The notes under the pieces: model-generated
Database searches by the model: none
What the model saw: the letters and a program-made list of their open reading frames with translations, nothing else
What the model was told of the DNA's origin: nothing
Program-made: the position numbers and the translations under genes
Assembly (NCBI GenBank): GCA_001775095.1
Contig: MFCA01000022.1
Location: 2,162 to 66,161 of the forward strand
Reading direction: 5' to 3'
DNA length: 64,000 nt
Origin: Candidatus Curtissbacteria bacterium RIFOXYA1_FULL_41_14
Lineage (GTDB): Bacteria > Patescibacteriota > Microgenomatia > Curtissbacterales > GWA2-41-24
In this document: piece by piece, positions 1-64,000 of the stretch
Layout: each line of letters opens with the position of its first letter
Position numbering within the stretch: position 1 is the stretch's first letter

Positions 1-149
1 AACAGGAGAAGAGGGTAGTAGATCACCATACCATCCCCGCTTAATGATTTTCCCTCAAGAAAGTTTAGATCCTGTCGAAAATAAGTAGGGTAAATTACCA
101 GAACCGACCTCGTTGCCCTGAGTCAAAAAACGCAATTATTGAGCCGAAA

Positions 150-195
150 GTTTGTATGTCACCTTGACATACATGTTACTATGTTATAGTATTCA
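150..195 (+). promoter_or_regulatory. Candidate operator/promoter of the Phd-like gene. Inverted repeat TGTATGTCA-cc-TTGACATACA overlaps a TTGACA-like box, with TATAGT about 14 nt downstream.
   Basis: Palindrome at 154-174 and hexamers read directly in sequence. Antitoxin autoregulation at such palindromes is established for Phd/YefM. Confidence 0.3.
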
Positions 196-200
196 ACTAC

Positions 201-458
201 ATGCTAAACACAATATCGGCAAGACAAATTCAAAGGGAGTATAAAAGGGTCTTACAACTTGCAAATAAGTCCAAAGAGCCAATTGTTGTTATGGCTAATA
301 ATAAACCCCTTGGTGCCATCATCGGCCTTGATCTTTTGGAAAAAATTCAATTAGAACTAGTAGTAAAACAAGCCCTCAAAGAATCAAAATCAAGAAAAAC
401 TAAAGTTATAGAAACTGTGCAGGATTTGGAAAAAGATCTTCAAGAACTTGAAAAATAG
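201..458 (+). CDS. Phd/YefM-family type II antitoxin. No cognate toxin gene is evident downstream.
   Basis: N-terminus MLNTISARQIQREYKRVLQ...EPIVVMANNKPLGAIIGLD fits the Phd/YefM fold pattern. Confidence 0.55.
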   Translation: MLNTISARQIQREYKRVLQLANKSKEPIVVMANNKPLGAIIGLDLLEKIQLELVVKQALKESKSRKTKVIETVQDLEKDLQELEK

Positions 459-512
459 AGATATTGGGAAGCATGATAAATATAGAAGATATTAAATTTC
501 CCCCGAAGCGGA

Positions 513-740
513 ATGAAAATTTTTGTTAAAGCCAAGCCAAGTGCCAAGACGGAAAGTGTCGAAAAAGTTGACGAGACGCACTTTACAGTATCAGTTAAAG
601 AACCGCCGATAAAGGGTTTGGCTAACGCGGCTATCGCCAAAGCGCTTGCCAAGTATTTTGATGTTGCACCCTCCAGCGTCTTTCTTGTCTCCGGTTTTTC
701 GCAAAAGCAGAAAGTGTTTGAGATTAAAAGTTACAGCTAG
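513..740 (+). CDS. DUF167 (YggU/UPF0235) family protein
   Basis: MKIFVKAKPSAK...VKEPPIKGLANAAIAKALAKYF is typical of UPF0235. Confidence 0.5.
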   Translation: MKIFVKAKPSAKTESVEKVDETHFTVSVKEPPIKGLANAAIAKALAKYFDVAPSSVFLVSGFSQKQKVFEIKSYS

Positions 741-815
741 ATTGGGTAATCAGACCAAATTATTCAAATTGCCTATAGTTGGAAAATAAGCATAGTTGGC
801 TTATAATTCCTCTTT

Positions 816-1517
816 ATGTCGCCCGAACGATACAGTACATTACGTTTTCCCAGAGGTTATCATTTGGAAAAAACAGTGACATGGGGTTTATGTTTACAAA
901 GAGATGATAAGGGGGAATTTTTTACATTAGCAAATCGGCATTTTGACAAAATAGATCATTACTTGGGCTATCTACCATCACGGTTTATAGAATTCTTTTT
1001 AGAAAATGCCGGTGGTAGGAGTGTTGACATTTTAGATTTAGGGGCAGGTGTCAATCTGGTCTCGGCTAAGGAAATCTGCAAAAAGTACGGTAGGAAAGTA
1101 CGAGTGACAACGATAGATTTCGTAGTCAACAAGGCTATTAGGCCTGCCAGCGTTGATAGATTGCAAGCTGATGCTGCCCACATTTCTCTGCGAGATAATG
1201 TATTTGAGTTCATATATGCTTTTCAGCTATTAAGTTATATTCAGGAGGATAAACAACTTGAGGTCATAAGAGAAATGGTGCGGGTCTTAAAATCGGGAGG
1301 AGTAGCCCTTCTTGATGACAGTTTACCTTTTGAAACGATAAATCATCAGCTATTTGAATCATTTGGGCCGGTTGCCTATTGCATTCCAAGAGAAGGGAAT
1401 AAGTCCGAGCCAGGACAAGTTGTGTTTGGTGGACCAAGCATTACAACTATGATTATAAAAGAACCCGTGGACCAGAGAATGTACGGAATACGCGAGAGAA
1501 TAATTGGACATATTTAA
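816..1517 (+). CDS. Class I SAM-dependent methyltransferase
   Basis: Motif I DILDLGAGVN and post-motif VLKSGGVALLDD. Confidence 0.55.
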   Translation: MSPERYSTLRFPRGYHLEKTVTWGLCLQRDDKGEFFTLANRHFDKIDHYLGYLPSRFIEFFLENAGGRSVDILDLGAGVNLVSAKEICKKYGRKVRVTTIDFVVNKAIRPASVDRLQADAAHISLRDNVFEFIYAFQLLSYIQEDKQLEVIREMVRVLKSGGVALLDDSLPFETINHQLFESFGPVAYCIPREGNKSEPGQVVFGGPSITTMIIKEPVDQRMYGIRERIIGHI

Positions 1518-1583
1518 TTGATCCTAAGGACTCTAATTATCTAGATTATTAGAGTGAATCAGGTTTGTTTGAGATTAGAAGTA

Positions 1584-2060
1584 CTAATTGAGTGCAAGGA
1601 TTGCGAGGTTGAGGAAGGCAGCGAAGGTTACCCAGAGGATGTAGGGGATAAGAATAAGACCGGCGGGTTTTGATATTTTGTAAAAAGTATAAATCGTTGT
1701 GGCGATTGCCAGCCAGAGAACAATAATTCCCGCAAATGCCAGAGATGGTGATTTTAAGCCGAAGAATAAAAAGGACCATAAAACATTTAAGACAAGCTGA
1801 AATGCAAAGATCAAAAGCGCAACTTGAATTTTCTTTTTAGCAATGCCTTTTTCCCAAATTAAAAAAGCAGAGATTCCCATAGAAAGATAAAGAAGTGTCC
1901 AGACCGGAGCAAAAATCCAGTTTGGAGGATTAAAAGAAGGTTTATTTAAAGTTGCATACCAAGTCGGAATAGCAGAGGAAGTAAAGATCGAACCAATCAC
2001 GCCAGCTAGTTCGACTACAACCACAAAAACCAAAGCGCGGGTTGCTTTCTTTATCCCCAT
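1584..2060 (-). CDS. tspO: TspO/MBR tryptophan-rich sensory protein
   Basis: WYATLNKPSFNPPNWIFAPVWTLLYLSMG and a five-TM pattern. Confidence 0.75.
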   Translation of the reverse strand: MGIKKATRALVFVVVVELAGVIGSIFTSSAIPTWYATLNKPSFNPPNWIFAPVWTLLYLSMGISAFLIWEKGIAKKKIQVALLIFAFQLVLNVLWSFLFFGLKSPSLAFAGIIVLWLAIATTIYTFYKISKPAGLILIPYILWVTFAAFLNLAILALN

Positions 2061-2186
2061 ACTTTAATAATAGATTTTTCCGTAAGAAATTCAAAGAGAA
2101 CTAATCCAAAATATTCAAGATCTAAGAATCCAACGTGCTTAAATGTCCAAACTAAGGTAAAATATATCAAAAGGAGGTGATTTAAT

Positions 2187-2549
2187 TTGAGCGATGATGA
2201 TGATAAATCAAAAACAGATAAAGTTACAGAAGAAGCAGCCGAAGAGGTAAAAGCTGAAGCAGAGGAAGAAGCCGACGAAAAACCGGCGGAAGAAGCGGAT
2301 ACGGAAGAACCAGAAGCGGAGGAATCAGGAGCAGAGAAACCAAAAGCGGAGGAACCAGAAGCTGACAAACCGGCAGAGGATAAAGCAGCATCAACCGATG
2401 CAGTACCTGCGGGAGTTGACCAACAAGGCCGCCAGCTTTACAACGTAAAGTGCAGCAATTGTGGAAAGGATACACAAGTTCCTTTTAAGCCTTCAGGGGA
2501 CAGACCGGTCTACTGCCGAGATTGCTACATGCAAAAGAAAAACTCATAG
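2187..2549 (+). CDS. Acidic (E/D/A/K-rich) protein with a C-terminal CxxC...CxxC zinc ribbon
   Basis: CSNCGKDTQVPFKPSGDRPVYCRDCY at the C-terminus. The N-terminal 80 aa are low-complexity acidic. Confidence 0.45.
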   Translation: MSDDDDKSKTDKVTEEAAEEVKAEAEEEADEKPAEEADTEEPEAEESGAEKPKAEEPEADKPAEDKAASTDAVPAGVDQQGRQLYNVKCSNCGKDTQVPFKPSGDRPVYCRDCYMQKKNS

Positions 2550-2586
2550 TTTTTAAAAGTATACTAATTGGTATATTTTTTTAACT

Positions 2587-2613
2587 AAAGCCTCATACAT
2601 GGGGGCTTTTTTG
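2587..2613 (+). terminator. Candidate intrinsic terminator, a hairpin followed by a T-run
   Basis: AAGCCTCATACATGGGGGCTTTTTT shortly after the stop codon at 2549. Confidence 0.35.
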
Positions 2614-2680
2614 ATATGGCTAAATCAATATTTAGATTATGCTCAGATGGCAAAATTGAAGAAATAATTTCGGGGGATAG

Positions 2681-3331
2681 TTAGTTACCGCTTTCGATAG
2701 CCTCTAAACAGGCAGCTTTGGCCTCGGGGTTAGTAAGCTGGTCACAGAGGGATTGTTGTTGTAGGTTTGTCGTATTTGTGGATTGTGGCGTCGGCATGCT
2801 AAATTCCACAAATTGGATGTTTGACGGAGGTTGGAATTTGGAATTATCAACCGACCAGTTGGAACATTTGTAATCCACTTGGGTATTAGCATCAAAATTT
2901 TGGGTTTGAGCTCCCGGGGTTGGTGTTGGTACATTTTCTTCAACTTTCATCTTTGTTCCTTGGGGCGTTGCCGAGGACCAGGTATAGACCCAGATTCCAT
3001 CTTGGATCATATGACTGTCCATTTCTTGATCCTGGAAGTTAATTGTGAAATCGCCTCTTAATCTTTTATCACCGGCAACATAGACAGTTCCATTTGACGT
3101 TCCTTCGTCTGTTGGATAAGTGATTGTACATGTTACGTTTTTCCCAAGTCCGATAAGGTCCTTGATTGACCCTTTGCTTGTCACTTCTTGGGTCCCTTCT
3201 TCTGTCTGCTGGGAAACAGTGGGTTCTTGAGAGGGCGCTTGAGATTTTTTGGATAGAGTGAAGACTGCGGCTGCCGCAATAATTATAATTACTACTATCA
3301 CTGCTCCAATTATGGGTAGTCGTTTTGCCAT
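2681..3331 (-). CDS. Hypothetical N-terminally membrane-anchored secreted protein
   Basis: N-terminal TM MAKRLPIIGAVIVVIIIIAAAAVF, then a T/S/Q/P-rich linker and a Cys-containing domain. Confidence 0.4.
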   Translation of the reverse strand: MAKRLPIIGAVIVVIIIIAAAAVFTLSKKSQAPSQEPTVSQQTEEGTQEVTSKGSIKDLIGLGKNVTCTITYPTDEGTSNGTVYVAGDKRLRGDFTINFQDQEMDSHMIQDGIWVYTWSSATPQGTKMKVEENVPTPTPGAQTQNFDANTQVDYKCSNWSVDNSKFQPPSNIQFVEFSMPTPQSTNTTNLQQQSLCDQLTNPEAKAACLEAIESGN

Positions 3332-3392
3332 TGGTTTAGAAGTATATCGCTTACATTCATGTTAATCAAGTCTTTAAAAAAGATATATAATT

Positions 3393-3806
3393 TTGTTGAT
3401 GAGTGAGATTCGTGAAGTTCCTAATTTTAGAGCCGATCTCACCCCGCAAGAAAAGGCAAAGTATTTGAAAGAAGCCAAGAGAAGAGCAACAGACGAGAAG
3501 CCTCTATGGGTTAATCTGGGACATGCGGAACTTTTGCCTTGGACTGGGATGGGCGGCCTGATTCCTCAAAAAGGTATATTTGTTGGGGTAAATTATAGCC
3601 GATCAAGAAGCCAAAAAATTCCTCAATCAATTGTTCTTGACTTCACAAGAGTAGTTCCCATTATCGATACTCCCTATGCTAGCTTGCCACTCTCGGCTGT
3701 TGAGATTGACGCTACAAAAGAAGAAATTTGGGTAGATTGCGCAAAAGCCGTGGAGGCTGGAGTCGGCGTTCCTCTTAATCGTTTTATTGAACGTTCGCAA
3801 AATTGA
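3393..3806 (+). CDS. Hypothetical protein
   Basis: Long ORF with coding-like composition and no recognisable motif. Confidence 0.3.
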   Translation: MLMSEIREVPNFRADLTPQEKAKYLKEAKRRATDEKPLWVNLGHAELLPWTGMGGLIPQKGIFVGVNYSRSRSQKIPQSIVLDFTRVVPIIDTPYASLPLSAVEIDATKEEIWVDCAKAVEAGVGVPLNRFIERSQN

Positions 3807-3838
3807 CACTTTCGGTACAAGTGTGTATTTTAAAGTGA

Positions 3839-4165
3839 GTGGATCTTAATAAGAAATACAATCCCGCCCTGGTTGGATTTATTCAGGCGGCGGGGGTATC
3901 TGCCTACTGTGCGTTGGTTTCCGCCTTCTTCTTTTATTTGACAAAAACTAAGGTTACGCCGCCCGGATTTTTTGGTTTTTTCCTGATGCTTGCCTTGCTT
4001 GTTTTTTCAGCGGCGATAACGGGTTCTTTGGTGTTTGGTTACGGTGCATATCTCACCTTGGTTAAAAATAGAATTAAGGAAGCATTTACAATTCTTCTCT
4101 ACACTTTGCTCTTTACACTTCTTATCATTTTAACTACTGTCATCCTGATAGTTTCCTTCGCATAG
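3839..4165 (+). CDS. Hypothetical small membrane protein (three predicted TM helices; GTG start)
   Basis: Hydrophobic helices. Confidence 0.35.
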   Translation: MDLNKKYNPALVGFIQAAGVSAYCALVSAFFFYLTKTKVTPPGFFGFFLMLALLVFSAAITGSLVFGYGAYLTLVKNRIKEAFTILLYTLLFTLLIILTTVILIVSFA

Positions 4166-4184
4166 CTGGGGTTATACCAACAGT

Positions 4185-5246
4185 TTGGTTAAACTTATGA
4201 GGAAGTCTTTGATTGTTTTAGTTATCCTAGTGGTGGTCTCGAGCGCATTTTATTTTTTAAGGCATCGGTCAAATTCAACCTTTACAAGTCCTAATTCCGA
4301 AACTCTCCAACAGAAATCAACGCCTCTTATCAAATACGCCATAGAAGCATTATCTAAAACCAATTTTAATCCCAGTCAAATTTCTCTGGGCGAACTAGTT
4401 AACAGCACGCCCGATTTTACCTCGCGGATATTTTACTTTTATGTTGATCCTTCGATAAACTCAGGACAAGGTAGAAAGGTTAGCGGGCTTATTAATATTC
4501 CCAACAATGGCACAGATTTACCGGTAATTGTGATGTTTCGCGGTTATGTTGATCGGGAAAAGTACCAAACGGGCGTTGGCACTAATCATGCCGGAGAAGT
4601 TTTTGCAAAAAATGGTTTTATTACTTTGGCCCCTGACTTTTTGGGTTATGGGGAATCTGATATGCCTTCTGAAAACCCTATGGAGGAGCGTTTTCAAACC
4701 CATACGACTGCTCTGACTTTGCTTGCGTCGGTTAAAAATTTGAATGCGGCTTTGTCGGAAGCTGGCGTTGCTGCGAGGGCGGATCCTGACAGAATTGCCA
4801 TCTGGGGGCACAGTAATGGAGGCCAAATTGCCCTAACGATTTTGGAAATTACCGGCAAGAGTTATCCCACAGTTCTCTGGGCGCCGGTTTCTAAACCGTT
4901 TCCGTATTCAATCCTTTACTATACTGATGATTTTGATGACCATGGCAGGATGTTGAGAAAAGTCGTTGCCGATTTTGAAAAGGATTATGACTCAGAGGGT
5001 TATTCACTGGCTAGTTATTTTGAAAAGATAAAAGCGCCTGTGCAGTTGCATCAAGGAGGAGCGGACGAAGCAGTTCCCCTGAAATGGTCAGATCAACTTT
5101 ATGAGCAACTTAAAGAACTAGACAGGGATATCCAATACTTTACCTACACCGGCGAAGACCATAATTTTGCCCAAGGCGCCTGGGGACAGGTTGTCAATCG
5201 GAATATTGTGTTTTATCAGAGGCAATTTGGTAGTAATAAAGAGTAA
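4185..5246 (+). CDS. Alpha/beta-hydrolase (S9 peptidase / dienelactone-hydrolase-like), N-terminally anchored. The start may be the ATG at 4197.
   Basis: Nucleophile elbow GHSNGG, a downstream HQGGADEAVP region and an N-terminal TM. Confidence 0.6.
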   Translation: MVKLMRKSLIVLVILVVVSSAFYFLRHRSNSTFTSPNSETLQQKSTPLIKYAIEALSKTNFNPSQISLGELVNSTPDFTSRIFYFYVDPSINSGQGRKVSGLINIPNNGTDLPVIVMFRGYVDREKYQTGVGTNHAGEVFAKNGFITLAPDFLGYGESDMPSENPMEERFQTHTTALTLLASVKNLNAALSEAGVAARADPDRIAIWGHSNGGQIALTILEITGKSYPTVLWAPVSKPFPYSILYYTDDFDDHGRMLRKVVADFEKDYDSEGYSLASYFEKIKAPVQLHQGGADEAVPLKWSDQLYEQLKELDRDIQYFTYTGEDHNFAQGAWGQVVNRNIVFYQRQFGSNKE

Positions 5247-5248
5247 AG

Positions 5249-5638
5249 TTAGTCTCTTATTTTCTTCATTAACTTAATACCGATGTCCGCAAATTTGGCA
5301 CCGCTTGAGGCAACAAACATCATCAAAAGATAAAATAGACCGATATTAATAATACCGTTATAAAGTTCGTCGGGGATGATTTTTGTTTGTGGAAGCTCAA
5401 TTCCTTCAGGCAGGTTTGGGATTGACAGAGAAGTAGTTGGGGCTGTGATATTAAATACTTGCGGAGGTTTTTGAACTCCTGTTAGGATTCTAAATATCAG
5501 TAAAATGCTTGCCGAAATCATTATAATTCCTGCAAAAAGAAGTATTAGGCCGAAGACTTTTTCTAGGTTAAACTGTTTTTTGGGTGAAACTTCTACTTGA
5601 GGTTGAGGTGTTAATGTTGGCAGAGAGTCACTTTGCAT
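5249..5638 (-). CDS. Hypothetical membrane protein
   Basis: Two TM segments, no motif. Confidence 0.3.
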   Translation of the reverse strand: MQSDSLPTLTPQPQVEVSPKKQFNLEKVFGLILLFAGIIMISASILLIFRILTGVQKPPQVFNITAPTTSLSIPNLPEGIELPQTKIIPDELYNGIINIGLFYLLMMFVASSGAKFADIGIKLMKKIRD

Positions 5639-5715
5639 ATAATTTGGTTGGCCTAATCTATTATAACTTTAATCTATATCTTCTGACTATCTCTTAAGGT
5701 AGATAGTTAGTCCTA

Positions 5716-5752
5716 CTCTGAAAAGAGATCCTTCGTCGAGTCAGACTCGACT
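5716..5752. repeat. Mini hairpin repeat AGATCCTTCGTCGAGTCAGACTCGACTCAGGATGAC, palindrome GTCGAGTC-A-GACTCGAC. A second copy lies at 45611-45646.
   Basis: Two near-identical copies read directly. The same hairpin is nested inside the element at 28115-28188. Confidence 0.55.
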
Positions 5753-5765
5753 CAGGATGACAGGA

Positions 5766-5793
5766 CGCGGGCTAGTTGACAAAATTTTTTTCA
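5766..5793 (+). promoter_or_regulatory. Candidate sigma70-like promoter (TTGACA ... TATAAAAAT) for the VOC-family gene
   Basis: Hexamers read directly. Spacing is 12-15 nt depending on which -10 hexamer is chosen. Confidence 0.3.
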
Positions 5794-5864
5794 TAGTATA
5801 AAAATACACCTTTTAAAGAAAGCCCTCCTGCGCTAAAGCTTCGGAGGGTGAAAGGAGGTGAAAT

Positions 5865-6248
5865 ATGAATAAAGTTGTGCATTTTGAAATTCCGGCCGAG
5901 GATTTAGACCGTGCTAATGAATTTTACAAGAGGATCTTCGGTTGGCAAATCAAGGATGTCTCGATGAACGGGATGACATATTTTATTGCGACTACGGTTG
6001 CGACTGATTCCAAGAATATGCCGATGGAAGCTGGAGCGATTAACGGAGGATTGATGAAGCGCTCGAAAGATGTACGCTCTCCGGTTTTTGCGATTGACGT
6101 TGATTCGATAGACGAATACACCAAGAAAATTAAGTCAGCCGGCGGTGAAGTGGTAATGCCTAAGATGCAAGTCGGTGATATGGGATATTACGCGTATGTC
6201 AAAGATACCGAAGGCAATGTTTTCGGTATTTGGGAAACTATAAGGTAA
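5865..6248 (+). CDS. VOC/glyoxalase-bleomycin-resistance family protein
   Basis: VHFEIPAEDLDRANEFYKRIFGW is a typical VOC N-terminus. Confidence 0.6.
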   Translation: MNKVVHFEIPAEDLDRANEFYKRIFGWQIKDVSMNGMTYFIATTVATDSKNMPMEAGAINGGLMKRSKDVRSPVFAIDVDSIDEYTKKIKSAGGEVVMPKMQVGDMGYYAYVKDTEGNVFGIWETIR

Positions 6249-6289
6249 TAAGCGAAGCAGATCTCCGTAATCACTAGATGGACAGGTAA

Positions 6290-6400
6290 GATAGTCTATT
6301 GAAAACTATTATTCTTCGAACAAAGTGAGAAGTCTCACAGTTCTCGCTCCGGAGAGTACCAGCCGGTACCCTCCTACGCTCGAACAATACAATAACGGTT
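6290..6400. mobile_element. MITE-like palindromic element copy A. Core GGAGAGTACC-N-GGTAC(C)CTCC flanked by inverted TTATTCTTCGAACAA / TTGTTCGAGCG arms.
   Basis: Four copies in this window (6290-6400, 24961-25150, 34981-35095, 38245-38350) are alignable by eye in both orientations. Confidence 0.6.
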
Positions 6401-6465
6401 TTCAACAAGCTCAGTTAAGTTACTTCGTGTTTTGTTTGGGCATGAGTGGTAGAATAAATTTGGTA

Positions 6466-6507
6466 ATGCAAAGAGGAATTGCTACCCTTCGACTTCGCTC
6501 AGGGTAA
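6466..6507 (+). CDS. 13-aa upstream stub ORF MQRGIATLRLRSG* that re-encodes the N-terminus of the downstream DUF763-like gene (MHRGIAT) and reads into a CTTCGACTTCGCTCAGGGTAAAC element
   Basis: Codon-by-codon comparison with the start at 6521. The two Arg codons come from different families (AGA vs CGG). Confidence 0.4.
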   Translation: MQRGIATLRLRSG

Positions 6508-6520
6508 ACTTTCAATTTTT

Positions 6521-7696
6521 ATGCACCGGGGAATAGCTACATTTACACTCGATTACGGTAAGTGTCCCAGATGGCTATTTGAGAGGATGGTAAGGCTGGG
6601 GCGGGAAATGACCCAGGTCTTGGTAGATGAATACGGACCCGAGGAGTTTATCAAGCGGATTGCCGATCCGGTTTGGTTTCAGTCTTTGGGAACTGTTTTG
6701 GCTTTTGACTGGAATGCTTCAGGGCTGACCACAATTCTGACCGCCGCTCTTAAAGAAGCGATCCGCGGCCAGGAAAAAGATTTGGGAATTTTTATTTGCG
6801 GCGGCAAAGGCAAAACCTCCAGAAAGACTCCTGATGAAATAACTGGATGGGGAAGCAGGTTGGGGTTGGAGAAGCTAGTAGTTAACAATCTGATTTACAA
6901 CTCCCGAATGTCTGCCAAAGTCGATAGCAGTCTGGTTCAAGATAATTTTCAAATTTATCATCACAGCTTTTTCTTTTCCCGAGGTGGATCATGGACAGTA
7001 GTCCAGCAGGGGATGAATACTGGTAATCAGACTGCTAGACGTTACCATTGGTACAGCGGGGATATTAACGATTTAGTCTGCGAACCTCACAGCGGTATCG
7101 TTTCCCAAGCAAAAATTGACAAAATGTTGAATATGACTGCAAAGGAAAGCGGCAGGACTAGAGATACAAGCGTCGATTTGATTTCGCAAAGCTATGTGAC
7201 CGTAATGCGCGATATTGAAATTTTAAGAAAACACTCTTCAAGTTTGTCGAGAATGATCGCCCTTCGACGACGCTCAGGGCAAGCGTTGAAGCGTAAGAAA
7301 GAAGAATTGGTACTACTTGAGCTTGCAGACAGTGAGTTTAGCTATCACCCGGTTGTAAGTGAGGATTTTTCCAGAAGTAAGTATCTTGAAAAAATTCTTG
7401 CAAAGCTGACTGGAGAGAAACCGAGAACTTATGAGGAACTATTGGCAACAGAGGGTGTTGGGCCAAAAACAATTCGGGCACTGGCACTGGTTTCTGAAAT
7501 TATCTACGGTGCAAAGCCTTCATACGAAGATCCTGCGCGCTACAGTTTCGCCCACGGCGGCAAAGACGCAACGCCTTATCCGGTAGACAAACCGACTTAC
7601 GATCAGACAATCGAGATTTTGAAAAATGCACTCAGAAAGACCAGAATCAGCTCTGTTGAAAAAGACAAAGCTCTTAGAAGACTAGGGAATGGATAG
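6521..7696 (+). CDS. DUF763-like protein. The ORF is open upstream to 6479, but ATG 6521 is the more likely start. The CCTTCGACGACGCTCAGGGCAAGC motif is in-frame at 7258-7284.
   Basis: FDWNASGLTTILTAALKEA and GVGPKTIRALALVSEIIYGAKPSYEDPARYSFAHGGKDATPYPVD resemble DUF763 from memory. Confidence 0.4.
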   Translation: MHRGIATFTLDYGKCPRWLFERMVRLGREMTQVLVDEYGPEEFIKRIADPVWFQSLGTVLAFDWNASGLTTILTAALKEAIRGQEKDLGIFICGGKGKTSRKTPDEITGWGSRLGLEKLVVNNLIYNSRMSAKVDSSLVQDNFQIYHHSFFFSRGGSWTVVQQGMNTGNQTARRYHWYSGDINDLVCEPHSGIVSQAKIDKMLNMTAKESGRTRDTSVDLISQSYVTVMRDIEILRKHSSSLSRMIALRRRSGQALKRKKEELVLLELADSEFSYHPVVSEDFSRSKYLEKILAKLTGEKPRTYEELLATEGVGPKTIRALALVSEIIYGAKPSYEDPARYSFAHGGKDATPYPVDKPTYDQTIEILKNALRKTRISSVEKDKALRRLGNG

Positions 7697-8216
7697 TTTT
7701 ATTTCGCACCAATTGAATCAATTTGCCGGTAAATGGCAAATGGTGGATTTACTGGTAATTTTTATTGCTAATTGGTTGCCGTATATTGCCTCAATATTCC
7801 TTTTTGGAATTTTTATTTGGAGAAAAAAACTTTCAAAAAATGCGCTGGTTTTGGTATTTTTTTCTGTGATTGTAGCTTTGATCGCTCGTCTTCCACTTGT
7901 TTTTTTAATTCAACTTTTTATCAACCGACCTCGGCCGTTCGTAGTTGATAGTCAGATAATCAATATTCTTGGACAACCCTTAACAAGCTCTTTTCCGTCC
8001 GGTCATGCGACCTTCTTTTTTGCCCTTGCAGCAGCTTTGTTTATTTTAGATAAAAGACTTGGCAGTATTTTGTTTTTATTCGTAAGCCTGATGGGACTTG
8101 CCCGAATTGTTGCCGGTGTCCATTGGACAACAGATATACTGGCCGGGGCTTTCTTAGGAATCTCAATAGTGTATCTTGCCTATTTTTCCTCCAGGCATTT
8201 TTTGCCCATCAAGTAA
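7689..8216 (+). CDS. PAP2-superfamily phosphatase (undecaprenyl-diphosphatase / phosphatidate-phosphatase-like)
   Basis: PAP2 motifs SFPSGHATFFFALAAALF and RIVAGVHWTTDILAGAFLG. Confidence 0.7.
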   Translation: MDSFISHQLNQFAGKWQMVDLLVIFIANWLPYIASIFLFGIFIWRKKLSKNALVLVFFSVIVALIARLPLVFLIQLFINRPRPFVVDSQIINILGQPLTSSFPSGHATFFFALAAALFILDKRLGSILFLFVSLMGLARIVAGVHWTTDILAGAFLGISIVYLAYFSSRHFLPIK

Positions 8217-8731
8217 GAAGTTGGCAGAGAATATATGCTAGAATTTGGGGTGAGGTGAATCATTCCCTAAAAACCGGATTTAGTTTTGGTTTGACTTCCG
8301 GCATTATTACAACTTTAGGATTGATGGTAGGGTTGCAAGCAGGGACTCATTCGAAACTGGTGGTTTTAGGAGGAATATTAACAATCGCCGTCGCTGACGC
8401 ATTTTCGGACGCGCTGGGCATCCATATTTCTGAGGAGTCGGAAAATAAGCACACATGTGGAGAAATCTGGCAGTCAACTATTTCTACATTTTTGTCAAAA
8501 TTCATTTTCGCTTCAACATTTGTCGTTCCCGTTTTACTATTTGACTTGACTGTCGCCGTTGTCATTAGCATTATCTGGGGACTGGCACTTCTAGGACTTT
8601 TCAGCTACATTCTTGCAAAAGAGCAAAAAGTGAAACCTCTGAGTGTTATTAGCGAACATTTAATGATTGCAATAGTGGTTATTGTGATAACTCATTACAT
8701 TGGCGACTGGATCGGGTCGACGTTTATTTAA
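8123..8731 (+). CDS. VIT1/CCC1-family membrane protein (candidate Fe/Mn transporter). Start uncertain because the ORF overlaps the PAP2 gene.
   Basis: GLTSGIITTLGLMVGLQAG...LVVLGGILTIAVADAFSDALG pattern and hydrophobic repeats. Confidence 0.45.
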   Translation: MDNRYTGRGFLRNLNSVSCLFFLQAFFAHQVRSWQRIYARIWGEVNHSLKTGFSFGLTSGIITTLGLMVGLQAGTHSKLVVLGGILTIAVADAFSDALGIHISEESENKHTCGEIWQSTISTFLSKFIFASTFVVPVLLFDLTVAVVISIIWGLALLGLFSYILAKEQKVKPLSVISEHLMIAIVVIVITHYIGDWIGSTFI

Positions 8732-8814
8732 TAATCCTCCGATTGACAAAACTCCCGCCTGGTGTTATTATGAATATATATTCAATATACGAAGCTGGAA
8801 AGGTGGTGAAAATC

Positions 8815-9066
8815 ATGCCACGGTTTGATAGAATGGGTCCTTTTGGAGCTGGTCCAATGACCGGCAGGGGCTTTGGGCCTTGTGGTTTGGGTTTGGGTTG
8901 GCATAGGGGTTTTGGTTTCGGTAAAGGTCTGGGAAAATATTTTGGCTGGAGCTGGCCATCTGATCCGAAACAAACGCGTCAAGATCTCAAGGATTACAAA
9001 CAAGCCTTGAAGGAAGAGCTTGAAGAAGTTGAGAAAGAAGAAAAAGGGCTTGAAGCGAAAAAGTAA
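8815..9066 (+). CDS. DUF5320-family small G/P/F-rich protein
   Basis: MPRFDRMGPFGAGPMTGRGFGPCGLGLGWHRGFGFG, then a coiled-coil tail. SD AAAGGTGGTGA precedes the ATG at 8815. Confidence 0.5.
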   Translation: MPRFDRMGPFGAGPMTGRGFGPCGLGLGWHRGFGFGKGLGKYFGWSWPSDPKQTRQDLKDYKQALKEELEEVEKEEKGLEAKK

Positions 9067-9090
9067 ATCCTTTATCTTATTTATAAGCTC

Positions 9091-9366
9091 ATGCCAAGAC
9101 CTAGAATACCCAGGGTTATAAATTTTCAACCTGATGTAACGTATTTTAAACCGCGAGGTATACCACTTCGGTTTCTTTCCGAGGTAAAACTTAGTATTGA
9201 TGAACTGGAAGCATTACGACTTGCTGATTTTGAAGGTTTGGATCAGCCAAAAGCTGCGAAAAAAATGAAGATTTCTCAAAGCACCTTTCAGAGAATTTTA
9301 GCAGGTGCTCACAAAAAAGTTGCCCAAGCCCTTATTAAAGGCGAGGCTATTCGGATTGAATGGTAA
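9091..9366 (+). CDS. DUF134 (UPF0251) predicted DNA-binding protein
   Basis: MPRPRIPRVINFQPDVTYFKPRGIPL...ELEALRLADFEGLDQPKAAKKM is a typical DUF134 fold-level signature. Confidence 0.6.
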   Translation: MPRPRIPRVINFQPDVTYFKPRGIPLRFLSEVKLSIDELEALRLADFEGLDQPKAAKKMKISQSTFQRILAGAHKKVAQALIKGEAIRIEW

Positions 9367-10451
9367 AACTTCAACATATTATTTTTATACTTTTTCTTAT
9401 TTTTCTTTTTATTCCCAGAAATGTAACTGCTCAAGAGAAGAAAATTTTCCTTTTTTGGGGACAGGGTTGTCCGCATTGCGCCCAAGTAAACCAGTATTTT
9501 GAAGAAAAAGGTTTTTACGATAAATATCCAATAGAAAAGAAAGAAATATATAACAATAAGCCGAATGCAAATTTGTTAAATGAGTATTTTGAAAAATATC
9601 AAGTGCCTTTGGAGAATAGAGGCGTCCCGGCTATTTTTATTGGGAAGAATTATCTAATTGGAGGTGCAGATATTCCAAACCAATTCGAATCTTTGGCAGA
9701 TGAGTTTATTAAAAACAGACCTGGCGAAACCAAATCGCAAACCTTTCCTACATTACCTACAACCTTACCAAGGATAAATCTTTTATTACCTGCAGTTATT
9801 GCCGGCGCATTAGCCGACAGTGTTAACCCTTGCGAATTTGCTGTTTTGATATTACTTTTAACAGCTATTTTAGCTTCAGGCTCATCAAAAAGAGCATTAA
9901 AGGCTGGGCTATTGTTTTCGTTGGCTATCTTTACTTCTTATCTTGCGATGGGCTTAGGGCTTTATAAAGCTTTGACTTGGGGTAATTTGCCAAGGATCTT
10001 TTTGGTATTTATCGGGTTTTTAGCGATTGTTTTAGGGCTTTTCAATCTAAAAGATTATTTTTGGTATGGGAAAGGTGGTTTTTTAATGGAAGTACCGATG
10101 AGCTGGCGGCCTCATCTTAAGACTATAATTTCGAGAGTGACAAGTCCAGGCGGCGCATTTTTCATTGGCTTTCTAGTTAGTTTGTTTTTGCTTCCATGTA
10201 CTAGCGGGCCGTACATCATAATTCTAGGTATGCTTTCCCAAAAAACCAATTTTACTCAGGCATTTGCTTACCTTGTTTTTTATAACATCATTTTTATCCT
10301 GCCGATGATATTCATTACCCTGGCTGTTTATAAGGGTTTTAGCCTAAAACAGGCGGAAGAATTCCGCCAAAAAAAGCTGCGCTTATTACATCTTATTATT
10401 GGTCTTTTATTAGTCGGTATGGGTGGCGTAGTTTTGGCCGGCTGGATTTAG
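9360..10451 (+). CDS. Thiol:disulfide interchange membrane protein, an N-terminal thioredoxin/glutaredoxin-like CPHC domain fused to a CcdA/DsbD-type transmembrane domain
   Basis: WGQGCPHCAQV redox motif. TM region has ADSVNPCEFAVLILLL and a second Cys in LPCTSGPY. Confidence 0.6.
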   Translation: MVKLQHIIFILFLIFLFIPRNVTAQEKKIFLFWGQGCPHCAQVNQYFEEKGFYDKYPIEKKEIYNNKPNANLLNEYFEKYQVPLENRGVPAIFIGKNYLIGGADIPNQFESLADEFIKNRPGETKSQTFPTLPTTLPRINLLLPAVIAGALADSVNPCEFAVLILLLTAILASGSSKRALKAGLLFSLAIFTSYLAMGLGLYKALTWGNLPRIFLVFIGFLAIVLGLFNLKDYFWYGKGGFLMEVPMSWRPHLKTIISRVTSPGGAFFIGFLVSLFLLPCTSGPYIIILGMLSQKTNFTQAFAYLVFYNIIFILPMIFITLAVYKGFSLKQAEEFRQKKLRLLHLIIGLLLVGMGGVVLAGWI

Positions 10452-10479
10452 GAAAGATTTGTATTAAAATTAACCAGCA

Positions 10480-10905
10480 ATGAAATTGACAAAGGTAAAT
10501 ATCTTAATTGTTACAGGGTTGATTTTGGTTTCCACACTTTTGGGAGGTTGTTCGACCGGGCAAAATCAGACCTTAGGTGCTCAAACAATCAAAGAATTGA
10601 ACCTCCAGGAAGCTGAAAATTTAATTAATAATGATGACAATTTAACGGTAATTGACGTGCGCACGTCTCAAGAATATACAAGCGGACACTTGCCTCAAGC
10701 AATTAATCTGGACTATAGATCTGGGACTTTCAATGACGAACTGGGAAAACTGGATAAGAACAAGGTTTACCTGGTTTATTGCCAAAGCGGCAATCGGAGT
10801 CAAAAAGCAGTCGATATTATGAAAGAGCTTGGATTTAAAGAAGTTTACAACCTTTCAGGCGGAATTACTCAATGGGGTGTCAACAGCTTGCCAATAGTGA
10901 AATAG
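10480..10905 (+). CDS. Rhodanese-domain lipoprotein (sulfurtransferase)
   Basis: Lipobox LLGGC. Rhodanese active-site loop YCQSGNRS. Confidence 0.65.
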   Translation: MKLTKVNILIVTGLILVSTLLGGCSTGQNQTLGAQTIKELNLQEAENLINNDDNLTVIDVRTSQEYTSGHLPQAINLDYRSGTFNDELGKLDKNKVYLVYCQSGNRSQKAVDIMKELGFKEVYNLSGGITQWGVNSLPIVK

Positions 10906-10912
10906 ACTACTG

Positions 10913-12082
10913 ATGGAGTTTCTCATCCTCTTAAGAAATCTGATTAACCGCTTTTTTTACAAAATTATTCTCAAGCAAATTTTTTTCAGAATCGATCCTG
11001 AAAACATGCACGATAGCATGGTTTCCTTTGGCGTTCTTTTGGGAAAGTATTGGTTAACTAGAAAAATTGTCGGGGCGTTTTTTTCTTATTCAAATAAAAC
11101 TTTGGAGCAAAAGATATTAGGGATTAAGTTTAAAAATCCCATTGGTCTTGGCGCTGGTTTTGATAAAGATGCGGTTCTAGTAGATATTTTGCCGTATGTT
11201 GGATTTGGTTTTGTTGAAGTTGGATCAATAACCGGAGAGCCTTGCAGTGGTAATCCGAGACCCAGGCTGTGGCGGTTGAAAAAATCCAAAGGTCTTGTCG
11301 TTAACTACGGATTGAAAAATGAAGGGTGTGAAAAAATTGCCAAACGACTCTTAGGGAAAAAATTTCAAGTTCCGGTTGGAATTAGTATTGCCAAAACAAA
11401 TAGTCCTAAAACCGTAAGTGATGACGCTGGAATTAACGACTACGTCAAAGCATTCGGTAAATTTGTCACAATAGGGGATTATTTTACAATTAATATCAGT
11501 TGCCCAAATGCCTTTGGCGGTCAGCCTTTTACTGATGCAAAACGACTAGATAAACTTATAGGAAAGATCGACAAAATTTCTACCAAAAAACCGATCTTTT
11601 TAAAAATCTCTCCTGATTTAACACATCGACAAGTTGATCGAATCATTGAGGTTTCTAAGCGTCATAAAGTAGACGGTTTTGTCTGCACGAATTTGACCAG
11701 TCAGCGGAACAACAAGAGGATAGTCGATAGACATGTTTCAAAAGAAGGCGGAATTAGCGGCAAAGTTGTAGAAGAGAAGGCTAATGATTTAATTTCCTAT
11801 ATTTACAAAAAAACGAAAGGTCGATACGTAATTATTGGTCTTGGCGGGGTTTTTAGCGCAGAGGACGCTTATAAAAAAATTAAACTAGGGGCGTCTCTAG
11901 TACAGTTGATTACCGGTATGATTTTTGAAGGTCCGCAGGTAATCAGTGAGATTAATCAGGGAGTGGTCAAGTTACTTAAAACAGACGGTCTCGAAAATGT
12001 TTCTCAAGCAATAGGGGTAGATAGACAGACAATTGACCCCACTTCGTCAAGTGAACTTGACTTCGAGGGGGCAAGCAGTTGA
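10913..12082 (+). CDS. pyrD: Dihydroorotate dehydrogenase. The last ~15 codons (IDPTSSSELDFEGASS) are encoded by a repeat element.
   Basis: KFKNPIGLGAGFDKDA, GFGFVEVGSIT and NISCPN are DHOD motifs. Confidence 0.75.
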   Translation: MEFLILLRNLINRFFYKIILKQIFFRIDPENMHDSMVSFGVLLGKYWLTRKIVGAFFSYSNKTLEQKILGIKFKNPIGLGAGFDKDAVLVDILPYVGFGFVEVGSITGEPCSGNPRPRLWRLKKSKGLVVNYGLKNEGCEKIAKRLLGKKFQVPVGISIAKTNSPKTVSDDAGINDYVKAFGKFVTIGDYFTINISCPNAFGGQPFTDAKRLDKLIGKIDKISTKKPIFLKISPDLTHRQVDRIIEVSKRHKVDGFVCTNLTSQRNNKRIVDRHVSKEGGISGKVVEEKANDLISYIYKKTKGRYVIIGLGGVFSAEDAYKKIKLGASLVQLITGMIFEGPQVISEINQGVVKLLKTDGLENVSQAIGVDRQTIDPTSSSELDFEGASS

Positions 12083-12085
12083 CAA
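12033..12085. repeat. Element TTGACCCCACTTCGTC-AAGTGAACTTGACTT-CGAGGGGGCAAGCAGTTGACAA. Paralogous copy at 28115-28188.
   Basis: Two copies aligned by eye. Both begin at or just before the stop of the upstream gene and end in a TTGACAA box just upstream of the next gene. Confidence 0.55.
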
Positions 12086-12903
12086 TAAAATTAATGCCCG
12101 ATTCTGAAGAACTCGACGAACTAAAGGAAACGCCAGGGGATCCAGCTGAGCCAGCGACAACGAAGGCGTCTCCTTTTTCACAAAAATCAAAGTCGCCGGA
12201 AGATCTTTTGGCTGAAGCTAAGATATTATCCAATTTATCAATCAGCTCACAAGAAGTAACTTCTCAGGGGAAAGAGGCATCTAGCTTTAATGGTTCCAAA
12301 TCTGGGGGAGGGGGCTTGGGGCAAGCAATGGGATTGTTTTTCGCAGCAGTTATTTTGATAATTATTTCAGGCACGGGTGGCTTTTATTTGGGTAAGAATT
12401 CATCTGTGCAAACAGTAAGTAATAATTCAGGAGTACCAGCAACTAATGAGCCTGCTGGGAGTTTGCAAAGTGCAGCTGAACCCACGCCAACACCATTGCT
12501 TGAGCAGCCGGACGCTATAGGAGATGAGGTTAAACTTGCTAGCGGTTTGACCTTAATTTTAGAGAGAGCATGGATTGACAGTGCTTATAGTAAGAGCAAA
12601 ACAGCATTACCAACAGAAGCACAGGTTAATGTTGAAGTGACTTTTACCAATAACGAATCAGTGGCGATGTCGTACACTCCATCGCTATTTTTGCTTAAGG
12701 ATTCAAAGAATTTAGAGTACAAGCCAGTTGCTGGTACTTCGGGGGAGTATAAGCCTTTAGTGTTGGGGTCACTTTTGCCCGAAGGATCTGTCAAAGGTGG
12801 AATCTCTTTTATCGTACCAAAAGGAGAGAAAGCTTTTAGATTGATTTATGAAGATGCAGAAGTGATTTTTAGTCTTTCCACACAAATTAACACCTCAAAC
12901 TAA
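12079..12903 (+). CDS. Hypothetical membrane-anchored protein (start probably ATG 12094)
   Basis: Acidic and S-rich N-terminus, one TM (LGQAMGLFFAAVILIIISG), extracytoplasmic C-terminal domain. Confidence 0.4.
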   Translation: MTIKLMPDSEELDELKETPGDPAEPATTKASPFSQKSKSPEDLLAEAKILSNLSISSQEVTSQGKEASSFNGSKSGGGGLGQAMGLFFAAVILIIISGTGGFYLGKNSSVQTVSNNSGVPATNEPAGSLQSAAEPTPTPLLEQPDAIGDEVKLASGLTLILERAWIDSAYSKSKTALPTEAQVNVEVTFTNNESVAMSYTPSLFLLKDSKNLEYKPVAGTSGEYKPLVLGSLLPEGSVKGGISFIVPKGEKAFRLIYEDAEVIFSLSTQINTSN

Positions 12904-13589
12904 AAAGTAAGATTTGTTGCTTTTTCAATAGCCACAATTGACGATTCTTCCTCAATTTTTTGGAGTTTATTGATAGTTATTGAATGTTTGTTAAAGGTGA
13001 GAACCTTCTCTTTTTGGAGTTTTTCGAGCGCCAGACTTGTCGTTTCCCGGCTCAGATTAGCAAGGGAAGCCAGGATTCGGTGAGTAAGGGGCAACCGAAT
13101 AACCAAATCACCATTTGTTTCTTTTCTGCCAAAACGCCGTCCTAGAACTAAAAGAACCGATATCAATTTCCCACGGGCATTTTCGGTCAGTAAGGCTTGG
13201 GTTAATCTAACAATTCCATCCAAGCCAATGTATGTACGTTTAGTTAAAGCGAAGAGTAATTTCGGATTGTTTTTGACCAGTTCCAATAGTTTTTCGCGGG
13301 GTGCTGTATAAACCACTGTGTCTGTTAAGCTTTCGAAAAAATAGAAGTTGGGTAGATTGCCGATAGCCCAGATCATCGGGAAATAAGTACCAGGTTTATA
13401 TATGTTGAAGGTAATTTCCCGGCCAGTTAGCGCAATTAAGTAAAGCCTAACGAAACCCTTTTTAAGAAAATATACTTCTTTTGGCTCTTCTTGCGCCCTC
13501 AGAATCATCTCGCCCTTTTTATAGGCTTGGGCCCGATTAAACTGAATAAAAAACTGCTCGTCTAGTTTAAAATATGTGTTTTTTTGCAA
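12900..13589 (-). CDS. Crp/Fnr-family transcriptional regulator
   Basis: cNMP-binding-like N-domain and a C-terminal HTH (RETTSLALEKLQKEKVL). Confidence 0.7.
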   Translation of the reverse strand: MQKNTYFKLDEQFFIQFNRAQAYKKGEMILRAQEEPKEVYFLKKGFVRLYLIALTGREITFNIYKPGTYFPMIWAIGNLPNFYFFESLTDTVVYTAPREKLLELVKNNPKLLFALTKRTYIGLDGIVRLTQALLTENARGKLISVLLVLGRRFGRKETNGDLVIRLPLTHRILASLANLSRETTSLALEKLQKEKVLTFNKHSITINKLQKIEEESSIVAIEKATNLTF

Positions 13590-13888
13590 GGGGGTAGTAT
13601 ATCACAGTTAAGCTGGACTTTGTGACCTGGCTCACAAAAGTTTTGTAAGCCAGGTTACTGATTTTAAATTTTACACGAAGTAAAGTTCAAGACTTACATG
13701 ACTTTCGAAAAATTTATTATTTTCATTAGGAGCCCGCCTAGAGAAGAAAACAGATATGAAATCAATTAGCAAATTATTAAAAGGACAATCAAGGTTACTG
13801 GCAAGGAAATTAATTTTTGAATTTAAATTGTATTGGGATTTTGTTAAAAGTGTTTGATTAAAAGTTATTTCAGGGAAGGGGGTGAGAA

Positions 13889-14081
13889 AGTGAGTAATAA
13901 AAAAGGAGCCATATCTCATTTAAAGGATCATCAAATGTATCCGGCAACGAGGGATGATTTGATAGCCGAATGTAACGGTTTGTCCGATTTTTCCAAAGAG
14001 GATAAGATGTGGTTTGAGGAGCATTTACCGGAAGGAAATTATGCTTCGGCTAATCAAGTTATAAGCGCGCTGGGTTTGTAG
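13889..14081 (+). CDS. DUF2795-like small protein (GTG start after SD GGGGGTGA; the ORF is open from 13854)
   Basis: YPATRDDLIAECN...EDKMWFEEHLPEGNYASANQVISAL pattern. Confidence 0.4.
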
Positions 14082-14127
14082 ACAATTTTAAAATAAGGGA
14101 CGAGTCAAACGAAGATCCTGCGACAAC

Positions 14128-15240
14128 TTAACCTGTCTGCGGGATCTTAATTTTTTCTGCGCTTTCGGTATAGCCCTTTTCTACTAGAACCTTTTTGACT
14201 TCTTCAATAAAAACAGGAAATATTTCTTTTTCCGGAATTGTTCGAAGTAGTTTGCCCTTTTTGAATATTGCGCCTTGTTTCTTACCGCCGCAGATGCCGA
14301 TATCGGCAAAACTGGCTTCTCCAGGGCCGTTAACTACACATCCCATGACGGCCACTTGAATCGGCGCATTTATTTTTGAAAGAATCTTTTCAACCTTTTT
14401 GGCAAGACTAATTAAATCAATTTCTGTTCGGCCGCAAGTCGGACAGGAAATAATCTCTACTCCTTTTTGGCGAAGCTTTAAGGATTTAAGAATGTTCCAG
14501 GCTATTTTTACTTGAGACTGCGGACTATCACTCACGGAAACTCGGATCGTATCGCCAATTCCTTCCGCCAGGATAGAACCAATTCCAACCGCGCTCTTGA
14601 CGGCGCCGGCGATTGATGGTCCCGATTCGGTAATTCCAACATGCAAAGGATAGTCAAAACGCTTTGCAAAGGATAGATAGGCTTGCCTAGTTACAACATT
14701 ATCCGAACCCTTTAAGGAAACTACAATATTTTCGAATTTAAGGTCTTCCAGGATCTTGATATGGCGTGTGGCTGATTCAACCATAACTCGCGCAATGCCG
14801 AATTTGCCATATTTTGCCCAGAGATCCTTTTCCAAAGACCCCATGTTGACACCGATTCTTATGGGTACATTTTTCTCTTTACATACCTTGACGACGGCTT
14901 TGACATTATCGATGCTGCCGATGTTCCCGGGATTAATTCTGACTTTGTCTATTCCTTGTTTTATCACTTCAAGTGCCAGAAGATATTGAAAATGGATATC
15001 AGCAACAAGGGGGATATTAATTTGTTTTTTGATTTTTCCGATCGCTTTTGCCGATTCCATATCCGGGACTGCCACTCTGATAATCTCGCAGTCTATCTTT
15101 TCAAGATCAAGAATTTGCCCGACAGTTGATCTAACATCTGCAGTTTTTGTCTGAGTCATTGACTGGACAAGCACAGGATTACCGGCACCGATTGTGACTT
15201 TGCCAATTTTTACCGGTCTGGTTTTATCGCGCGTATACAT
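14128..15240 (-). CDS. ispG: 4-hydroxy-3-methylbut-2-enyl diphosphate synthase
   Basis: GcpE motifs, including the Cys cluster ISCPTCGRT and the C-terminal 4Fe-4S region. Confidence 0.85.
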   Translation of the reverse strand: MYTRDKTRPVKIGKVTIGAGNPVLVQSMTQTKTADVRSTVGQILDLEKIDCEIIRVAVPDMESAKAIGKIKKQINIPLVADIHFQYLLALEVIKQGIDKVRINPGNIGSIDNVKAVVKVCKEKNVPIRIGVNMGSLEKDLWAKYGKFGIARVMVESATRHIKILEDLKFENIVVSLKGSDNVVTRQAYLSFAKRFDYPLHVGITESGPSIAGAVKSAVGIGSILAEGIGDTIRVSVSDSPQSQVKIAWNILKSLKLRQKGVEIISCPTCGRTEIDLISLAKKVEKILSKINAPIQVAVMGCVVNGPGEASFADIGICGGKKQGAIFKKGKLLRTIPEKEIFPVFIEEVKKVLVEKGYTESAEKIKIPQTG

Positions 15241-16109
15241 TAACTTATTGGTTTTGTGATTATAACTTGTTTGTATTTATTTTTTAATTTTTGTTTTGCA
15301 CTTTGAGCTGCCTGTTCGTTATCAAAGAAGCCTACAACCGAGAGTCCTGCTCCGGCAAGAAGTGATCTTCGTGCACCCGCATTTGTTAAATCATCTTTGA
15401 TTTTTTTTGTAACTGGATAAAATGAAAAAACTAAATCTTCAAAATCATTGTGAAGATTTTCAAAAATTGCCTCTCTATTATTTTCTCGAATTGCGTTTTT
15501 TAAAAGAGAGAGTTTTTGAATATTTTGGCCGATTTTTTTAATGTTTAAGTGATCATACATCCAAGCACTGGAAGGTTTTTTATCCTTTGGTTCGACGATA
15601 AGCATCTTAAAATCGGGCAATCTAAAGGGGAAGGGGATTATTCTGTACTTGTTATCTTCCCCCTCGAATTGAGAAAGTTTGCCATAGTAAGAATAGAAAA
15701 AGTCCTGTCCTAACTTACTCGTTAATTCTTCTAACTTTTTTTCGTTGATCTTTAATTTCCAAAGTTTCAGAAGCCCCTTTACAGTTGCAGCCGCATCAGT
15801 TGATCCACCGCCAAAGCCGGCCTTAATCGGAATTCTCTTTTTCAGTGTTATTTTTGCGCCCAGATTTTGATCAGATGCCATTTTTTTCAGAAGTAATGCA
15901 GCTCTTTCTACCAGGTTGTTGTTTCTCTTAGGAACGTTTTTATCGTCGCAAAAAAAAACAACATGTTCCTTTTGACTTTCAAAAAGAATCTCATCTTTTA
16001 AATCCAATTGGCAATTTAAAAATCTAATAGGGAAAAAACCGTTTTTGGATTTTTTTGGGATGATATGCAAATTTAAATTAAGCTTTGCAAATGCATCTTC
16101 TTTAATCAT
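15240..16109 (-). CDS. ispE: 4-diphosphocytidyl-2-C-methyl-D-erythritol kinase
   Basis: GHMP-kinase motif IPIKAGFGGGSTDAAA. Placement within the isp operon. Confidence 0.75.
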   Translation of the reverse strand: MIKEDAFAKLNLNLHIIPKKSKNGFFPIRFLNCQLDLKDEILFESQKEHVVFFCDDKNVPKRNNNLVERAALLLKKMASDQNLGAKITLKKRIPIKAGFGGGSTDAAATVKGLLKLWKLKINEKKLEELTSKLGQDFFYSYYGKLSQFEGEDNKYRIIPFPFRLPDFKMLIVEPKDKKPSSAWMYDHLNIKKIGQNIQKLSLLKNAIRENNREAIFENLHNDFEDLVFSFYPVTKKIKDDLTNAGARRSLLAGAGLSVVGFFDNEQAAQSAKQKLKNKYKQVIITKPIS

Positions 16110-16596
16110 TCTTTGAAATGAGAACCTCGGAAATTGCTTGGATACCTTTCCCTTGACCGAAAGGGGTTAGATTTTCGCCGGAGGTAAAAGTTATTCCTAC
16201 TTGTTCTGTTTTGATCTTCAAGAGACTGGCGATTTTTGCCTTTATTTTTTTGATAGTCTCAAGATCAAGACGCGGTTTTTTAGCCTCAACACAGATTGAC
16301 ACGTTCTCAACTTTATATTTATTTCCTTCAACTTGTTTGAGAATATGTTCAACGTATTTTGCGCTGTCTATTATTCCGTTTTGACACATTTTATCTGACC
16401 AGGTGGATAGTGAATCTCCACCAACTGCAGAACTTAGAGCATTACATAAACTGTGCAAAATCACGTCGGTGTCTGAATTTCCTGACAGGCCGTTGCTTTG
16501 ATTGACCTTGACTCCACCTAAAATTAGCGGCTTATTTCCGCCGGCCGGCGGATTTAAAAATGCATGAGAATCCTGGCCCAGTCCTATTCTGTACAT
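16102..16596 (-). CDS. ispF: 2-C-methyl-D-erythritol 2,4-cyclodiphosphate synthase
   Basis: MYRIGLGQDSHAF...SDTDVILHSLCNAL matches IspF metal and substrate motifs. Confidence 0.8.
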   Translation of the reverse strand: MYRIGLGQDSHAFLNPPAGGNKPLILGGVKVNQSNGLSGNSDTDVILHSLCNALSSAVGGDSLSTWSDKMCQNGIIDSAKYVEHILKQVEGNKYKVENVSICVEAKKPRLDLETIKKIKAKIASLLKIKTEQVGITFTSGENLTPFGQGKGIQAISEVLISKND

Positions 16597-16680
16597 AATG
16601 CAGTTTGTGTCATTCCGAACTTGTTTCGGAATCTAATAATCTAAGATTAATTAGATCCTGAAATAAATTCAGGATGACAA

Positions 16681-17391
16681 TTAGTGTTTCACTTTTGAAG
16701 TGCGAAGCTTACGCACAATTTGTTCTGCAATCAACAAGTCTTGCGGGAAAGTTATTTTGAAATTCTGAAGTGAACAGGGAACAATTCTCACTTTAACACC
16801 TATTCTTTCAAGAAGTTGTGCGTCGTCCGTTCCGACAAAGTTTTGACCAGCGGCTCTTGCATGCGCCTTCCATAAATTTTTGAATGTTGACACCTGAGGT
16901 GTTTGGGCATACCAACATTTTTCCCGCAAAGGGGTTTCGGCTACGAATTCATCTTTTCCGACGATTTTGACAGTGTCTTTTGCTGGATAAGCTAAAAGAC
17001 TCGCGCCCCATTTTTTGGCAGCTCCGTAGACCTTTCCAATTTCATCTTGAGTAACAAACGGATTAACAGCGTTATGGATTCCTACCAAATCGTTATTTTT
17101 CATTCTGGTTTTCAGAAGTTTCAAAACTTCGAAGGTCGAGTTTTGACGACTGTCTTTGGCATCAACAACATCTTTTACCTTTTTCAATTTATATTTGGCA
17201 AGGATTGTTTTGATTTTTTTTAGGTCTTCTTTTCTTGCTGAGATAACGATATTATCAATGGTCTTACTTTTCTCAAATGGCTTGAGTGTCCAGTAGAGAA
17301 GAGGAAATCTGTTGAGTCCGGCAAAAATTTTATTGAATTTTAAGTTTAACCTTTGCCCTTTACCTCCGGCAACAACAATTAACCAATTCAT
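16681..17391 (-). CDS. ispD: 2-C-methyl-D-erythritol 4-phosphate cytidylyltransferase
   Basis: LIVVAGGKGQRLN nucleotidyltransferase motif. First gene of the operon. Confidence 0.8.
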   Translation of the reverse strand: MNWLIVVAGGKGQRLNLKFNKIFAGLNRFPLLYWTLKPFEKSKTIDNIVISARKEDLKKIKTILAKYKLKKVKDVVDAKDSRQNSTFEVLKLLKTRMKNNDLVGIHNAVNPFVTQDEIGKVYGAAKKWGASLLAYPAKDTVKIVGKDEFVAETPLREKCWYAQTPQVSTFKNLWKAHARAAGQNFVGTDDAQLLERIGVKVRIVPCSLQNFKITFPQDLLIAEQIVRKLRTSKVKH

Positions 17392-17457
17392 CTAAAAAGT
17401 AAGGTCAAGTTTATCATAAGTCTTGCCAGTGGGACCAGTTTAGTCCTATATTGTTCT

Positions 17458-18333
17458 TTGAAGAAACATAGTTATGGCTATATGAGTTCTACTCAAATAG
17501 AAAGACCAGGGTATCGGGGATTTTATGAATTACGGAAAGAGGGTAAGCCAATCCCGTGCGCTGATGTAAGGAATTGGGTTATCCAATTTTCTTTGCGAGA
17601 AGGGGATAGGGATCTAAGGTTGCAGAGTAGAAGACAGCTATTACGGGATTTTTTGAATGGGTTTCAAGAACACGTGCTTTTTGAAGATGACGATATTTTA
17701 ATTATCAATAAGCCAGCCGGAATTATTTCACATTGCTCATCTACACAGCCAATTGGTGTAGAAGAAATTGCCCAATACCTTCGCGGAGAAGAAATAGCTT
17801 TGGTTCATAGGCTTGATATTGAGACAAGCGGCGTATTGGCTTTAGCAAAAGGCGAAGAAGCGTTTTTTGGTTTGGTTCGCCAGTTTCGTTCTAAGAGGAA
17901 TCGTTGCATAGAAAAGAAGTATCTTGCAATTGTTGAAGGAGAATTTCCATCTATGCGTCAATTTTATGTGCGAACCGCTTTAGCCCCAGACGGATGGAAA
18001 ATGAAAGTTGTAAGGCCTGGTAACCGTGAGTCGGGAGTTGTTGAATCTACTACCTATTTTAAACCGATGGTTGCTTTCGACAGAGAAGATGGTGGAAGGA
18101 GGAGTCTTGTCGAAGTACAGACATTCACCGGCAAGAAACATCAGATAAGAGTTGTATGTGCGCAATGTTTAGCTCATCCGGTTGTGGGAGATTATCTTTA
18201 CGATCCCAACTATACTAGAGACCTTAGAGTTATGCTTCATGCCCATTTATTAGGTTTCAGTCATCCAAGGAATGGTAGACGTCTTTTTTTTAGTGCTCCT
18301 GTTCCAGAAGATTTTCTTTCTCTTATAAAATAA
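17458..18333 (+). CDS. RluA-family pseudouridine synthase with an atypical N-terminal extension
   Basis: Catalytic-Asp motif HRLDIETSGVLALAKG. ILIINKPAGI substrate loop. Confidence 0.7.
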   Translation: MKKHSYGYMSSTQIERPGYRGFYELRKEGKPIPCADVRNWVIQFSLREGDRDLRLQSRRQLLRDFLNGFQEHVLFEDDDILIINKPAGIISHCSSTQPIGVEEIAQYLRGEEIALVHRLDIETSGVLALAKGEEAFFGLVRQFRSKRNRCIEKKYLAIVEGEFPSMRQFYVRTALAPDGWKMKVVRPGNRESGVVESTTYFKPMVAFDREDGGRRSLVEVQTFTGKKHQIRVVCAQCLAHPVVGDYLYDPNYTRDLRVMLHAHLLGFSHPRNGRRLFFSAPVPEDFLSLIK

Positions 18334-18450
18334 TTTGGTACAACGAGGTCGGACCTGGTAAGTGGAATTCGGGAAAGCCCCTCTAAAAAGATCGAAAATT
18401 TCTTAAAAGGTTCTTTCGGTAATGTAGTAAGCGGATTGATATAATGAGTT

Positions 18451-18780
18451 GTGATTTTAATACTTTTGAAAAAGGCCACAGATGAGGAAGTTAAAAAAGT
18501 TGCCCAAGATCTCGACGGTTATATAAAATTTGTGGTTAATATAAAACAGGAAATTTTGGCGGCTGGCGGGAAGTTGCACTCGGATGGCGAAAAGTTACTT
18601 CTCGGGCAGGGAAGCAGACAAGAAGATTTGTGGGGTGGAGGATTAGATTTGGAAACAGATGAAATTGATTTTGATTCGATGATTAATTTAAGACCTGGTC
18701 AGGGGAATCCGAGCAGAGAAGTTTTGTCGGCCGAAATTAGAAAAAAGATTGAGGGAATTGTTAGGCGGATACTGGGATGA
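18451..18780 (+). CDS. Hypothetical protein; its stop overlaps the next gene's start (ATGA)
   Basis: Coding-like ORF. The 4-nt overlap suggests translational coupling. Confidence 0.3.
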   Translation: MILILLKKATDEEVKKVAQDLDGYIKFVVNIKQEILAAGGKLHSDGEKLLLGQGSRQEDLWGGGLDLETDEIDFDSMINLRPGQGNPSREVLSAEIRKKIEGIVRRILG

Positions 18781-19058
18781 ACGCGCATGATCTGATCTTA
18801 AATATTGCTGTAAATTTAGGAAGGATGGGCAGATGGGTTGCCGACGGAAAGACTGGACGAGTCAAGCAATTTATGACTGAAACAGAAGGTTTTCTAGATC
18901 AGCTTAGCAAAGCGGAGAAGAGCACAAGGTTCGAAAAGACATTTAGATTATTTGAGAAAAGCTTTGAGAATTTAAAGAAAAGAAAGATGGACGATAATTG
19001 GGCAGAGGAGATTTTCACTTGGGCAAATATCTTAGTCCACCGCGCAAAACTGGCTTGA
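18777..19058 (+). CDS. Hypothetical small helical protein
   Basis: Coding-like ORF coupled to the upstream ORF. Confidence 0.3.
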   Translation: MNAHDLILNIAVNLGRMGRWVADGKTGRVKQFMTETEGFLDQLSKAEKSTRFEKTFRLFEKSFENLKKRKMDDNWAEEIFTWANILVHRAKLA

Positions 19059-19062
19059 GATT

Positions 19063-20148
19063 TTGTTTGGAATGAAAGTGGTACAGATAAGAAAATACGG
19101 AGGGAATGAAGTTTTGGAGGTTAGTGATATACCAAAATCAAAACCCGGTAAAAATCAGGTATTGGTTGTGGTACATGCGGCAAGCGTTAACCCCTTTGAT
19201 TTGGCTGTCCGCTCAGGAGGAATGAGAAGTGTCTCATCCTTACAATTACCGTTTACTCTGGGCGGCGATTTTGCCGGAGTTGTTTTAGAAACTGGTGAAG
19301 ATGTAGTTGATTTTAAAATTGGTGATGAAGTTTACGGCAGCGCAATTGTATTTGGCAGTGGTTCCGGAGCTTTTGCCCAAGAGGTTAGTGTGAACATCGC
19401 AAATTGCGCTTTAAAGCCTAAAGGGGTAAATATGCAAGAGGCAGCCGCGCTGCCGCTTGTCGGATCAAGCGCTGTGCAGGCGCTTGAGGAACATATCAAA
19501 TTAAAAAATAATCAAAAGATATTGATCCATGGCGGCGCAGGCGGAATCGGCCATATTGCGATCCAGCTTGCCAAATCGAAAGGCGCGTACGTTGCCGCAA
19601 CAGTAGGGGACAAAGATAGGGAATTTGTCGAAAGGCTTGGCGCGGATGAGGTGATCGACTATAAACTTCCGAGGGCTAAGAGCCCTCGGTCTTGTTCTTT
19701 AAGTTTATATGAGCGAGCAGATGACTCAAATACTCGGAAGTATGTATTCTCTCGCATTCAGCCGCGGACTGATAGTCCACGGTATTCTGCGAGCGAATAT
19801 AAAAATCAGAAATTCGAAGATATCTTATCAGATTTTGATGCAGTGTATGATACTGTCGGAGGCGATGTCACAGAAAGGTCTTTTAGAGTTTTGAAAAAGG
19901 GCGGAATACTTGTTTCTATGAAAGGACAGCCTGATGAGAAGCTAGCTCAAAAATACCAGGTGTTTGCTATCGGACAATTCACAAAAATTAACGCAGAGCA
20001 CTTGAAGCGGCTTTCAGAACTGGTCGATGCAGACGTTGTCAAAGTTCATGTCGACAAGATTTTTACACTTGATGCGATAAAAGATGCTTTCGAATATCAA
20101 GAGATCGGCCATCCCCAAGGAAAGGTTGTTGTTAAAATTGGAAATTAA
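19063..20148 (+). CDS. Zn-independent MDR-family NADPH:quinone oxidoreductase, carrying a ~45-aa in-frame insertion encoded by a repeat element
   Basis: MKVVQIRKYGGNEVLEV...VLVVVHAASVNPFD and a GxGxxG-type GGAGGIGHIAIQ. The insertion lies between VIDYKL and FEDILSDFDAVYDTVGG. Confidence 0.7.
   Translation: MFGMKVVQIRKYGGNEVLEVSDIPKSKPGKNQVLVVVHAASVNPFDLAVRSGGMRSVSSLQLPFTLGGDFAGVVLETGEDVVDFKIGDEVYGSAIVFGSGSGAFAQEVSVNIANCALKPKGVNMQEAAALPLVGSSAVQALEEHIKLKNNQKILIHGGAGGIGHIAIQLAKSKGAYVAATVGDKDREFVERLGADEVIDYKLPRAKSPRSCSLSLYERADDSNTRKYVFSRIQPRTDSPRYSASEYKNQKFEDILSDFDAVYDTVGGDVTERSFRVLKKGGILVSMKGQPDEKLAQKYQVFAIGQFTKINAEHLKRLSELVDADVVKVHVDKIFTLDAIKDAFEYQEIGHPQGKVVVKIGN
19664..19798. mobile_element. 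~135-bp palindrome-rich repeat lying in-frame inside the quinone-oxidoreductase gene. The reverse-complement copy is at 58243-58378.
   Basis: RC alignment with 58243-58378 is about 85% identical by eye. Includes the CCGAGGGCT-AAG-AGCCCTCGG and CCGYGGACT-RAT-AGTCCACGG hairpins. Confidence 0.65.
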
Positions 20149-20206
20149 GATTAATAAACAATCTACATATCCTCTTGACTACCATTTTCGCGGTGAGAGG
20201 CTGGCT

Positions 20207-20498
20207 ATGAGGCCATTGTATGACAAGCTGATTGCAAAACTGGCTAAGGAGCTGAGCTTCAAATACAAAATTGGTAAAGCTTATATTGGTTTAATACATA
20301 CCCTTGTTTTTTTGCGCACTGCATATTCAAACAAAAAAGATAATTGTTGAATTTGTCCCTCGCAGGGAATTTAAAAACCCAAGGATTATAAAATCGAAAA
20401 AATTTCAAAAAGCACGCTGGGCGCAATATGTGGAATTAAAAGGGCTAAGCGATATAGATGGAGAACTTATTGACTGGATTCGTTTCTCGTACGAATAA
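20207..20498 (+). pseudogene. Apparent frameshifted small gene (two overlapping frames, 20207-20350 and 20304-20498, joined near an A6 run); possibly DUF5655-like
   Basis: Two consecutive ORFs in different frames with continuous coding-like sequence. The A-run at about 20333-20339 is the likely slippage site. Confidence 0.25.
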
Positions 20499-20562
20499 TT
20501 TCTTTGGCCCAAAAGCTCCTCAAATGTTAAAATAAATACCACAGTCGGTAATTGAATTAGAA

Positions 20563-21306
20563 ATGCTCTGGTATATATTACTCGCCACTTTTTTTGCCTC
20601 AATAGCCTCGCTTCTTTTGGCGGCATTTTCTCTCTTTTGGCAGAACTTTTTCAAAAAATATTCTTTCCATATGGTTGCATTTGCAGCTGGGGCGCTTTTG
20701 ACAACAGGGTTTTTAGATACTATGCCAGAAGCGATTGAGGCAAGCGAAAAATCATTTTTGACGATTACCATTTTTATTGCTTTGTTTTTCCTGATTGAAA
20801 AAGTACTTTTAGGTATGCACCACCATCATCCTAAGGAAAGTGAAGAGAGAAAACTAAGGATGCCGCTTGCCTTTCTTCTATTTGGCGATGCGCTTCATAA
20901 TTTTATTGACGGGGTTTCCATTGCCTCAACATTTCTGGTTAGTTTTCCTCTTGGGATTGTGACTTCCGCCGCGGTTTTTGTTCATGAAATACCTCATGAG
21001 CTTGGAGATTTTGGAATCCTTATCCACTTGGGATATGAAAGATTGAAGGTGTTGGGTTTTAATGCGTTGACAGGATTGGGAGCAATTTTTGGTGCAGTCG
21101 GTGGTTTTTATCTTGGCGGCAAAATCGAGGGACTTTTACCAATTTTTCTTTCACTTGCGAGCGCAAATTTTATCTACCTTGCGCTTTCCGATTTGATACC
21201 CGAAGTTCAGGAAAAATCTAAGGGGGATCGTAGCTTCTTAACGGCTATATTTTTCCTTCTTGGTATTTTATTTATAAGTCTTTTGACAAGTTTCGTCCCA
21301 GAATGA
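20563..21306 (+). CDS. zupT: ZIP-family divalent metal transporter
   Basis: HHHHP loop and the HEIPHELGDFGILI signature. Confidence 0.75.
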   Translation: MLWYILLATFFASIASLLLAAFSLFWQNFFKKYSFHMVAFAAGALLTTGFLDTMPEAIEASEKSFLTITIFIALFFLIEKVLLGMHHHHPKESEERKLRMPLAFLLFGDALHNFIDGVSIASTFLVSFPLGIVTSAAVFVHEIPHELGDFGILIHLGYERLKVLGFNALTGLGAIFGAVGGFYLGGKIEGLLPIFLSLASANFIYLALSDLIPEVQEKSKGDRSFLTAIFFLLGILFISLLTSFVPE

Positions 21307-21321
21307 AAGGGGTTGAAACCT

Positions 21322-21396
21322 ATATTGTTCGAGCCCTTCGTCGAAGCTCAGGGCGAGAACTGTCAGACTTCTCACTTTGTTCGAAGAAGAATAAGG
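21322..21396. mobile_element. MITE-like element variant with the same TTGTTCGAGC...TTGTTCGAAGAA arms as the other copies but a CCCTTCGTCGAAGCTCAGGGCGAG core
   Basis: Arms are shared with the copies at 34981-35095 and 24961-25150. The core belongs to the CTTCG...CTCAGG motif family. Confidence 0.5.
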
Positions 21397-21413
21397 TTAT
21401 CAACGGACTAAAA

Positions 21414-22337
21414 TTAGGATTCCTGGGGTAGTTTTTTAGTTTTTCTTTTTCTAACAATATAAATAATCACCAAAAGCGGTACCCAAATTACCGAATATAC
21501 ACCTACCCAAATCGAAGCATTTGCCCCAGACCGCATCGTACCCAAAAGGCTTCTGACCGCTTGTTTAAGAACAAGCTGTGGCCTGAATGCTTTGTCCGGG
21601 GTATAAGGTAGAGCCAACTCATCGGTCGAAAGATAAGCTGTTACTTTGGAAAGATTAGCATTCTGCTCAAGCGATTTTTGCTGGCCAACTAGTGAGTCAA
21701 TTTGGCTCTGGATACTTATTAGTTCCCTCTGAACTTGCAGAATCTCTGTAACAGCCACAGCCTTATCCAGAATTTGCTCAAATTTTGCTTTGGTTTTTTG
21801 AAGTGTGGCAATTCTTGCTTCGATATCAACATACTGATCAGTTACGTCTTTGCCGAGAAGCCTTTCGCTGGTGACTTTAATCGCCAGCGATCTGAAATAG
21901 TTAAGTGTTTCATCAAGCTTATTTTCCGGAATTCTAACCGTGATTGTGGCAAATGGAGATTCGTTGGGTCTATTGTAGGAGGCTTCGACCATGTAACCAC
22001 CGGCGCTTTTGGCCCGGTCAATAATTTTTTCGCCGGTTGCTTTTACATCGTTTACTAAGAGCGAAAGATTGGAGTTTTTGACAACCATGCGCTCGCTGTC
22101 AGTAGTTGTTGGGGGAGCCTCCTGAGAAGAGTCCGGAAGACCAAGCTTTGTTGAGGGTAGCATTCCAAGTGCCGGCTCTTCCATTGTCGCTATTCCGGAT
22201 GACGGCGGACTGATTGATCTTTCCACTGACCTGGTTCTCAACGCACCGCCGGATAATTCTCTAAAGAGAAGGAATAAGATAATTAAGGAAAGAGCGAAAA
22301 CGAGTTTATTTGTTTTTAGCCAGTTAACAACAGCCAC
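21414..22337 (-). CDS. DUF4349-domain membrane-anchored protein
   Basis: N-terminal and C-terminal TM segments. Coiled-coil DVTDQYVDIEARIATLQKTKAKFEQIL is typical of DUF4349. Confidence 0.45.
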   Translation of the reverse strand: MAVVNWLKTNKLVFALSLIILFLLFRELSGGALRTRSVERSISPPSSGIATMEEPALGMLPSTKLGLPDSSQEAPPTTTDSERMVVKNSNLSLLVNDVKATGEKIIDRAKSAGGYMVEASYNRPNESPFATITVRIPENKLDETLNYFRSLAIKVTSERLLGKDVTDQYVDIEARIATLQKTKAKFEQILDKAVAVTEILQVQRELISIQSQIDSLVGQQKSLEQNANLSKVTAYLSTDELALPYTPDKAFRPQLVLKQAVRSLLGTMRSGANASIWVGVYSVIWVPLLVIIYIVRKRKTKKLPQES

Positions 22338-22370
22338 TTATTACATTTTAGAATTGTTGTTTGCGATTTA

Positions 22371-23063
22371 TCAAGTTTTGTTATAAGCGGATAGTTCGCG
22401 GAGGGCGTCGTGAGCGATCCATTTGGCTGATTTTGAATCGATTTTCTCGATTTCTTTTGCCAAGTCTATGGCTTTTCCAAGAAGTTTCGGCCGGCTTTTG
22501 GCGATTTGGCGAAGGGCCCAGTTAACTGCCTTTTTGACGAAATTTCGCTCATCAGTCGAGTACTTTTTGATCAGTGGAAAGAATTCCAAAAATCTTGCAT
22601 CCGGGGAAGTTTTATCGTGCCAGGCAAGGCAAGCCATTAGGGCAAAGCCGGCACGGCGGATAAATTCCTCCTCATTTCGTGTCCACTTCTTTGCTTTTTC
22701 AAAGGCGAAAGGAGTTTTGTCGAAAAGATTCATGCAGACTTGATCGCAGACGTCCCAGGAATCAAAATCTCTCACCCAGGCATCCATCTGTTTTTCTGAA
22801 ACTTCACTCGGGTCGTCAACCATCGATGCTAAAATTTTTACCTCGTGGATACCGGAGTTCCAAAGCTCTTGCGCTAAGTTATGCCTGCCCGCCGTATCTT
22901 TAGAGAAGGCGGGCTGTTTGCCAGTTTCCCTGGCAGTTTTGCGCAAAACTGGAATTGGAACACCCAAGGTATTTTTGGGGTTTATCCCGAAACGCGCCAT
23001 CCCTGCGACATTTTTCGGATTGGCCTGTAAGCGGAGTTTGGCAATGATTGCCTCGGCGTTCAT
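22371..23063 (-). CDS. DNA alkylation repair enzyme (AlkC/AlkD-like HEAT-repeat glycosylase family)
   Basis: PF08713-like pattern: NPKNVAGMARFGI...VPIPVLRKTARE...ELWNSGIHEVKILA. Confidence 0.55.
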   Translation of the reverse strand: MNAEAIIAKLRLQANPKNVAGMARFGINPKNTLGVPIPVLRKTARETGKQPAFSKDTAGRHNLAQELWNSGIHEVKILASMVDDPSEVSEKQMDAWVRDFDSWDVCDQVCMNLFDKTPFAFEKAKKWTRNEEEFIRRAGFALMACLAWHDKTSPDARFLEFFPLIKKYSTDERNFVKKAVNWALRQIAKSRPKLLGKAIDLAKEIEKIDSKSAKWIAHDALRELSAYNKT

Positions 23064-23208
23064 ATTTATAGTTTAAATTATAAAATAAGTTTTGGTCTAG
23101 CGCAGACCGTGGCGGCGAAAAATCCAAGTTGCTGTTGGCAAAGTCACAACAGAACCTCCCGTATCTTTCAATCCGTAGGAAAAGGGTAAAATAGACTCTG
23201 GACTACTG

Positions 23209-24198
23209 ATGAAAAAGTTATTTGCGGCGGTTTTGCTATTTATACTGGTCATAATTGGTTTTTATGTATCGCAAATGGACAGAGGAAAAATTACGGTTAG
23301 TGAGAAATCCGGTACAAACGTACCGCCGGTTATTGAGCAAAAAATTGAGGATCAAACAATCACCATAATCTCGACGGGGGATATAGGTTTGGTGCGGGAC
23401 GTTAACAATGAAATACAAATAAGGCATGATCCGAATTATCCTTTTTTGAAAATTGCGCCTTATTTGAAAAGTGCTGATTTAACAGTTACGAATCTGGAAG
23501 GCCCACTCATCAAGAACTGTCCAATTGCTCTAACCGGCTTTACTTTTTGCGGAAAGGATACAAATGTCAATGGACTTACCTTTGCCGGGATTGATGCTGC
23601 CAGTCTTGCCAACAACCACGCCACTAACTTTGGATTCAACAGTCTGGCTGAAACCGCCGCTGTCCTTAAGTCAAATGGTATCGCCCCTTTTGGCTTGGCG
23701 GACAAAATTGAATATATCAACATCAAAGACAAAAAGGTCGCGCTTGTTGGTTTTGTCGAACTCGGTAACAATTGGGCGGGACTAAACAATTCTACTTTAG
23801 AAAATGTTGCAAGACTAGTATCGGAGGCCAAATCAAAAGCAAACATTATTATCGCCGCTTTTCATTGGGGTGTTGAATATACTCGTAGACCCACTCAAAA
23901 CCAAGTTAATCTTGCCCACATTGCCATTGATAACGGAGCGGATATTGTGCTTGGAAATCACCCCCATTGGATTCAGGACAATGAAATTTACAAAGACAAA
24001 TTCATAACTTACGCACAGGGAAACACTATTTTTGATCAGGATTGGTCCCAGGAGACGAAAGAGGGAGTGATTTATAAATTTGAATATAGCGGGGAAGAGC
24101 TTAAAAAAATTGATGAAAAATACACAATAATTGAAAATAATAGCCAGCCAAGATTTGCGACAGAAGCTGAGACGGTTAATATTAAAAGTAAAATATGA
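23209..24198 (+). CDS. CapA/PGA_cap-family metallophosphatase-like protein, N-terminally anchored
   Basis: ISTGDIGL, ADLTVTNLEGPL, AAFHWGVEY and LGNHPHWIQ motifs. Confidence 0.6.
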   Translation: MKKLFAAVLLFILVIIGFYVSQMDRGKITVSEKSGTNVPPVIEQKIEDQTITIISTGDIGLVRDVNNEIQIRHDPNYPFLKIAPYLKSADLTVTNLEGPLIKNCPIALTGFTFCGKDTNVNGLTFAGIDAASLANNHATNFGFNSLAETAAVLKSNGIAPFGLADKIEYINIKDKKVALVGFVELGNNWAGLNNSTLENVARLVSEAKSKANIIIAAFHWGVEYTRRPTQNQVNLAHIAIDNGADIVLGNHPHWIQDNEIYKDKFITYAQGNTIFDQDWSQETKEGVIYKFEYSGEELKKIDEKYTIIENNSQPRFATEAETVNIKSKI

Positions 24199-24244
24199 GT
24201 TAAGTTTTACTCAACTTATTTTTTGGTACAATCAGCTGGCAAGT

Positions 24245-24955
24245 ATGAACGATATCATTTTGGCAGCAAGAGAGGAATTAGAGGCCAGTGTTGATACAAA
24301 GACAAAGGAAAGTTTCCAAAGGTTTTTTAAAGAAAAGGTTACTTACTGGGGTGTTAAAACAAATACCGTTGAAAAGATCGCCAAGAAGTATTTTGCACAA
24401 ATAAAAGGTTTGGGTAAGGAGAAAGTCTTTGCGCTATGCGAGGAACTTTTGAAATCAAACTTTGGAGAAGAAGCCTGGATTGCGGCTAACTGGGCTTATT
24501 TTGTCCGTGATGATTATAAAATAAGCGACATTTTAATTTTTGAGCGCTGGATCGATAAATATATAAATGACTGGGCCAAGTGCGATACTCTTTGTAATCA
24601 CGCGGTGGGTGCGTTTGTAGAAAAGTTTCCAAAAACAATAGACAGATTAAAAACCTGGGCCAAGTCGGAAAATCTATGGCTCCGCCGCGCGGCAGCTGTT
24701 ACTCTGATCATTCCTGCCCGCCGGGGGAAATTCTTAAAAGATATTTTTGAGATTGCCGATATTCTTTTAAAAGATAGCGAAGATTTGGTCCAAAAAGGCT
24801 ATGGCTGGATGCTTAAAGTTGCAAGCCAAACCCATCAGAAGGAAGTATTTGAGTGGGTAATGAAGAACAAGGGGGAAATGCCAAGGACTGCTCTTCGCTA
24901 CGCGATTGAAAAAATGCCTCCGGACTTAAGAAGAAAAGCCATGGCGAAAAGTTAA
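24245..24955 (+). CDS. Second DNA alkylation repair enzyme (AlkD-like); start taken at ATG 24245
   Basis: FQRFFKEKVTYWGVKTNTVEKIAKKY...NLWLRRAAAVTLI. Paralogue of the gene at 22371-23063. Confidence 0.55.
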   Translation: MNDIILAAREELEASVDTKTKESFQRFFKEKVTYWGVKTNTVEKIAKKYFAQIKGLGKEKVFALCEELLKSNFGEEAWIAANWAYFVRDDYKISDILIFERWIDKYINDWAKCDTLCNHAVGAFVEKFPKTIDRLKTWAKSENLWLRRAAAVTLIIPARRGKFLKDIFEIADILLKDSEDLVQKGYGWMLKVASQTHQKEVFEWVMKNKGEMPRTALRYAIEKMPPDLRRKAMAKS

Positions 24956-24960
24956 TAGTA

Positions 24961-25150
24961 TTAGCTTTGAGCTTATTAACCCTTATTGTTCGAGCCCCTC
25001 GTTGAAACTCAGGACGAGAACAACATGCTTCGCATATTGTTCGAGCACAGGAGAGTACCATCCGGTACTCTCCGTAGCGAGAACTTTCTGACTTCTCACT
25101 TTGTCGAGTCTAACTCGACTTTGTTCGAAGAATAACAAGGTTTTCAACAA
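24961..25150. mobile_element. Composite, nested MITE-like element: the palindromic GGAGAGTACC core plus a CCCCTCGTTGAAACTCAGGACGAG module and a GTCGAGTCTAACTCGAC hairpin module
   Basis: Contains the arm motifs twice (TTATTGTTCGAGC at about 24983 and 25037), with different cores between them. Confidence 0.5.
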
Positions 25151-25203
25151 GATCTCGGCTCAAATGTTGACAAATATGTAACTATTGTATATACTTTGGT
25201 TAT

Positions 25204-25479
25204 ATGCAGACTGTAATTCATATAAAGGCTGATAAAGAAGTTAAGGAAAATGCCGCTAAGACCGCGCGGGATCTTGGTCTGAATTTAACAGATGTAATCA
25301 ATGCGTCTTTGCGCAATTTTATCAGAACCCGGGAAATAATTTTTTCTGATACTCCTCAAATGACCCCCGAACTTGAGAAACTCTTGGACAGGGTCGAAGA
25401 AGATATAAAGCATAACCGCAACATAGTTGGTCCTTTTAAGAGCGCTAAGGCGGCTAACGAGTATCTTGATTCCCTATGA
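25204..25479 (+). CDS. dinJ: RelB/DinJ-family antitoxin
   Basis: Ribbon-helix-helix N-terminus IKADKEVKENAAKTARDLGLNLTDVINASL. 4-nt overlap with the toxin gene. Confidence 0.6.
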   Translation: MQTVIHIKADKEVKENAAKTARDLGLNLTDVINASLRNFIRTREIIFSDTPQMTPELEKLLDRVEEDIKHNRNIVGPFKSAKAANEYLDSL

Positions 25480-25733
25480 TTATCAAATATCATAAGGATT
25501 TTATAAAAGACTTCAAAAAACTCCCCAAAAGAACCAAGGAAAAATTCAAAGAGAGGCAATTATTTTTTGAAAAAGATGAATTTGACCCTGTGTTAAACAA
25601 CCATGCGTTAAAAGGCAAATGGTTAGGATATAGGAGTATAAATGTGACAGGTGATATCAGAGCAATATTTAAGAGAGAGTCAGAAAGTGTACTGTTTGTC
25701 GCAATTGATACCCACAGTAATTTGTACGGATAA
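25476..25733 (+). CDS. yafQ: YafQ/RelE-family mRNA interferase toxin
   Basis: LPKRTKEKFKERQ...NHALKGKWLGYRSINVTGDIRAIF is typical of YafQ. Confidence 0.6.
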   Translation: MIIKYHKDFIKDFKKLPKRTKEKFKERQLFFEKDEFDPVLNNHALKGKWLGYRSINVTGDIRAIFKRESESVLFVAIDTHSNLYG

Positions 25734-25767
25734 AATCAAAATGAATGGTGAAAGCTCCTAATCCTTG

Positions 25768-26496
25768 TTAAGATTTAGTTTTAAACCATTCAATATAAAT
25801 TCTTTCAACTTCATCTCTAAAAGGTCCTTCTTTTATGCTGTGCGGAGCACCTTTCATAAAAACGTAAGTTAATTTATTCTTATCTTTTGTAGCATCAATA
25901 TAGTTTTGCACGGTTTGATGGGGAACGTAAGTGTCTTTTTCTGATTCGATAATTAGAATGTTGCCGTTAAAATTGTTAACGGCTTGCAAAGCATACGTTT
26001 CATTTGGTTTTTTAGCTTTTCTCCTCCACTCCATAATCGCAGGCACCTCGCTGCCTCCCGCTTTTGCTCTAGGTACTTTAAAAGCTCCTGAATCATAATC
26101 TGCAGGCACTCTAAGTACAAGATTCTTTACTGGTCTTTTTGAGGTTAGATAGGCTGCTCGGTATCCCCCGAAACTAGAACCTACAACGCTTATATTATTT
26201 TTATCTACCCCTTCCATTGTTGCAAAGAAATCATAAGCAGCTAGATCATCTTTGGTAAAATCCTCTGTTGTTGCCAAATTTACATCACTTTCACTCTCTC
26301 CGTGTCCTCTTGCGTCAAACAAAAAACAAATATACCCGAGTTTTGCTAGTGATTTGGCGTATTGAAAGCTATTTTCTTTTAATCCCGTCCAACCTTGAAT
26401 AAATAGGATTGCAGAATTATTCACTTTTGGATATTTAGGATAAAAAACATTCCCTTTGAGCTTTTGACTATCAACTACAAACTCTACCGATTTCAT
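25768..26496 (-). CDS. Alpha/beta hydrolase (dienelactone-hydrolase / S9-like)
   Basis: Nucleophile elbow VVGSSFGGY and a HGESE region. Confidence 0.6.
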   Translation of the reverse strand: MKSVEFVVDSQKLKGNVFYPKYPKVNNSAILFIQGWTGLKENSFQYAKSLAKLGYICFLFDARGHGESESDVNLATTEDFTKDDLAAYDFFATMEGVDKNNISVVGSSFGGYRAAYLTSKRPVKNLVLRVPADYDSGAFKVPRAKAGGSEVPAIMEWRRKAKKPNETYALQAVNNFNGNILIIESEKDTYVPHQTVQNYIDATKDKNKLTYVFMKGAPHSIKEGPFRDEVERIYIEWFKTKS

Positions 26497-26557
26497 GATG
26501 GCATTATAGCAGGAAGAGGGGCCTCGGTTTGTAAAGCTAATTTGATATACTTTTCTT

Positions 26558-27637
26558 ATGAATCTGTCAGTTGGAATAGTCGGGTTACCGAACGCTGGGA
26601 AGTCGACGCTTTTTAATGCCCTTCGCTCCGCTCAGGGTAAACTCTCCGGGCTGGCTACGGTTGCGAATTATCCTTTTACGACAATTGAGCCGAATGTCGG
26701 AATAGTAGAAGTCCCTGACAAACGTCTTAAGAAGTTAAAAGAAGTTGTTGAAAAAAGCGAGGGATTGAACCCCAACTTCAAAGTTATCCCGGCAATTGTA
26801 AAATTTGTGGATATCGCCGGCCTTGTTAAAGGTGCCCATAAGGGTGAAGGTTTGGGAAATCAATTCCTCTCGCATATCCGTGAAGTTGATGCGATTGTTT
26901 TTCTGCTTCGCGACTTTGAAAACCCGGATGTTGTTAGAACCGGTGAAAATCCGGATGCGGATCTGGCGGTTTTAAAAAGTGAGCTACTTCTTAAGGATTT
27001 GGAGACAATAGAAAGGCAACAAGAAACAAGAAACAAGAAACAGGAAACAAGTAACAAGTTCAAAAGTGCTTTGGAGAAGCTTCAGGAGGGGATAGCAAAG
27101 GGGGTTATGGCAAAGGATATTCAGTTGGACCAGCAGGAGCAACAGGAAGCAAAAAGCTTAAGCCTTTTAACATCAAAGGAATTTTTGATTGTCGTAAACA
27201 GTAATGAGGGTGATCTAAACAAAGAGCCACCGATTAATGGGTCGATTAGGATTAGTGCCAAACTTGAGAGTGAACTAGCTGATTTATCCCGTGAGGAGCA
27301 AGAGGAATATCTAAAAGAACTGGGTGTTTCGGAACCGGGACTTAATCGGTTGATTAAAATAGCCTATGAAACTTTAGGACTTTGTACATTCTTTACTGCC
27401 GGACCGAAAGAAGTTCGTGCCTGGACTGTTCGATGCGGTTCGCTTGCTCCTGCGGCAGCTGGCGTAATCCACAGCGATTTTGAAAGAGGATTTATCGCGG
27501 CAGATGTAATTAGTTGGGAAGAACTAGTTAAGATTGGCGGCTGGCAAAAAGCAAAAGCGGGAGGACTTATTAAAACAGTCGGAAAGTCGGAAGAAATTAA
27601 AGACGGGATGGTTGTGGAATTTAAGTTTAGTGTTTGA
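26558..27637 (+). CDS. ychF: Ribosome-binding ATPase YchF. The CCTTCGCTCCGCTCAGGGTAAAC element is in-frame near codons 22-30, and a heptamer SSR lies in the helical domain.
   Basis: G1 motif [18 protein letters not shown]-terminal TGS domain [25 protein letters not shown]. Confidence 0.8.
27018..27059 (+). repeat. Six tandem heptamers (AACAAGA-like) inside ychF, encoding [14 protein letters not shown]
   Basis: CAACAAGAAACAAGAAACAAGAAACAGGAAACAAGTAACAAG read directly. 42 nt, so the frame is preserved. Confidence 0.6.
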
Positions 27638-27671
27638 ATAAAAAGCTGTGGTCTGATATGATTTTTGCCAT

Positions 27672-28118
27672 ATGCGCTACGATTTAATGGTTGCTGTTGG
27701 TATCAAGGATGCGGACTCACTTGCCGGCAAACTTGAGAAATTTATTAAAGATGCTGCGGCGCAAGAGGTAAAAGTTGAGAAGCTGGGCAAAAAGACCTTA
27801 GCTTATCCTATTGCCAAGCAGCTAGAGGCCGAGTATTTCCTGTTTAATTTCGAGGCCCCGGCAGAGGCAATTTCTGCAATTACTCAAAACCTAAGACTTG
27901 AGCGAGAGACAATATTGAGGTATCTTTTAACAAAGGTAACAAAAGTAACAAAAGGAACAAGGGGTACAAAGGGAACAAAAGAGTTAATAGAATCAGAGGG
28001 TGAGAAAACAAAAGAAACAGGGAAAGTTGTGGTAAAGACGGTAGTAAAGGCAGGTACAAAGGTAACGAAAGGAACAAAGGGTACAAAAGGAACAAAAGTG
28101 AAAGGAAAGAAAAGTTGA
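27672..28118 (+). CDS. rpsF: 30S ribosomal protein S6 with a lysine-rich low-complexity C-terminal extension
   Basis: MRYDLMVAVGIKDAD...KTLAYPIAKQLEAEYFLFNFEA is an S6 core. The tail is KVTKGTKGTKGTK. Confidence 0.8.
   Translation: MRYDLMVAVGIKDADSLAGKLEKFIKDAAAQEVKVEKLGKKTLAYPIAKQLEAEYFLFNFEAPAEAISAITQNLRLERETILRYLLTKVTKVTKGTRGTKGTKELIESEGEKTKETGKVVVKTVVKAGTKVTKGTKGTKGTKVKGKKS
27934..28100 (+). repeat. Two blocks of tandem 9-nt repeats (GGTAACAAA / AGGAACAAA / GGGTACAAA) inside rpsF, encoding (V/G)TKG repeats
   Basis: Read directly. The repeats are multiples of 3 and in-frame. Confidence 0.55.
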
Positions 28119-28188
28119 CCCCACTTCGTCGAGTCAGACTCGACTTCGTCAAGTGAAACTTGACTTAGAGGGGCAAGGCAATTGACAA
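28115..28188. repeat. Paralogue of the 12033-12085 element carrying a nested GAGTCAGACTCGACTTCGTC hairpin insertion flanked by the direct repeat CTTCGTC
   Basis: Alignment with 12033-12085. The extra 20 nt equals the core of the mini-hairpin repeat. Confidence 0.55.
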
Positions 28189-28200
28189 TTAATAAACGAC

Positions 28201-28764
28201 ATGGCAAGTAGAGCATCGTTGAACAAAGTATTATTAATTGGAAATCTGACAAGAGATCCGGAGTTGAGATATACGCCTTCAGGCGCGGCGGTTTGTTCTT
28301 TCGGGCTGGCTACAAATAGAGTTTACGTTGCTTCTGACGGTACTAAAAAAGAGGAAGCGGAATTTATCAGGATCGTTTCCTGGAATAAACTGGCCGAGCT
28401 TTGTTCGCAGCTTCTTTCAAAAGGCAGGAAAGTTTATGTTGAAGGAAGATTGCAGACGAGAAGCTGGGAGACCCCCGATGGAATAACTAAGCAGACAACG
28501 GAAGTAGTTATTGATGACATGAGAATTCTGGATTCCCGCAGAAGTTTCGAGGAAGCCAGCACGGGGGAAAATATCCCTTATATAGAAAATACATCTGCAA
28601 GCCAGACAAAAGTCAAAGAGCCATCTTCCTTCGCTAAAGCTACGGAGGACAAGGAGAGTCTAAGGGTCAAAGAGTCAAAGGGGACAAAAGGGTCAAAAGA
28701 GCCAAAGGATTCAAATGGAGGCGGAGATGAGGATAAAATAGATTTAGACGATTTGCCATTTTAA
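28201..28764 (+). CDS. ssb: Single-stranded DNA-binding protein
   Basis: OB-fold N-terminus LNKVLLIGNLTRDPELRYTPSGAAVCSF...W. Acidic tail ending in DDLPF. Confidence 0.8.
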   Translation: MASRASLNKVLLIGNLTRDPELRYTPSGAAVCSFGLATNRVYVASDGTKKEEAEFIRIVSWNKLAELCSQLLSKGRKVYVEGRLQTRSWETPDGITKQTTEVVIDDMRILDSRRSFEEASTGENIPYIENTSASQTKVKEPSSFAKATEDKESLRVKESKGTKGSKEPKDSNGGGDEDKIDLDDLPF

Positions 28765-28794
28765 TCTTACAGACACTATTCTTAAATTAAGACT

Positions 28795-29010
28795 ATGAGA
28801 AGATTGAGACGCAGCAAGAAATGTCCTATATGCGGGACGAATGCTACTTTAGATTATAAAGATATTTCTCTTCTTAAAAAATATCTTTCTGAAAGAGGTA
28901 AAATTTTGGGCAGGGCTATCACTGGTGTATGTGCGAAGCACCAGAGGGGTCTTACCAGGAGTATTAAAAGAGCAAGATTCATGGCTCTTTTACCATTTAG
29001 CCAAAGATAA
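28795..29010 (+). CDS. rpsR: 30S ribosomal protein S18
   Basis: [42 protein letters not shown] is a bS18 signature. Sits in the rpsF-ssb-rpsR arrangement. Confidence 0.8.
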
Positions 29011-29016
29011 TCTCTT

Positions 29017-30252
29017 ATGCCTCAAAGTAAAACCCCAGCAAATCCGATCTTTAATTTCTTTTTGCAGTTTTTTGTTGTTGCCATAGTTTTTTTCGCAATC
29101 GGCTTTGCGGTAGGACAAAAAAGAGTTGAGATAGAAAAACGCGGTTTTGTACCTTCAATTTCGGTTACCAACCAGCTTCCCCCTAAAGAACAAAATCTAG
29201 ACTTTTCTCTTTTTTGGCAGGTATTTGACACCTTGCCCGAAAAGTATTTGGATAAAAGCGCGATTGATAGCCAAAAGCTTCTTTACGGGGCAATTTCCGG
29301 TATGGTGCGGTCTCTTGGCGATCCGTATACTGTCTTTTTGGATCCCGAGCAAAATGAGGAGATTCGCCAGGATCTTGCAGGCAGTTATGAAGGGGTTGGT
29401 ATTCAACTGGGTTTCAATAAAAACAAAAGGCTTGCGGTAATAGCGCCTTTGGACGGTACTCCTGCGCAGAGAGAGGGGATTTTGCCTAACGATCTGATTT
29501 TGCAGATTGACGAGCGGGACACTTTTGATTTGACATTGCCGGAAGCTGTTGACTTGATCCGCGGCCCGGCAGGGACCAAGGTTAAACTGGTTCTTTTGCG
29601 GGAAGGCGAAGATAAATCTTTCGAGAAAGAAATTGAAAGGACAAAGATAGATGTTAAAACTGTTAATGTCCAGTTTAAAGATACCCAAAGTGGCCAGGTA
29701 GCTGTAATTCGCGTCTCCAGATTTGGTGAGAATACAAATGACGAATGGGATAGGGCAGTAGAAGAAGTTTTGACAAGCGGAGCCAAAGGAGTAATTGTTG
29801 ACATGCGCAATAACCCAGGGGGACTACTGGATTCAGCCGTTCATTTGGCTTCTGAGTTTATGAGAGGGACAGTAGTTAAAGAGGAATTTTCCGATGGTTC
29901 TTCTGAGTCTTTGGGAATAGACCACGCGGGCAAGCTTTTAAAAATACCTTTGGTGGTTCTAGTTAACGGCGGTTCGGCTTCGGCTGCGGAAATTTTTGCA
30001 GGCGCAATCCAGGATGCAAAGCGCGCCGAAGTGGTCGGGGAGAAGACGTTCGGTAAGGGAACTGTTCAGGAACCGATTGAGCTATCAGGAGAAACAGCGC
30101 TTCATGTGACAATTGCCAGATGGTTGACGCCTAAAGGCAATTCGATACACGATGAGGGGATAACACCGGATGTTATAATTGAGTCTCCCGCGGAAGCGGA
30201 AGAAGGAGTAGATCCGCAATTGGAGAAGGCACTGGAGCTGGTTTTTAAATGA
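29017..30252 (+). CDS. ctpA: Carboxyl-terminal processing protease (S41), membrane-anchored, with a PDZ domain
   Basis: Catalytic-Ser region LVNGGSASAAEIFAGAIQD and the catalytic Lys in the GEKTFGKGTVQ segment. Confidence 0.75.
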   Translation: MPQSKTPANPIFNFFLQFFVVAIVFFAIGFAVGQKRVEIEKRGFVPSISVTNQLPPKEQNLDFSLFWQVFDTLPEKYLDKSAIDSQKLLYGAISGMVRSLGDPYTVFLDPEQNEEIRQDLAGSYEGVGIQLGFNKNKRLAVIAPLDGTPAQREGILPNDLILQIDERDTFDLTLPEAVDLIRGPAGTKVKLVLLREGEDKSFEKEIERTKIDVKTVNVQFKDTQSGQVAVIRVSRFGENTNDEWDRAVEEVLTSGAKGVIVDMRNNPGGLLDSAVHLASEFMRGTVVKEEFSDGSSESLGIDHAGKLLKIPLVVLVNGGSASAAEIFAGAIQDAKRAEVVGEKTFGKGTVQEPIELSGETALHVTIARWLTPKGNSIHDEGITPDVIIESPAEAEEGVDPQLEKALELVFK

Positions 30253-31367
30253 AGGTTAAAAGATTTACTTTGATCTTAATAGTTGGTGCTTTGTGGTTGG
30301 TAAGTGCCATCGCTATCGGCCGTTTTTTGGTGCAAAAACTACCTGCGCAGACTTTTGAAAATAAGAGTATTAACCAAACCCAAAAAGTTGTTAATGAAGA
30401 GTCGGTGGTTATTGATGTTGTTAAAAAAGTTTCGCCATCGGTAGTGTCGATTGCAGTTGAAAATCAACAACAATTTCTCAATCCATTTTTTAACTTCGGG
30501 CAATCAACCGAGCAGCAATCCGGGATCGGAACCGGCTTCGTAGTTTCCAAAGACGGTTTGATTTTGACCAACAAACATGTTGTTTCGGAGAGCGGAGCGA
30601 AATATACAGCGATAATTAGAGGCAGTGACGACTCAGAAAGAAAATTGCCCATTAAAAAAGTTAACCTTGATCCTTTTAACGATTTAGCCCTGGTCCAGGT
30701 AGATGCCAATGATCTATCTCCGGTCGAACTCGGCGATTCCGATCATCTGCAGGTTGGCCAATCGGTTATTGCCATTGGTAATGCTTTAGGCCGGTTTGAT
30801 AATACCGTGACAACCGGTGTTGTTTCAGCGCTGGGCAGAGCTGTCAGTCCGATTGATCCCTCAACCGGTGTTGCCGAAAGACTTGACGATCTAATCCAAA
30901 CAGATGCGGCGGTTAATCCGGGTAATTCCGGAGGCCCCTTGGTTAACAGTGCAGGTCAGGTAATCGGTGTTAATACAGCTGTCGCCAGTGCCCAGAATAT
31001 TGCTTTTGCCATCAAAATTAATGTTGCCAAAGCCTTAATTTCTGATTTTCAAAGTTCCGGAGGAAAAATCTCCAGACCCTTCTTAGGAATCCGCTATACG
31101 CATATTCCCAAAGACACAGCAATATTGAATGATGTTGTCGAAGGAGAACTGGTGCGTGAAGTTGTCTCAGGTTCGGCCGCAGATAGTGCTGGTGTTAAAG
31201 TTCGCGATATTGTCACTGAATTTGACGGTCAAAAATTAGCCGGGGATACTACTCTTAATCAAGTGATTAGAAATAAAAAGGTCGGCGACACGGTTAAGAT
31301 TAGGGTTTTTCGCGATGGAAATACTTTGGATTTTTCGGCGACTTTAGGAGAAGCACCTTCCGAATAA
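30249..31367 (+). CDS. htrA: HtrA/DegP-family trypsin-like serine protease with a PDZ domain
   Basis: Catalytic triad contexts LTNKHVV, D...ALV and GNSGGPLVN. C-terminal PDZ. Confidence 0.8.
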   Translation: MKVKRFTLILIVGALWLVSAIAIGRFLVQKLPAQTFENKSINQTQKVVNEESVVIDVVKKVSPSVVSIAVENQQQFLNPFFNFGQSTEQQSGIGTGFVVSKDGLILTNKHVVSESGAKYTAIIRGSDDSERKLPIKKVNLDPFNDLALVQVDANDLSPVELGDSDHLQVGQSVIAIGNALGRFDNTVTTGVVSALGRAVSPIDPSTGVAERLDDLIQTDAAVNPGNSGGPLVNSAGQVIGVNTAVASAQNIAFAIKINVAKALISDFQSSGGKISRPFLGIRYTHIPKDTAILNDVVEGELVREVVSGSAADSAGVKVRDIVTEFDGQKLAGDTTLNQVIRNKKVGDTVKIRVFRDGNTLDFSATLGEAPSE

Positions 31368-31403
31368 AATTCGGAATTTCAAATTTCAAATTTCAAATTT
31401 CAA

Positions 31404-31458
31404 ATCCCAGTGCACACCCCCGGGGTGCGCGTCGGCAATCGTCTATTGCTCACCCCGG
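31404..31458. repeat. Double palindrome CACACCCCCGGGGTGCG-N22-CTCACCCCGGGGGTGAGC lying between the convergent genes htrA and dedA. Likely a bidirectional terminator and a member of a mobile repeat family whose paralogue sits inside prfA.
   Basis: Palindromes read directly. Preceded by the hairpin TTCCGAATAAAATTCGGAA and (AATTTCA)x4. Confidence 0.6.
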
Positions 31459-31472
31459 GGGTGAGCTATGAA

Positions 31473-31958
31473 CTATAATACCTTCCCCAGAATATTCCCA
31501 AAGAACTTTCCAATCACGTAGTATAAATTTGCCCAGATGAAGGCAGCAATGGTTGTATAAAGCCAGAAGGTTTTGTAGGGAACTTCAAAAAGTCCGGCAA
31601 CAGCGGGCGTGACTATGCGAAGACCTGGAATGAGACGGCCGATGACAATGGTTTTTCCTCCATGTTTTTCAAACCAGCCCTCGATCTTCCTAATTTTGTC
31701 AGGTGTAAGTTTAATGTATTTACCGAATTTGAGGATTAATTTATGGCCGAAGAATCTGGCCAGAGTAAATAAAATTGTCGAGCCGCAAAGGGTAGCGGCA
31801 ACGATTGTTGCCACGAGTGCTAGATAATTGGTGCTGGGCAGGGCAGCGATAGTGGCAATAAAAATATCGCCGGGAATGGGTAGAGGAATACCTCCTTCCT
31901 CGGCAAATAGAATCAAAAATAGTCCTAAATAGGAATATTCCTGGATAAACTCAAGCAT
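31473..31958 (-). CDS. DedA/VTT-family membrane protein
   Basis: EGGIPLPIPGDIFIATIAAL and GRLIPGLR motifs. Confidence 0.7.
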   Translation of the reverse strand: MLEFIQEYSYLGLFLILFAEEGGIPLPIPGDIFIATIAALPSTNYLALVATIVAATLCGSTILFTLARFFGHKLILKFGKYIKLTPDKIRKIEGWFEKHGGKTIVIGRLIPGLRIVTPAVAGLFEVPYKTFWLYTTIAAFIWANLYYVIGKFFGNILGKVL

Positions 31959-32012
31959 GTGATTATTTTATACCAGATGTGTGTCTGGAGCACTGTTAAG
32001 GGAGGTTCGGGC

Positions 32013-32225
32013 TTACTTATGTTTGGTCCTCGTAAAATTATCAATTGCTTGCAATACCGCAGTATAGCCATGTGTATGTTTCTCTCCTCCAAGCGGTCGG
32101 GGAATACCCATTAATTCTTGCATCAACGTAGTGTCTATTTGGTCAAGATGCGCGTCCTCGTTTTTGGATTGCTGTCTTAGCCAAGCATCAGCATCGATAC
32201 GGGCTGTTTCTTTCGGGCTTGACAT
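32013..32225 (-). CDS. Hypothetical small protein
   Basis: ORF only. Confidence 0.2.
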   Translation of the reverse strand: MSSPKETARIDADAWLRQQSKNEDAHLDQIDTTLMQELMGIPRPLGGEKHTHGYTAVLQAIDNFTRTKHK

Positions 32226-32316
32226 ATTATAGGGTATTATAACTTTGTGAATTTAATTTGTCAACAAGATCACTACGCCTTGACAAAAGGCCCATAATGC
32301 ATTAGATTACTTAACT

Positions 32317-32889
32317 ATGCTAGAGAATGTTGGTTACTGCAGGTTGCCAGATGACACCTATAGAAATTTAGCAGAAGGACACTGGAGTTATACAGATGAA
32401 AAGCCAGATAATCCAGTTCTAATTCTGGCGCAGGTTTTAGAACAAAGACGTTTGGGGGTTCGATTTTTAGATAGCGAGACATCTGAAGGCGATGTAGAAA
32501 TTCATGTTTCTCATCATAAGGGCGAAGTTTTGCTAGATAGAATTATCCGTACTCCGGAACTAGGTGTTCTTATAAACGTAATTCGGTTAGGTGTTTTGGA
32601 CCCCAGGATTAGATGTTGTCATCAGTGGATCGCGGACACCCAAAAGAGAATAGAGGCTCTTGCGTTGCAAAAACAAGCTGATCATAGTCAAAAGCAGGCT
32701 GATCTGATTACGTCCACTGACATAGGGCCCGGAGAGCAAAAAGCTACTTTTCTAAAAGTAGCTCAAAACGCGAGTAACGAAGCACGGAGAATATTAGGAA
32801 ACCTTGACTCTTTAACACCAGATGATATTCGCGGACTCATTGAGGCGGTTGTTGAGCGAGAAATAATTCCGGCTTCTCAGGCTGCATAA
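32317..32889 (+). CDS. Hypothetical protein, paralogue A of a tandem pair
   Basis: Shares NPVLILAQVLEQRRLGV and LDSLTPDDIRGLIEAVV with the next ORF (NPAYVLAQTLNRVGLA and LPPLRSTDIRGIIRQLV). Confidence 0.35.
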   Translation: MLENVGYCRLPDDTYRNLAEGHWSYTDEKPDNPVLILAQVLEQRRLGVRFLDSETSEGDVEIHVSHHKGEVLLDRIIRTPELGVLINVIRLGVLDPRIRCCHQWIADTQKRIEALALQKQADHSQKQADLITSTDIGPGEQKATFLKVAQNASNEARRILGNLDSLTPDDIRGLIEAVVEREIIPASQAA

Positions 32890-32957
32890 ATTTTATCTCG
32901 AGCCGGTAAAATTCATAATTGACACAAAACCTATAATATGCTAATGTTCAGTTCAAT

Positions 32958-33527
32958 ATGAAAGAAGTAGTGGAGGTAGGCGCAGTTACCCCAGATAAGT
33001 TAGCTGAGATTGCCAATAATGGGATCTTCTGGAGTCAAACTCGCCAAGATAGACTTAATCCCGCTTATGTGCTAGCCCAGACTCTCAATCGAGTGGGATT
33101 AGCTGCTTGTGTTCCCGTAGCAGCAATTGATGGTCAGGGAATTTTAAGTAAGGGAATGGTTGCGATTTATGCGACTTCAGAAGGTGATTCAGTTTTAAAT
33201 AGGATTACCGATACCCCTGGTGTATATTGTGTTTTGGAACGGGCATATAATGGAGATTTAGTCCCGGATGATCCATTGTTCGAAACTTGCAGGTTGAATA
33301 GAAGAGCTAGAAGAAGAATTATGGCTTTTAATCTGCAGCGATCAGCAAGGGCATCTTGGAGATTAGGGTTGGGAGAAGAAGCAAAAGAAAGTCGATTGGT
33401 AGCCAGGAGAGTTTTAGGCAAACTTCCACCATTGAGATCAACTGATATTCGCGGAATTATTAGACAACTTGTTATAAGGGCACAGATGTCGCAACTTCCC
33501 AGGCCTCATAAACCAAAAGTGCAGTAA
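32958..33527 (+). CDS. Hypothetical protein, paralogue B of a tandem pair
   Basis: See paralogue A. Confidence 0.35.
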   Translation: MKEVVEVGAVTPDKLAEIANNGIFWSQTRQDRLNPAYVLAQTLNRVGLAACVPVAAIDGQGILSKGMVAIYATSEGDSVLNRITDTPGVYCVLERAYNGDLVPDDPLFETCRLNRRARRRIMAFNLQRSARASWRLGLGEEAKESRLVARRVLGKLPPLRSTDIRGIIRQLVIRAQMSQLPRPHKPKVQ

Positions 33528-33599
33528 TCGGACATTTCACAAATACTGTTTTATTAAGAACTGTTTAGGGGTAAACTTCGCAGGGCAGGCATGTTTTGT

Positions 33600-34517
33600 T
33601 TATTCATGTAGGGCATCAATTATTTTATCCAATTTGCCATTCATTACTTCTTCCAGGTTGTGCCATGACTTATTAATTCTATGGTCTGTAATGCGATTCT
33701 GGGGATAATTATAAGTGCGGATTTTTTCGGAGCGGTCGCCCGTGCCCAGTTGGGCTGAGCGTTGAGAACTGAGTTGAGAGGATTGCTTTTCTTCTTCAAG
33801 TTGATAAATTTTTGAGCGCAAGATTCCCATAGCGATTTCGCGGTTTTGGCCTTGTGAACGTTCGGTTTGAGCCTTAACAACAATTCCGGTCGGTTTGTGT
33901 TTAATTCTGACGGCGGTTGAAACTTTATTAACATTTTGACCGCCGTGGCCGCCGGAACGGAAAGCTTCAAATTCAATATCGGCAGGATCAATAATAACTT
34001 GAGTCGGAGGTACTTCCGGCAAAATCGCAACTGTAGCAGTTGAGGTATGAATACGGCCGGATGACTCGGTGACAGGAACTCTTTGAACCCGGTGGACACC
34101 TGATTCATGTTGAAGTTTTTCAAAAACGTTTTTGCCGGAAATTTTAACAATTACAGTCTTGATATTTCCAAGTCCGCCTTCGGTGCAGTCCAATTCTTCA
34201 AACTGCCATCTGTTGTTGACGGCAAACTTTTGATACATTCGCAGAAGATCGGCTGCGAAAAGCCCGGCTTCATCGCCGCCGGCAGCGGAGCGGATTTCTA
34301 GAATGACAGACGAGTTTGTGGGCCCACCCCCGGGGTGCGATCCGGGTGACGTCAAGACTTCACCCCGGGGGTGAGTCAGGGCAATTTTTTCTTCTTCAAG
34401 CTTCTCTATTTCTTCCTGCGCGAGCTCGGCCATAGAAGGGTCAGCTGACACTAATTCTTGAGCTTCTTTAATCTTCTTTTCAATATTTTCAATTTGTTGT
34501 TTTTGATAATCGGTCAT
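33600..34517 (-). CDS. prfA: Peptide chain release factor 1 with an in-frame palindromic-element insertion in the N-terminal domain
   Basis: GGQ motif [14 protein letters not shown]1-type PVT tripeptide in [16 protein letters not shown]. The extra segment [21 protein letters not shown] is encoded by the element. Confidence 0.85.
34318..34384. mobile_element. Double-palindrome element (CACCCCCGGGGTG ... CACCCCGGGGGTG) inserted in-frame within prfA. Paralogue of 31404-31458.
   Basis: Same two palindromes and a similar spacer as the intergenic copy. The ORF remains open through it. Confidence 0.65.
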
Positions 34518-34614
34518 AAAAGTTAATTGTTATATTGTTGAATTGTTAAATTGTTAGAGATTCATTTTCTATAGAACAATATGGCAATATAGCAATTCAA
34601 CAATTTAGGATTAT

Positions 34615-34926
34615 CTAGGAGGAGGCTTGCTTTTTGGCAAGATCAAGCATTTCTTTGAGGGAAGTGGGCCTGATTCTTTCGACTCTTTCTTTTTCGACCT
34701 TTTGCTTTTGGAGGCTAATCTCTTTTGATTTTTGCTGACGTTTCTGGAACTTTTCAACTCGCCCTAAAGTATCGACAAATTTCATCTCGCCGGTAAAGAA
34801 GGGATGGCACTTGCTGCAGACGTCGACGTGGATTTGGGCGACTGTAGCCCCTGTAGTAAATGCGTTACCACAGGCGCAAGTCACTTTGGCATCGTCAAAA
34901 TATTGCGGATGAACACCTTTTTTCAC
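34615..34926 (-). CDS. rpmE: 50S ribosomal protein L31 (type A, Cys4) with a basic C-terminal extension
   Basis: MKKGVHPQY...CACGN...[10 protein letters not shown] is a bL31 signature. Confidence 0.8.
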
Positions 34927-34980
34927 TTCAGGCTATTTTAGCAAAATTGGCATATTTTTTACAATTATTAACGATGATCT

Positions 34981-35095
34981 TGTTAAAAACCCTTATTGTT
35001 CGAGCACAGGAGAGTACCGTCCGGTACTCTCCGCAGCGAGAACTCAAACTTCTCACGTTGTTCGAAGAATAATAGTTTTCAATAGACTATCGATG
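34981..35095. mobile_element. MITE-like palindromic element copy C
   Basis: CCCTTATTGTTCGAGCACAGGAGAGTACCGTCCGGTACTCTCCGCAGCGAGAAC...TTCTCACGTTGTTCGAAGAATAA, a near-perfect RC of copy D. Confidence 0.65.
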
Positions 35096-35977
35096 TAAAG
35101 GGTGGGCGCGGCGTTTTTGTTCAACTAAAAGAACTGCTGTTGCAATCAAAAGTCCGCCGATTAGAAGTTGAGGTGTTAATTTCTCTCCAAGCAGAATGAT
35201 AGACAGGATAGTTCCGGAAACCGGATCCAGATAGAAGAAAAAAGCTGCCTGACCAGCCGGCATGAGCGAAAGTCCCTTTTGCCAAAACCAGTAGGCGATA
35301 AGAGAGGCAAAGATAATTCCGTACACAATACCAGCAATGCCCATTAAGTTGATTTGCGAGGTCCAATTTGGGTTCGAGATATATTCCCAAATAAATAAAG
35401 GCATAAGTGTGATGCTGCCGATTGCCATTAAATAAAAAGTGAGAACATCGGCGCTGTAAGAAGTTAAGAGTTTTTTGGCAATAATCTCGTGAACTACCCA
35501 GGAAAAGGTCGCAATTAGAAGAAGCATGTTTCCGATTGTTTGGGTCAAAGTAAAGCTGCCCAAGGGTTTGCCAATAATAATAATTATGCCAACCAGGGCA
35601 ATAATTGATGAGCTGATAAGGGAAAAGGACAGTTTTTCTCTAAGGTAAAAATGGGCTGCCAGTATAGTTAAAATCGGTACGGAAGCTACCAAAAACGAAG
35701 CAGTGATTGCTTCGGTTAATTTGAGCCCGAGAAAGAAAAAGGTCAGATTAAAAGAAACTCCTGTTAACGCTGCCCATATAAACATAAAAATGTCCTTCTT
35801 TTTTATTTCCAATTTTTTGTGAACAAAGATTAAAAGGATCAGGGCGGCTATAGAGATTCTGATAAAAACCAGTGAGAAAACCGGGACTTGGGTTAAGGTT
35901 AGTTTCATAATCGGGGCGGTCGCGCCCCAGATGATGGCGGCGGAAGCGGTAAATAAGAAGGCAGAGTTGAGCTTCAA
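35087..35977 (-). CDS. EamA/DMT-family transporter (TTG start)
   Basis: Ten TM segments and two EamA-like halves. Confidence 0.65.
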   Translation of the reverse strand: MKLNSAFLFTASAAIIWGATAPIMKLTLTQVPVFSLVFIRISIAALILLIFVHKKLEIKKKDIFMFIWAALTGVSFNLTFFFLGLKLTEAITASFLVASVPILTILAAHFYLREKLSFSLISSSIIALVGIIIIIGKPLGSFTLTQTIGNMLLLIATFSWVVHEIIAKKLLTSYSADVLTFYLMAIGSITLMPLFIWEYISNPNWTSQINLMGIAGIVYGIIFASLIAYWFWQKGLSLMPAGQAAFFFYLDPVSGTILSIILLGEKLTPQLLIGGLLIATAVLLVEQKRRAHPLHR

Positions 35978-36234
35978 TTTAATTTCTAATTTCTAATTTC
36001 TAAATCCTAAACAAATCAAAATGACCAAAATTCAAAACAATTTTAAGAGAAATTTATCTTTTTTGATCATTTGATATTTGAATTTTGAAATTGTTTAGAG
36101 TTTAGAATTTAGAGTTTAGAATTTTTATTAGTCATTAGGTTAATATCAGCATGAGCTTCGCTCATCTGATATATCAGTAAACTTCATTAGATTTTTATAT
36201 TAATTACAATAATTGAAGTTTAGCTGATATTAGG
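35978..36234. repeat. ~260-bp AT-rich intergenic element, copy 1, in reverse orientation and abutting the eamA start
   Basis: RC aligns by eye with 59764-60028. Contains the CTAAACTCTAAATTCTAAAC and TTAGGATTTAGAAATTAGAAATT blocks and a CTGATATATCAG-hairpin-CTGATAT module. Confidence 0.65.
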
Positions 36235-37134
36235 TCAATTTTGTATCGCTTCAATAAGTCGGTCAAGGCCGAAAGAAAAGCCGACAGCAGGAATTTGCCT
36301 TTTAGAAAACATGCCAATTAAGTTATCGTATCTGCCGCCTGAGCCAATGGATAAATTGCCATAAGACGGGATTTTTAGTTCAAAAATCGCTCCTGTGTAA
36401 TAATCAAGACCGCGGGCTAAAAGGGGGTCAAAAATATATTCCCGACTATCGATTCCCCCCTCATCAAGAATTTTAAAAAGTGATTTAAGATTATCAGTCA
36501 GCGGTTTATTTGCCATACTCTGGAGTATGGCAGTTGCTTTCGCTTTTGAAAGCCCCTTTTGCGTTAATTCGTTGACAACTCCTTCTTCGCCGATCTTTTC
36601 CAGTTTATCAAGAGCGATGACGACTTCCTTGTCAACTCCTTCAAAATTTTTGCGGTCGTTAATTTTAATTTGCGAGCTTTTAAGGCCAACTGCTTTGACA
36701 GCTTTAAGTGCGGCGGCGATAATTTTTGCGTCTTCTTCTAAACTGTCTGATCCGACAGTGTCAAAGTCCAGTTGAGTGAATTCGCGATAGCGGCCTTTTT
36801 GGGGATTTTCGCCGCGGAAAACCTGGCCGATTTGATACCGGCGAAAGGGCAGTGGGGGATTATTAGTTGCGACATAACGGGCGACTGGAACGGTCAGATC
36901 GTAGCGCAGAGCCAAGTCTCTGCCGCCGCGATCTTTAAACTCATAGATTAGTCTTTCCTCCTCACCATATTTACCTTTTAGAGTCTCGGCAAATTCGATA
37001 GTTGGTGTTTCGATTGGTGCAAAACCGAACTCTTCCAGTACATCGACGATCTGATTAATAACAGCTCGTCTTTTTTTGGCTAGATCCGGTTTAATATCGC
37101 GGAAGCCTTTTGGTGTCGGCGGGGCTTTTTGCAT
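36235..37134 (-). CDS. hisS: Histidyl-tRNA-synthetase-like catalytic core (class II motifs 1-3) lacking a C-terminal anticodon-binding domain
   Basis: RYDLTVPVARYVA, FRRYQIGQVFRGENPQKGRYREFTQ (motif 2) and GGRYDNLIGMF...AVGFSFGLDRL (motif 3). The ORF ends 5 aa after motif 3. Confidence 0.6.
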   Translation of the reverse strand: MQKAPPTPKGFRDIKPDLAKKRRAVINQIVDVLEEFGFAPIETPTIEFAETLKGKYGEEERLIYEFKDRGGRDLALRYDLTVPVARYVATNNPPLPFRRYQIGQVFRGENPQKGRYREFTQLDFDTVGSDSLEEDAKIIAAALKAVKAVGLKSSQIKINDRKNFEGVDKEVVIALDKLEKIGEEGVVNELTQKGLSKAKATAILQSMANKPLTDNLKSLFKILDEGGIDSREYIFDPLLARGLDYYTGAIFELKIPSYGNLSIGSGGRYDNLIGMFSKRQIPAVGFSFGLDRLIEAIQN

Positions 37135-37192
37135 ATGAGTTTATAATCGCATAAACAACACCTTTCTTCAATCTTACAGTCAGAAAATTTTT

Positions 37193-38134
37193 TTAGGGGA
37201 GTAGGTAGATTAAGTCGATAAGTTGTTTGCCTTTTTCTTCATGGGATATGATGATGGTATTTTTGTCTTTGGTGATATCTGTGATTTTGGCTTCTTTGCC
37301 GTCAACTAATATCTGAGAGGTTTTACCTAAAGTAAATTCCTCAATTTCACCACTTTGCTGATTCTTTGCCGAAAACAGGTTCTGGCGGGGGGCGGTTAAA
37401 GTTTTGACAACAGTTAGTCGCCGCGAATTTTGCGGAACAGCTTCTCTAATAATCTCGATCTTTTTGGCCTCTAGCTGGTCTTCTTTTGAGAGATTTCCGA
37501 TGACAATCGCAAAATCACCGATTCTGATATTCCTGAGTGCAGAGCCGATTGACTCTTTTTCTTTATCATCTTCTTTGGGTAAGGTTATTGCAGTTGTTTT
37601 TGAAGCACGGATCTCTTTTTGACCATCGGTAGTTGTGAGGGTAATTAGCGTATCAAATATAGTTTTGACTGGCCCAGTGTAAACCGTGTCGCCGTCCTTA
37701 GTATCTTGAGCAATCAAAAGAGTTAGGGATTTTTTATTTTTTGTTTGAAAATCAGGTGTTACGGTCACCAGATCAACTAAATTCAGGCCGTCGGCTAAAT
37801 CAATTTCCTTCTCAGAATTTCCGCTTGTGTCTGTTTTAACTACGGCTTGAGAAGTATTGGAAAAGATCGCAAGGTAAGAATTTGGCGTTGAGGTACCTTC
37901 AAATTTAACTTTTTTGGAGGTTAAGACGGAGAAATCTTTAGGGGAGAGTTTGAGTTTCTGGGGATTTTTCCCCTCAGAGGCAACTGTTTGGCTATTTATT
38001 GCAGTCTGGACTTCTTGATTTTGAATTTTCGGTTGCCTTTGCCAGAGCCAATAGAGGGCGAAGATGAAAGAGGCTGCCAGAATTAAAATCACGAGGTATT
38101 TGGCGATATGGTTGATAATAGGAAACGAACTCAT
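37193..38134 (-). CDS. Hypothetical N-terminally anchored extracytoplasmic protein
   Basis: N-terminal TM, then a T/S/K-rich beta-rich region. Confidence 0.35.
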   Translation of the reverse strand: MSSFPIINHIAKYLVILILAASFIFALYWLWQRQPKIQNQEVQTAINSQTVASEGKNPQKLKLSPKDFSVLTSKKVKFEGTSTPNSYLAIFSNTSQAVVKTDTSGNSEKEIDLADGLNLVDLVTVTPDFQTKNKKSLTLLIAQDTKDGDTVYTGPVKTIFDTLITLTTTDGQKEIRASKTTAITLPKEDDKEKESIGSALRNIRIGDFAIVIGNLSKEDQLEAKKIEIIREAVPQNSRRLTVVKTLTAPRQNLFSAKNQQSGEIEEFTLGKTSQILVDGKEAKITDITKDKNTIIISHEEKGKQLIDLIYLLP

Positions 38135-38445
38135 AATTTCTAATTGCCTTAATTACTAAAAACCCTAAACTCTAAATTCTAAACTCCTGCCTGCCGGCAG
38201 GCAGGCTAAACAATTTCAAAATACAAAACTCAAATGATCAAAAAAGAGATAGTCTATTGAAATCCTTATTCTTCGAACAACGTGAGAAGTTTGAGTTCTC
38301 GCTGCGGAGAGTACCGTCCGGTACTCTCCTGCGCTCGAACAATATGTTTATCATCCTGTTTTGAATTTTAGATTTACCTCATTTGGATTTATTTAGGATT
38401 TAGAAATTAGAAATTAGAATTTTACTCTTTAGGTCTTTTAGCTTA
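38135..38445. repeat. AT-rich element copy 2, interrupted by a nested MITE-like copy D (38245-38350) and an extra CCTGCCTGCCGGCAGGCAGG palindrome. Lies between divergent gene starts.
   Basis: Both flanks align with copy 3. The MITE-like copy D (38245-38350) sits between them. Confidence 0.6.
38245..38350. mobile_element. MITE-like palindromic element copy D, nested inside the AT-rich element
   Basis: Reverse complement of copy C. Confidence 0.65.
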
Positions 38446-38533
38446 TCACAGGTTGGCTAAATCGGGCAATTTTTGTCACTTCTTTCGTTTTTAATTTTGT
38501 GCTATTATTTTTAACGCCCCGTTGGGATAGTTT

Positions 38534-39226
38534 ATGGTTGACATTTGGTTTTATGGCCAGTCATGTTTTAAGGTCAAAGGCAAAAGTGCCAGTATTGTAT
38601 TTGATCCTTACAACGAAGAATTTACGGGACTTCCCAAACTTAAACTTGAGGCCGATATTGTCTGTGTAACTCACGATCACAAAGATCACAATAATGTTGA
38701 AGCAGTGTCAGGCGCTTCGGAGAAAAATGAGCCCTCCGGGCCAGGAGCCCCTCCGGATCGGCGGCCATTTGTAATTTCCGGGCCGGGAGAATACGAAATT
38801 TCGGGGGTTAACATTGTTGGGATTGACAGTTTTCACGACGATAAAGACGGCAGCGAGCGGGGTAAAAATACCATATATCACATAGAGATTGATGAGGTGA
38901 ACATTGTTCATTTGGGGGATCTGGGCCAAAAGAAGCTAACTCAAGAACAGGCTGAAACTCTTTCTACCTGTGATATTCTCTTAATCCCTACGGGTGGCGT
39001 ATATACCATAGGTTACAAAGATGCTCCGGATATTATCGCCCAGGTTGAACCAAAAATTGTTATTCCGATGCACTACAAGTTGCCAGGATTAAAATTTGAT
39101 CTTGATCCGGTTGATAAATTTATGGCAGCAATGGGTAAGGAAAAGGCGCAGCCACAAAGTAAACTTTCGATTTCAAAAGAGAAATTGCCGCAGGAAGTGG
39201 AAATAGTGCTGCTTTCGACAGCATAA
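38534..39226 (+). CDS. MBL-fold metallo-hydrolase (UPF0173-like)
   Basis: VTHDHKDH, an HxHxDH variant, plus a downstream His/Asp pattern. Confidence 0.6.
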   Translation: MVDIWFYGQSCFKVKGKSASIVFDPYNEEFTGLPKLKLEADIVCVTHDHKDHNNVEAVSGASEKNEPSGPGAPPDRRPFVISGPGEYEISGVNIVGIDSFHDDKDGSERGKNTIYHIEIDEVNIVHLGDLGQKKLTQEQAETLSTCDILLIPTGGVYTIGYKDAPDIIAQVEPKIVIPMHYKLPGLKFDLDPVDKFMAAMGKEKAQPQSKLSISKEKLPQEVEIVLLSTA

Positions 39227-39234
39227 ATAATCAG

Positions 39235-40608
39235 ATGGCCAAAGTTCAAACTTCAAGACAAGTTACAACCGGAAGAATTCCACCCCAGGATTTAGAGGCT
39301 GAAAAATCAATAATCGGTGCGATTTTAATTGATAAAGACGCGATAGTTGCAGTTATCTCAGTCTTGAAATCTGAATACTTTTATAAGCAGGCTCATGGCG
39401 ATATTTTCCAAGCTATTTGTGATTTATATGAAAGGAGGGAGCCTGTCGATTTGGTGACCTTGACTGCCCAGCTTAAGAAAAGAGGCGTTTTTGATGAAGT
39501 CGGGGGAACAGCATATCTGGCCGAGCTTGGTAGCGCTGTTCCGACTGCTGCCAATATTGTCCAGTATGCACAATTTGTCAGAGAAGCGCACATAAAGAGA
39601 AGATTAATTGCGACCAGCGCTAAAGTTACCCAGTCGGCATTTGACGAGACGGCTGATATCAGAACAATTCTGGATGAAACTGAACAGGCGGTTTTTGCAC
39701 TTTCTCAAGAGCAGTTGAGGCAAAATTTTATGCCGATTAAAGATGCACTGGCAGAAAGCTTTGACAGACTTGATGAGTTGCACAAAAAAGCCGGCGGTCT
39801 TCGGGGAGTTTCGACCGGGTTTTGGGATTTGGATGCAAAGCTTGCCGGTATGCAGGATTCTAATCTTTTGATTTTGGCATCACGTCCAGGTCAGGGTAAA
39901 ACAAGTTTAGCCCTAAATATTGCCGCCCATGTGGCTGTTAATGATGGTTTGCCGGTCGGGATTTTTTCACTGGAGATGAGCAAGGAGGAGCTGGTTGACA
40001 GACTCTTAGTGTCACAATCTGAAATCGATGCCTGGAAATTAAAAACCGGCAAACTTGACGATGAAGATTTTGACAGGCTTCAGGAAGCAATGGGAGTTTT
40101 GGCTGATGCGCCGCTGTTTATAGACGATACTCCGGCAGCTAGCATATTAGAAATGCGTACCAAGGCCAGACGCTTGCAGGTTGAACACAATCTTTCGTTT
40201 TTAATTGTTGATTATTTACAGTTAGTTCAAGGACGCAGAATGGAAAATAGGGTTCAGGAGGTTTCGGAGATTTCCCAAAATCTTAAAAATTTGGCAAGGG
40301 AGTTAAAGATTCCGGTTCTGGCTTGTTCGCAACTTTCCAGAGCAGTTGAACAGCGGGGGACCAAAAAACCGCAGCTTGCGGATCTTAGAGAATCCGGGGC
40401 GATTGAGCAGGATGCTGACGTAGTCATGTTTATCTGGCGGCCTGACGCCGACAACATGGAGCAGGTTAAACTTGATATCCAAAAACACCGCAACGGTCCG
40501 ACCGGAGAGATTGATATGACTTTCAGAGCGGACCGTGTCAAGTTTTACGGAGTCGAAAAACAAAGAAGACAAGTGCCGCCGCCTCCTCAAGCAGTCGCCG
40601 AAGCCTAA
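39235..40608 (+). CDS. dnaB: Replicative DNA helicase DnaB
   Basis: N-terminal DnaB domain PPQDLEAEKSIIGAIL. Walker A SRPGQGKTSLALNIA. RecA-like core. Confidence 0.85.
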   Translation: MAKVQTSRQVTTGRIPPQDLEAEKSIIGAILIDKDAIVAVISVLKSEYFYKQAHGDIFQAICDLYERREPVDLVTLTAQLKKRGVFDEVGGTAYLAELGSAVPTAANIVQYAQFVREAHIKRRLIATSAKVTQSAFDETADIRTILDETEQAVFALSQEQLRQNFMPIKDALAESFDRLDELHKKAGGLRGVSTGFWDLDAKLAGMQDSNLLILASRPGQGKTSLALNIAAHVAVNDGLPVGIFSLEMSKEELVDRLLVSQSEIDAWKLKTGKLDDEDFDRLQEAMGVLADAPLFIDDTPAASILEMRTKARRLQVEHNLSFLIVDYLQLVQGRRMENRVQEVSEISQNLKNLARELKIPVLACSQLSRAVEQRGTKKPQLADLRESGAIEQDADVVMFIWRPDADNMEQVKLDIQKHRNGPTGEIDMTFRADRVKFYGVEKQRRQVPPPPQAVAEA

Positions 40609-41237
40609 ATCAAACCTCTTCTAGAAATTTCTTTAAGTACAAATCTGGGGAGATAACCTTTGTACTTTTGTGCAAGACGCAAATCTTTTTTAAAAATATC
40701 CAAATTTGATATTTTACCCCGGCAAGATTTTGTTTTGCACAAACAATCGATCGTCCAGTTATAGTCCGATCCGTTGATTTCGCACATGCTATAGTCCCAG
40801 GTTAGTTCTTCTCCCTTTTTAATGTCACACATCGTAACGAACATACCAGCTGCTTTGAATCCCAAGTTTGGTTCACAGGAATGATTAATAAATCTTGTCT
40901 CGTTTGAAGGCAAAATCCATTTTTTGGTTCCAACTTGGATTAATACATCAATACCATAGGAGGAATAAAGGATATCTGCAACCTGCTCTCCGACTACTGG
41001 TCCGATTACTTTGATAATTTCCTCATTTTTGTAAATATTTCTTGCTGCAAACAAGCCGGTTCCGTGTGTGCATCCAGCCTTATGAACATAATAAAGGCTA
41101 AGAACAGGCGAATGGGCAATGTCTTTGTTAACTTCAACACCGATAGAATTTAAATTGAGAGTATATGGCGCAATGTTCATGAATAAAATTATAGCAAAAA
41201 GGAGAGATCGTTTCAAACTATGGGGTCGTTGTGCCAA
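40605..41237 (-). CDS. SET-domain protein-lysine methyltransferase-like protein
   Basis: RFINHSCEPN and ELTWDY SET signatures. Post-SET Cys cluster CLCKTKSC. Confidence 0.7.
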   Translation of the reverse strand: MAQRPHSLKRSLLFAIILFMNIAPYTLNLNSIGVEVNKDIAHSPVLSLYYVHKAGCTHGTGLFAARNIYKNEEIIKVIGPVVGEQVADILYSSYGIDVLIQVGTKKWILPSNETRFINHSCEPNLGFKAAGMFVTMCDIKKGEELTWDYSMCEINGSDYNWTIDCLCKTKSCRGKISNLDIFKKDLRLAQKYKGYLPRFVLKEISRRGLI

Positions 41238-41368
41238 GAGATAGTCGAACTCCTACGGTAGACAGGTTCACGGTAAGTGCCGGTGGTTCTCTCACTTCGT
41301 TCAAGATAAGCAGAGCTTGCGGTTCTTACTGTCGCTGCGGGCCTAAAACTTCATCGAACCGAGATATG

Positions 41369-41453
41369 TGGCCAGGGAGAGATTCGAACTCTCACGGCAG
41401 TTTCCTGCCACAAGTTTTTGAGACTTGCATGTCTACCATTCCATCACCTGGCC
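41369..41453 (-). tRNA. tRNA-Leu (anticodon CAA), class II with a long variable arm
   Basis: Folded by hand: 7-bp acceptor GGCCAGG/CCTGGCC, D-arm ATGG-AATGGTAGA-CAT, anticodon stem CAAGT/ACTTG with loop CTCAAAA, variable arm GGCAGGAAACTGCC, T-arm GAGAG-TTCGAAT-CTCTC. Confidence 0.75.
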
Positions 41454-41507
41454 ATATTTTAAAGCAAGTATGGAAATTTACGCTCAATTATTATATCATT
41501 TCCTCTA

Positions 41508-42482
41508 GTGACTATTGAAGAAATCTATCAACTGGCAATAAAGATGGGGACTGCTGCCGATCCGCGCGGCAAGCGCGGCGTGGAGAAGTATTTGGCGAGG
41601 CAGAAAAAGATTTATGATGAGTTGCCCCAGCGCAAGAAAGAAGAGTTCGATTTGGAAAGTCTCAAGAATCCCTATTCCGATACCAGAATTTTGTTCGGCG
41701 ACCCGTCAGTTAACGTTGATAAAATCATGGCCGGGATTGATTTTGACACCGGCGAGGTAGTCTTGGCAGACAGACTCAACGAAAAAGGCGAGGGGATAGA
41801 TCTTCTGATTGCCCACCATCCGGCAGGCGGTGCGCTGGCATCGCTTCATGAAGTGATGGATTTGCAGGTCGATCTGATGGCCTCTTACGGAGTACCGATT
41901 AACGTGGCCGAAGGAATGATGACTAATCGAATTTCAGAAGTTGCCCGCAAATTTGGTCCTATTAACCACTACCGCAGTGTTGATGCCGCGAGGATTTTGG
42001 GTATTCCTCTAATGTGTATTCATACCGCCTGGGATAATTTGGGGTGGCGCTTTATGGCCGATATTTTTGAAAAGGAGGAATTTGATACGGTGGGCGATGT
42101 GGTCAGCGAACTAAAAAAAATTCCGGAATATGCTCAAGCAGTAAAGTTTAAAGCTGGACCCAGTTTATTTACCGGGAGCGAGAAGAATAGAGCAGGTAAA
42201 GTTGTCGTTTCGGAATTTACCGGAGGGACTGAAGGGTCAAAAGAAATTTACGAAAAACTTGCGCATGCCGGGGTAGGGTCCATAATTAGCATGCACGCTT
42301 CCGAGGAAAATCGTGAAGAAGCAAAAAAGCACCACCTAAATTTAGTTATCGCCGGCCACATAGTTTCTGATTCCGTCGGTGCCAACATTTTCCTGGATGA
42401 ACTGGAAAAACGGGGAGTCCATATTATCCCGACTTCCGGCCTAATCCGCGTCAGTCGAACAAAATCCGGCAAAGGAAGGTAG
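41508..42482 (+). CDS. NIF3/YqfO-like dinuclear-metal-centre family protein (tentative)
   Basis: IDLLIAHHPAGG resembles the NIF3 HHP motif. Length is appropriate. Confidence 0.35.
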   Translation: MTIEEIYQLAIKMGTAADPRGKRGVEKYLARQKKIYDELPQRKKEEFDLESLKNPYSDTRILFGDPSVNVDKIMAGIDFDTGEVVLADRLNEKGEGIDLLIAHHPAGGALASLHEVMDLQVDLMASYGVPINVAEGMMTNRISEVARKFGPINHYRSVDAARILGIPLMCIHTAWDNLGWRFMADIFEKEEFDTVGDVVSELKKIPEYAQAVKFKAGPSLFTGSEKNRAGKVVVSEFTGGTEGSKEIYEKLAHAGVGSIISMHASEENREEAKKHHLNLVIAGHIVSDSVGANIFLDELEKRGVHIIPTSGLIRVSRTKSGKGR

Positions 42483-42688
42483 GTGGAAATTATGTACGAT
42501 GCTGAACGTCGATCAGATTTTCGTTTGGGAGTTGAACTAGCGCATTTGGGAGTGGGTCAAAGAAGTGAAATATGGCCAACAGACGTTGATCTAGTTGAAG
42601 TAGCCGCTCGCAGATACGAAAGTGCCGTGAGGAGGTCAAATATCAGAATTAAGAGAAGACATACTCCGATTCGACCACATCGCCGAAA

Positions 42689-43249
42689 ATGATACCCGTA
42701 ACAGATCTTAGAGCAGGAACTGTCTTTGAAGATAGGGGAGAATACTTCTTAGTCCTTTCATATGAGCACATTAAGATGGGGAGAGGTTCTGGGACGATTA
42801 AAGTCAGGGTAAAAAATCTGGGAACGGGTGCGACTATCCAAAAATCCTTCATCACTGGCGCAAGAGTTAACGACGTGAATCTGGAGCGCAAAAAGGCCCA
42901 GTTTTTATACCAGGACGGGCAAAATTTTCACTTAATGGATACAGCGTCTTACGAACAGTTTACTATTAACAGACGTTTGGTTGAAGATACAGCCAAGTTT
43001 CTCAAGGAGGGAATGGAAATAACTTTATTTGCGATTGATAATAAGCCTTTGTATATCGAAATTCCCAAGATTTGCGAGTATAAAATTGCTCAAACAGGCG
43101 GATCAGCCCGTGGTAATACGGTTGGCGCAAGTTACAAAGACGCAATTTTGGAAAACGGACTGACGGTGAAGGTACCTTTATTCATCAAAAACGGAGAGGT
43201 AATCAGAGTCGATACCAGAACAGGGGAGTATGTCGAGAGGGCAAAATAG
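42689..43249 (+). CDS. efp: Translation elongation factor P
   Basis: MIPVTDLRAGTVFEDRGEYFLVLSYEHIKMGRGSG...KVRVKNLGTGA is a canonical EF-P N-terminus (KOW plus OB folds). Confidence 0.85.
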   Translation: MIPVTDLRAGTVFEDRGEYFLVLSYEHIKMGRGSGTIKVRVKNLGTGATIQKSFITGARVNDVNLERKKAQFLYQDGQNFHLMDTASYEQFTINRRLVEDTAKFLKEGMEITLFAIDNKPLYIEIPKICEYKIAQTGGSARGNTVGASYKDAILENGLTVKVPLFIKNGEVIRVDTRTGEYVERAK

Positions 43250-43396
43250 TTATGTCATCGCGAGTCGTGTTCCTCGAATCTGAGTGATCTCGGAATCTAA
43301 GATCCGACCGGGTGATCTATTAAAGATTGCTTCTCCGGCTGTGCCGGATCGCAATGACATTGAGTGCCTGCAATGACAACATGAAATTTCCAGTCA

Positions 43397-43915
43397 TTAA
43401 GAGGCAAGAAGCAGCAAACTGGCTAAGGTATCTTTAATATCAGCAAAGTTAACCGATATCAAAAGAGCAATCCCCACCGCAATTATTTGAGTAACCAAAC
43501 CCCACGGAAGCTGCATTCTTGATTGGATTTTGTGACCTACCCAGTCCATCCAGGAGAAAGGCGGAATGTTGATCCCAAACATAAAAGCGGGAGCTTCGAG
43601 CCAGTCGGGTAGTTGAGCGGCAATGATCATGATAAAAAGATAGATTGGGTCGACAGCCCTCGAGAAGATTAAAAAAGAAAGACCAAAACCCAAGAGAACA
43701 TCAAAAACAGCTTCGATTCTGAGCCTAGTCATGGATTTATTCCGATGATTAGTGCCAAGGTCCCAGTGCGGAATAATATCGAATATGAAATGTGACAGGA
43801 TCGCAAGCGGTATACCCAGAAGGGGATTTGAAAATTTGGCTGCCAGGCTTGCGCCAATTAGTGCGTGTGCTGTTGCAGTCATATAAAAAAACCAGAAAAT
43901 TCTGGCTTGGCACAT
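43397..43915 (-). CDS. DUF457/YdjM-like membrane-bound metal-dependent hydrolase family protein
   Basis: Polytopic membrane protein. HALIGASLAA...SHFIFDIIPHWDLG resembles the YdjM family. Confidence 0.45.
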   Translation of the reverse strand: MCQARIFWFFYMTATAHALIGASLAAKFSNPLLGIPLAILSHFIFDIIPHWDLGTNHRNKSMTRLRIEAVFDVLLGFGLSFLIFSRAVDPIYLFIMIIAAQLPDWLEAPAFMFGINIPPFSWMDWVGHKIQSRMQLPWGLVTQIIAVGIALLISVNFADIKDTLASLLLLAS

Positions 43916-43987
43916 AATATCTTAGCATACTTTTTTAGGTGCAACAAGCTGATGTGAATAGGGTATAATTAACAAACTTCTTTTTAA

Positions 43988-44845
43988 ATGATTGATCCAT
44001 CAGTAGCCAAATTGATAGTTGTACCGATAGCTATACTTTTAGCTTCCTTTTTATTTTGGCGGGCGGGCAGGCGTGAACTTTTTGAATCTAGCCTGCTTTT
44101 CGATTTTTTGATCGTTTCTTTTATAGGCAGTTTAATTTTTGCCCGGGTATTTGATTTTTTGCTTTTCCCCGACATCTATCATTGGTCTCTCAAACGGCTT
44201 ATTTTTGTTAATTTATATGGCTCATTCAATTTGTGGGGAGCGCTACTTGGAGCAATTATTTTGGGGCAAATTTATGCAAAACTTGCCAAGGTCAATTTTT
44301 GGCAGATTTTTGACTTGGGAGTCGCGCCGATTGTATTTGCCGCCATCTTTATTTCCGCAAGTCAAGTAATCGACAATTTTTTATTAAAGAGGGAGATTGG
44401 TTTCTCTCTATATTATTTTATTTGCTACTTTTTAATTTTTTGGTTTTTAAAGCGTTTGGAGAGCAAAAAGCGACATCATGGATTTTTCTTTTGTTTTTTC
44501 CTGACTTTGGTTTCAATACTTAATTTTTTACCCTTGGTTCTTAAAGATTTGGGTCAGTCTTTCATTGTAGCCCCCTTTTTTATTTTTGGGGTCGTTGCCT
44601 GGTACCGTTTAGCCAAAAGAAAAGTGCGGGCAGATTTAAAGATGATCGTTGCAGTGTGTTTGCTTATTCTATTGAAGACACAAAGAATATTAACTTCAGT
44701 TAGAGAAGCAGATAGTTTTTCAAGATCCATTGTGCTTTCACCACTTGTCTTGGCAAAGTCGCTTGCAGTTGGTGTAAAATTGTTAGGGCGCGAAATTATT
44801 TTTTCTTTGTGGGGTTTAGTAGAGGTCTTCAGAGGAAGAAAATAG
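43988..44845 (+). CDS. lgt: Prolipoprotein diacylglyceryl transferase-like membrane protein (divergent)
   Basis: IFVNLYGSFNLWGALLGA resembles the Lgt W-GG-hGgllG motif. Seven TM. A DksA/TraR-family gene and then lspA follow directly downstream. Confidence 0.45.
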   Translation: MIDPSVAKLIVVPIAILLASFLFWRAGRRELFESSLLFDFLIVSFIGSLIFARVFDFLLFPDIYHWSLKRLIFVNLYGSFNLWGALLGAIILGQIYAKLAKVNFWQIFDLGVAPIVFAAIFISASQVIDNFLLKREIGFSLYYFICYFLIFWFLKRLESKKRHHGFFFCFFLTLVSILNFLPLVLKDLGQSFIVAPFFIFGVVAWYRLAKRKVRADLKMIVAVCLLILLKTQRILTSVREADSFSRSIVLSPLVLAKSLAVGVKLLGREIIFSLWGLVEVFRGRK

Positions 44846-44852
44846 ACTCAAA

Positions 44853-45206
44853 ATGATTGATTTTAACAAGATTAAAAACAAAGTAAAAAAACAGCAAGCT
44901 ATAATTCTTTCTAGAATAAGAAGGCTTCGCCATGACGATCCTTTTTCGACGGTAGATAGATCAATTATCGTTGAACCAGGAACTGATGCAGCGGCCCTTT
45001 TTGGCCACGAGCAAGTGGTAGTTTTGGAAAATCAGCTAAAGCGCGAACTCAAGGAGACAGAGGCAGCGCTTGCTAAAATCAAGAAGGGAACATATGGTAT
45101 TTGTGAGAGATGCGGCAAAAGAATTGATCCGAAGCGGCTAGAGGTCAAACCCCAGGCAGTGTATTGCTTGAAATGCAAGAATGAGCTTGAGGCAAAGAAA
45201 AATTAA
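44853..45206 (+). CDS. DksA/TraR-family C4 zinc-finger protein
   Basis: CERCGKRIDPKRLEVKPQAVYCLKCK at the C-terminus. Coiled-coil N-terminus. Confidence 0.6.
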   Translation: MIDFNKIKNKVKKQQAIILSRIRRLRHDDPFSTVDRSIIVEPGTDAAALFGHEQVVVLENQLKRELKETEAALAKIKKGTYGICERCGKRIDPKRLEVKPQAVYCLKCKNELEAKKN

Positions 45207-45603
45207 CAGGTTCAGTCTTTGGCTACCGGCAGTCCTGTTTGTAATAACTCTCGATCAAATCCTCAAAAATATCGCCCCAAAATTCTTGTCTGTTTATTGC
45301 AACGAGGGTATTGCCTTTGGATTTGCGAAAACTCCTTATAGTCAAATAATAGTTTTGGCGGTTTTGTTAATACTTGTATTTTATGCTTCGGGGAGTCGAG
45401 AAGTTTCCACTAAGTACGGTTTTGCGTTGATCTTAGGCGGGGGAATTTCCAACTTTATTGACAGACTGACAGCAGGTTGCGTCAGAGACTTTATTGATTT
45501 GGGATTCTTTCCAAGTTTTAATCTGGCAGACGCAGCGATAAGTGCGGGGGTCGGAATTTTAATAGCTTTTGTCATTCTGAGACCGAAGGGCGAAGAATCT
45601 TAA
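45181..45603 (+). CDS. lspA: Lipoprotein signal peptidase II
   Basis: NEGIAFGF and FNLADAAISAGVGILI signatures. Confidence 0.75.
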   Translation: MSLRQRKINRFSLWLPAVLFVITLDQILKNIAPKFLSVYCNEGIAFGFAKTPYSQIIVLAVLLILVFYASGSREVSTKYGFALILGGGISNFIDRLTAGCVRDFIDLGFFPSFNLADAAISAGVGILIAFVILRPKGEES

Positions 45604-45610
45604 TGTAGAC

Positions 45611-45646
45611 AGATCCTTCGTCGAGTTGGACTCGACTCAGGATGAC
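45611..45646. repeat. Mini hairpin repeat, second copy (AGATCCTTCGTCGAGTTGGACTCGACTCAGGATGAC). Its ATG is the first in-frame start of the downstream ORF.
   Basis: Near-identical to 5716-5752. Confidence 0.55.
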
Positions 45647-45662
45647 TTTTCTGGAGGAATTA

Positions 45663-46433
45663 ATGTTATTTAAAGTCATTTTTGAGGATGAGCAGATTTT
45701 GGTCGTTGATAAGCCGGCGGGATTGGTTGTTAATCGGTCAGAAACGAACAGGCAAGAAACGCTTCAGGATCAGCTTGTCGATTATTTTAAATTGGGTCAT
45801 GATTTGGGAATAGGTGACCGGGCTGGAATTGTCCATCGGCTGGATCGGGAAACATCCGGAGTGTTGGTAGTTGCCAAGACCCAAAAGGCATTTGATTTTC
45901 TGCAGAAACAGTTTAAAGACAGAAAAATTAAAAAAGAATATGTTGCCTTAGTTCATGGTTTTGTTAAAGAAAAGACCGGATCAGTAGTCGGTGACATTGG
46001 ACGGATCGGCAGATTTGGCAAATTCGGAGTCGTGGATGAGGGAAGAGAGTCAAGGACTGACTATGAAGTTCAAGAGTATTACCAGCATCGTCTTTTAGGG
46101 GTCGGACCTCTGCAGGAACTTACAAAGTCGAGGGTTCGATATTTGCAAAATCACGCCAAAGACTATACTTTACTTCATCTTTTTCCCAAGACAGGCCGGA
46201 CCCATCAGGTGAGAGTCCATCTTAAAAGTATCGGTCATTCGGTCGTGTCGGATACCCTGTATGCACCGGCCAAACTTTTAAAATTTGATAAGACTTGGTG
46301 TCCTCGGCTTTTCCTTCACGCCCAAAAAATCGAATTTGAGAACTTAAAACACAGGCAGGTTGTTTTTGAAGCGCAACTACCTTATGATTTAATTAAAGCG
46401 CAAGCTAACTTGAATCTACTGCCCGATGTTTGA
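45663..46433 (+). CDS. RluA-family pseudouridine synthase (RluD-like). The ORF is open from the ATG at 45642, inside the hairpin repeat, but GGAGG precedes the ATG at 45663.
   Basis: ILVVDKPAGL and HRLDRETSGVLVVAKT motifs. Confidence 0.65.
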   Translation: MLFKVIFEDEQILVVDKPAGLVVNRSETNRQETLQDQLVDYFKLGHDLGIGDRAGIVHRLDRETSGVLVVAKTQKAFDFLQKQFKDRKIKKEYVALVHGFVKEKTGSVVGDIGRIGRFGKFGVVDEGRESRTDYEVQEYYQHRLLGVGPLQELTKSRVRYLQNHAKDYTLLHLFPKTGRTHQVRVHLKSIGHSVVSDTLYAPAKLLKFDKTWCPRLFLHAQKIEFENLKHRQVVFEAQLPYDLIKAQANLNLLPDV

Positions 46434-48147
46434 CTTATCCGAAAGAATATATTTCGTTCTAGCGACAATCTTGATTATTGCCGCCGGAATCGGAATCATT
46501 TCGTCGCTTTTCTCCCAACCTTTGATACTAGCCTACATTCTTTCGGGAGCAGTAATCGGTTTCTTGTCCTCCAATTTCGTGGCTATTCCAACTCCAGCAG
46601 AAACATTTGGCTTTTTTTCTCAAATTGGCATTGCCCTTATCCTTTTTATGGTAGGGATCGAACTTTCAATTAGCGAGTTGAAAAATATTGGGAAGCCGGT
46701 TTTTTTAGCAACACTGTTCCATGCTCTGATAATCGGAACGAGTGCATTTATCCTCTCTTTAATTTTTGATTTTGGAATTTTAGCTTCCTTTTATATTGCC
46801 GTGGCCATAATTTTTTCTTCGACTGTGATCGTTATAAAACTTCTCGATCAGCAGAGGGATACAAACTCACTTTACGGCAAAATTACTATTGGTATTTTAC
46901 TTCTGCAGGATTTATTTGCGGTTATTATTTTGATGTTTCTTGCGGGTATTGGTCCTAAGGGAGTGCCTTTTAACTTTCTAAATTTAGTTCTTACCTTTAT
47001 AAAAGGAGGGCTATTGGTAGGAGCAATATGGTTTATTTCAAAGTTCGCCCTAAGGCGGATATTTGCTTATGTTGCTTCAAATTCAGAACTCCTTTTTTTA
47101 TGTACCATGGCTTGGGCCCTAGGTGTTTCCAGTATTTTTAAATTTTCAGGCTTTTCATTCGAGATAGGAGCTTTTTTATCGGGGGTGGCTCTAGCAAATT
47201 TGCCATATCGATATTCTATATCTGCAAGAATCGCACCGATTAGGGATTTTTTCATCATAATCTTTTTTATAGTATTGGGCTTGTCTATTGACTTTGCCGC
47301 TATTAAGAACATGTTTTGGCCGATTGCTGTTTTTTCAGTTTTCGTTTTAACTGTAACCCCGGTAGTGGTTGCTAATTATCTTGGATATTTAGGATTTGGT
47401 AAACGGGTGGCTTTTTTGTCAGGACTGTCACTAGCCCAAGTTTCCGAATTTTCCTTAATTATTGTGGTCGTTGGAGCGAATCTTGGTCATATAAGCGGCG
47501 AAATTGTTTCTTTTATTTCCTCTGTAGCTATTTTCACGATTGCTGCCTCTTCTTATTTGATAATTAACGGCGGCAAAATTTACAGGGTCCTTCGCAGTCG
47601 AATCAAGATTATTGAGAGAAATAAAGTTGCAATCGGAAATATTTCGGAAAAAGATCTGGAAAATCATCTGCTGCTTGTTGGCGCGGAGCAGATGGGTAGT
47701 GATATCTTGGACTATTTAAAAAATAAAGCTAAGGATACAGGGCAAAGTGTTGTAGTGGTTGACTTTAATCCGCAGATTGTCGAAAGTCTGGTAGCCGGTA
47801 ATTTTAATGTAGTTTTTGGAGATATTTCTGATCCGGAAATTTTAGAACAGTTAAATTTGGCTCGCGCAAAGTTAATAATAACGACTGTCCCTGATCTTGT
47901 GGACAACACCAATCTTATAAAGTTCGCAAAAGAAGAAGGCTATACAGGGCCGATTATCTGCGCGTCATACTGGCTTCATGACGCGGTTAAACTGTATGAA
48001 GCGGGAGCTGATTTGGTAGTGGTGCCTGAAGATGTGGGTGGCAAGCATGTTGCCAGAGTTCTTTCAGATCATTGGGATAATTTAAAGGCAATTAAAAAGG
48101 CGAAAAGTAAACGTTTTGAAGAACTAATCTCCCGCAAAATATTTTAA
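46426..48147 (+). CDS. CPA2-family cation:proton antiporter with a C-terminal TrkA-N/RCK NAD-binding domain
   Basis: About 12 TM helices with a Na_H-exchanger-like pattern. C-terminal LLLVGAEQMGSDI Rossmann. Confidence 0.7.
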   Translation: MFDLSERIYFVLATILIIAAGIGIISSLFSQPLILAYILSGAVIGFLSSNFVAIPTPAETFGFFSQIGIALILFMVGIELSISELKNIGKPVFLATLFHALIIGTSAFILSLIFDFGILASFYIAVAIIFSSTVIVIKLLDQQRDTNSLYGKITIGILLLQDLFAVIILMFLAGIGPKGVPFNFLNLVLTFIKGGLLVGAIWFISKFALRRIFAYVASNSELLFLCTMAWALGVSSIFKFSGFSFEIGAFLSGVALANLPYRYSISARIAPIRDFFIIIFFIVLGLSIDFAAIKNMFWPIAVFSVFVLTVTPVVVANYLGYLGFGKRVAFLSGLSLAQVSEFSLIIVVVGANLGHISGEIVSFISSVAIFTIAASSYLIINGGKIYRVLRSRIKIIERNKVAIGNISEKDLENHLLLVGAEQMGSDILDYLKNKAKDTGQSVVVVDFNPQIVESLVAGNFNVVFGDISDPEILEQLNLARAKLIITTVPDLVDNTNLIKFAKEEGYTGPIICASYWLHDAVKLYEAGADLVVVPEDVGGKHVARVLSDHWDNLKAIKKAKSKRFEELISRKIF

Positions 48148-48188
48148 GCCAGTGTGTTAAAATTTAAGAAAAGAGGTGTTTTTGCCAA

Positions 48189-48338
48189 ATGGGTAATTTC
48201 GGAGGATTCTATATCAGCAGGTCGCCTCGGTACAGTCCTTCGACTGCGCTCAGGACTTCATGCCGATGGCGCTTTTCTGATATAAAATTATTGTATTCGC
48301 ACATGGATATTCATAAAAAATATGAAGTAGGAGAGTAA
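48189..48338 (+). CDS. 49-aa upstream stub ORF beginning MGNFGGFYISR. It mimics the N-terminus of the next gene (MGTYGGFYKGE), reads through a repeat element and stops 3 nt before that gene's ATG.
   Basis: Read directly. AAGAGGTG upstream. TAA at 48336-48338. Confidence 0.4.
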   Translation: MGNFGGFYISRSPRYSPSTALRTSCRWRFSDIKLLYSHMDIHKKYEVGE

Positions 48339-48341
48339 CTA

Positions 48342-48479
48342 ATGGGTACTTACGGTGGATTTTATAAAGGGGAGCGTAAGAAACTAAAAAAAGAGGTTTT
48401 GGAAAAAAAGGCTGCAAAAATAAAGCGGATTGCAACAATTCCTCAAGTAGAAATCCTCGGTAAAAAAGGGAAGTAAGTT
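48342..48479 (+). CDS. 45-aa lysine-rich small protein MGTYGGFYKGERKKLKKEVLEKKAAKIKRIATIPQVEILGKKGK
   Basis: Short ORF with AGGAGA 7 nt upstream. Not in the supplied ORF track because it is under 60 aa. Confidence 0.35.
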
Positions 48480-48534
48480 GTCAGATCTTGACTAAATTTC
48501 CAAGGGCAGATTGCTAAGTTGAAGAGAAAGTTCA

Positions 48535-49521
48535 ATGACCACATATCCTGCTTGGAAAAAACGTCAGGTGCAAGCGAAATGGCGAAATTTGGTGGCTTTT
48601 TTTATTACGCTCACTCTGGTTTTGGCACTTTTAAATGGACTTTCTAAATCTCTTTCCCTAAATAAGTATTTTGGAAAGTCCAACTGGGATAGTAAATCTT
48701 CTTTTGTAGCAGCACTGTCAACAACACCGATTTCTCTTTTGGTTGTTCAAAAAGACCCAAAAAGGATTGTTTTTTTGACGCTTTCTGAAGAGACATATTT
48801 AACAACCGGTGAGAGTGAGGAACCGATTGTCAAACTCTCTTCACTTGTTGGAAAAGGCGAAGGAGAGCAACTTTCAAAGATATTGACGGTTGCTTACAGG
48901 ACTTATATTGGTAGCTATGTGGTTTTTAAAAAGGATCAAAAAATAGATAAGGATATGGTTCAAAAATGGTTTAAACAATATGCGTCTTTACTTACTCCTT
49001 TTGCTATTTTGACTGGTGGTATAAATGGTGAAGTTATGAACACTAATATTACTCGTATTGACCAGTTTAAATTGTGGTGGCAAGTTAAAGGGATTAGTCT
49101 TAAAAATGTGGATTTGGTTGATCTTTCACAATATAGAGAGGAAATGCTTGTCTTTGATAACCAAAAAGTTCTAGGTGTTGATGGTGTTGTCTTGCACCAG
49201 GTAATAAAAAAATATTTGGGAAATTTAGAGATTGAGAAAGAAAATTTAAAAGTTTTAATTACTAATTCAACAGGTGTACCGGGGGCAGGGCAGTTGGCTG
49301 CGGATTTTGTTACCAGTGTTGGCGGCAGCGTGGTCGAGGTTGACACCTCTTCTAGTAACCTAAGTAAAACCTTTATTCAAACTGAGGATAAGAATAGCTA
49401 CAGCGCAAAATATTTGGCAAAAATGTTTGATTGTGGTATAAATGGCGCGCCAGAAGGTGGGGAAGGAGCTGATATTACTCTAGTAATTGGGCAAGATTTT
49501 ACCGCTAGATACTTCAAATGA
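48535..49521 (+). CDS. Membrane-anchored protein with a LytR_C-like C-terminal domain
   Basis: N-terminal TM. VLITNSTGVPGAGQLAADFVTSVGGSVVEVDTS resembles the LytR C-terminal domain. Confidence 0.4.
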   Translation: MTTYPAWKKRQVQAKWRNLVAFFITLTLVLALLNGLSKSLSLNKYFGKSNWDSKSSFVAALSTTPISLLVVQKDPKRIVFLTLSEETYLTTGESEEPIVKLSSLVGKGEGEQLSKILTVAYRTYIGSYVVFKKDQKIDKDMVQKWFKQYASLLTPFAILTGGINGEVMNTNITRIDQFKLWWQVKGISLKNVDLVDLSQYREEMLVFDNQKVLGVDGVVLHQVIKKYLGNLEIEKENLKVLITNSTGVPGAGQLAADFVTSVGGSVVEVDTSSSNLSKTFIQTEDKNSYSAKYLAKMFDCGINGAPEGGEGADITLVIGQDFTARYFK

Positions 49522-49895
49522 TAATCTTCGTAGTTTTAGGGATTTTTATACTACTTGTTTCGTTTATTGTTGCTTTTGCTTCTTTAATTTATGAGCAGAA
49601 GAGAAACATCGAGGTCAAAGAAGACCTGGAACCTATAAAGGACAGCGGAGTAAACCAGGAACAGGTGGATCGTGCAGTAGTTTCTGATGTATCTGGTACA
49701 AGCGATATTAAAAGAGTCGAGACTTTTGAAGAAGACCGTCTAAAAACAGCAGCCACAGAAATCTTTCCATGGGAACAAGACAAAGCTAATACACCTGCTC
49801 CAAGGCAGGATTTCGTTACGTTCCCCGAAAAAACAAAACCGGTACAAAGATTGAATGGGGTAATTTCTGTCAAGGATATGCTTAGTAAATCTTAG
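49518..49895 (+). CDS. Hypothetical N-terminally anchored protein
   Basis: N-terminal TM, otherwise no motif. Confidence 0.3.
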   Translation: MIIFVVLGIFILLVSFIVAFASLIYEQKRNIEVKEDLEPIKDSGVNQEQVDRAVVSDVSGTSDIKRVETFEEDRLKTAATEIFPWEQDKANTPAPRQDFVTFPEKTKPVQRLNGVISVKDMLSKS

Positions 49896-49896
49896 C

Positions 49897-50574
49897 CTAG
49901 TCTTCCGAATAAGGGTTCTGATTTTCCAGAAATGAGGGTTGATTAAAAAACTTCGCTGAGCGGTAAGCTTCCCTTATAAAAACAGTTAAAGTTTTTGAAC
50001 TTACGCACTTTATATAAGTTTCATATTTATTGCCGCCTGCAATATAAGTAAGAAGTTTGTGGGCTAAATCGTCAGGCAGTGCACCCAAATACATCCCATC
50101 GCTAGCCATTACCGTCACTGCATGTTTTTTGAGGTTTAAAAACATCTGGTCCCCGCAATTAAATGAACAGAGAACTGCTGGAGGGGCCAGATTTATAAGA
50201 TTAACTATTTTCGTCTTGCCAGGTTCAAAAAGAAAGATATTGGAAAGGTTTGTGCTTTCCCTGGGACTGTTACTGTTTGAGTGGCCGTTTTGCTTGGTAA
50301 CCTTTTCCAGATTTTTGCGGGCGATTATATTATAAGGATCTATTTGGAGAATCTGTTTGTAAATTTTTTGAGCTTTTACCTTTTCTCCCAGACAAGTGTA
50401 GGCATAGGCCAGACGATTAAGAGCGTCAACCTCGCTTGAGGCTATCTGGAGAATTTTTTTGTTAATTCTTATAGCCTCGTTCCAGTTTGCACAAAGGGCG
50501 ACTTTTATAGCCAGTTGAGCCAGAGTTTCCTTATCAGCAATGTTTTGCCAAGTTACGGATGCTACTTGTGGCAT
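49897..50574 (-). CDS. TPR-repeat protein
   Basis: Three TPR-like units, including LNRLAYAYTCLGEKVKAQKIYKQILQIDPYN. Confidence 0.5.
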   Translation of the reverse strand: MPQVASVTWQNIADKETLAQLAIKVALCANWNEAIRINKKILQIASSEVDALNRLAYAYTCLGEKVKAQKIYKQILQIDPYNIIARKNLEKVTKQNGHSNSNSPRESTNLSNIFLFEPGKTKIVNLINLAPPAVLCSFNCGDQMFLNLKKHAVTVMASDGMYLGALPDDLAHKLLTYIAGGNKYETYIKCVSSKTLTVFIREAYRSAKFFNQPSFLENQNPYSED

Positions 50575-50731
50575 GGAACTAAATTAGATAAAAGGGGAAT
50601 GGAAGTCAATGGGTGAAAATTCTGAGACATTATTGAGAAAATTGAGTACTCAAGGTGTTCAAAGAGGTTTTTTTAAAAAAAATTTTCAAAAAGCTTGACT
50701 TTCAAGTTTTAGAAGAGTATATTTTTCGATC

Positions 50732-51625
50732 ATGGAGAGACCTATAGGTGACCAAACCCAATTTGTCCCAAGCGTGACTTTTGAAAACCTATATGGTGAT
50801 AGTAGACTAGCCCTTGACGCTTTAGAAAAAGATCTAGGAAGAGGGATTAAAGAAACACAAAAACTAAACGCTGACTGGGCCGAAGACCAGCTAAGAGTCT
50901 TAAGAAAAGATCGCAGAGAACCCTTATTGGATATTTTGCTGGTTGATGAAAATGGTCAGATACTCAGGGCTATTTCTACATACTGGTCATACGCACGCAA
51001 TGCGCAACTTGCTTTATCTCCTACCGATTTAGCCCAGTTCACTGTAAAGAATAAAAAAATAGTTTATCCGTTAGTACCCCAAAATGATTCTGCACTTTTC
51101 TGGTTGGCTAGGGATGAAGGTAGGGTTCAATCAGCATTACAAAAATATTTTGGTGAAGTAGAAGTGGGGGATTATTTAGCAGCTCATCCAGCTGCAAGTG
51201 AAATGACTGGGTCTGTTAGACTAGCATGGGTACAAAAAGGAAGGGCTGGCAAAAGTAAGTTTGCAGATGAAGGTATAATTTTTGGCAATTTGGGTTTCTG
51301 GGTGAATCGAAAGCTCAGACTTGGCAATTCTGGACCTGGTATATATGTTCAAAGAGTCCGTTTTGATGACTCAAGGTTGCTCCCAGAAGATACGTATATC
51401 TCGCCGTTAGATCCAACGCAAGTTAACAAACGTGGTGGAAAGGTGATGGAAGACAAATATCCTAATGTGAGAGTGATTAGGGTAGATCCAGTATTATCAA
51501 AGCATGACTTTATTCCACTTGCACTAAATTCTTCTCCGAATTCTGAATATCCAGTTGTACTTAGTTATACAACTGCAAGACCATGGCTTGACTGGGTGCC
51601 CAAGCATGGGGGCGTAAGTTCTTAA
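50732..51625 (+). CDS. Hypothetical protein (no recognisable family)
   Basis: Long ORF with coding-like composition. Appears somewhat GC-richer than its surroundings by eye. Confidence 0.35.
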   Translation: MERPIGDQTQFVPSVTFENLYGDSRLALDALEKDLGRGIKETQKLNADWAEDQLRVLRKDRREPLLDILLVDENGQILRAISTYWSYARNAQLALSPTDLAQFTVKNKKIVYPLVPQNDSALFWLARDEGRVQSALQKYFGEVEVGDYLAAHPAASEMTGSVRLAWVQKGRAGKSKFADEGIIFGNLGFWVNRKLRLGNSGPGIYVQRVRFDDSRLLPEDTYISPLDPTQVNKRGGKVMEDKYPNVRVIRVDPVLSKHDFIPLALNSSPNSEYPVVLSYTTARPWLDWVPKHGGVSS

Positions 51626-51707
51626 CTTTGACCGGGTCCCATACTATCAGGGATCCAACCCCTAAGACATTTGCTTTTCTAATCACCAGAGTGTATATTC
51701 CCAGACT

Positions 51708-52865
51708 ATGAGTGCGGAGAGAGTGTTTGTTCCATATGAGGAGAGAGTTGCCACTGTTGTTGGCCGTAAAGGAGCTCTAGGGAGTAGAGTATTTCCATGC
51801 TACCAAGAAGCAGGCTTTAGAGAGGTTCATGGTTGTGAGCAAGGTGATCCCTTTTTAGATTTTGTTAACCGATCGACTGATTTATTTCTAGCTGTTGACG
51901 ATGCAGAGGTAATCTCTCTTTTAGAAATTGCCAAATTCCATTTAGGCCCCCAACATACAATTCTTGACGGTGCAAGCAATAAAAGCAATGCAATCGATAT
52001 TTACCTTGATGTAGATAGCAGAGGAGCAAGTGTTTGTCCGACACATCTCGGCGCCAGGCCAGACCATCCCTGGCAAGGTATGAAATTTTGGTTATGTCGG
52101 GTTGGTCAGAATTGCGAAAGAGGGATTCGCACAGGGATGGATTTATTTATAGCAAGGAATGTGGCAATAGATGTAATCGATGTTGAAGAGCATCAAAAGA
52201 TAGAAATAGATCAATGTGTAACTTTTTTAACTGCTTATGTTGTTTCTGAAACACTTCGAAGTTTGGGGATTCCTCTTAAAGAATTCGATTGTTTCGCAAC
52301 CTTAAATGCAGAATTTTTAGCGCTGCTTGCCGGAAGAACACAAGGCCAAGGGGTTAAGGTTCCTTCAGAAGTCTTATTCCGACAAGATAGAAAGTTTGAA
52401 ATAATCGGGGCGCTACAAGCGGCCTTAGAAAGATTAAAGCAAGCTTTATCTGATAGGGAAGAATTAGAGAAATTGATGCAAACAAATATCGATTATCATG
52501 ACAACCCCGAAGGATTAATTGGCCAATTATTCAGAAAAGCGGGAATAGTAGGGTCAAGAAACGCCAATCTTAGAATGTGTAGTTTAAGCTTCAGAATAAC
52601 CAGGGATAGGCCGGGGAAACTGAGGGATGTTCTCAAGCCATTTTTTGTGGAAGATGTTAACTTGACTGCAATTGATTCAATGCAGGGTGAAATTACTGAA
52701 GAAGAAAGACTAAGAGGTGTCGATCCAGACGGGATTATCGACTTTGACATTGGTGTTAATCCCAAAACAATCAATCCAGAAAAGGCTCGCAGGATAAAAG
52801 AAACACTGTGGGCAATGGGCTGTCAGGTTGCGGATTTTCCCTTTGACAAAGAAAATTCACAATAG
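51708..52865 (+). CDS. Prephenate/arogenate-dehydrogenase-like protein with a C-terminal ACT domain (tentative)
   Basis: N-terminal Rossmann VVGRKGALGS. A HPWQG region resembling TyrA HPMAG. C-terminal ACT-like LSFRITRDRPGKLRDVLKPF. Confidence 0.4.
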   Translation: MSAERVFVPYEERVATVVGRKGALGSRVFPCYQEAGFREVHGCEQGDPFLDFVNRSTDLFLAVDDAEVISLLEIAKFHLGPQHTILDGASNKSNAIDIYLDVDSRGASVCPTHLGARPDHPWQGMKFWLCRVGQNCERGIRTGMDLFIARNVAIDVIDVEEHQKIEIDQCVTFLTAYVVSETLRSLGIPLKEFDCFATLNAEFLALLAGRTQGQGVKVPSEVLFRQDRKFEIIGALQAALERLKQALSDREELEKLMQTNIDYHDNPEGLIGQLFRKAGIVGSRNANLRMCSLSFRITRDRPGKLRDVLKPFFVEDVNLTAIDSMQGEITEEERLRGVDPDGIIDFDIGVNPKTINPEKARRIKETLWAMGCQVADFPFDKENSQ

Positions 52866-52914
52866 AACTTCACAAAAAATTGACTAAATTCTATAATAGG
52901 CGCAAAGGAGTTTT

Positions 52915-53034
52915 ATGAGCGGACATTCGAAGTGGAGCCAAATATTAGCAGGTAGTCTTGGCACGCTTCGTCGTGCCAATGGCGCTCCTCTGATATTTGC
53001 GACCATAAGGAGGATTTCCTATGTCAGGTCATAG
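52915..53034 (+). CDS. 39-aa upstream stub ORF beginning MSGHSKWSQI, identical to the YebC N-terminus but with different synonymous codons. It reads through a repeat element and terminates 14 nt into yebC.
   Basis: Read directly. AAGGAG upstream. Stop TAG at 53032-53034. Confidence 0.45.
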   Translation: MSGHSKWSQILAGSLGTLRRANGAPLIFATIRRISYVRS

Positions 53035-53773
53035 TAAATGGTCGCAAATTAAAAGGCAAAAGGGAGTGGCGGATGTTAAACGCGGCCAGACATTTACCAA
53101 AATGGCTAACGCGATTACGATCGCCACAAGGGAAGGCGGAGGCGGTGATCCGGCAAGTAATTTTAAATTGAGGTTAGCTATTGATCAGGCCCACGCTGCC
53201 AATATGCCCAAAGAGAATATCCAGAGGGCGATTGACAGAGGTCTAGGCAAAGGTGGAGGAGCAGGGCAACTCGAATCTGTCGTTTATGAGGGCTACGGAC
53301 CTGGTAAAGTTGCATTAGTTATTGAAGCAACAACTGACAATAAAAATCGTACTACATCCGAAGTCAAAAATCTTATTGAAAGACTTGACGGTTCTTTTGT
53401 TTCTCCGGGGGCTATTTCCTGGATGTTTGCAGACCAGGGACAAATTACTGTCTCAAAAGAGGGTAAGAGTCTGGATGTGGTCTTTGACCTGGCAGCCGAG
53501 GCCGGAGCTGAGGATGTTGAAGAGGCCGGGGACGAGATTCTTGTCTATACAAAGCCACATGAAGTCGAAAGCGTAAAGAGTCAACTAGTTGAAAAAGGTT
53601 TGGTTGTCAAAAACGCTGAAATTTCTAAAGTTCCCACAACGACAGTTCAAGTAACCGACGCCGATATTGCCAGAAAAATTTTAAACCTGATGGAAAAATT
53701 AGAAGAACTGGACGATATCCAAAAAGTCTGGAGCAATTTCGATATTCCGGATGAGATTTTAGAAAAAGTTTGA
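53021..53773 (+). CDS. yebC: YebC/PmpR-family transcriptional regulator / translation factor
   Basis: MSGHSKWSQIKRQKGVADVKRGQTFTK is a canonical YebC N-terminus. Full length 250 aa. Confidence 0.85.
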   Translation: MSGHSKWSQIKRQKGVADVKRGQTFTKMANAITIATREGGGGDPASNFKLRLAIDQAHAANMPKENIQRAIDRGLGKGGGAGQLESVVYEGYGPGKVALVIEATTDNKNRTTSEVKNLIERLDGSFVSPGAISWMFADQGQITVSKEGKSLDVVFDLAAEAGAEDVEEAGDEILVYTKPHEVESVKSQLVEKGLVVKNAEISKVPTTTVQVTDADIARKILNLMEKLEELDDIQKVWSNFDIPDEILEKV

Positions 53774-53824
53774 AAACGTCATTCTGAGGCGGAGGCCGAG
53801 GAATCTTGATTAAATGGAGCCCGT

Positions 53825-54055
53825 TTATTCTGCGGATGACTTGTCTCGGTCGAGGGAACTGAGTCCTGGGCCAAAGTCTATATCATAGGCTTTTCCTTTT
53901 GTTACCAAACGTAAAACAACATTTCCACCCTGGTCTAAACCGAGCATTGACTCATGGTTAGCTGGAATCTCACTTCGAGGTTTAATGCTCCGGTTTACAC
54001 CGATGGAGCCCCCGTCTTCCACACTCATAATACGTTTATCATACTGTTGGTTCAT
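53825..54055 (-). CDS. Hypothetical small protein, divergent from the regulator gene
   Basis: ORF only. Confidence 0.2.
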   Translation of the reverse strand: MNQQYDKRIMSVEDGGSIGVNRSIKPRSEIPANHESMLGLDQGGNVVLRLVTKGKAYDIDFGPGLSSLDRDKSSAE

Positions 54056-54139
54056 GTTCCCTGCTTGACAGCCTCAAAACTTTAACCTGACAAAATACTG
54101 ACACCCCTTTTTGCTTGATGAGAAGCTCTTCCTGCCTGT

Positions 54140-55465
54140 ATGATTAGGGGCGTGGGCAGTCCGATAATTGAGGTTAAATATCCAATAAAGTTCAGGGAAG
54201 AAGACGCGAAGATTTTAGGCGAACATGTCAGGCTTCGGCATAATGTTAACTTAATCGGCGCAAAAAGAGTCGGAATCGGCGATTTTTTAAATTTCTTTCT
54301 TTATCACAAGGACATCGCCAGAAAATATATCGACAGACACCACAAGCATCTTTTGATCCCGGTGGATTTGAACGATCTTGTTGAGATTAAACTTTTTGCC
54401 TTTTGGACTCTGACTTTTAAAAGAATTGTTGATGCCGTAGGGAGTTTACCGGTCGAGCCAAGCGTCAAAAAACAGATAAACGGGCTATTTTTAACTTCGA
54501 TTCAGGAAAGCGATCTATTTTTAACCGTTGAAAATTTAAGAAAATCATTAATTGAAATCGCCAAGACGGGTATCCTTCCTACAATTTTTTGGTTGCGTTT
54601 TGACAGAATAAGCGAAATTACACCCATTGATTTTTTCGCCAATCTTCAGGGTTTAAGAGAAGCAACCGGTCAGAAATTATGTTTTGTTTTGACAAGTTAT
54701 CGCGAAATTGGAAAGATAACACCTAGGCTTACCGAGAAATTACTGCCTATTTTTATTCACAATTTTTACATCAAGCCGGCAGGGGAAAAAGACGCCAAGG
54801 TCATCTTACATGAGCTAGTTAGGAAATATCATCTGAAAATAAGTGGGAAATTGGCCAAAAAAATAATCGAGGTTAGTGGCGGTCATGCCCAATATCTTTA
54901 TTTAACTCTGATTATTTTGGCGCAGTCGCTCAGAGACCAAAAGGTCGATGAGAAAATCCTTCTGGAATTAATAAGCGGTGACGAACGATTGATTTTACAA
55001 TCGGAGGAAATTTGGGACAGTTTGTTTGACGCGGAAAAAGATGCGATAGGTCTTATTACGGAAGGTAAAAAAGTCGGCGCGGATTTACGATTCAATGCGA
55101 AATATATATGGGAAACAGGCTTAGTTTTGAGAAAGTTTGACAGGCGGCAAATTTTTAGTCCGATTTTTGGCGCATATGTTCGCGAAAACGGGAAAGGTAA
55201 GGTCAACGGAAGTGTCGAATTAACCAAGAAAGAAAATCTTCTATTTTCTCTTCTTTTGGCTAGTCAAAACGAAGTTTGCGAGAGGGAAAAAATCATAGAG
55301 GCAGTTTGGGCAGAATATGAAGATTTGGGAGTTTCCGATTGGACGATTGATAAACTGGTGGCAAGGTTGCGAAATAAACTAAAAGAGCAGGGAAGCGATT
55401 TTTCGGTAATTACAGTTAAGACAAGAGGGTATAAGTTAGTTTCGACTAAGCCAAATCCATCCTGA
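54140..55465 (+). CDS. Transcriptional regulator with an N-terminal degenerate AAA/Arch_ATPase-like domain and a C-terminal OmpR/PhoB-type winged helix
   Basis: C-terminal LTKKENLLFSLLLASQNEVCEREKIIEAVW...SDWTIDKLVARLRNKL...ITVKTRGYKL matches the trans_reg_C pattern. N-terminal GAKRVGIGDF is Walker-A-like but lacks the K-T/S. Confidence 0.5.
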   Translation: MIRGVGSPIIEVKYPIKFREEDAKILGEHVRLRHNVNLIGAKRVGIGDFLNFFLYHKDIARKYIDRHHKHLLIPVDLNDLVEIKLFAFWTLTFKRIVDAVGSLPVEPSVKKQINGLFLTSIQESDLFLTVENLRKSLIEIAKTGILPTIFWLRFDRISEITPIDFFANLQGLREATGQKLCFVLTSYREIGKITPRLTEKLLPIFIHNFYIKPAGEKDAKVILHELVRKYHLKISGKLAKKIIEVSGGHAQYLYLTLIILAQSLRDQKVDEKILLELISGDERLILQSEEIWDSLFDAEKDAIGLITEGKKVGADLRFNAKYIWETGLVLRKFDRRQIFSPIFGAYVRENGKGKVNGSVELTKKENLLFSLLLASQNEVCEREKIIEAVWAEYEDLGVSDWTIDKLVARLRNKLKEQGSDFSVITVKTRGYKLVSTKPNPS

Positions 55466-55874
55466 ATTCCCAGCCCCATTTGGTAAAGCCCAACTTTTCG
55501 TAAAATTTATGAACGTCTTCGCTTGCAAATCGGGAAGTCCCGACAACTTTATAACAGCCTTTTTCTCTGGCTAGTTCTATAAGTTTATTTAAAAGGGCAG
55601 TGCCGACTCCTTTTTTCCGGGAATTTTTATCTACCACTAGCCCCTCCAGGAAAGCATAGGGTTTTCCGTAAGCCGGTATTGGGAAGTAAAGGAGTGTGGC
55701 CGAGCCGATAATTTTATTATTCTGTTTTGCAACTACAATGTCACAGTGGGCCGCATCGATTAAGTCTACGAGGATTTTTTTGGCATCTGCGTGAGGCTCT
55801 TTGACTCTGTAGACTTGGTCTTGAAGGGCCAGAATGCCCTCAAGGTCGTCTTTCGTAGCCAATTTGATTTGCAT
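55446..55874 (-). CDS. GNAT-family N-acetyltransferase
   Basis: R/Q-x-x-G-x-G/A-like SRKKGVGTALL and a KLGF tail. Confidence 0.65.
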   Translation of the reverse strand: MQIKLATKDDLEGILALQDQVYRVKEPHADAKKILVDLIDAAHCDIVVAKQNNKIIGSATLLYFPIPAYGKPYAFLEGLVVDKNSRKKGVGTALLNKLIELAREKGCYKVVGTSRFASEDVHKFYEKLGFTKWGWEFRMDLA

Positions 55875-55932
55875 AGCACTATTTTAACTTATTTTTAGTT
55901 ATAATCTCTACATAGCGGAGGATTGCCTCAAG

Positions 55933-57219
55933 ATGAAGCTTTACGAGTTTGAAGGACATCGGATTCTTGCAAAAGTCGGGATAGAAAGCCCTTTTTTTGT
56001 TGCTTGTTCGAATTTAGACGAGGTAAAACAGGCTCGCAAACGTCTTAAATTTCCAATGGTTGCCAAAGTGCAAGTACTTTCCGGCAGGCGGGGCAAGTCT
56101 GGCGGAGTAAAATTTCTCTCAAACGAGAAACAACTTTTAACCTTTGCAAAAGAAATGTTTGGGAACAAATTTAATGGGGAGGACGTCAGATTTATAAGTT
56201 TTTCTAAAAAAATCGAGATCGAAAAAGAACTCTACCTTTCGATTGCCTACGATACTATCAAAAAAAATCCCTTTTTTCTTTTTTGTGAAGAGGGTGGCGT
56301 TGATATCGAAGAGGTAAAAAAGAGGAGTCCTGAAAAGATTGTTAGAGTAGATATTGATTCGTTGACCGGACCGACGAAAAAGAATCTGGAAGCGCTGTTT
56401 AGGCATGAACTCGTCGATTTTGCAACCCGTCTTTGGGATGCTTTTTGGCGATTTGATTGCCGTATGGTGGAGATTAACCCGTTAGCACTTGTCAGAGAAT
56501 CTGGATCTCACCCCCGGATTGAAGTCAAGACGAAATCTGGGGTGCACCTCGGGGATGGGCATAGTTATGTCGCTATTGATGCCAAAATCATCCTTGACGA
56601 TGCAGGTTTGGCAAGACATCGCGATTTGGATGTTTTGCCAAAGGGCGCAGCGAGTGCGGTACCGACAGAGAGAGAACTGGCAGCAAGAAAGGTTGATGAA
56701 GGTGACTGGCGGGGAACCGCCGGCTCTATTTTTATTGAGCTTGACGGTGACATCGCTGTTTTAGCGTCCGGCGGCGGAGCCAGTCTTTTGACAATGGATG
56801 CGCTGACTTCAGCCGGCGGTAAAGGGGCAAACTATACTGAATATTCTGGTAATCCACCGGCAGAAAAAGTTGAAAAATTAACAAAAATTACTTTGGATAG
56901 AGAAAATCTCAGCGGGTGTTTAGTTTGTGGAGCAGTAGCCAACTTTACAGACATTTATGAAACCTTAAAAGGTTTTACTGAGGGTTTAAGGCAGGTCAGA
57001 CCAAAGCCAAGTTATCCAATCGTCATCCGACGGGGAGGTCCGGGACAGGAGAAGATATACGAAGTAATTGGCAAGATTGCCCAAAAAGAAGATTACGACA
57101 TTCATCTTTTTGGGCCTGAGACACCGATATCAGTTGCGTGTCAAAAGATGGTAGAACTATCTAACGACTATAAAATTCGAAATCCGAAGTACGAAAGTAA
57201 AATCGATTCGTATGATTAG
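55933..57219 (+). CDS. Succinyl-CoA-synthetase-beta-like ATP-grasp subunit (SucC/CcsA/AclB family)
   Basis: Aligns by eye along the full length with SucC (KVQVLSGRRGKSGGVKF, VEINPLAL, LASGGGASLLTMDAL). Confidence 0.7.
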   Translation: MKLYEFEGHRILAKVGIESPFFVACSNLDEVKQARKRLKFPMVAKVQVLSGRRGKSGGVKFLSNEKQLLTFAKEMFGNKFNGEDVRFISFSKKIEIEKELYLSIAYDTIKKNPFFLFCEEGGVDIEEVKKRSPEKIVRVDIDSLTGPTKKNLEALFRHELVDFATRLWDAFWRFDCRMVEINPLALVRESGSHPRIEVKTKSGVHLGDGHSYVAIDAKIILDDAGLARHRDLDVLPKGAASAVPTERELAARKVDEGDWRGTAGSIFIELDGDIAVLASGGGASLLTMDALTSAGGKGANYTEYSGNPPAEKVEKLTKITLDRENLSGCLVCGAVANFTDIYETLKGFTEGLRQVRPKPSYPIVIRRGGPGQEKIYEVIGKIAQKEDYDIHLFGPETPISVACQKMVELSNDYKIRNPKYESKIDSYD

Positions 57220-57285
57220 TATCCATTAGTATATTGGTATCAATGCTAATATACGAATTTATGCTAATTATACAAATATGAGTAT

Positions 57286-58176
57286 ATGGCCATTTTAGTC
57301 AATAGAGATACGCGAGTTTTAATTCAAGGAGTTACAGGTAGATCAGGAACGCAAGTTACGGGCGAGCTATTGGACTATGGTATGAGAGTACTTGCAGGAG
57401 TAACTCCGGGTAAGGGCGGCCAAGAGATAGAGGCGGTGCCGGTTTTTAATTCAATCAAAGAAGCGGTTGAACAAATCGGACCAGTTGACGTCTCGATGGT
57501 TTATGTTCCGCCACTTCTTGCTTATGAAGCAGCGATTGAAGCGATTGAAGCGCAAATTCCCTTAATCCACATTTTCGCCGAGAAAATTCCGATTTTTGAT
57601 ACTTGCCGAATTCTTTCGATGGCCGCTAAAAAAAACGTCCGGGTTTTAGGACCGGCTTCAGTCGGAGCAATTTCTCCAGGCGAAGGTAAGATTGGTTCAA
57701 TCGGCGGACCCAAGCCGGAGGCAGTTTTTTCAAAAGGACCGGTCGGTGTAGTTTCCAGGTCTGGCGGGATGTGTGCCGAGCTTGGTCTTTTAATTTCAAA
57801 TGCCGGTCTTGGGCAGTCAACGGTTGTTGGTATCGGCGGGGATTTGCTTATTGGAATGGACTTATCCGATGTGCTTTTGAATTTTGAGGCAGATGCGCAA
57901 ACAAAAGTTGTGGTGGCTTTTGGTGAAGTTGGGGGTAGTCAAGAGATAGAAGCTAGTAGACTTTTGAAAAATGGCCAGGTAACTAAACCTGTAATTGTTT
58001 TTCTGGCAGGAACTTTTGCTGAAAGTTTGCCAAAAGATACCAGTCTTGGTCATGCCGGAGCTATTGTCGGTCTGGAAACAACAATGAAGGAAAAGATCAA
58101 GACGCTTAAAGATTGCGGTGCAGTTGTTGCCGAAAAATTTGAAGACATACCATTACTAATTAAAAAGTCTCTATAA
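57286..58176 (+). CDS. Succinyl-CoA-synthetase-alpha-like subunit (SucD/CcsB family) with the phosphohistidine loop
   Basis: VLIQGVTGRSGT, GVTPGKGG, SRSGGM and the active His in SLGHAGAIVG. Confidence 0.75.
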   Translation: MAILVNRDTRVLIQGVTGRSGTQVTGELLDYGMRVLAGVTPGKGGQEIEAVPVFNSIKEAVEQIGPVDVSMVYVPPLLAYEAAIEAIEAQIPLIHIFAEKIPIFDTCRILSMAAKKNVRVLGPASVGAISPGEGKIGSIGGPKPEAVFSKGPVGVVSRSGGMCAELGLLISNAGLGQSTVVGIGGDLLIGMDLSDVLLNFEADAQTKVVVAFGEVGGSQEIEASRLLKNGQVTKPVIVFLAGTFAESLPKDTSLGHAGAIVGLETTMKEKIKTLKDCGAVVAEKFEDIPLLIKKSL

Positions 58177-58242
58177 ACATCCTTATAAATATCTGAAAGC
58201 CCTGTTTAGCATTATTGATTTTGATTTTGATGATTATTTATA

Positions 58243-58378
58243 TTCGCTCGCAGAACACCGTGGACTATTAGTCCACGGATGAGGAGCGAGAGAATACATA
58301 CTTCCGAGGAGCGGGATGTTCTGCTCGCTCATGTAAACTTAAAGAACAATACCGAGGGCTCTTAGCCCTCGGAAGTTT
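58243..58378. mobile_element. Intergenic copy of the ~135-bp palindrome-rich repeat that is in-frame in the oxidoreductase gene
   Basis: RC alignment to 19664-19798. Contains perfect hairpins CCGTGGACTA/TTAGTCCACGG and CCGAGGGCTCTTAGCCCTCGG. Confidence 0.65.
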
Positions 58379-58415
58379 ATAATATTTGTATCCGTGAATT
58401 AATTCATAGATACAA

Positions 58416-58853
58416 ATGGCGCAAATTTCTAAAAGACAATTAGGCAGGAAACTTGAGTTGAAAGTTTACGATTCTTTTTGGAGAGTAATAGCAAATATTA
58501 AAAATAGAGAAGAGGTCTCTGACTTTTTTTCCGACTGTTTGACTCGAACCGAGCGGGTTTATTTGGCAAAAAGGATGGCTATCGCGGTACTTTTGTCAAA
58601 AGGTTATGATTACCGATCTATAAGTAATATGTTAAAAGTTTCCACAGGGACGGTGGGAAGAGTGGCAAGTAAAATAGAAGAGAAAGGCTGGAAACTTTTT
58701 GTCAGGAAACTCGAGGGTTTAGAAGATTGGGATAAGTTTTGGCATGATATGGAGAAACTTTTGATGAGGTCTACAGGTGCAGGGAGAAGGATGTTTTTAA
58801 GCGAGGAAGAAATCGAAGGTATCGTCAGGAAGCATAAAAGATTGTCTTCATGA
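58416..58853 (+). CDS. YerC/YecD (TrpR-like) DNA-binding protein
   Basis: LTRTERVYLAKRMAIAVLLSKGYDYRSISNMLKVSTGTVGRV resembles the Trp-repressor-like YerC fold. Confidence 0.55.
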   Translation: MAQISKRQLGRKLELKVYDSFWRVIANIKNREEVSDFFSDCLTRTERVYLAKRMAIAVLLSKGYDYRSISNMLKVSTGTVGRVASKIEEKGWKLFVRKLEGLEDWDKFWHDMEKLLMRSTGAGRRMFLSEEEIEGIVRKHKRLSS

Positions 58854-59022
58854 ATTAATTCATGAAGACAAGGTTCTTTTTGATTTTAAAAATGTAGTTT
58901 TAAGTTTCATGACTGAAAGAGAAGATCTCGATTCTGATTTTGAACTCACCAGGGGAGTTTGCTTTTCAGGGCGAAGATGGGCGAAGCTAGAATGATTAGC
59001 TGAATTTAGGTATACTTAAACC

Positions 59023-59763
59023 GTGATGCCAAAGCCGTACCGGACTTCAATAACCACCCATGCTGATGGTTCACCTCATGTATACGGTTATGATCTGACA
59101 AAGCTTGCCGGGAATACCTCTTTTGCCAAGGCTATCTACCTTATTCTTAAAGGTCAAATGCCGGATAAGGCGAGCGAGAAGATGTTTGAGGCGATGTTAA
59201 CGATCGCTATCGATCACGGTGTTGAACCTCCATCAGTTGTTGCTGCAAGAAACGTTTCTTCGGGCGGTAGTCCAATTCAGGCGGCGGTTGCGGCCGGGGT
59301 ACTGGCGCTTGGGGAATTTCACGGAGGAGCAATTGAGAAGGCGATGGAAAATTTTAAAAAATATCAGGGTGTTGGGGTTAAGATAATGGTTGATGATTTT
59401 AACAAAAATGGCGAGCGTATTTCCGGTTTCGGCCATCGACTATATGCTGACGATCCCAGAACGCAAAGGCTTTTAGAAATTGCCAAGGAACTTGGTTTTT
59501 TCGGTAAATATGTCAAATTTGCTCTTGAAGTTGAAGCAGAAATTTCCAAAGAGTCAAAAAAATTACCTCTTAATATCGACGGATGTTTTTCAGTACTGCT
59601 CTTGGAAATGGGATTCAATCCCAAGGTCGCCAACGGTATTTTTATAATTGCCAGAACACCGGGGTTGGTGGCTCACGTAGTTGAGGAAACCTTGCGTGAG
59701 AAACCGGCAAGGCGGTTAACCGAAAACGATGTGGAATATGACGGACCAAGACCGAGACGGTAA
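59023..59763 (+). CDS. Truncated citrate-synthase-family protein (citryl-CoA-lyase-like, C-terminal catalytic part only)
   Basis: Conserved citrate-synthase catalytic contexts HGGA, GFGHRLY...DPR and IARTPGLVAHVVEE. It lacks the ~150-aa N-terminal region of full citrate synthases. Confidence 0.65.
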   Translation: MMPKPYRTSITTHADGSPHVYGYDLTKLAGNTSFAKAIYLILKGQMPDKASEKMFEAMLTIAIDHGVEPPSVVAARNVSSGGSPIQAAVAAGVLALGEFHGGAIEKAMENFKKYQGVGVKIMVDDFNKNGERISGFGHRLYADDPRTQRLLEIAKELGFFGKYVKFALEVEAEISKESKKLPLNIDGCFSVLLLEMGFNPKVANGIFIIARTPGLVAHVVEETLREKPARRLTENDVEYDGPRPRR

Positions 59764-60028
59764 ATTGATCTAATATCAGCTAAACTTCAATTATTATAAT
59801 TAATATAAAAATCTAATGAAGTTTACTGATATATCAGATTCGCCGAAGGCGAAGGCTGATATTAACCTAATGACTTAACAAAATCCTAAACTCTAAATTC
59901 TAAACTCTAAACAATATCAAAATTCAAATGTTCCAAAAAATAATTAAACTTAAAATTGTTTTGAATTTTGTATTTTGATTATTTGGATTTATTTAGGATT
60001 TAGGATTTAGAAATTAGAAATTTCAAAT
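59764..60028. repeat. ~260-bp AT-rich intergenic element, copy 3, filling the whole spacer between the citrate-synthase-like gene's stop and the ruvC ATG
   Basis: Aligns with the RC of 35978-36234 and with the flanks of 38135-38445. Confidence 0.65.
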
Positions 60029-60553
60029 ATGATTATTTTTGGCATTGATCCTGGGACAGCTACAACTGGCTATGGGGTTATAAAGAAAGTTAAAAGCTCT
60101 CTCGAATTGGTAGATTACGGGTGCATAAGTACATGTAAAGATGACCCAATGCCCTTGAGGTTATATAGTATCCAAAAATCTTTAAAGAGCTTACTCAGAC
60201 AGTTTAATCCTGATTGTGTTGTTGTAGAGCAATTGTTCTTTGGTGCGAATTCCCGTACTGCAATGACTGTTGGACAAGCAAGGGGAGTAGTGCTCTCGTC
60301 CGTTGCGTCCTATAGGCTTCCCATATTTGAATACCAGGGATTACATGTTAAACATACTTTAACTGGAAATGGCAGGGCAGACAAAAAAGAAATCCAAAAA
60401 TCGGTGATGAAATACTTGAGAAAAAGAACATTGAGAAAACCGACAAACGGATATCTTGACGACGCAGCTGATGCCTTAGCCGTGGCAATTTGTCATGCGA
60501 TTAAGATTAAAGGTAACAAAAGTGTCAAAGCTGACAAAAGTGTCAAAGGCTAG
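60029..60553 (+). CDS. ruvC: Holliday junction resolvase RuvC
   Basis: MIIFGIDPGTATTGYGVI... catalytic DxG/E pattern. Length 174 aa. Confidence 0.8.
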   Translation: MIIFGIDPGTATTGYGVIKKVKSSLELVDYGCISTCKDDPMPLRLYSIQKSLKSLLRQFNPDCVVVEQLFFGANSRTAMTVGQARGVVLSSVASYRLPIFEYQGLHVKHTLTGNGRADKKEIQKSVMKYLRKRTLRKPTNGYLDDAADALAVAICHAIKIKGNKSVKADKSVKG

Positions 60554-60560
60554 CTGCTTC

Positions 60561-60605
60561 TGATACTTCTGATACTTTTGATACTTTTGATACTTTTGAT
60601 ACCTC
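60561..60605 (+). repeat. Five tandem copies of the 9-mer TGATACTTT between ruvC and the next gene
   Basis: TGATACTTCTGATACTTTTGATACTTTTGATACTTTTGATACCTC read directly. Confidence 0.7.
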
Positions 60606-60618
60606 TGGAGGTGGGGAA

Positions 60619-61443
60619 GTGACGATATTTAAGCCATTAAAAAAAATATTCTCGGGATTTATTTCCTGGGAGATAACTAAAAGGCAGAAGTTTATTCTGA
60701 TGTCTTTTTTTTTGACAGTCGTTTTAATTACGACTCAAACAGTCGGCGAAAATTTACGATATCAGACGATCGGTTTCTTAGCAATATCTGCCGCTTTTTT
60801 GGCGATCTTCGCTCTTTGGGGTGAACTCTCGGGGATTAAGTATTTTTTACTTCTTTTATTGCCTGTATATTTTGTGGCTGGAGCCTCACTTTTTTATTTT
60901 TTACTGCCGGTTAGATGGTTAACCAGGTTGCCTTTTGCATTTCTTTTTGGAATTTCTGTTTATCTTCTAATGTTAACCGCAAACATCTATAACGTGGCTG
61001 CGATACGGACAATCGCGCTACTTCGCGCTGCTCATGCTGTTGGACTTCTGTTTTCCCTGGTATCGACTTTTTTTCTTGCCAATGTCCTTTTTTCACTGCA
61101 TCTTCCATTTTATCTTGTGTCAGGGGGTTCAATTTTAATAACCTTACCGATTTATTTAGTAGGGCTTTGGTCTTATGAGCTTGAGGATTTTCTTTCCCGA
61201 AAGGTTTTCGTCTATACTGTTGTTTTTACTTTTGTGACAGCCCAAATCGCACTTGTGCTTTCATTCTGGCCGATCGCGCCGATAAATGGGGCTTTGCTTT
61301 TGGCTACAATTATGTATGTTCTTCTGGGTCTTGCGAGGTTGGATTTTGAGGGAAGGTTAAAAAGTAGGGTGGTCTGGGAACATGTGGTCGTGGCTTTTGT
61401 CGTTTTTGTGATTATTTTGATGACGACACGGTGGGGAGGCTAG
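60619..61443 (+). CDS. Hypothetical polytopic membrane protein (GTG start)
   Basis: Seven to eight hydrophobic helices. Confidence 0.35.
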   Translation: MTIFKPLKKIFSGFISWEITKRQKFILMSFFLTVVLITTQTVGENLRYQTIGFLAISAAFLAIFALWGELSGIKYFLLLLLPVYFVAGASLFYFLLPVRWLTRLPFAFLFGISVYLLMLTANIYNVAAIRTIALLRAAHAVGLLFSLVSTFFLANVLFSLHLPFYLVSGGSILITLPIYLVGLWSYELEDFLSRKVFVYTVVFTFVTAQIALVLSFWPIAPINGALLLATIMYVLLGLARLDFEGRLKSRVVWEHVVVAFVVFVIILMTTRWGG

Positions 61444-62485
61444 GGATTTTGGTCTTTCCGGTATTAACAATAAGCATCTTTTTATTTTTAGGTAGTCTAT
61501 CTTTCATTTGTAACATTAAGGCGAGTCCGGCAATTCCAGAAGCTTCACAGCTGATTTTTTGTGATGACGCAATCTTAATTGTCTCATCTAAGAAATTTTC
61601 TTTTATCAGGTAAACATTTGATTCCGGGCCGCAGAATCCCGCATATCTATATAATCGTATCCATTGCTCATCGTAGTGTACAAAAGGCAGGTGTGGGGAA
61701 TAAAGCTTGTCGGCTTTTGAATTCGGGTTATTGGTTGTAGCGCCCATAAAGTTGCATCTTCGCAGTATTTCAACGTTCCCTTTAAATCGGGGATCGTGAT
61801 TTTCTGTTGAAACCTCTTTCTTGTTAGTATTCAAAATATTTTCATACAAGTTTCCAGTACCAAAGGGGATAAAAACATAATCCGGGTTGTTGTTAATAGT
61901 TTCATAGCTCATCCAGTCATAAAACCTGGTTGTCGGGTCTAGCGCCTCATTTGAAGTTATATCAAAACCTTCAGGGTTATGAGTCAGAGTTAGAATTTCC
62001 CGCCAACTATACGGCTTTTTGGACAGGTCTGTTTCGTAGATCTCGCAGCCTATTTTCTTAAGAGTTTTTAGGATATTGGGTTCAATAAAATTGACATCGA
62101 CTAAAACTTTTAGATTTGGTAATTGGTATTTTTTCAATTGTGTTTGGATAGCAATTGCAGCAGAGCCGGAGGAGATAATTGACATCTGAGGTAATGGTCC
62201 TTTGATTTGGCTGCATTTTTTGGCTAGTAAAAAATCACGGTAAGTGACAGCAATTTCCCAGGCCATTCGATCTTTGTGAGTGCCAGTTGGGTTAATACTT
62301 TCGTCTTTTAGCCAGACATTAGAAAAATCGCGGACTTTTATTCTATATGTAGGCGTTGCCGGGAATTTGGGGTTATCGGGAGGGAATTCCGGTTTTTTGG
62401 GATTGTTTTCAGAGGCGACAAATATTGACTTTAATAACTTTTCCTCTGCTTTTGATAGAGACATATTGTGACCAAATAATAACAC
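61412..62485 (-). CDS. PLP-dependent fold-type-II enzyme-like protein (threonine-synthase / Trp-synthase-beta superfamily; tentative)
   Basis: NPTGTHKDRMA resembles the PLP-lysine motif NPTGSFKDR. A G-rich loop lies downstream. Confidence 0.45.
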   Translation of the reverse strand: MLLFGHNMSLSKAEEKLLKSIFVASENNPKKPEFPPDNPKFPATPTYRIKVRDFSNVWLKDESINPTGTHKDRMAWEIAVTYRDFLLAKKCSQIKGPLPQMSIISSGSAAIAIQTQLKKYQLPNLKVLVDVNFIEPNILKTLKKIGCEIYETDLSKKPYSWREILTLTHNPEGFDITSNEALDPTTRFYDWMSYETINNNPDYVFIPFGTGNLYENILNTNKKEVSTENHDPRFKGNVEILRRCNFMGATTNNPNSKADKLYSPHLPFVHYDEQWIRLYRYAGFCGPESNVYLIKENFLDETIKIASSQKISCEASGIAGLALMLQMKDRLPKNKKMLIVNTGKTKIPSLPTVSSSK

Positions 62486-62563
62486 TATTGAATTTTACAC
62501 TTCAAGTTACAAAAGCCCTATAGTTTGACATGACTCTTTGGATTTTATATAATCTCACTTGAG

Positions 62564-63409
62564 ATGAGTGCAGAAAGAACGGTAAGTACAGGTTTAATCC
62601 CACCCGTAGAGTCGGTTACAGGGACCGGGGAAGCAGCACAACCCGTTTTTAAAAAGACGCCTTTGATGCGCAGGATAGAGGAAAGATGTGCTAAGCCTGG
62701 TGAACCAATCGACGAATTTCTTCATAGATTGTACGTTGATAAAAGTCAAAGTCTCACAGCAATTGCTCAGGCATTTCGTGAAAGCGATTGTAGTGTAAAT
62801 TACACTACAATTGGTCGTTGGCTAGAAAATTTTTTCCCCAAAATTCAAATAAGAAGAGGATATCTTGGGCAAGATCCTGAAAGAAGAAGACAAATGTCTC
62901 AGAGAATCAGAAAATCTCGGGTAAGTAATCCTGATATGTACAGGAGGTTAAGAGAGGATAGAAGGAGACGTTTTGAGGAAAACGTAGCCAGATCATTTGG
63001 TAAAGATCCTAGAGAGTTTGTAACTCGGATGGTTGTAGGCGAGAATCTTTCTGTGCCAGAGATAGCCACCAGGATTGGGCAATCGACTTATTTTGTTAGG
63101 AGAGTAGTTAGAGAATACAAAGTTGAACCTAAACCCAGACGTCGAAGGCTAATACACAATGAATTTGAAGAAAGAAGAAAAATGATAAGGCAGGCAAATG
63201 ACGACGGATTGCTTGAGCGATTAACTCCCGAGCAGCGAAAGGTATTATTAGCCCGTTATCCCGAGGAGGGCATTGTTCCTACACAAATAGAAGTTGCGCG
63301 GGGTTTGCATTTAACCTTCCGCCAGCAAGTCTGGCAGTGTGAAAGAGATGGCCTTGCCGATATCGAAAGATTATTAGCATTGGACTCTAACCGCACAACC
63401 AACCTATAG
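62564..63409 (+). CDS. Arg-rich hypothetical DNA-binding protein with three helix-turn-helix-like segments
   Basis: QSLTAIAQAFRESDCSVNYTTIGRWL, LSVPEIATRIGQSTYFVRRVV and PTQIEVARGLHLTFRQQV. Looks locally GC-richer by eye. Confidence 0.3.
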   Translation: MSAERTVSTGLIPPVESVTGTGEAAQPVFKKTPLMRRIEERCAKPGEPIDEFLHRLYVDKSQSLTAIAQAFRESDCSVNYTTIGRWLENFFPKIQIRRGYLGQDPERRRQMSQRIRKSRVSNPDMYRRLREDRRRRFEENVARSFGKDPREFVTRMVVGENLSVPEIATRIGQSTYFVRRVVREYKVEPKPRRRRLIHNEFEERRKMIRQANDDGLLERLTPEQRKVLLARYPEEGIVPTQIEVARGLHLTFRQQVWQCERDGLADIERLLALDSNRTTNL

Positions 63410-63424
63410 TTTTTATTGGGGAAG

Positions 63425-63470
63425 AGGGAGGTTAACATTTGACATTTGACAATTGACAAATGACATTAGG
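63425..63470. repeat. Iteron-like cluster of (A)ATTGACA repeats. A second cluster is at 63806-63850.
   Basis: GGTTAACATTTGACATTTGACAATTGACAAATGACATT and GGGCACAATTGACAATTAACAATTGACATTTAACATT read directly. Confidence 0.55.
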
Positions 63471-64000
63471 TACAAGTTAGCTTCAAAAATTTTTCCAAAA
63501 AAATAAAGGCAGGGCAGGCGGAGTAGGGGGTGTAGTTTACATCAAGCGAAGCGAGATGATATAGTTTGATACAAAGCGTGAAAAAGGGTCAAAGGAAAGC
63601 GTGAAAAACATTATCGAGTCATAGACTATTAACTATAAGGTGTTGTTGATTTCTACCTGCAAAGTTATAATCGGGCTTGGACATAGAGAACTATAAGGTT
63701 CTTTATTCTCTAAACTCAGCCTTGGGTCTCTTTTTAAGCAGATGATGACTATGGGTGCTAAGGGTTCAAAATAGCGTTTTGAGAGGTTTCGGGGGAAGTG
63801 CCTTTTGAGGGCACAATTGACAATTAACAATTGACATTTAACATTTTTCTTTTGCATCTTTTGTCCTATTACTCCCTACGGAAAAGAGACTAATGTTGCT
63901 GTTGCCTATACGTCGCACAATGATACTTTTGCGACGTAAGTCGTGCGCGAATAGGGCGCAAAGCTGGTTTTCTGGTTGCTGTTCTCTGGTTGCTGTTTTC

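Follow-up and report, generated by a model that had tools for sequence, protein, structure and literature searches.

A predicted citryl-CoA synthetase/citryl-CoA lyase operon in a Curtissbacteria genome and its tentative link to amino-sugar acetylation

Citryl-CoA synthetase (CCS) and citryl-CoA lyase (CCL), as Aoshima is said to have reported in 2004, constitute the citrate-cleaving step of the Hydrogenobacter reductive TCA (rTCA) cycle. The same role is summarized in a preprint (10.1101/2022.10.25.513756). This kind of system is already known from other reduced-genome organisms: CCS/CCL is noted in Nanohaloarchaea (2016; PMC4766312), CPR sequences fall in CCS/CCL clades (the 2022 preprint above) and an ATP-citrate lyase (ACL) is predicted in a Gracilibacterium (2019; PMC6851277), and such systems have been proposed to convert acquired citrate into acetyl-CoA and oxaloacetate.

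Here we describe a gene cluster in a stretch of 64,000 nucleotides (64 kb; "the window") from a Curtissbacteria genome. By its sequence, the cluster very probably encodes a heteromeric CCS (CcsA plus CcsB) and a separate Ccl, together a two-step ATP-citrate lyase in its unfused form. The initial annotation considered such a cluster notable in a reduced genome; the predicted CCS/CCL is indeed isolated within the window, but the point itself had already been made in the literature.

Gene layout and identity of the encoded proteins

The open reading frames first proposed (428 aa, 296 aa, a TrpR-like gene and 246 aa) were recovered exactly, and the features of the locus are as follows.

55446..55874, minus strand: GNAT acetyltransferase, GNA1-like, 142 aa, divergent from ccsA
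55933..57219, plus strand: ccsA-like, putative citryl-CoA synthetase large (beta) subunit, 428 aa
57286..58176, plus strand: ccsB-like, putative citryl-CoA synthetase small (alpha) subunit, 296 aa
58237..58381, no strand: structured repeated element of ~145 nt in the ccsB-trpR spacer
58386..58415, no strand: 30-nt palindrome with core TGAATTAATTCA, ending at the TrpR-like start codon (ATG)
58416..58853, plus strand: TrpR/YerC-like HTH gene, 145 aa, between ccsB and ccl
58842..58871, no strand: second copy of the 30-nt palindrome, spanning the TrpR-like stop codon
59023..59763, plus strand: ccl, putative citryl-CoA lyase, 246 aa, GTG start

These genes are real and not chance open reading frames, because homologues at E<=1e-10 number 1087 for the short protein and 3358 for the beta subunit and dN/dS is about 0.1. 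Across the cluster genes and the GNAT, dN/dS ranges from 0.07 to 0.13 (purifying selection), and the values of 0.08-0.13 rule out pseudogenes.

The putative large subunit carries the Pfam domains ATP-grasp_2 (E 1e-41) and Citrate_bind (PF16114; 86 bits vs. a cut-off of 26.8). Its top PDB match is the H. thermophilus CCS large subunit (6hxq_B, 179 bits; 36% identity to Hydrogenobacter CcsA), with lower scores for Chlorobium AclB (133 bits) and the best SucC (115), and it misses the NCBIfam SucC equivalog cut-off (189 vs. 370). All four discriminating beta motifs are in the CCS/ACL state, namely GGGAS (G280-G282/S284), SGNPP (G306/P308), ANFT (N337-F338-T339) and RRGGP (R366-R367-G-G-P370); together with one alpha motif, these show that state in all CCS/ACL sequences and in 0 of 17 SucCD. 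The last two correspond to N346-F347-T348 and R378-R379-G380-G381-P382 in human ACLY numbering, in which N346, T348, R379 and G309 reportedly line the citrate site, according to Sun et al. in 2010; the equivalents of these four residues are identical in the CcsA-like protein and across its clade.

The smaller subunit combines the CoA_binding and Ligase_CoA domains and, as first described, contains the phospho-His loop GHAGA (His256). By score its top PDB match is an archaeal SucD (2yv2, 253 bits), CcsB (6hxq_A) scoring 182; it misses the NCBIfam SucD equivalog cut-off (279 vs. 336) and reads SRSGGM, the CCS/ACL state, where SucD has SRSGTLTYE.

The short protein passes the NCBIfam citryl-CoA lyase cut-off (NF004869, 272 vs. 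212 bits), misses that for citrate synthase, and aligns over its full length to the crystallized H. thermophilus CCL at 50% identity (6hxp_A, E 3e-68, 233 bits; best citrate synthase, 81 bits). It retains His100, His138, Asp186 and Arg211 along with NxDG and PGL motifs of the CCL/ACL type, its dN/dS values are 0.11 and 0.08, and a length of 244-249 aa is kept across its closest listed homologues (among >1000). Two details of the initial annotation require amendment. The catalytic His and Asp are present, but the Asp is D186 in LNIDG and not part of the DPR or IARTPGLVAH contexts, and ARTPGL holds the conserved Arg211. The ~150 N-terminal residues of citrate synthases were described as missing, and since the best Pfam Citrate_synt stretch covers only profile positions 162-352 of 357, a region equivalent to roughly their first 140-160 residues is indeed absent; the first ~45 residues of the protein, however, align weakly to citrate-synthase residues 16-66, and hence this is no plain N-terminal truncation.

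Neighbor-joining trees with a simple distance correction, whose taxa are the matches listed from one scan, split SucC from CCS plus ACL beta subunits, SucD from CCS plus ACL alpha subunits, and citrate synthases from CCL plus ACL, each at 100/100 bootstrap among those matches. Within the same matches the CcsB-like protein groups with CcsA-adjacent alpha subunits, ACL and Aquificae CcsB (100/100 vs. SucD), and the CPR/DPANN CCS sequences are separate from the Aquificae clade. The SucC/D-like proteins consequently lie outside the true succinyl-CoA synthetases (100/100 among the matches listed), and the short gene, for which the CCL cut-off is passed, the catalytic residues are kept and dN/dS is 0.11, is no pseudogene fragment; the two-step synthetase/lyase reading first suggested finds support in the domains, the motifs, the NCBIfam models and the trees.

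Operon conservation and the amino-sugar neighborhood

The order ccsA-ccsB-ccl is collinear in all 25 of the CPR/DPANN-type loci that reach far enough. A TrpR-like gene (here Pfam Trp_repressor E 3e-15; NCBIfam YerC/YecD 41.7 bits vs. a cut-off of 42.2) is absent between ccsB and ccl in four other Curtissbacteria, in Gottesmanbacteria and in all other CPR-type operons compared, save that of the closest relative (L096); from this comparison of sequences we read it as a lineage-specific later insertion and not an original component of the operon. The element at 58237-58381, which folds at -63.7 kcal/mol (z = -6.8), recurs in reverse orientation at 19660-19803 (88% identical) and in part at locus L094, and belongs to the DNA inserted into the operon. 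The palindrome at 58386-58415 is a candidate operator or cassette end; its copy at 58842-58871 (80% identical) is followed by a T-run and is thus terminator-like; this copy is kept in L096. The search for a ccl promoter gave no convincing candidate. The TrpR-like insertion and terminator-like hairpin part ccl from ccsAB, which we counted against the fuller explanation given below.

On the other side of ccsA, across a spacer of 58 nt, lies the divergent GNAT (Pfam Acetyltransf_1 E 4e-20; dN/dS 0.07), whose family carries only generic names in public sources. Its top PDB match is an uncharacterised acetyltransferase and its second-best is 3fb3/3i3g, T. brucei glucosamine-6-P N-acetyltransferase (E 2e-12; GCYKV and FYEKLGF in common; for the identity of 3I3G, PMC4964394). 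As such, it is a candidate GNA1-like amino-sugar N-acetyltransferase that may use the acetyl-CoA. Being divergent, the GNAT in the window is not co-transcribed with ccsA, and this too was counted against the fuller explanation.

Homologues of the GNAT adjoin ccsA in 13 further loci of Curtiss-, Magasanik- and Saccharibacteria, and the same neighborhood is seen in Gottesmanbacteria and another CPR MAG. A GNAT-family or LbH/GlmU-type acetyltransferase accompanies 19 of 29 CPR-type loci, within 150 nt of the operon in 16 (none is nearby in the other 10), while 56 control loci (SucCD, ACL, Aquificae) gave two weak distant matches and none adjacent; the enrichment (Fisher p about 1e-9) is drawn from loci that are not phylogenetically independent. 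When three GNAT homologues were picked blind to their neighbors, two adjoined ccsA, and the third lay with GlmS, YvcK, Tdh-Kbl and an NTP-transferase. The operon and amino-sugar genes occur in at least five different arrangements, among them the following: in L094 the stop of a GlmU acetyltransferase domain and the start of ccsA overlap, in L009 a GlmU of archaeal type lies 3 nt upstream, a GlmU-N/GlmS/YvcK/GNAT/ccsABccl string recurs in eight loci plus L099, and L024 reads GlmS-ccsABccl-GNAT. Tdh and Kbl, which together convert threonine into glycine and acetyl-CoA, both occur in the L017, L023, L099 and L100 clusters (L015 has Tdh only), in L100 replacing CCS/CCL, and are a second acetyl-CoA source in some loci.

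It is because the operon repeatedly adjoins GNATs, GlmU domains, GlmS and YvcK that we propose, tentatively, a dedicated role for CCS/CCL in supplying acetyl-CoA to UDP-GlcNAc synthesis. The 64 kb encode neither GlmS nor GlmU, and neither a citrate transporter nor an enzyme that consumes oxaloacetate, a further point against the fuller explanation. Neither the link to amino-sugar acetylation genes nor the conserved operon appears in the available parts of PMC4766312, 10.1101/2022.10.25.513756 and PMC6851277. The neighboring cell-wall sugar acetylation genes of related bacteria hint at how acetyl-CoA is used in a tiny-genome groundwater bacterium.

Direction and substrate of the reaction

By homology, CcsA would bind ATP in its ATP-grasp domain and use it to phosphorylate His256 of CcsB; the phosphoryl group would pass to citrate in the citrate-binding domain of CcsA (N337, T339, R367, G306), CoA bound to CcsB would displace the phosphate to give citryl-CoA, and Ccl (His100, His138, Asp186) would perform the retro-Claisen cleavage into acetyl-CoA and oxaloacetate. 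Scavenged citrate may be the substrate, and cleavage is the likely direction in a host-dependent CPR bacterium without a visible TCA cycle; as the initial annotation held, no other TCA genes are in view, the Pfam labels of all called genes in the 64-kb window revealing no TCA or rTCA gene besides the cluster. As gene neighborhoods across CPR suggest, the acetyl-CoA would serve mainly to N-acetylate glucosamine phosphate on the way to UDP-GlcNAc and the cell envelope, with the divergent GNA1-like GNAT (55446-55874) as the presumed acetylating enzyme and a stand-alone GlmU acetyltransferase domain in its stead in other lineages. Taken whole, from CCS/CCL identity through cleavage and the UDP-GlcNAc role to late insertion of the TrpR-like gene, this explanation is probable.

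The same enzymes might instead run as an "ATP-citrate synthase", forming citrate, ATP and CoA from acetyl-CoA, oxaloacetate, ADP and Pi. Taken overall, the ACL reaction lies near equilibrium, and Moller et al. reportedly described the ATP-conserving reverse reaction for the Desulfobacter postgatei ACL in 1987; no normal citrate synthase is in view, and CPR bacteria are fermenters with few ATP-yielding steps. Against this, the linkage of the operon to acetyl-CoA consumers (GNAT, the GlmU acetyltransferase domain) and its clustering with another producer, Tdh-Kbl, fit supply of acetyl-CoA and not its disposal, nor is a source of oxaloacetate or acetyl-CoA visible in the window, and we hold the reversed direction to be unlikely. 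It is likewise improbable that a CCS/CCL-family system acts here on another hydroxy-acid such as methylcitrate, citramalate or malate: identity to the Hydrogenobacter enzymes is only 36% (CcsA) and 50% (Ccl) and the CPR clade stands apart from that of Aquificae among the matches listed, but the ACLY citrate-site residues are unchanged in the CcsA-like protein and its clade, and Ccl keeps the catalytic and oxaloacetate-binding residues common to citrate synthase and ACL.

An ordinary succinyl-CoA synthetase beside a degenerate piece of citrate synthase, relics of a TCA cycle since lost, would agree with the 2015 GenBank annotation, with the public names ("Citrate synthase" for the short protein, "Succinyl-CoA synthetase, beta subunit" for relatives of the beta subunit) and with the SucD top score of the alpha subunit. 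This very improbable candidate is refuted by the missed SucC, SucD and citrate-synthase cut-offs and the passed CCL cut-off, the absence of SucC signature motifs, the 100% bootstrap separation among the matches listed, the conserved length (244-249 aa in the closest listed homologues) and dN/dS of about 0.1. Autotrophic CO2 fixation by an rTCA cycle, of which CCS/CCL performs the citrate cleavage in Hydrogenobacter, is hardly credible where 64 kb hold no further TCA or rTCA gene, where, according to the literature, these pathways are missing from CPR genomes of about 1 Mb, and where the conserved neighbors are cell-envelope sugar genes and not TCA genes.

Comparison with described systems

The predicted CCS/CCL shares with H. 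thermophilus CcsAB and Ccl (PDB 6HXQ, 6HXP) its three separate polypeptides of about equal sizes and the same domains, phospho-His loop and Ccl catalytic residues, and no solved structures match the beta subunit (179 bits) and Ccl (233 bits) better. It differs in its alpha subunit, which is shorter than the solved CcsB chain (296 vs. 353 aa) and matches archaeal SucD with a higher score than CcsB, in having ANFTD, as in ACL, where the Aquificae beta subunit has ANNTR, and in the arrangement of all three genes as a single operon; in the four Aquificaceae loci, ccsA has no ccl nearby. The Hydrogenobacter context is rTCA; the host here is a non-autotrophic CPR bacterium without that context.

With AclBA of Chlorobium and Nitrospira (PDB 6HXJ) it would share the same chemistry, and it has the beta motifs GGGAS, SG(N/D)PP, ANFTD and RRGGP; in the neighbor-joining trees of the matches listed, a nested position of ACL within the CPR-type CCS sequences is weakly supported. 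AclBA, however, carries alpha subunit and CCL module in a single fused polypeptide (606-610 aa), for which there are two genes here, and the ACL sequences sampled have Phe at the first catalytic His of Ccl (HGGA here). SucCD and citrate synthase likewise offer an ATP-grasp beta subunit, a CoA-binding alpha subunit that bears the GHAGA loop, and a citrate-synthase catalytic domain, but the beta subunit here ends in a citrate-binding domain instead of a succinate-binding Ligase_CoA one, none of the discriminating motifs is shared, and the short protein is without about 140-160 residues of citrate synthase. The Gracilibacterium system was described as a two-subunit (fused) ACL of archaeal affinity (PMC6851277). 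Similar in setting are the Nanohaloarchaea, CPR and Gracilibacterium systems as a group, which are likewise described as isolated citrate-cleaving enzymes in genomes that are symbiont-like and have no TCA cycle; the ccsA-ccsB-ccl order recurs in a Nanohaloarchaea locus (L029).

Identity of the three gene products

The initial annotation had proposed a two-step citrate-cleaving system, composed of citryl-CoA synthetase (CCS) and citryl-CoA lyase (CCL), in place of succinyl-CoA synthetase (SCS, or SucCD) and citrate synthase, and the four open reading frames it described were all found exactly where it had placed them:

55933-57219, +, ccsA-like gene; 428 aa; Pfam ATP-grasp_2 (PF08442) and citrate-binding (PF16114)
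57286-58176, +, ccsB-like gene; 296 aa; Pfam CoA_binding (PF02629) and Ligase_CoA (PF00549)
58416-58853, +, TrpR/YerC-like gene; 145 aa; Pfam Trp_repressor
59023-59763, +, ccl; 246 aa, GTG start; Pfam Citrate_synt

The C-terminal domain of CcsA (beta, SucC-like) is a citrate-binding domain of the type found in ATP-citrate lyase (ACL), in the position where SucC has Ligase_CoA, and PF16114 is matched there with 86 bits against a Pfam cut-off of 26.8. CcsB (alpha, SucD-like), encoded 66 nt after ccsA, has the phospho-histidine loop GHAGA with His256. Citrate synthases run to ~370-430 aa and stand-alone CCLs to ~250-270 aa. The best-matching stretch of Ccl, the short citrate-synthase-like protein, corresponds to positions 162-352 of the 357 in the Pfam Citrate_synt profile; the protein is 100% identical to one from Candidatus Curtissbacteria bacterium GW2011_GWA1_40_47 with the NCBI name 'Citrate synthase', and its homologues among the matches listed are many and of constant length.

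Comparison with curated models places all three proteins apart from the enzymes of the citric acid cycle. Ccl passed the NCBIfam citryl-CoA lyase model NF004869 (272 bits, cut-off 212) and failed the best citrate-synthase model (105 bits, cut-off 421), while CcsA failed the SucC equivalog (188.7 bits, cut-off 370) and CcsB the SucD equivalog (278.5 bits, cut-off 336). The top PDB match of CcsA is the large subunit of Hydrogenobacter thermophilus CCS (6hxq_B, 179 bits), ahead of Chlorobium ACL beta at 133 bits and the highest-scoring SucC at 115 bits; that of Ccl is H. thermophilus CCL (6hxp_A, E 3e-68, 233 bits, 50% identity over a full-length alignment), the best citrate synthase in the PDB reaching 81 bits. 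CcsB is the exception, being nearest by PDB score to an archaeal SucD (253 bits) and scoring 182 bits with the CcsB of 6HXQ. H. thermophilus CcsA, used as a PDB query, scores 163 bits to a SucC.

A phylogeny of the kind that the initial annotation had suggested was built by neighbor joining (NJ) with a simple distance correction and 100 bootstraps, using taxa among the matches listed in one profile search: 80 named genome loci, to which E. coli SucCD, GltA and PrpC were added. ORFs in the compared loci were called mechanically, and partial reference sequences were rebuilt from PDB alignments. All three proteins are separated from SucC, SucD and citrate synthase, with a bootstrap of 100 for each split: the SucC set from the CCS and ACL beta subunits, the SucD set from the alpha subunits that adjoin CcsA-like genes together with Aquificae CcsB and ACL alpha, and the citrate synthases from CCL and ACL. 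On the second of these splits, CcsB is placed with CCS and ACL, notwithstanding its pairwise score.

The signature motifs divide the families in the same manner. Window CcsA and every CCS/ACL sequence carry the beta-subunit motifs GGGAS, SG(N/D)PP, AN(F/N)T and RRxGP, which in the window take the forms GGGAS, SGNPP, ANFT and RRGGP, forms found in none of 17 SucC sequences. Those 17 all have NGAGLA, GGGA/S, GGI-TRCD and RLxGTN, and in the motif comparison NGAGLA, GGI-TRCD and RL-GTN were not found in window CcsA. Residues of the ANFT and RRGGP motifs reportedly contact citrate in the ACLY crystal structures of Sun and colleagues from 2010. In human ACLY numbering the two motifs correspond to N346-F347-T348 and R378-R379-G380-G381-P382 (PMC9504748). 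Alpha subunits of CCS and ACL read S(R/K)SGG(M/L) where SucD has SRSGTLTYE. Ccl, aligned with H. thermophilus CCL and citrate synthases, keeps His100, His138, Asp186 and Arg211, and its 'NxDG' and 'PGL' motifs are of the CCL/ACL type where citrate synthases have 'NVDF/W' and 'VGW'. The catalytic aspartate, which had initially been located in 'DPR' or 'IARTPGLVAH', is instead D186 within 'LNIDG'; the 'IARTPGLVAH' region carries the conserved Arg211.

These sequence comparisons support the prediction that the window encodes a CCS (CcsAB) and a separate CCL. Since the public record of this genome calls the genes 'succinyl-CoA synthetase' and 'citrate synthase', such an identification would correct a widespread mis-annotation. 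An SCS accompanied by a fragment of citrate synthase, the reading implied by those names, is ruled out by the cut-offs, the motifs, the trees and the dN/dS values (pairwise against orthologues, 0.11 and 0.08 for ccl and 0.13 for ccsB, with 0.07 for the neighboring acetyltransferase gene described below). A fused ACL is likewise ruled out, as 846 nt lie between ccsB (296 aa) and ccl (246 aa), each an ORF of its own. The rTCA cycle is dismissed because the 64-kb view holds none of its partner genes; the earlier impression that the window has no other TCA-cycle genes was borne out by the Pfam labels of all called genes.

The CcsA-like proteins as a group vary by lineage, with insertions that reach ~60 residues at three positions (residues ~187-212 in window CcsA; also the homologous proteins P0164, P0194, P0236 and P0196) and variable C-terminal tails, giving total lengths of 380-466 aa, with the catalytic core conserved. 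Elsewhere in the window (14128-17391, -) is a run of MEP-pathway genes, IspG/GcpE, an IspE-like GHMP kinase, IspF/YgbB and IspD, by which this reduced genome retains isoprenoid precursors made from pyruvate and glyceraldehyde-3-P with no need of acetyl-CoA.

Conservation of the operon and the TrpR-like insertion

The order ccsA-ccsB-ccl was found in 25 of 25 CPR/DPANN-type loci, among the matches listed, that reach past ccsB. These belong to Curtiss-, Davies-, Woyke-, Magasanik- and Taylorbacteria, Paceibacterota, Saccharibacteria, one Nanohaloarchaeon and one Anaerolineae MAG, and they also include several MAGs titled 'Gammaproteobacteria' that are in fact Magasanikbacteria-like CPR. Curtissbacteria are absent among the listed matches of the profile search with the CcsA alignment, and their synteny was drawn from contigs encoding homologues. 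With respect to the Gammaproteobacteria titles, four loci labeled 'uncultured Gammaproteobacteria bacterium' (L010, L011, L016 and L017) encode a GlmS 64-75% identical to that of Magasanikbacteria and 43-46% identical to that of E. coli, and these identities, together with the Magasanikbacteria gene order, make the labels look wrong; L007, L008, L014, L015, L021, L027 and L028 probably represent the same CPR content under that title. A proteobacterial distribution of the operon is ruled out on the same two grounds.

In four other Curtissbacteria and one Gottesmanbacterium the ccsB-ccl gap is 17-66 nt, and as such the wider gap in the window is ascribed to an insertion, which among the loci compared is common only to the window and its closest relative, L096. 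The neighborhood YebC / GNAT(-) / ccsA / ccsB / ccl / RuvC / DUF5656 is kept in these genomes, with the exception of the Curtissbacteria locus L094, where a GlmU-type LbH gene replaces the GNAT acetyltransferase gene. The TrpR-like gene is ruled out as an original component of the operon, being absent from all but the two closest genomes. A promoter scan found no convincing ccl promoter downstream of it, promoter-like sites being about as frequent as in shuffled sequence, and the ccsB-ccl spacer gave nothing meaningful against Rfam. Two kinds of repeat accompany the insertion:

58237-58381, ~145-nt structured repeat in the ccsB-trpR spacer; -63.7 kcal/mol, z = -6.8
19660-19803, second copy of the ~145-nt repeat, 88% identical, in reverse orientation
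58386-58415, 30-nt palindrome copy 1, core TGAATTAATTCA, ending at the ATG of the TrpR-like ORF
58842-58871, 30-nt palindrome copy 2, core TGAATTAATTCA, spanning the TrpR-like stop codon and followed by a T-run

The palindrome copies are 80% identical and bracket the TrpR/YerC-like ORF exactly; their core occurs in exact form only twice in 64 kb, and the 3' copy is conserved in L096. They could act as paired operators (for autoregulation or to control ccl) or mark the two ends of a cassette that was inserted. The distal copy of the longer repeat sits within a Zn-alcohol-dehydrogenase ORF (19063-20148), the frame of which stays open while the Pfam match is broken at residues ~202-244, and a partial copy occurs in L094 (11473-11535). 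Rickettsia palindromic elements insert in frame into genes, and the repeat recalls them in this respect.

Two compared loci merit separate mention. In one Curtissbacteria contig (L095, 5672-6762) ccsB appears as two ORFs, for which a frameshift, an assembly error or a real disruption could account. In the Anaerolineae MAG (L018, 10975-13087) ccl is immediately followed by another SucC/SucD-like pair, which is very divergent, sits on a long branch next to the CCS/ACL clade, has signature motifs matching neither SucC nor CCS, and may be a different acid-CoA ligase.

Gene neighborhoods and a proposed supply of acetyl-CoA

A 58-nt spacer separates ccsA from the upstream, oppositely oriented gene for a 142-aa GNAT acetyltransferase (55446-55874, -), homologues of which adjoin the operon in 13 further loci among the matches listed. 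An acetyltransferase of either the GNAT or the LbH/GlmU type is present in 19 of the 29 CPR-type loci among these matches, in 16 of them no more than 150 nt from the operon, whereas none adjoins in the 56 control loci (SucCD, ACL and Aquificae) drawn from the same matches (Fisher p ~1e-9, a value which overstates the independence of the loci). At least five different arrangements of operon and acetyltransferase occur among the CPR-type loci.

Several other lineages have amino-sugar genes in the wider neighborhood. Eight Magasanikbacteria-type loci share the co-directional string TrmB / HAD / GlmU N-terminal half / GlmS / HAD / YvcK / GNAT / ccsA / ccsB / ccl, with gaps of a few nucleotides; YvcK is a UDP-GlcNAc-binding protein. 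A Saccharibacteria locus (L024) reads GlmS / ccsA / ccsB / ccl / GNAT / HAD / YvcK. In L094, which is without the GNAT, a stand-alone GlmU acetyltransferase (LbH) domain is encoded at 4186-4797 and matches positions 247-435 of GlmU with E 2e-69; the stop codon of this gene overlaps the ccsA start. In one Daviesbacteria locus (L009) ccsA is preceded, with a 3-nt gap, by a gene for a bifunctional GlmU of archaeal type, and in one from Woykebacteria (L013) ccl is followed at once by genes for an oxidoreductase, an LbH acetyltransferase and a DegT aminotransferase. GlmU is found as its N-terminal uridylyltransferase half only (~250 aa, GlmU positions 2-237) in the CPR loci L019 (1927-2694) and L099 (41-799), with equivalents in L010-L023. 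It appears that these CPR lineages make UDP-GlcNAc with GlmU modules that have been split or replaced.

The second-best PDB match of the window GNAT, behind an uncharacterised protein, is Trypanosoma brucei glucosamine-6-phosphate N-acetyltransferase, or GNA1 (3fb3/3i3g, E 2e-12), with which it shares identical GCYKV and FYEKLGF motifs; other GNA1s in the PDB give E values of 1e-4 to 1e-2. It passes no curated model, and a homologue search returned only the generic name 'GNAT family' and no independent functional label. The GlmS, GlmU-N and YvcK context in relatives supports its designation as a putative GNA1 (EC 2.3.1.4).

Three GNAT homologues were also picked blind to their context and their neighborhoods then inspected. 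The first, from Gottesmanbacteria, is divergent from ccsABccl; the second lies within GlmU-N / GlmS / Tdh / Kbl / YvcK / GNAT / ccsA / ccsB / ccl; and the third is in the same amino-sugar cluster, with Tdh-Kbl and without CCS/CCL. Tdh and Kbl together convert threonine to glycine and acetyl-CoA. Kbl (glycine C-acetyltransferase) passes its NCBIfam equivalog (585, cut-off 460), and for the Tdh-like dehydrogenase threonine 3-dehydrogenase is the best match, though below the cut-off of that model. Both genes are embedded in GlmS/YvcK/GNAT clusters of CPR, some of which have CCS/CCL and others not (L017 1910-4349, L023 1391-3585, L099 2676-5045 and L100 2223-4862), and L015 has the Tdh-like gene only (29-1060). 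It would follow that two acetyl-CoA producers have been recruited to the same acetyl-CoA-consuming cluster.

These gene neighborhoods argue for the cleavage direction, with the acetyl-CoA predicted to go to UDP-GlcNAc synthesis. We tentatively propose, as a serious possibility, that the ccsA-ccsB-ccl operon of CPR, and perhaps that of Nanohaloarchaea, generates the acetyl-CoA for a dedicated UDP-GlcNAc/cell-envelope module and is no relic of the TCA cycle. Scavenged citrate would be cleaved and its acetyl-CoA passed to the GNA1-like GNAT or to the split-off GlmU acetyltransferase domain, either of which would replace the acetyltransferase half of GlmU, an enzyme that many of these genomes keep only as the uridylyltransferase half; threonine dehydrogenase and Kbl would be an alternative or extra source of acetyl-CoA in the same clusters. 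For the window itself the argument is weaker, because only the GNAT is near, and divergent, GlmS and GlmU not having been found within the 64 kb.

CPR make up a large share of bacterial diversity. As to what these bacteria draw from their hosts, a citrate-cleaving system points to citrate as a scavenged metabolite, and the recurrent linkage to GlmS, GlmU fragments, the GNA1-like GNAT, YvcK and Tdh-Kbl suggests a testable purpose, namely acetyl-CoA for the synthesis of peptidoglycan precursors, as well as a non-canonical, split enzyme set for building UDP-GlcNAc. If the proposal is true, cell-wall sugar acetylation would be the main need for acetyl-CoA in bacteria without fatty-acid synthesis or a TCA cycle, and such bacteria would depend crucially on citrate taken from their hosts.

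Relation to known citrate-cleaving systems

CCS and CCL have been characterised in H. thermophilus (structures 6HXQ and 6HXP), and the kind of enzyme is already known; PGAP names relatives of Ccl 'citryl-CoA lyase'. Vavourakis et al. 2016 (PMC4766312) describe Nanohaloarchaea in which the TCA-related genes are limited to CCS/CCL-like ones, Sokolskyi and DasSarma 2022 (10.1101/2022.10.25.513756) place CPR/DPANN sequences annotated as SCS or CS in CCS and CCL clades, and Sieber et al. 2019 (PMC6851277) predict a Gracilibacterium ACL that cleaves external citrate, which they call rare in CPR. A limited literature search found no earlier description of the conserved ccsA-ccsB-ccl operon or of the GNAT, GlmU-fragment, GlmS, YvcK and Tdh-Kbl genes linked to it, nor of a motif likeness that brings this clade closer to ACL than to Aquificae CCS.

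That likeness resides in 'ANFTD', which is common to CPR/DPANN-type CCS and ACL, whereas Aquificae CCS has 'ANNTR'. The genes also differ in arrangement, in that no ccl lies near ccsA in four of four Aquificaceae loci, in contrast to the operon of CPR/DPANN-type loci, and in that the AclA of Chlorobiaceae and Nitrospiraceae is an alpha subunit fused to a CCL module (606-610 aa), where the window has separate ccsB and ccl. In the NJ trees the ACL subunits of these two families nest, weakly supported and on long branches, among the CPR-type CCS/CCL and not beside Aquificae CCS. This nesting and the shared motif hint at a closer relation of the ancestor of ACL to the ccsA-ccsB-ccl type of operon than to the Aquificae system; a single ccsB-ccl fusion would turn a CPR/DPANN-type operon into an AclBA-type enzyme of two subunits, which bears on the origin of ACL.
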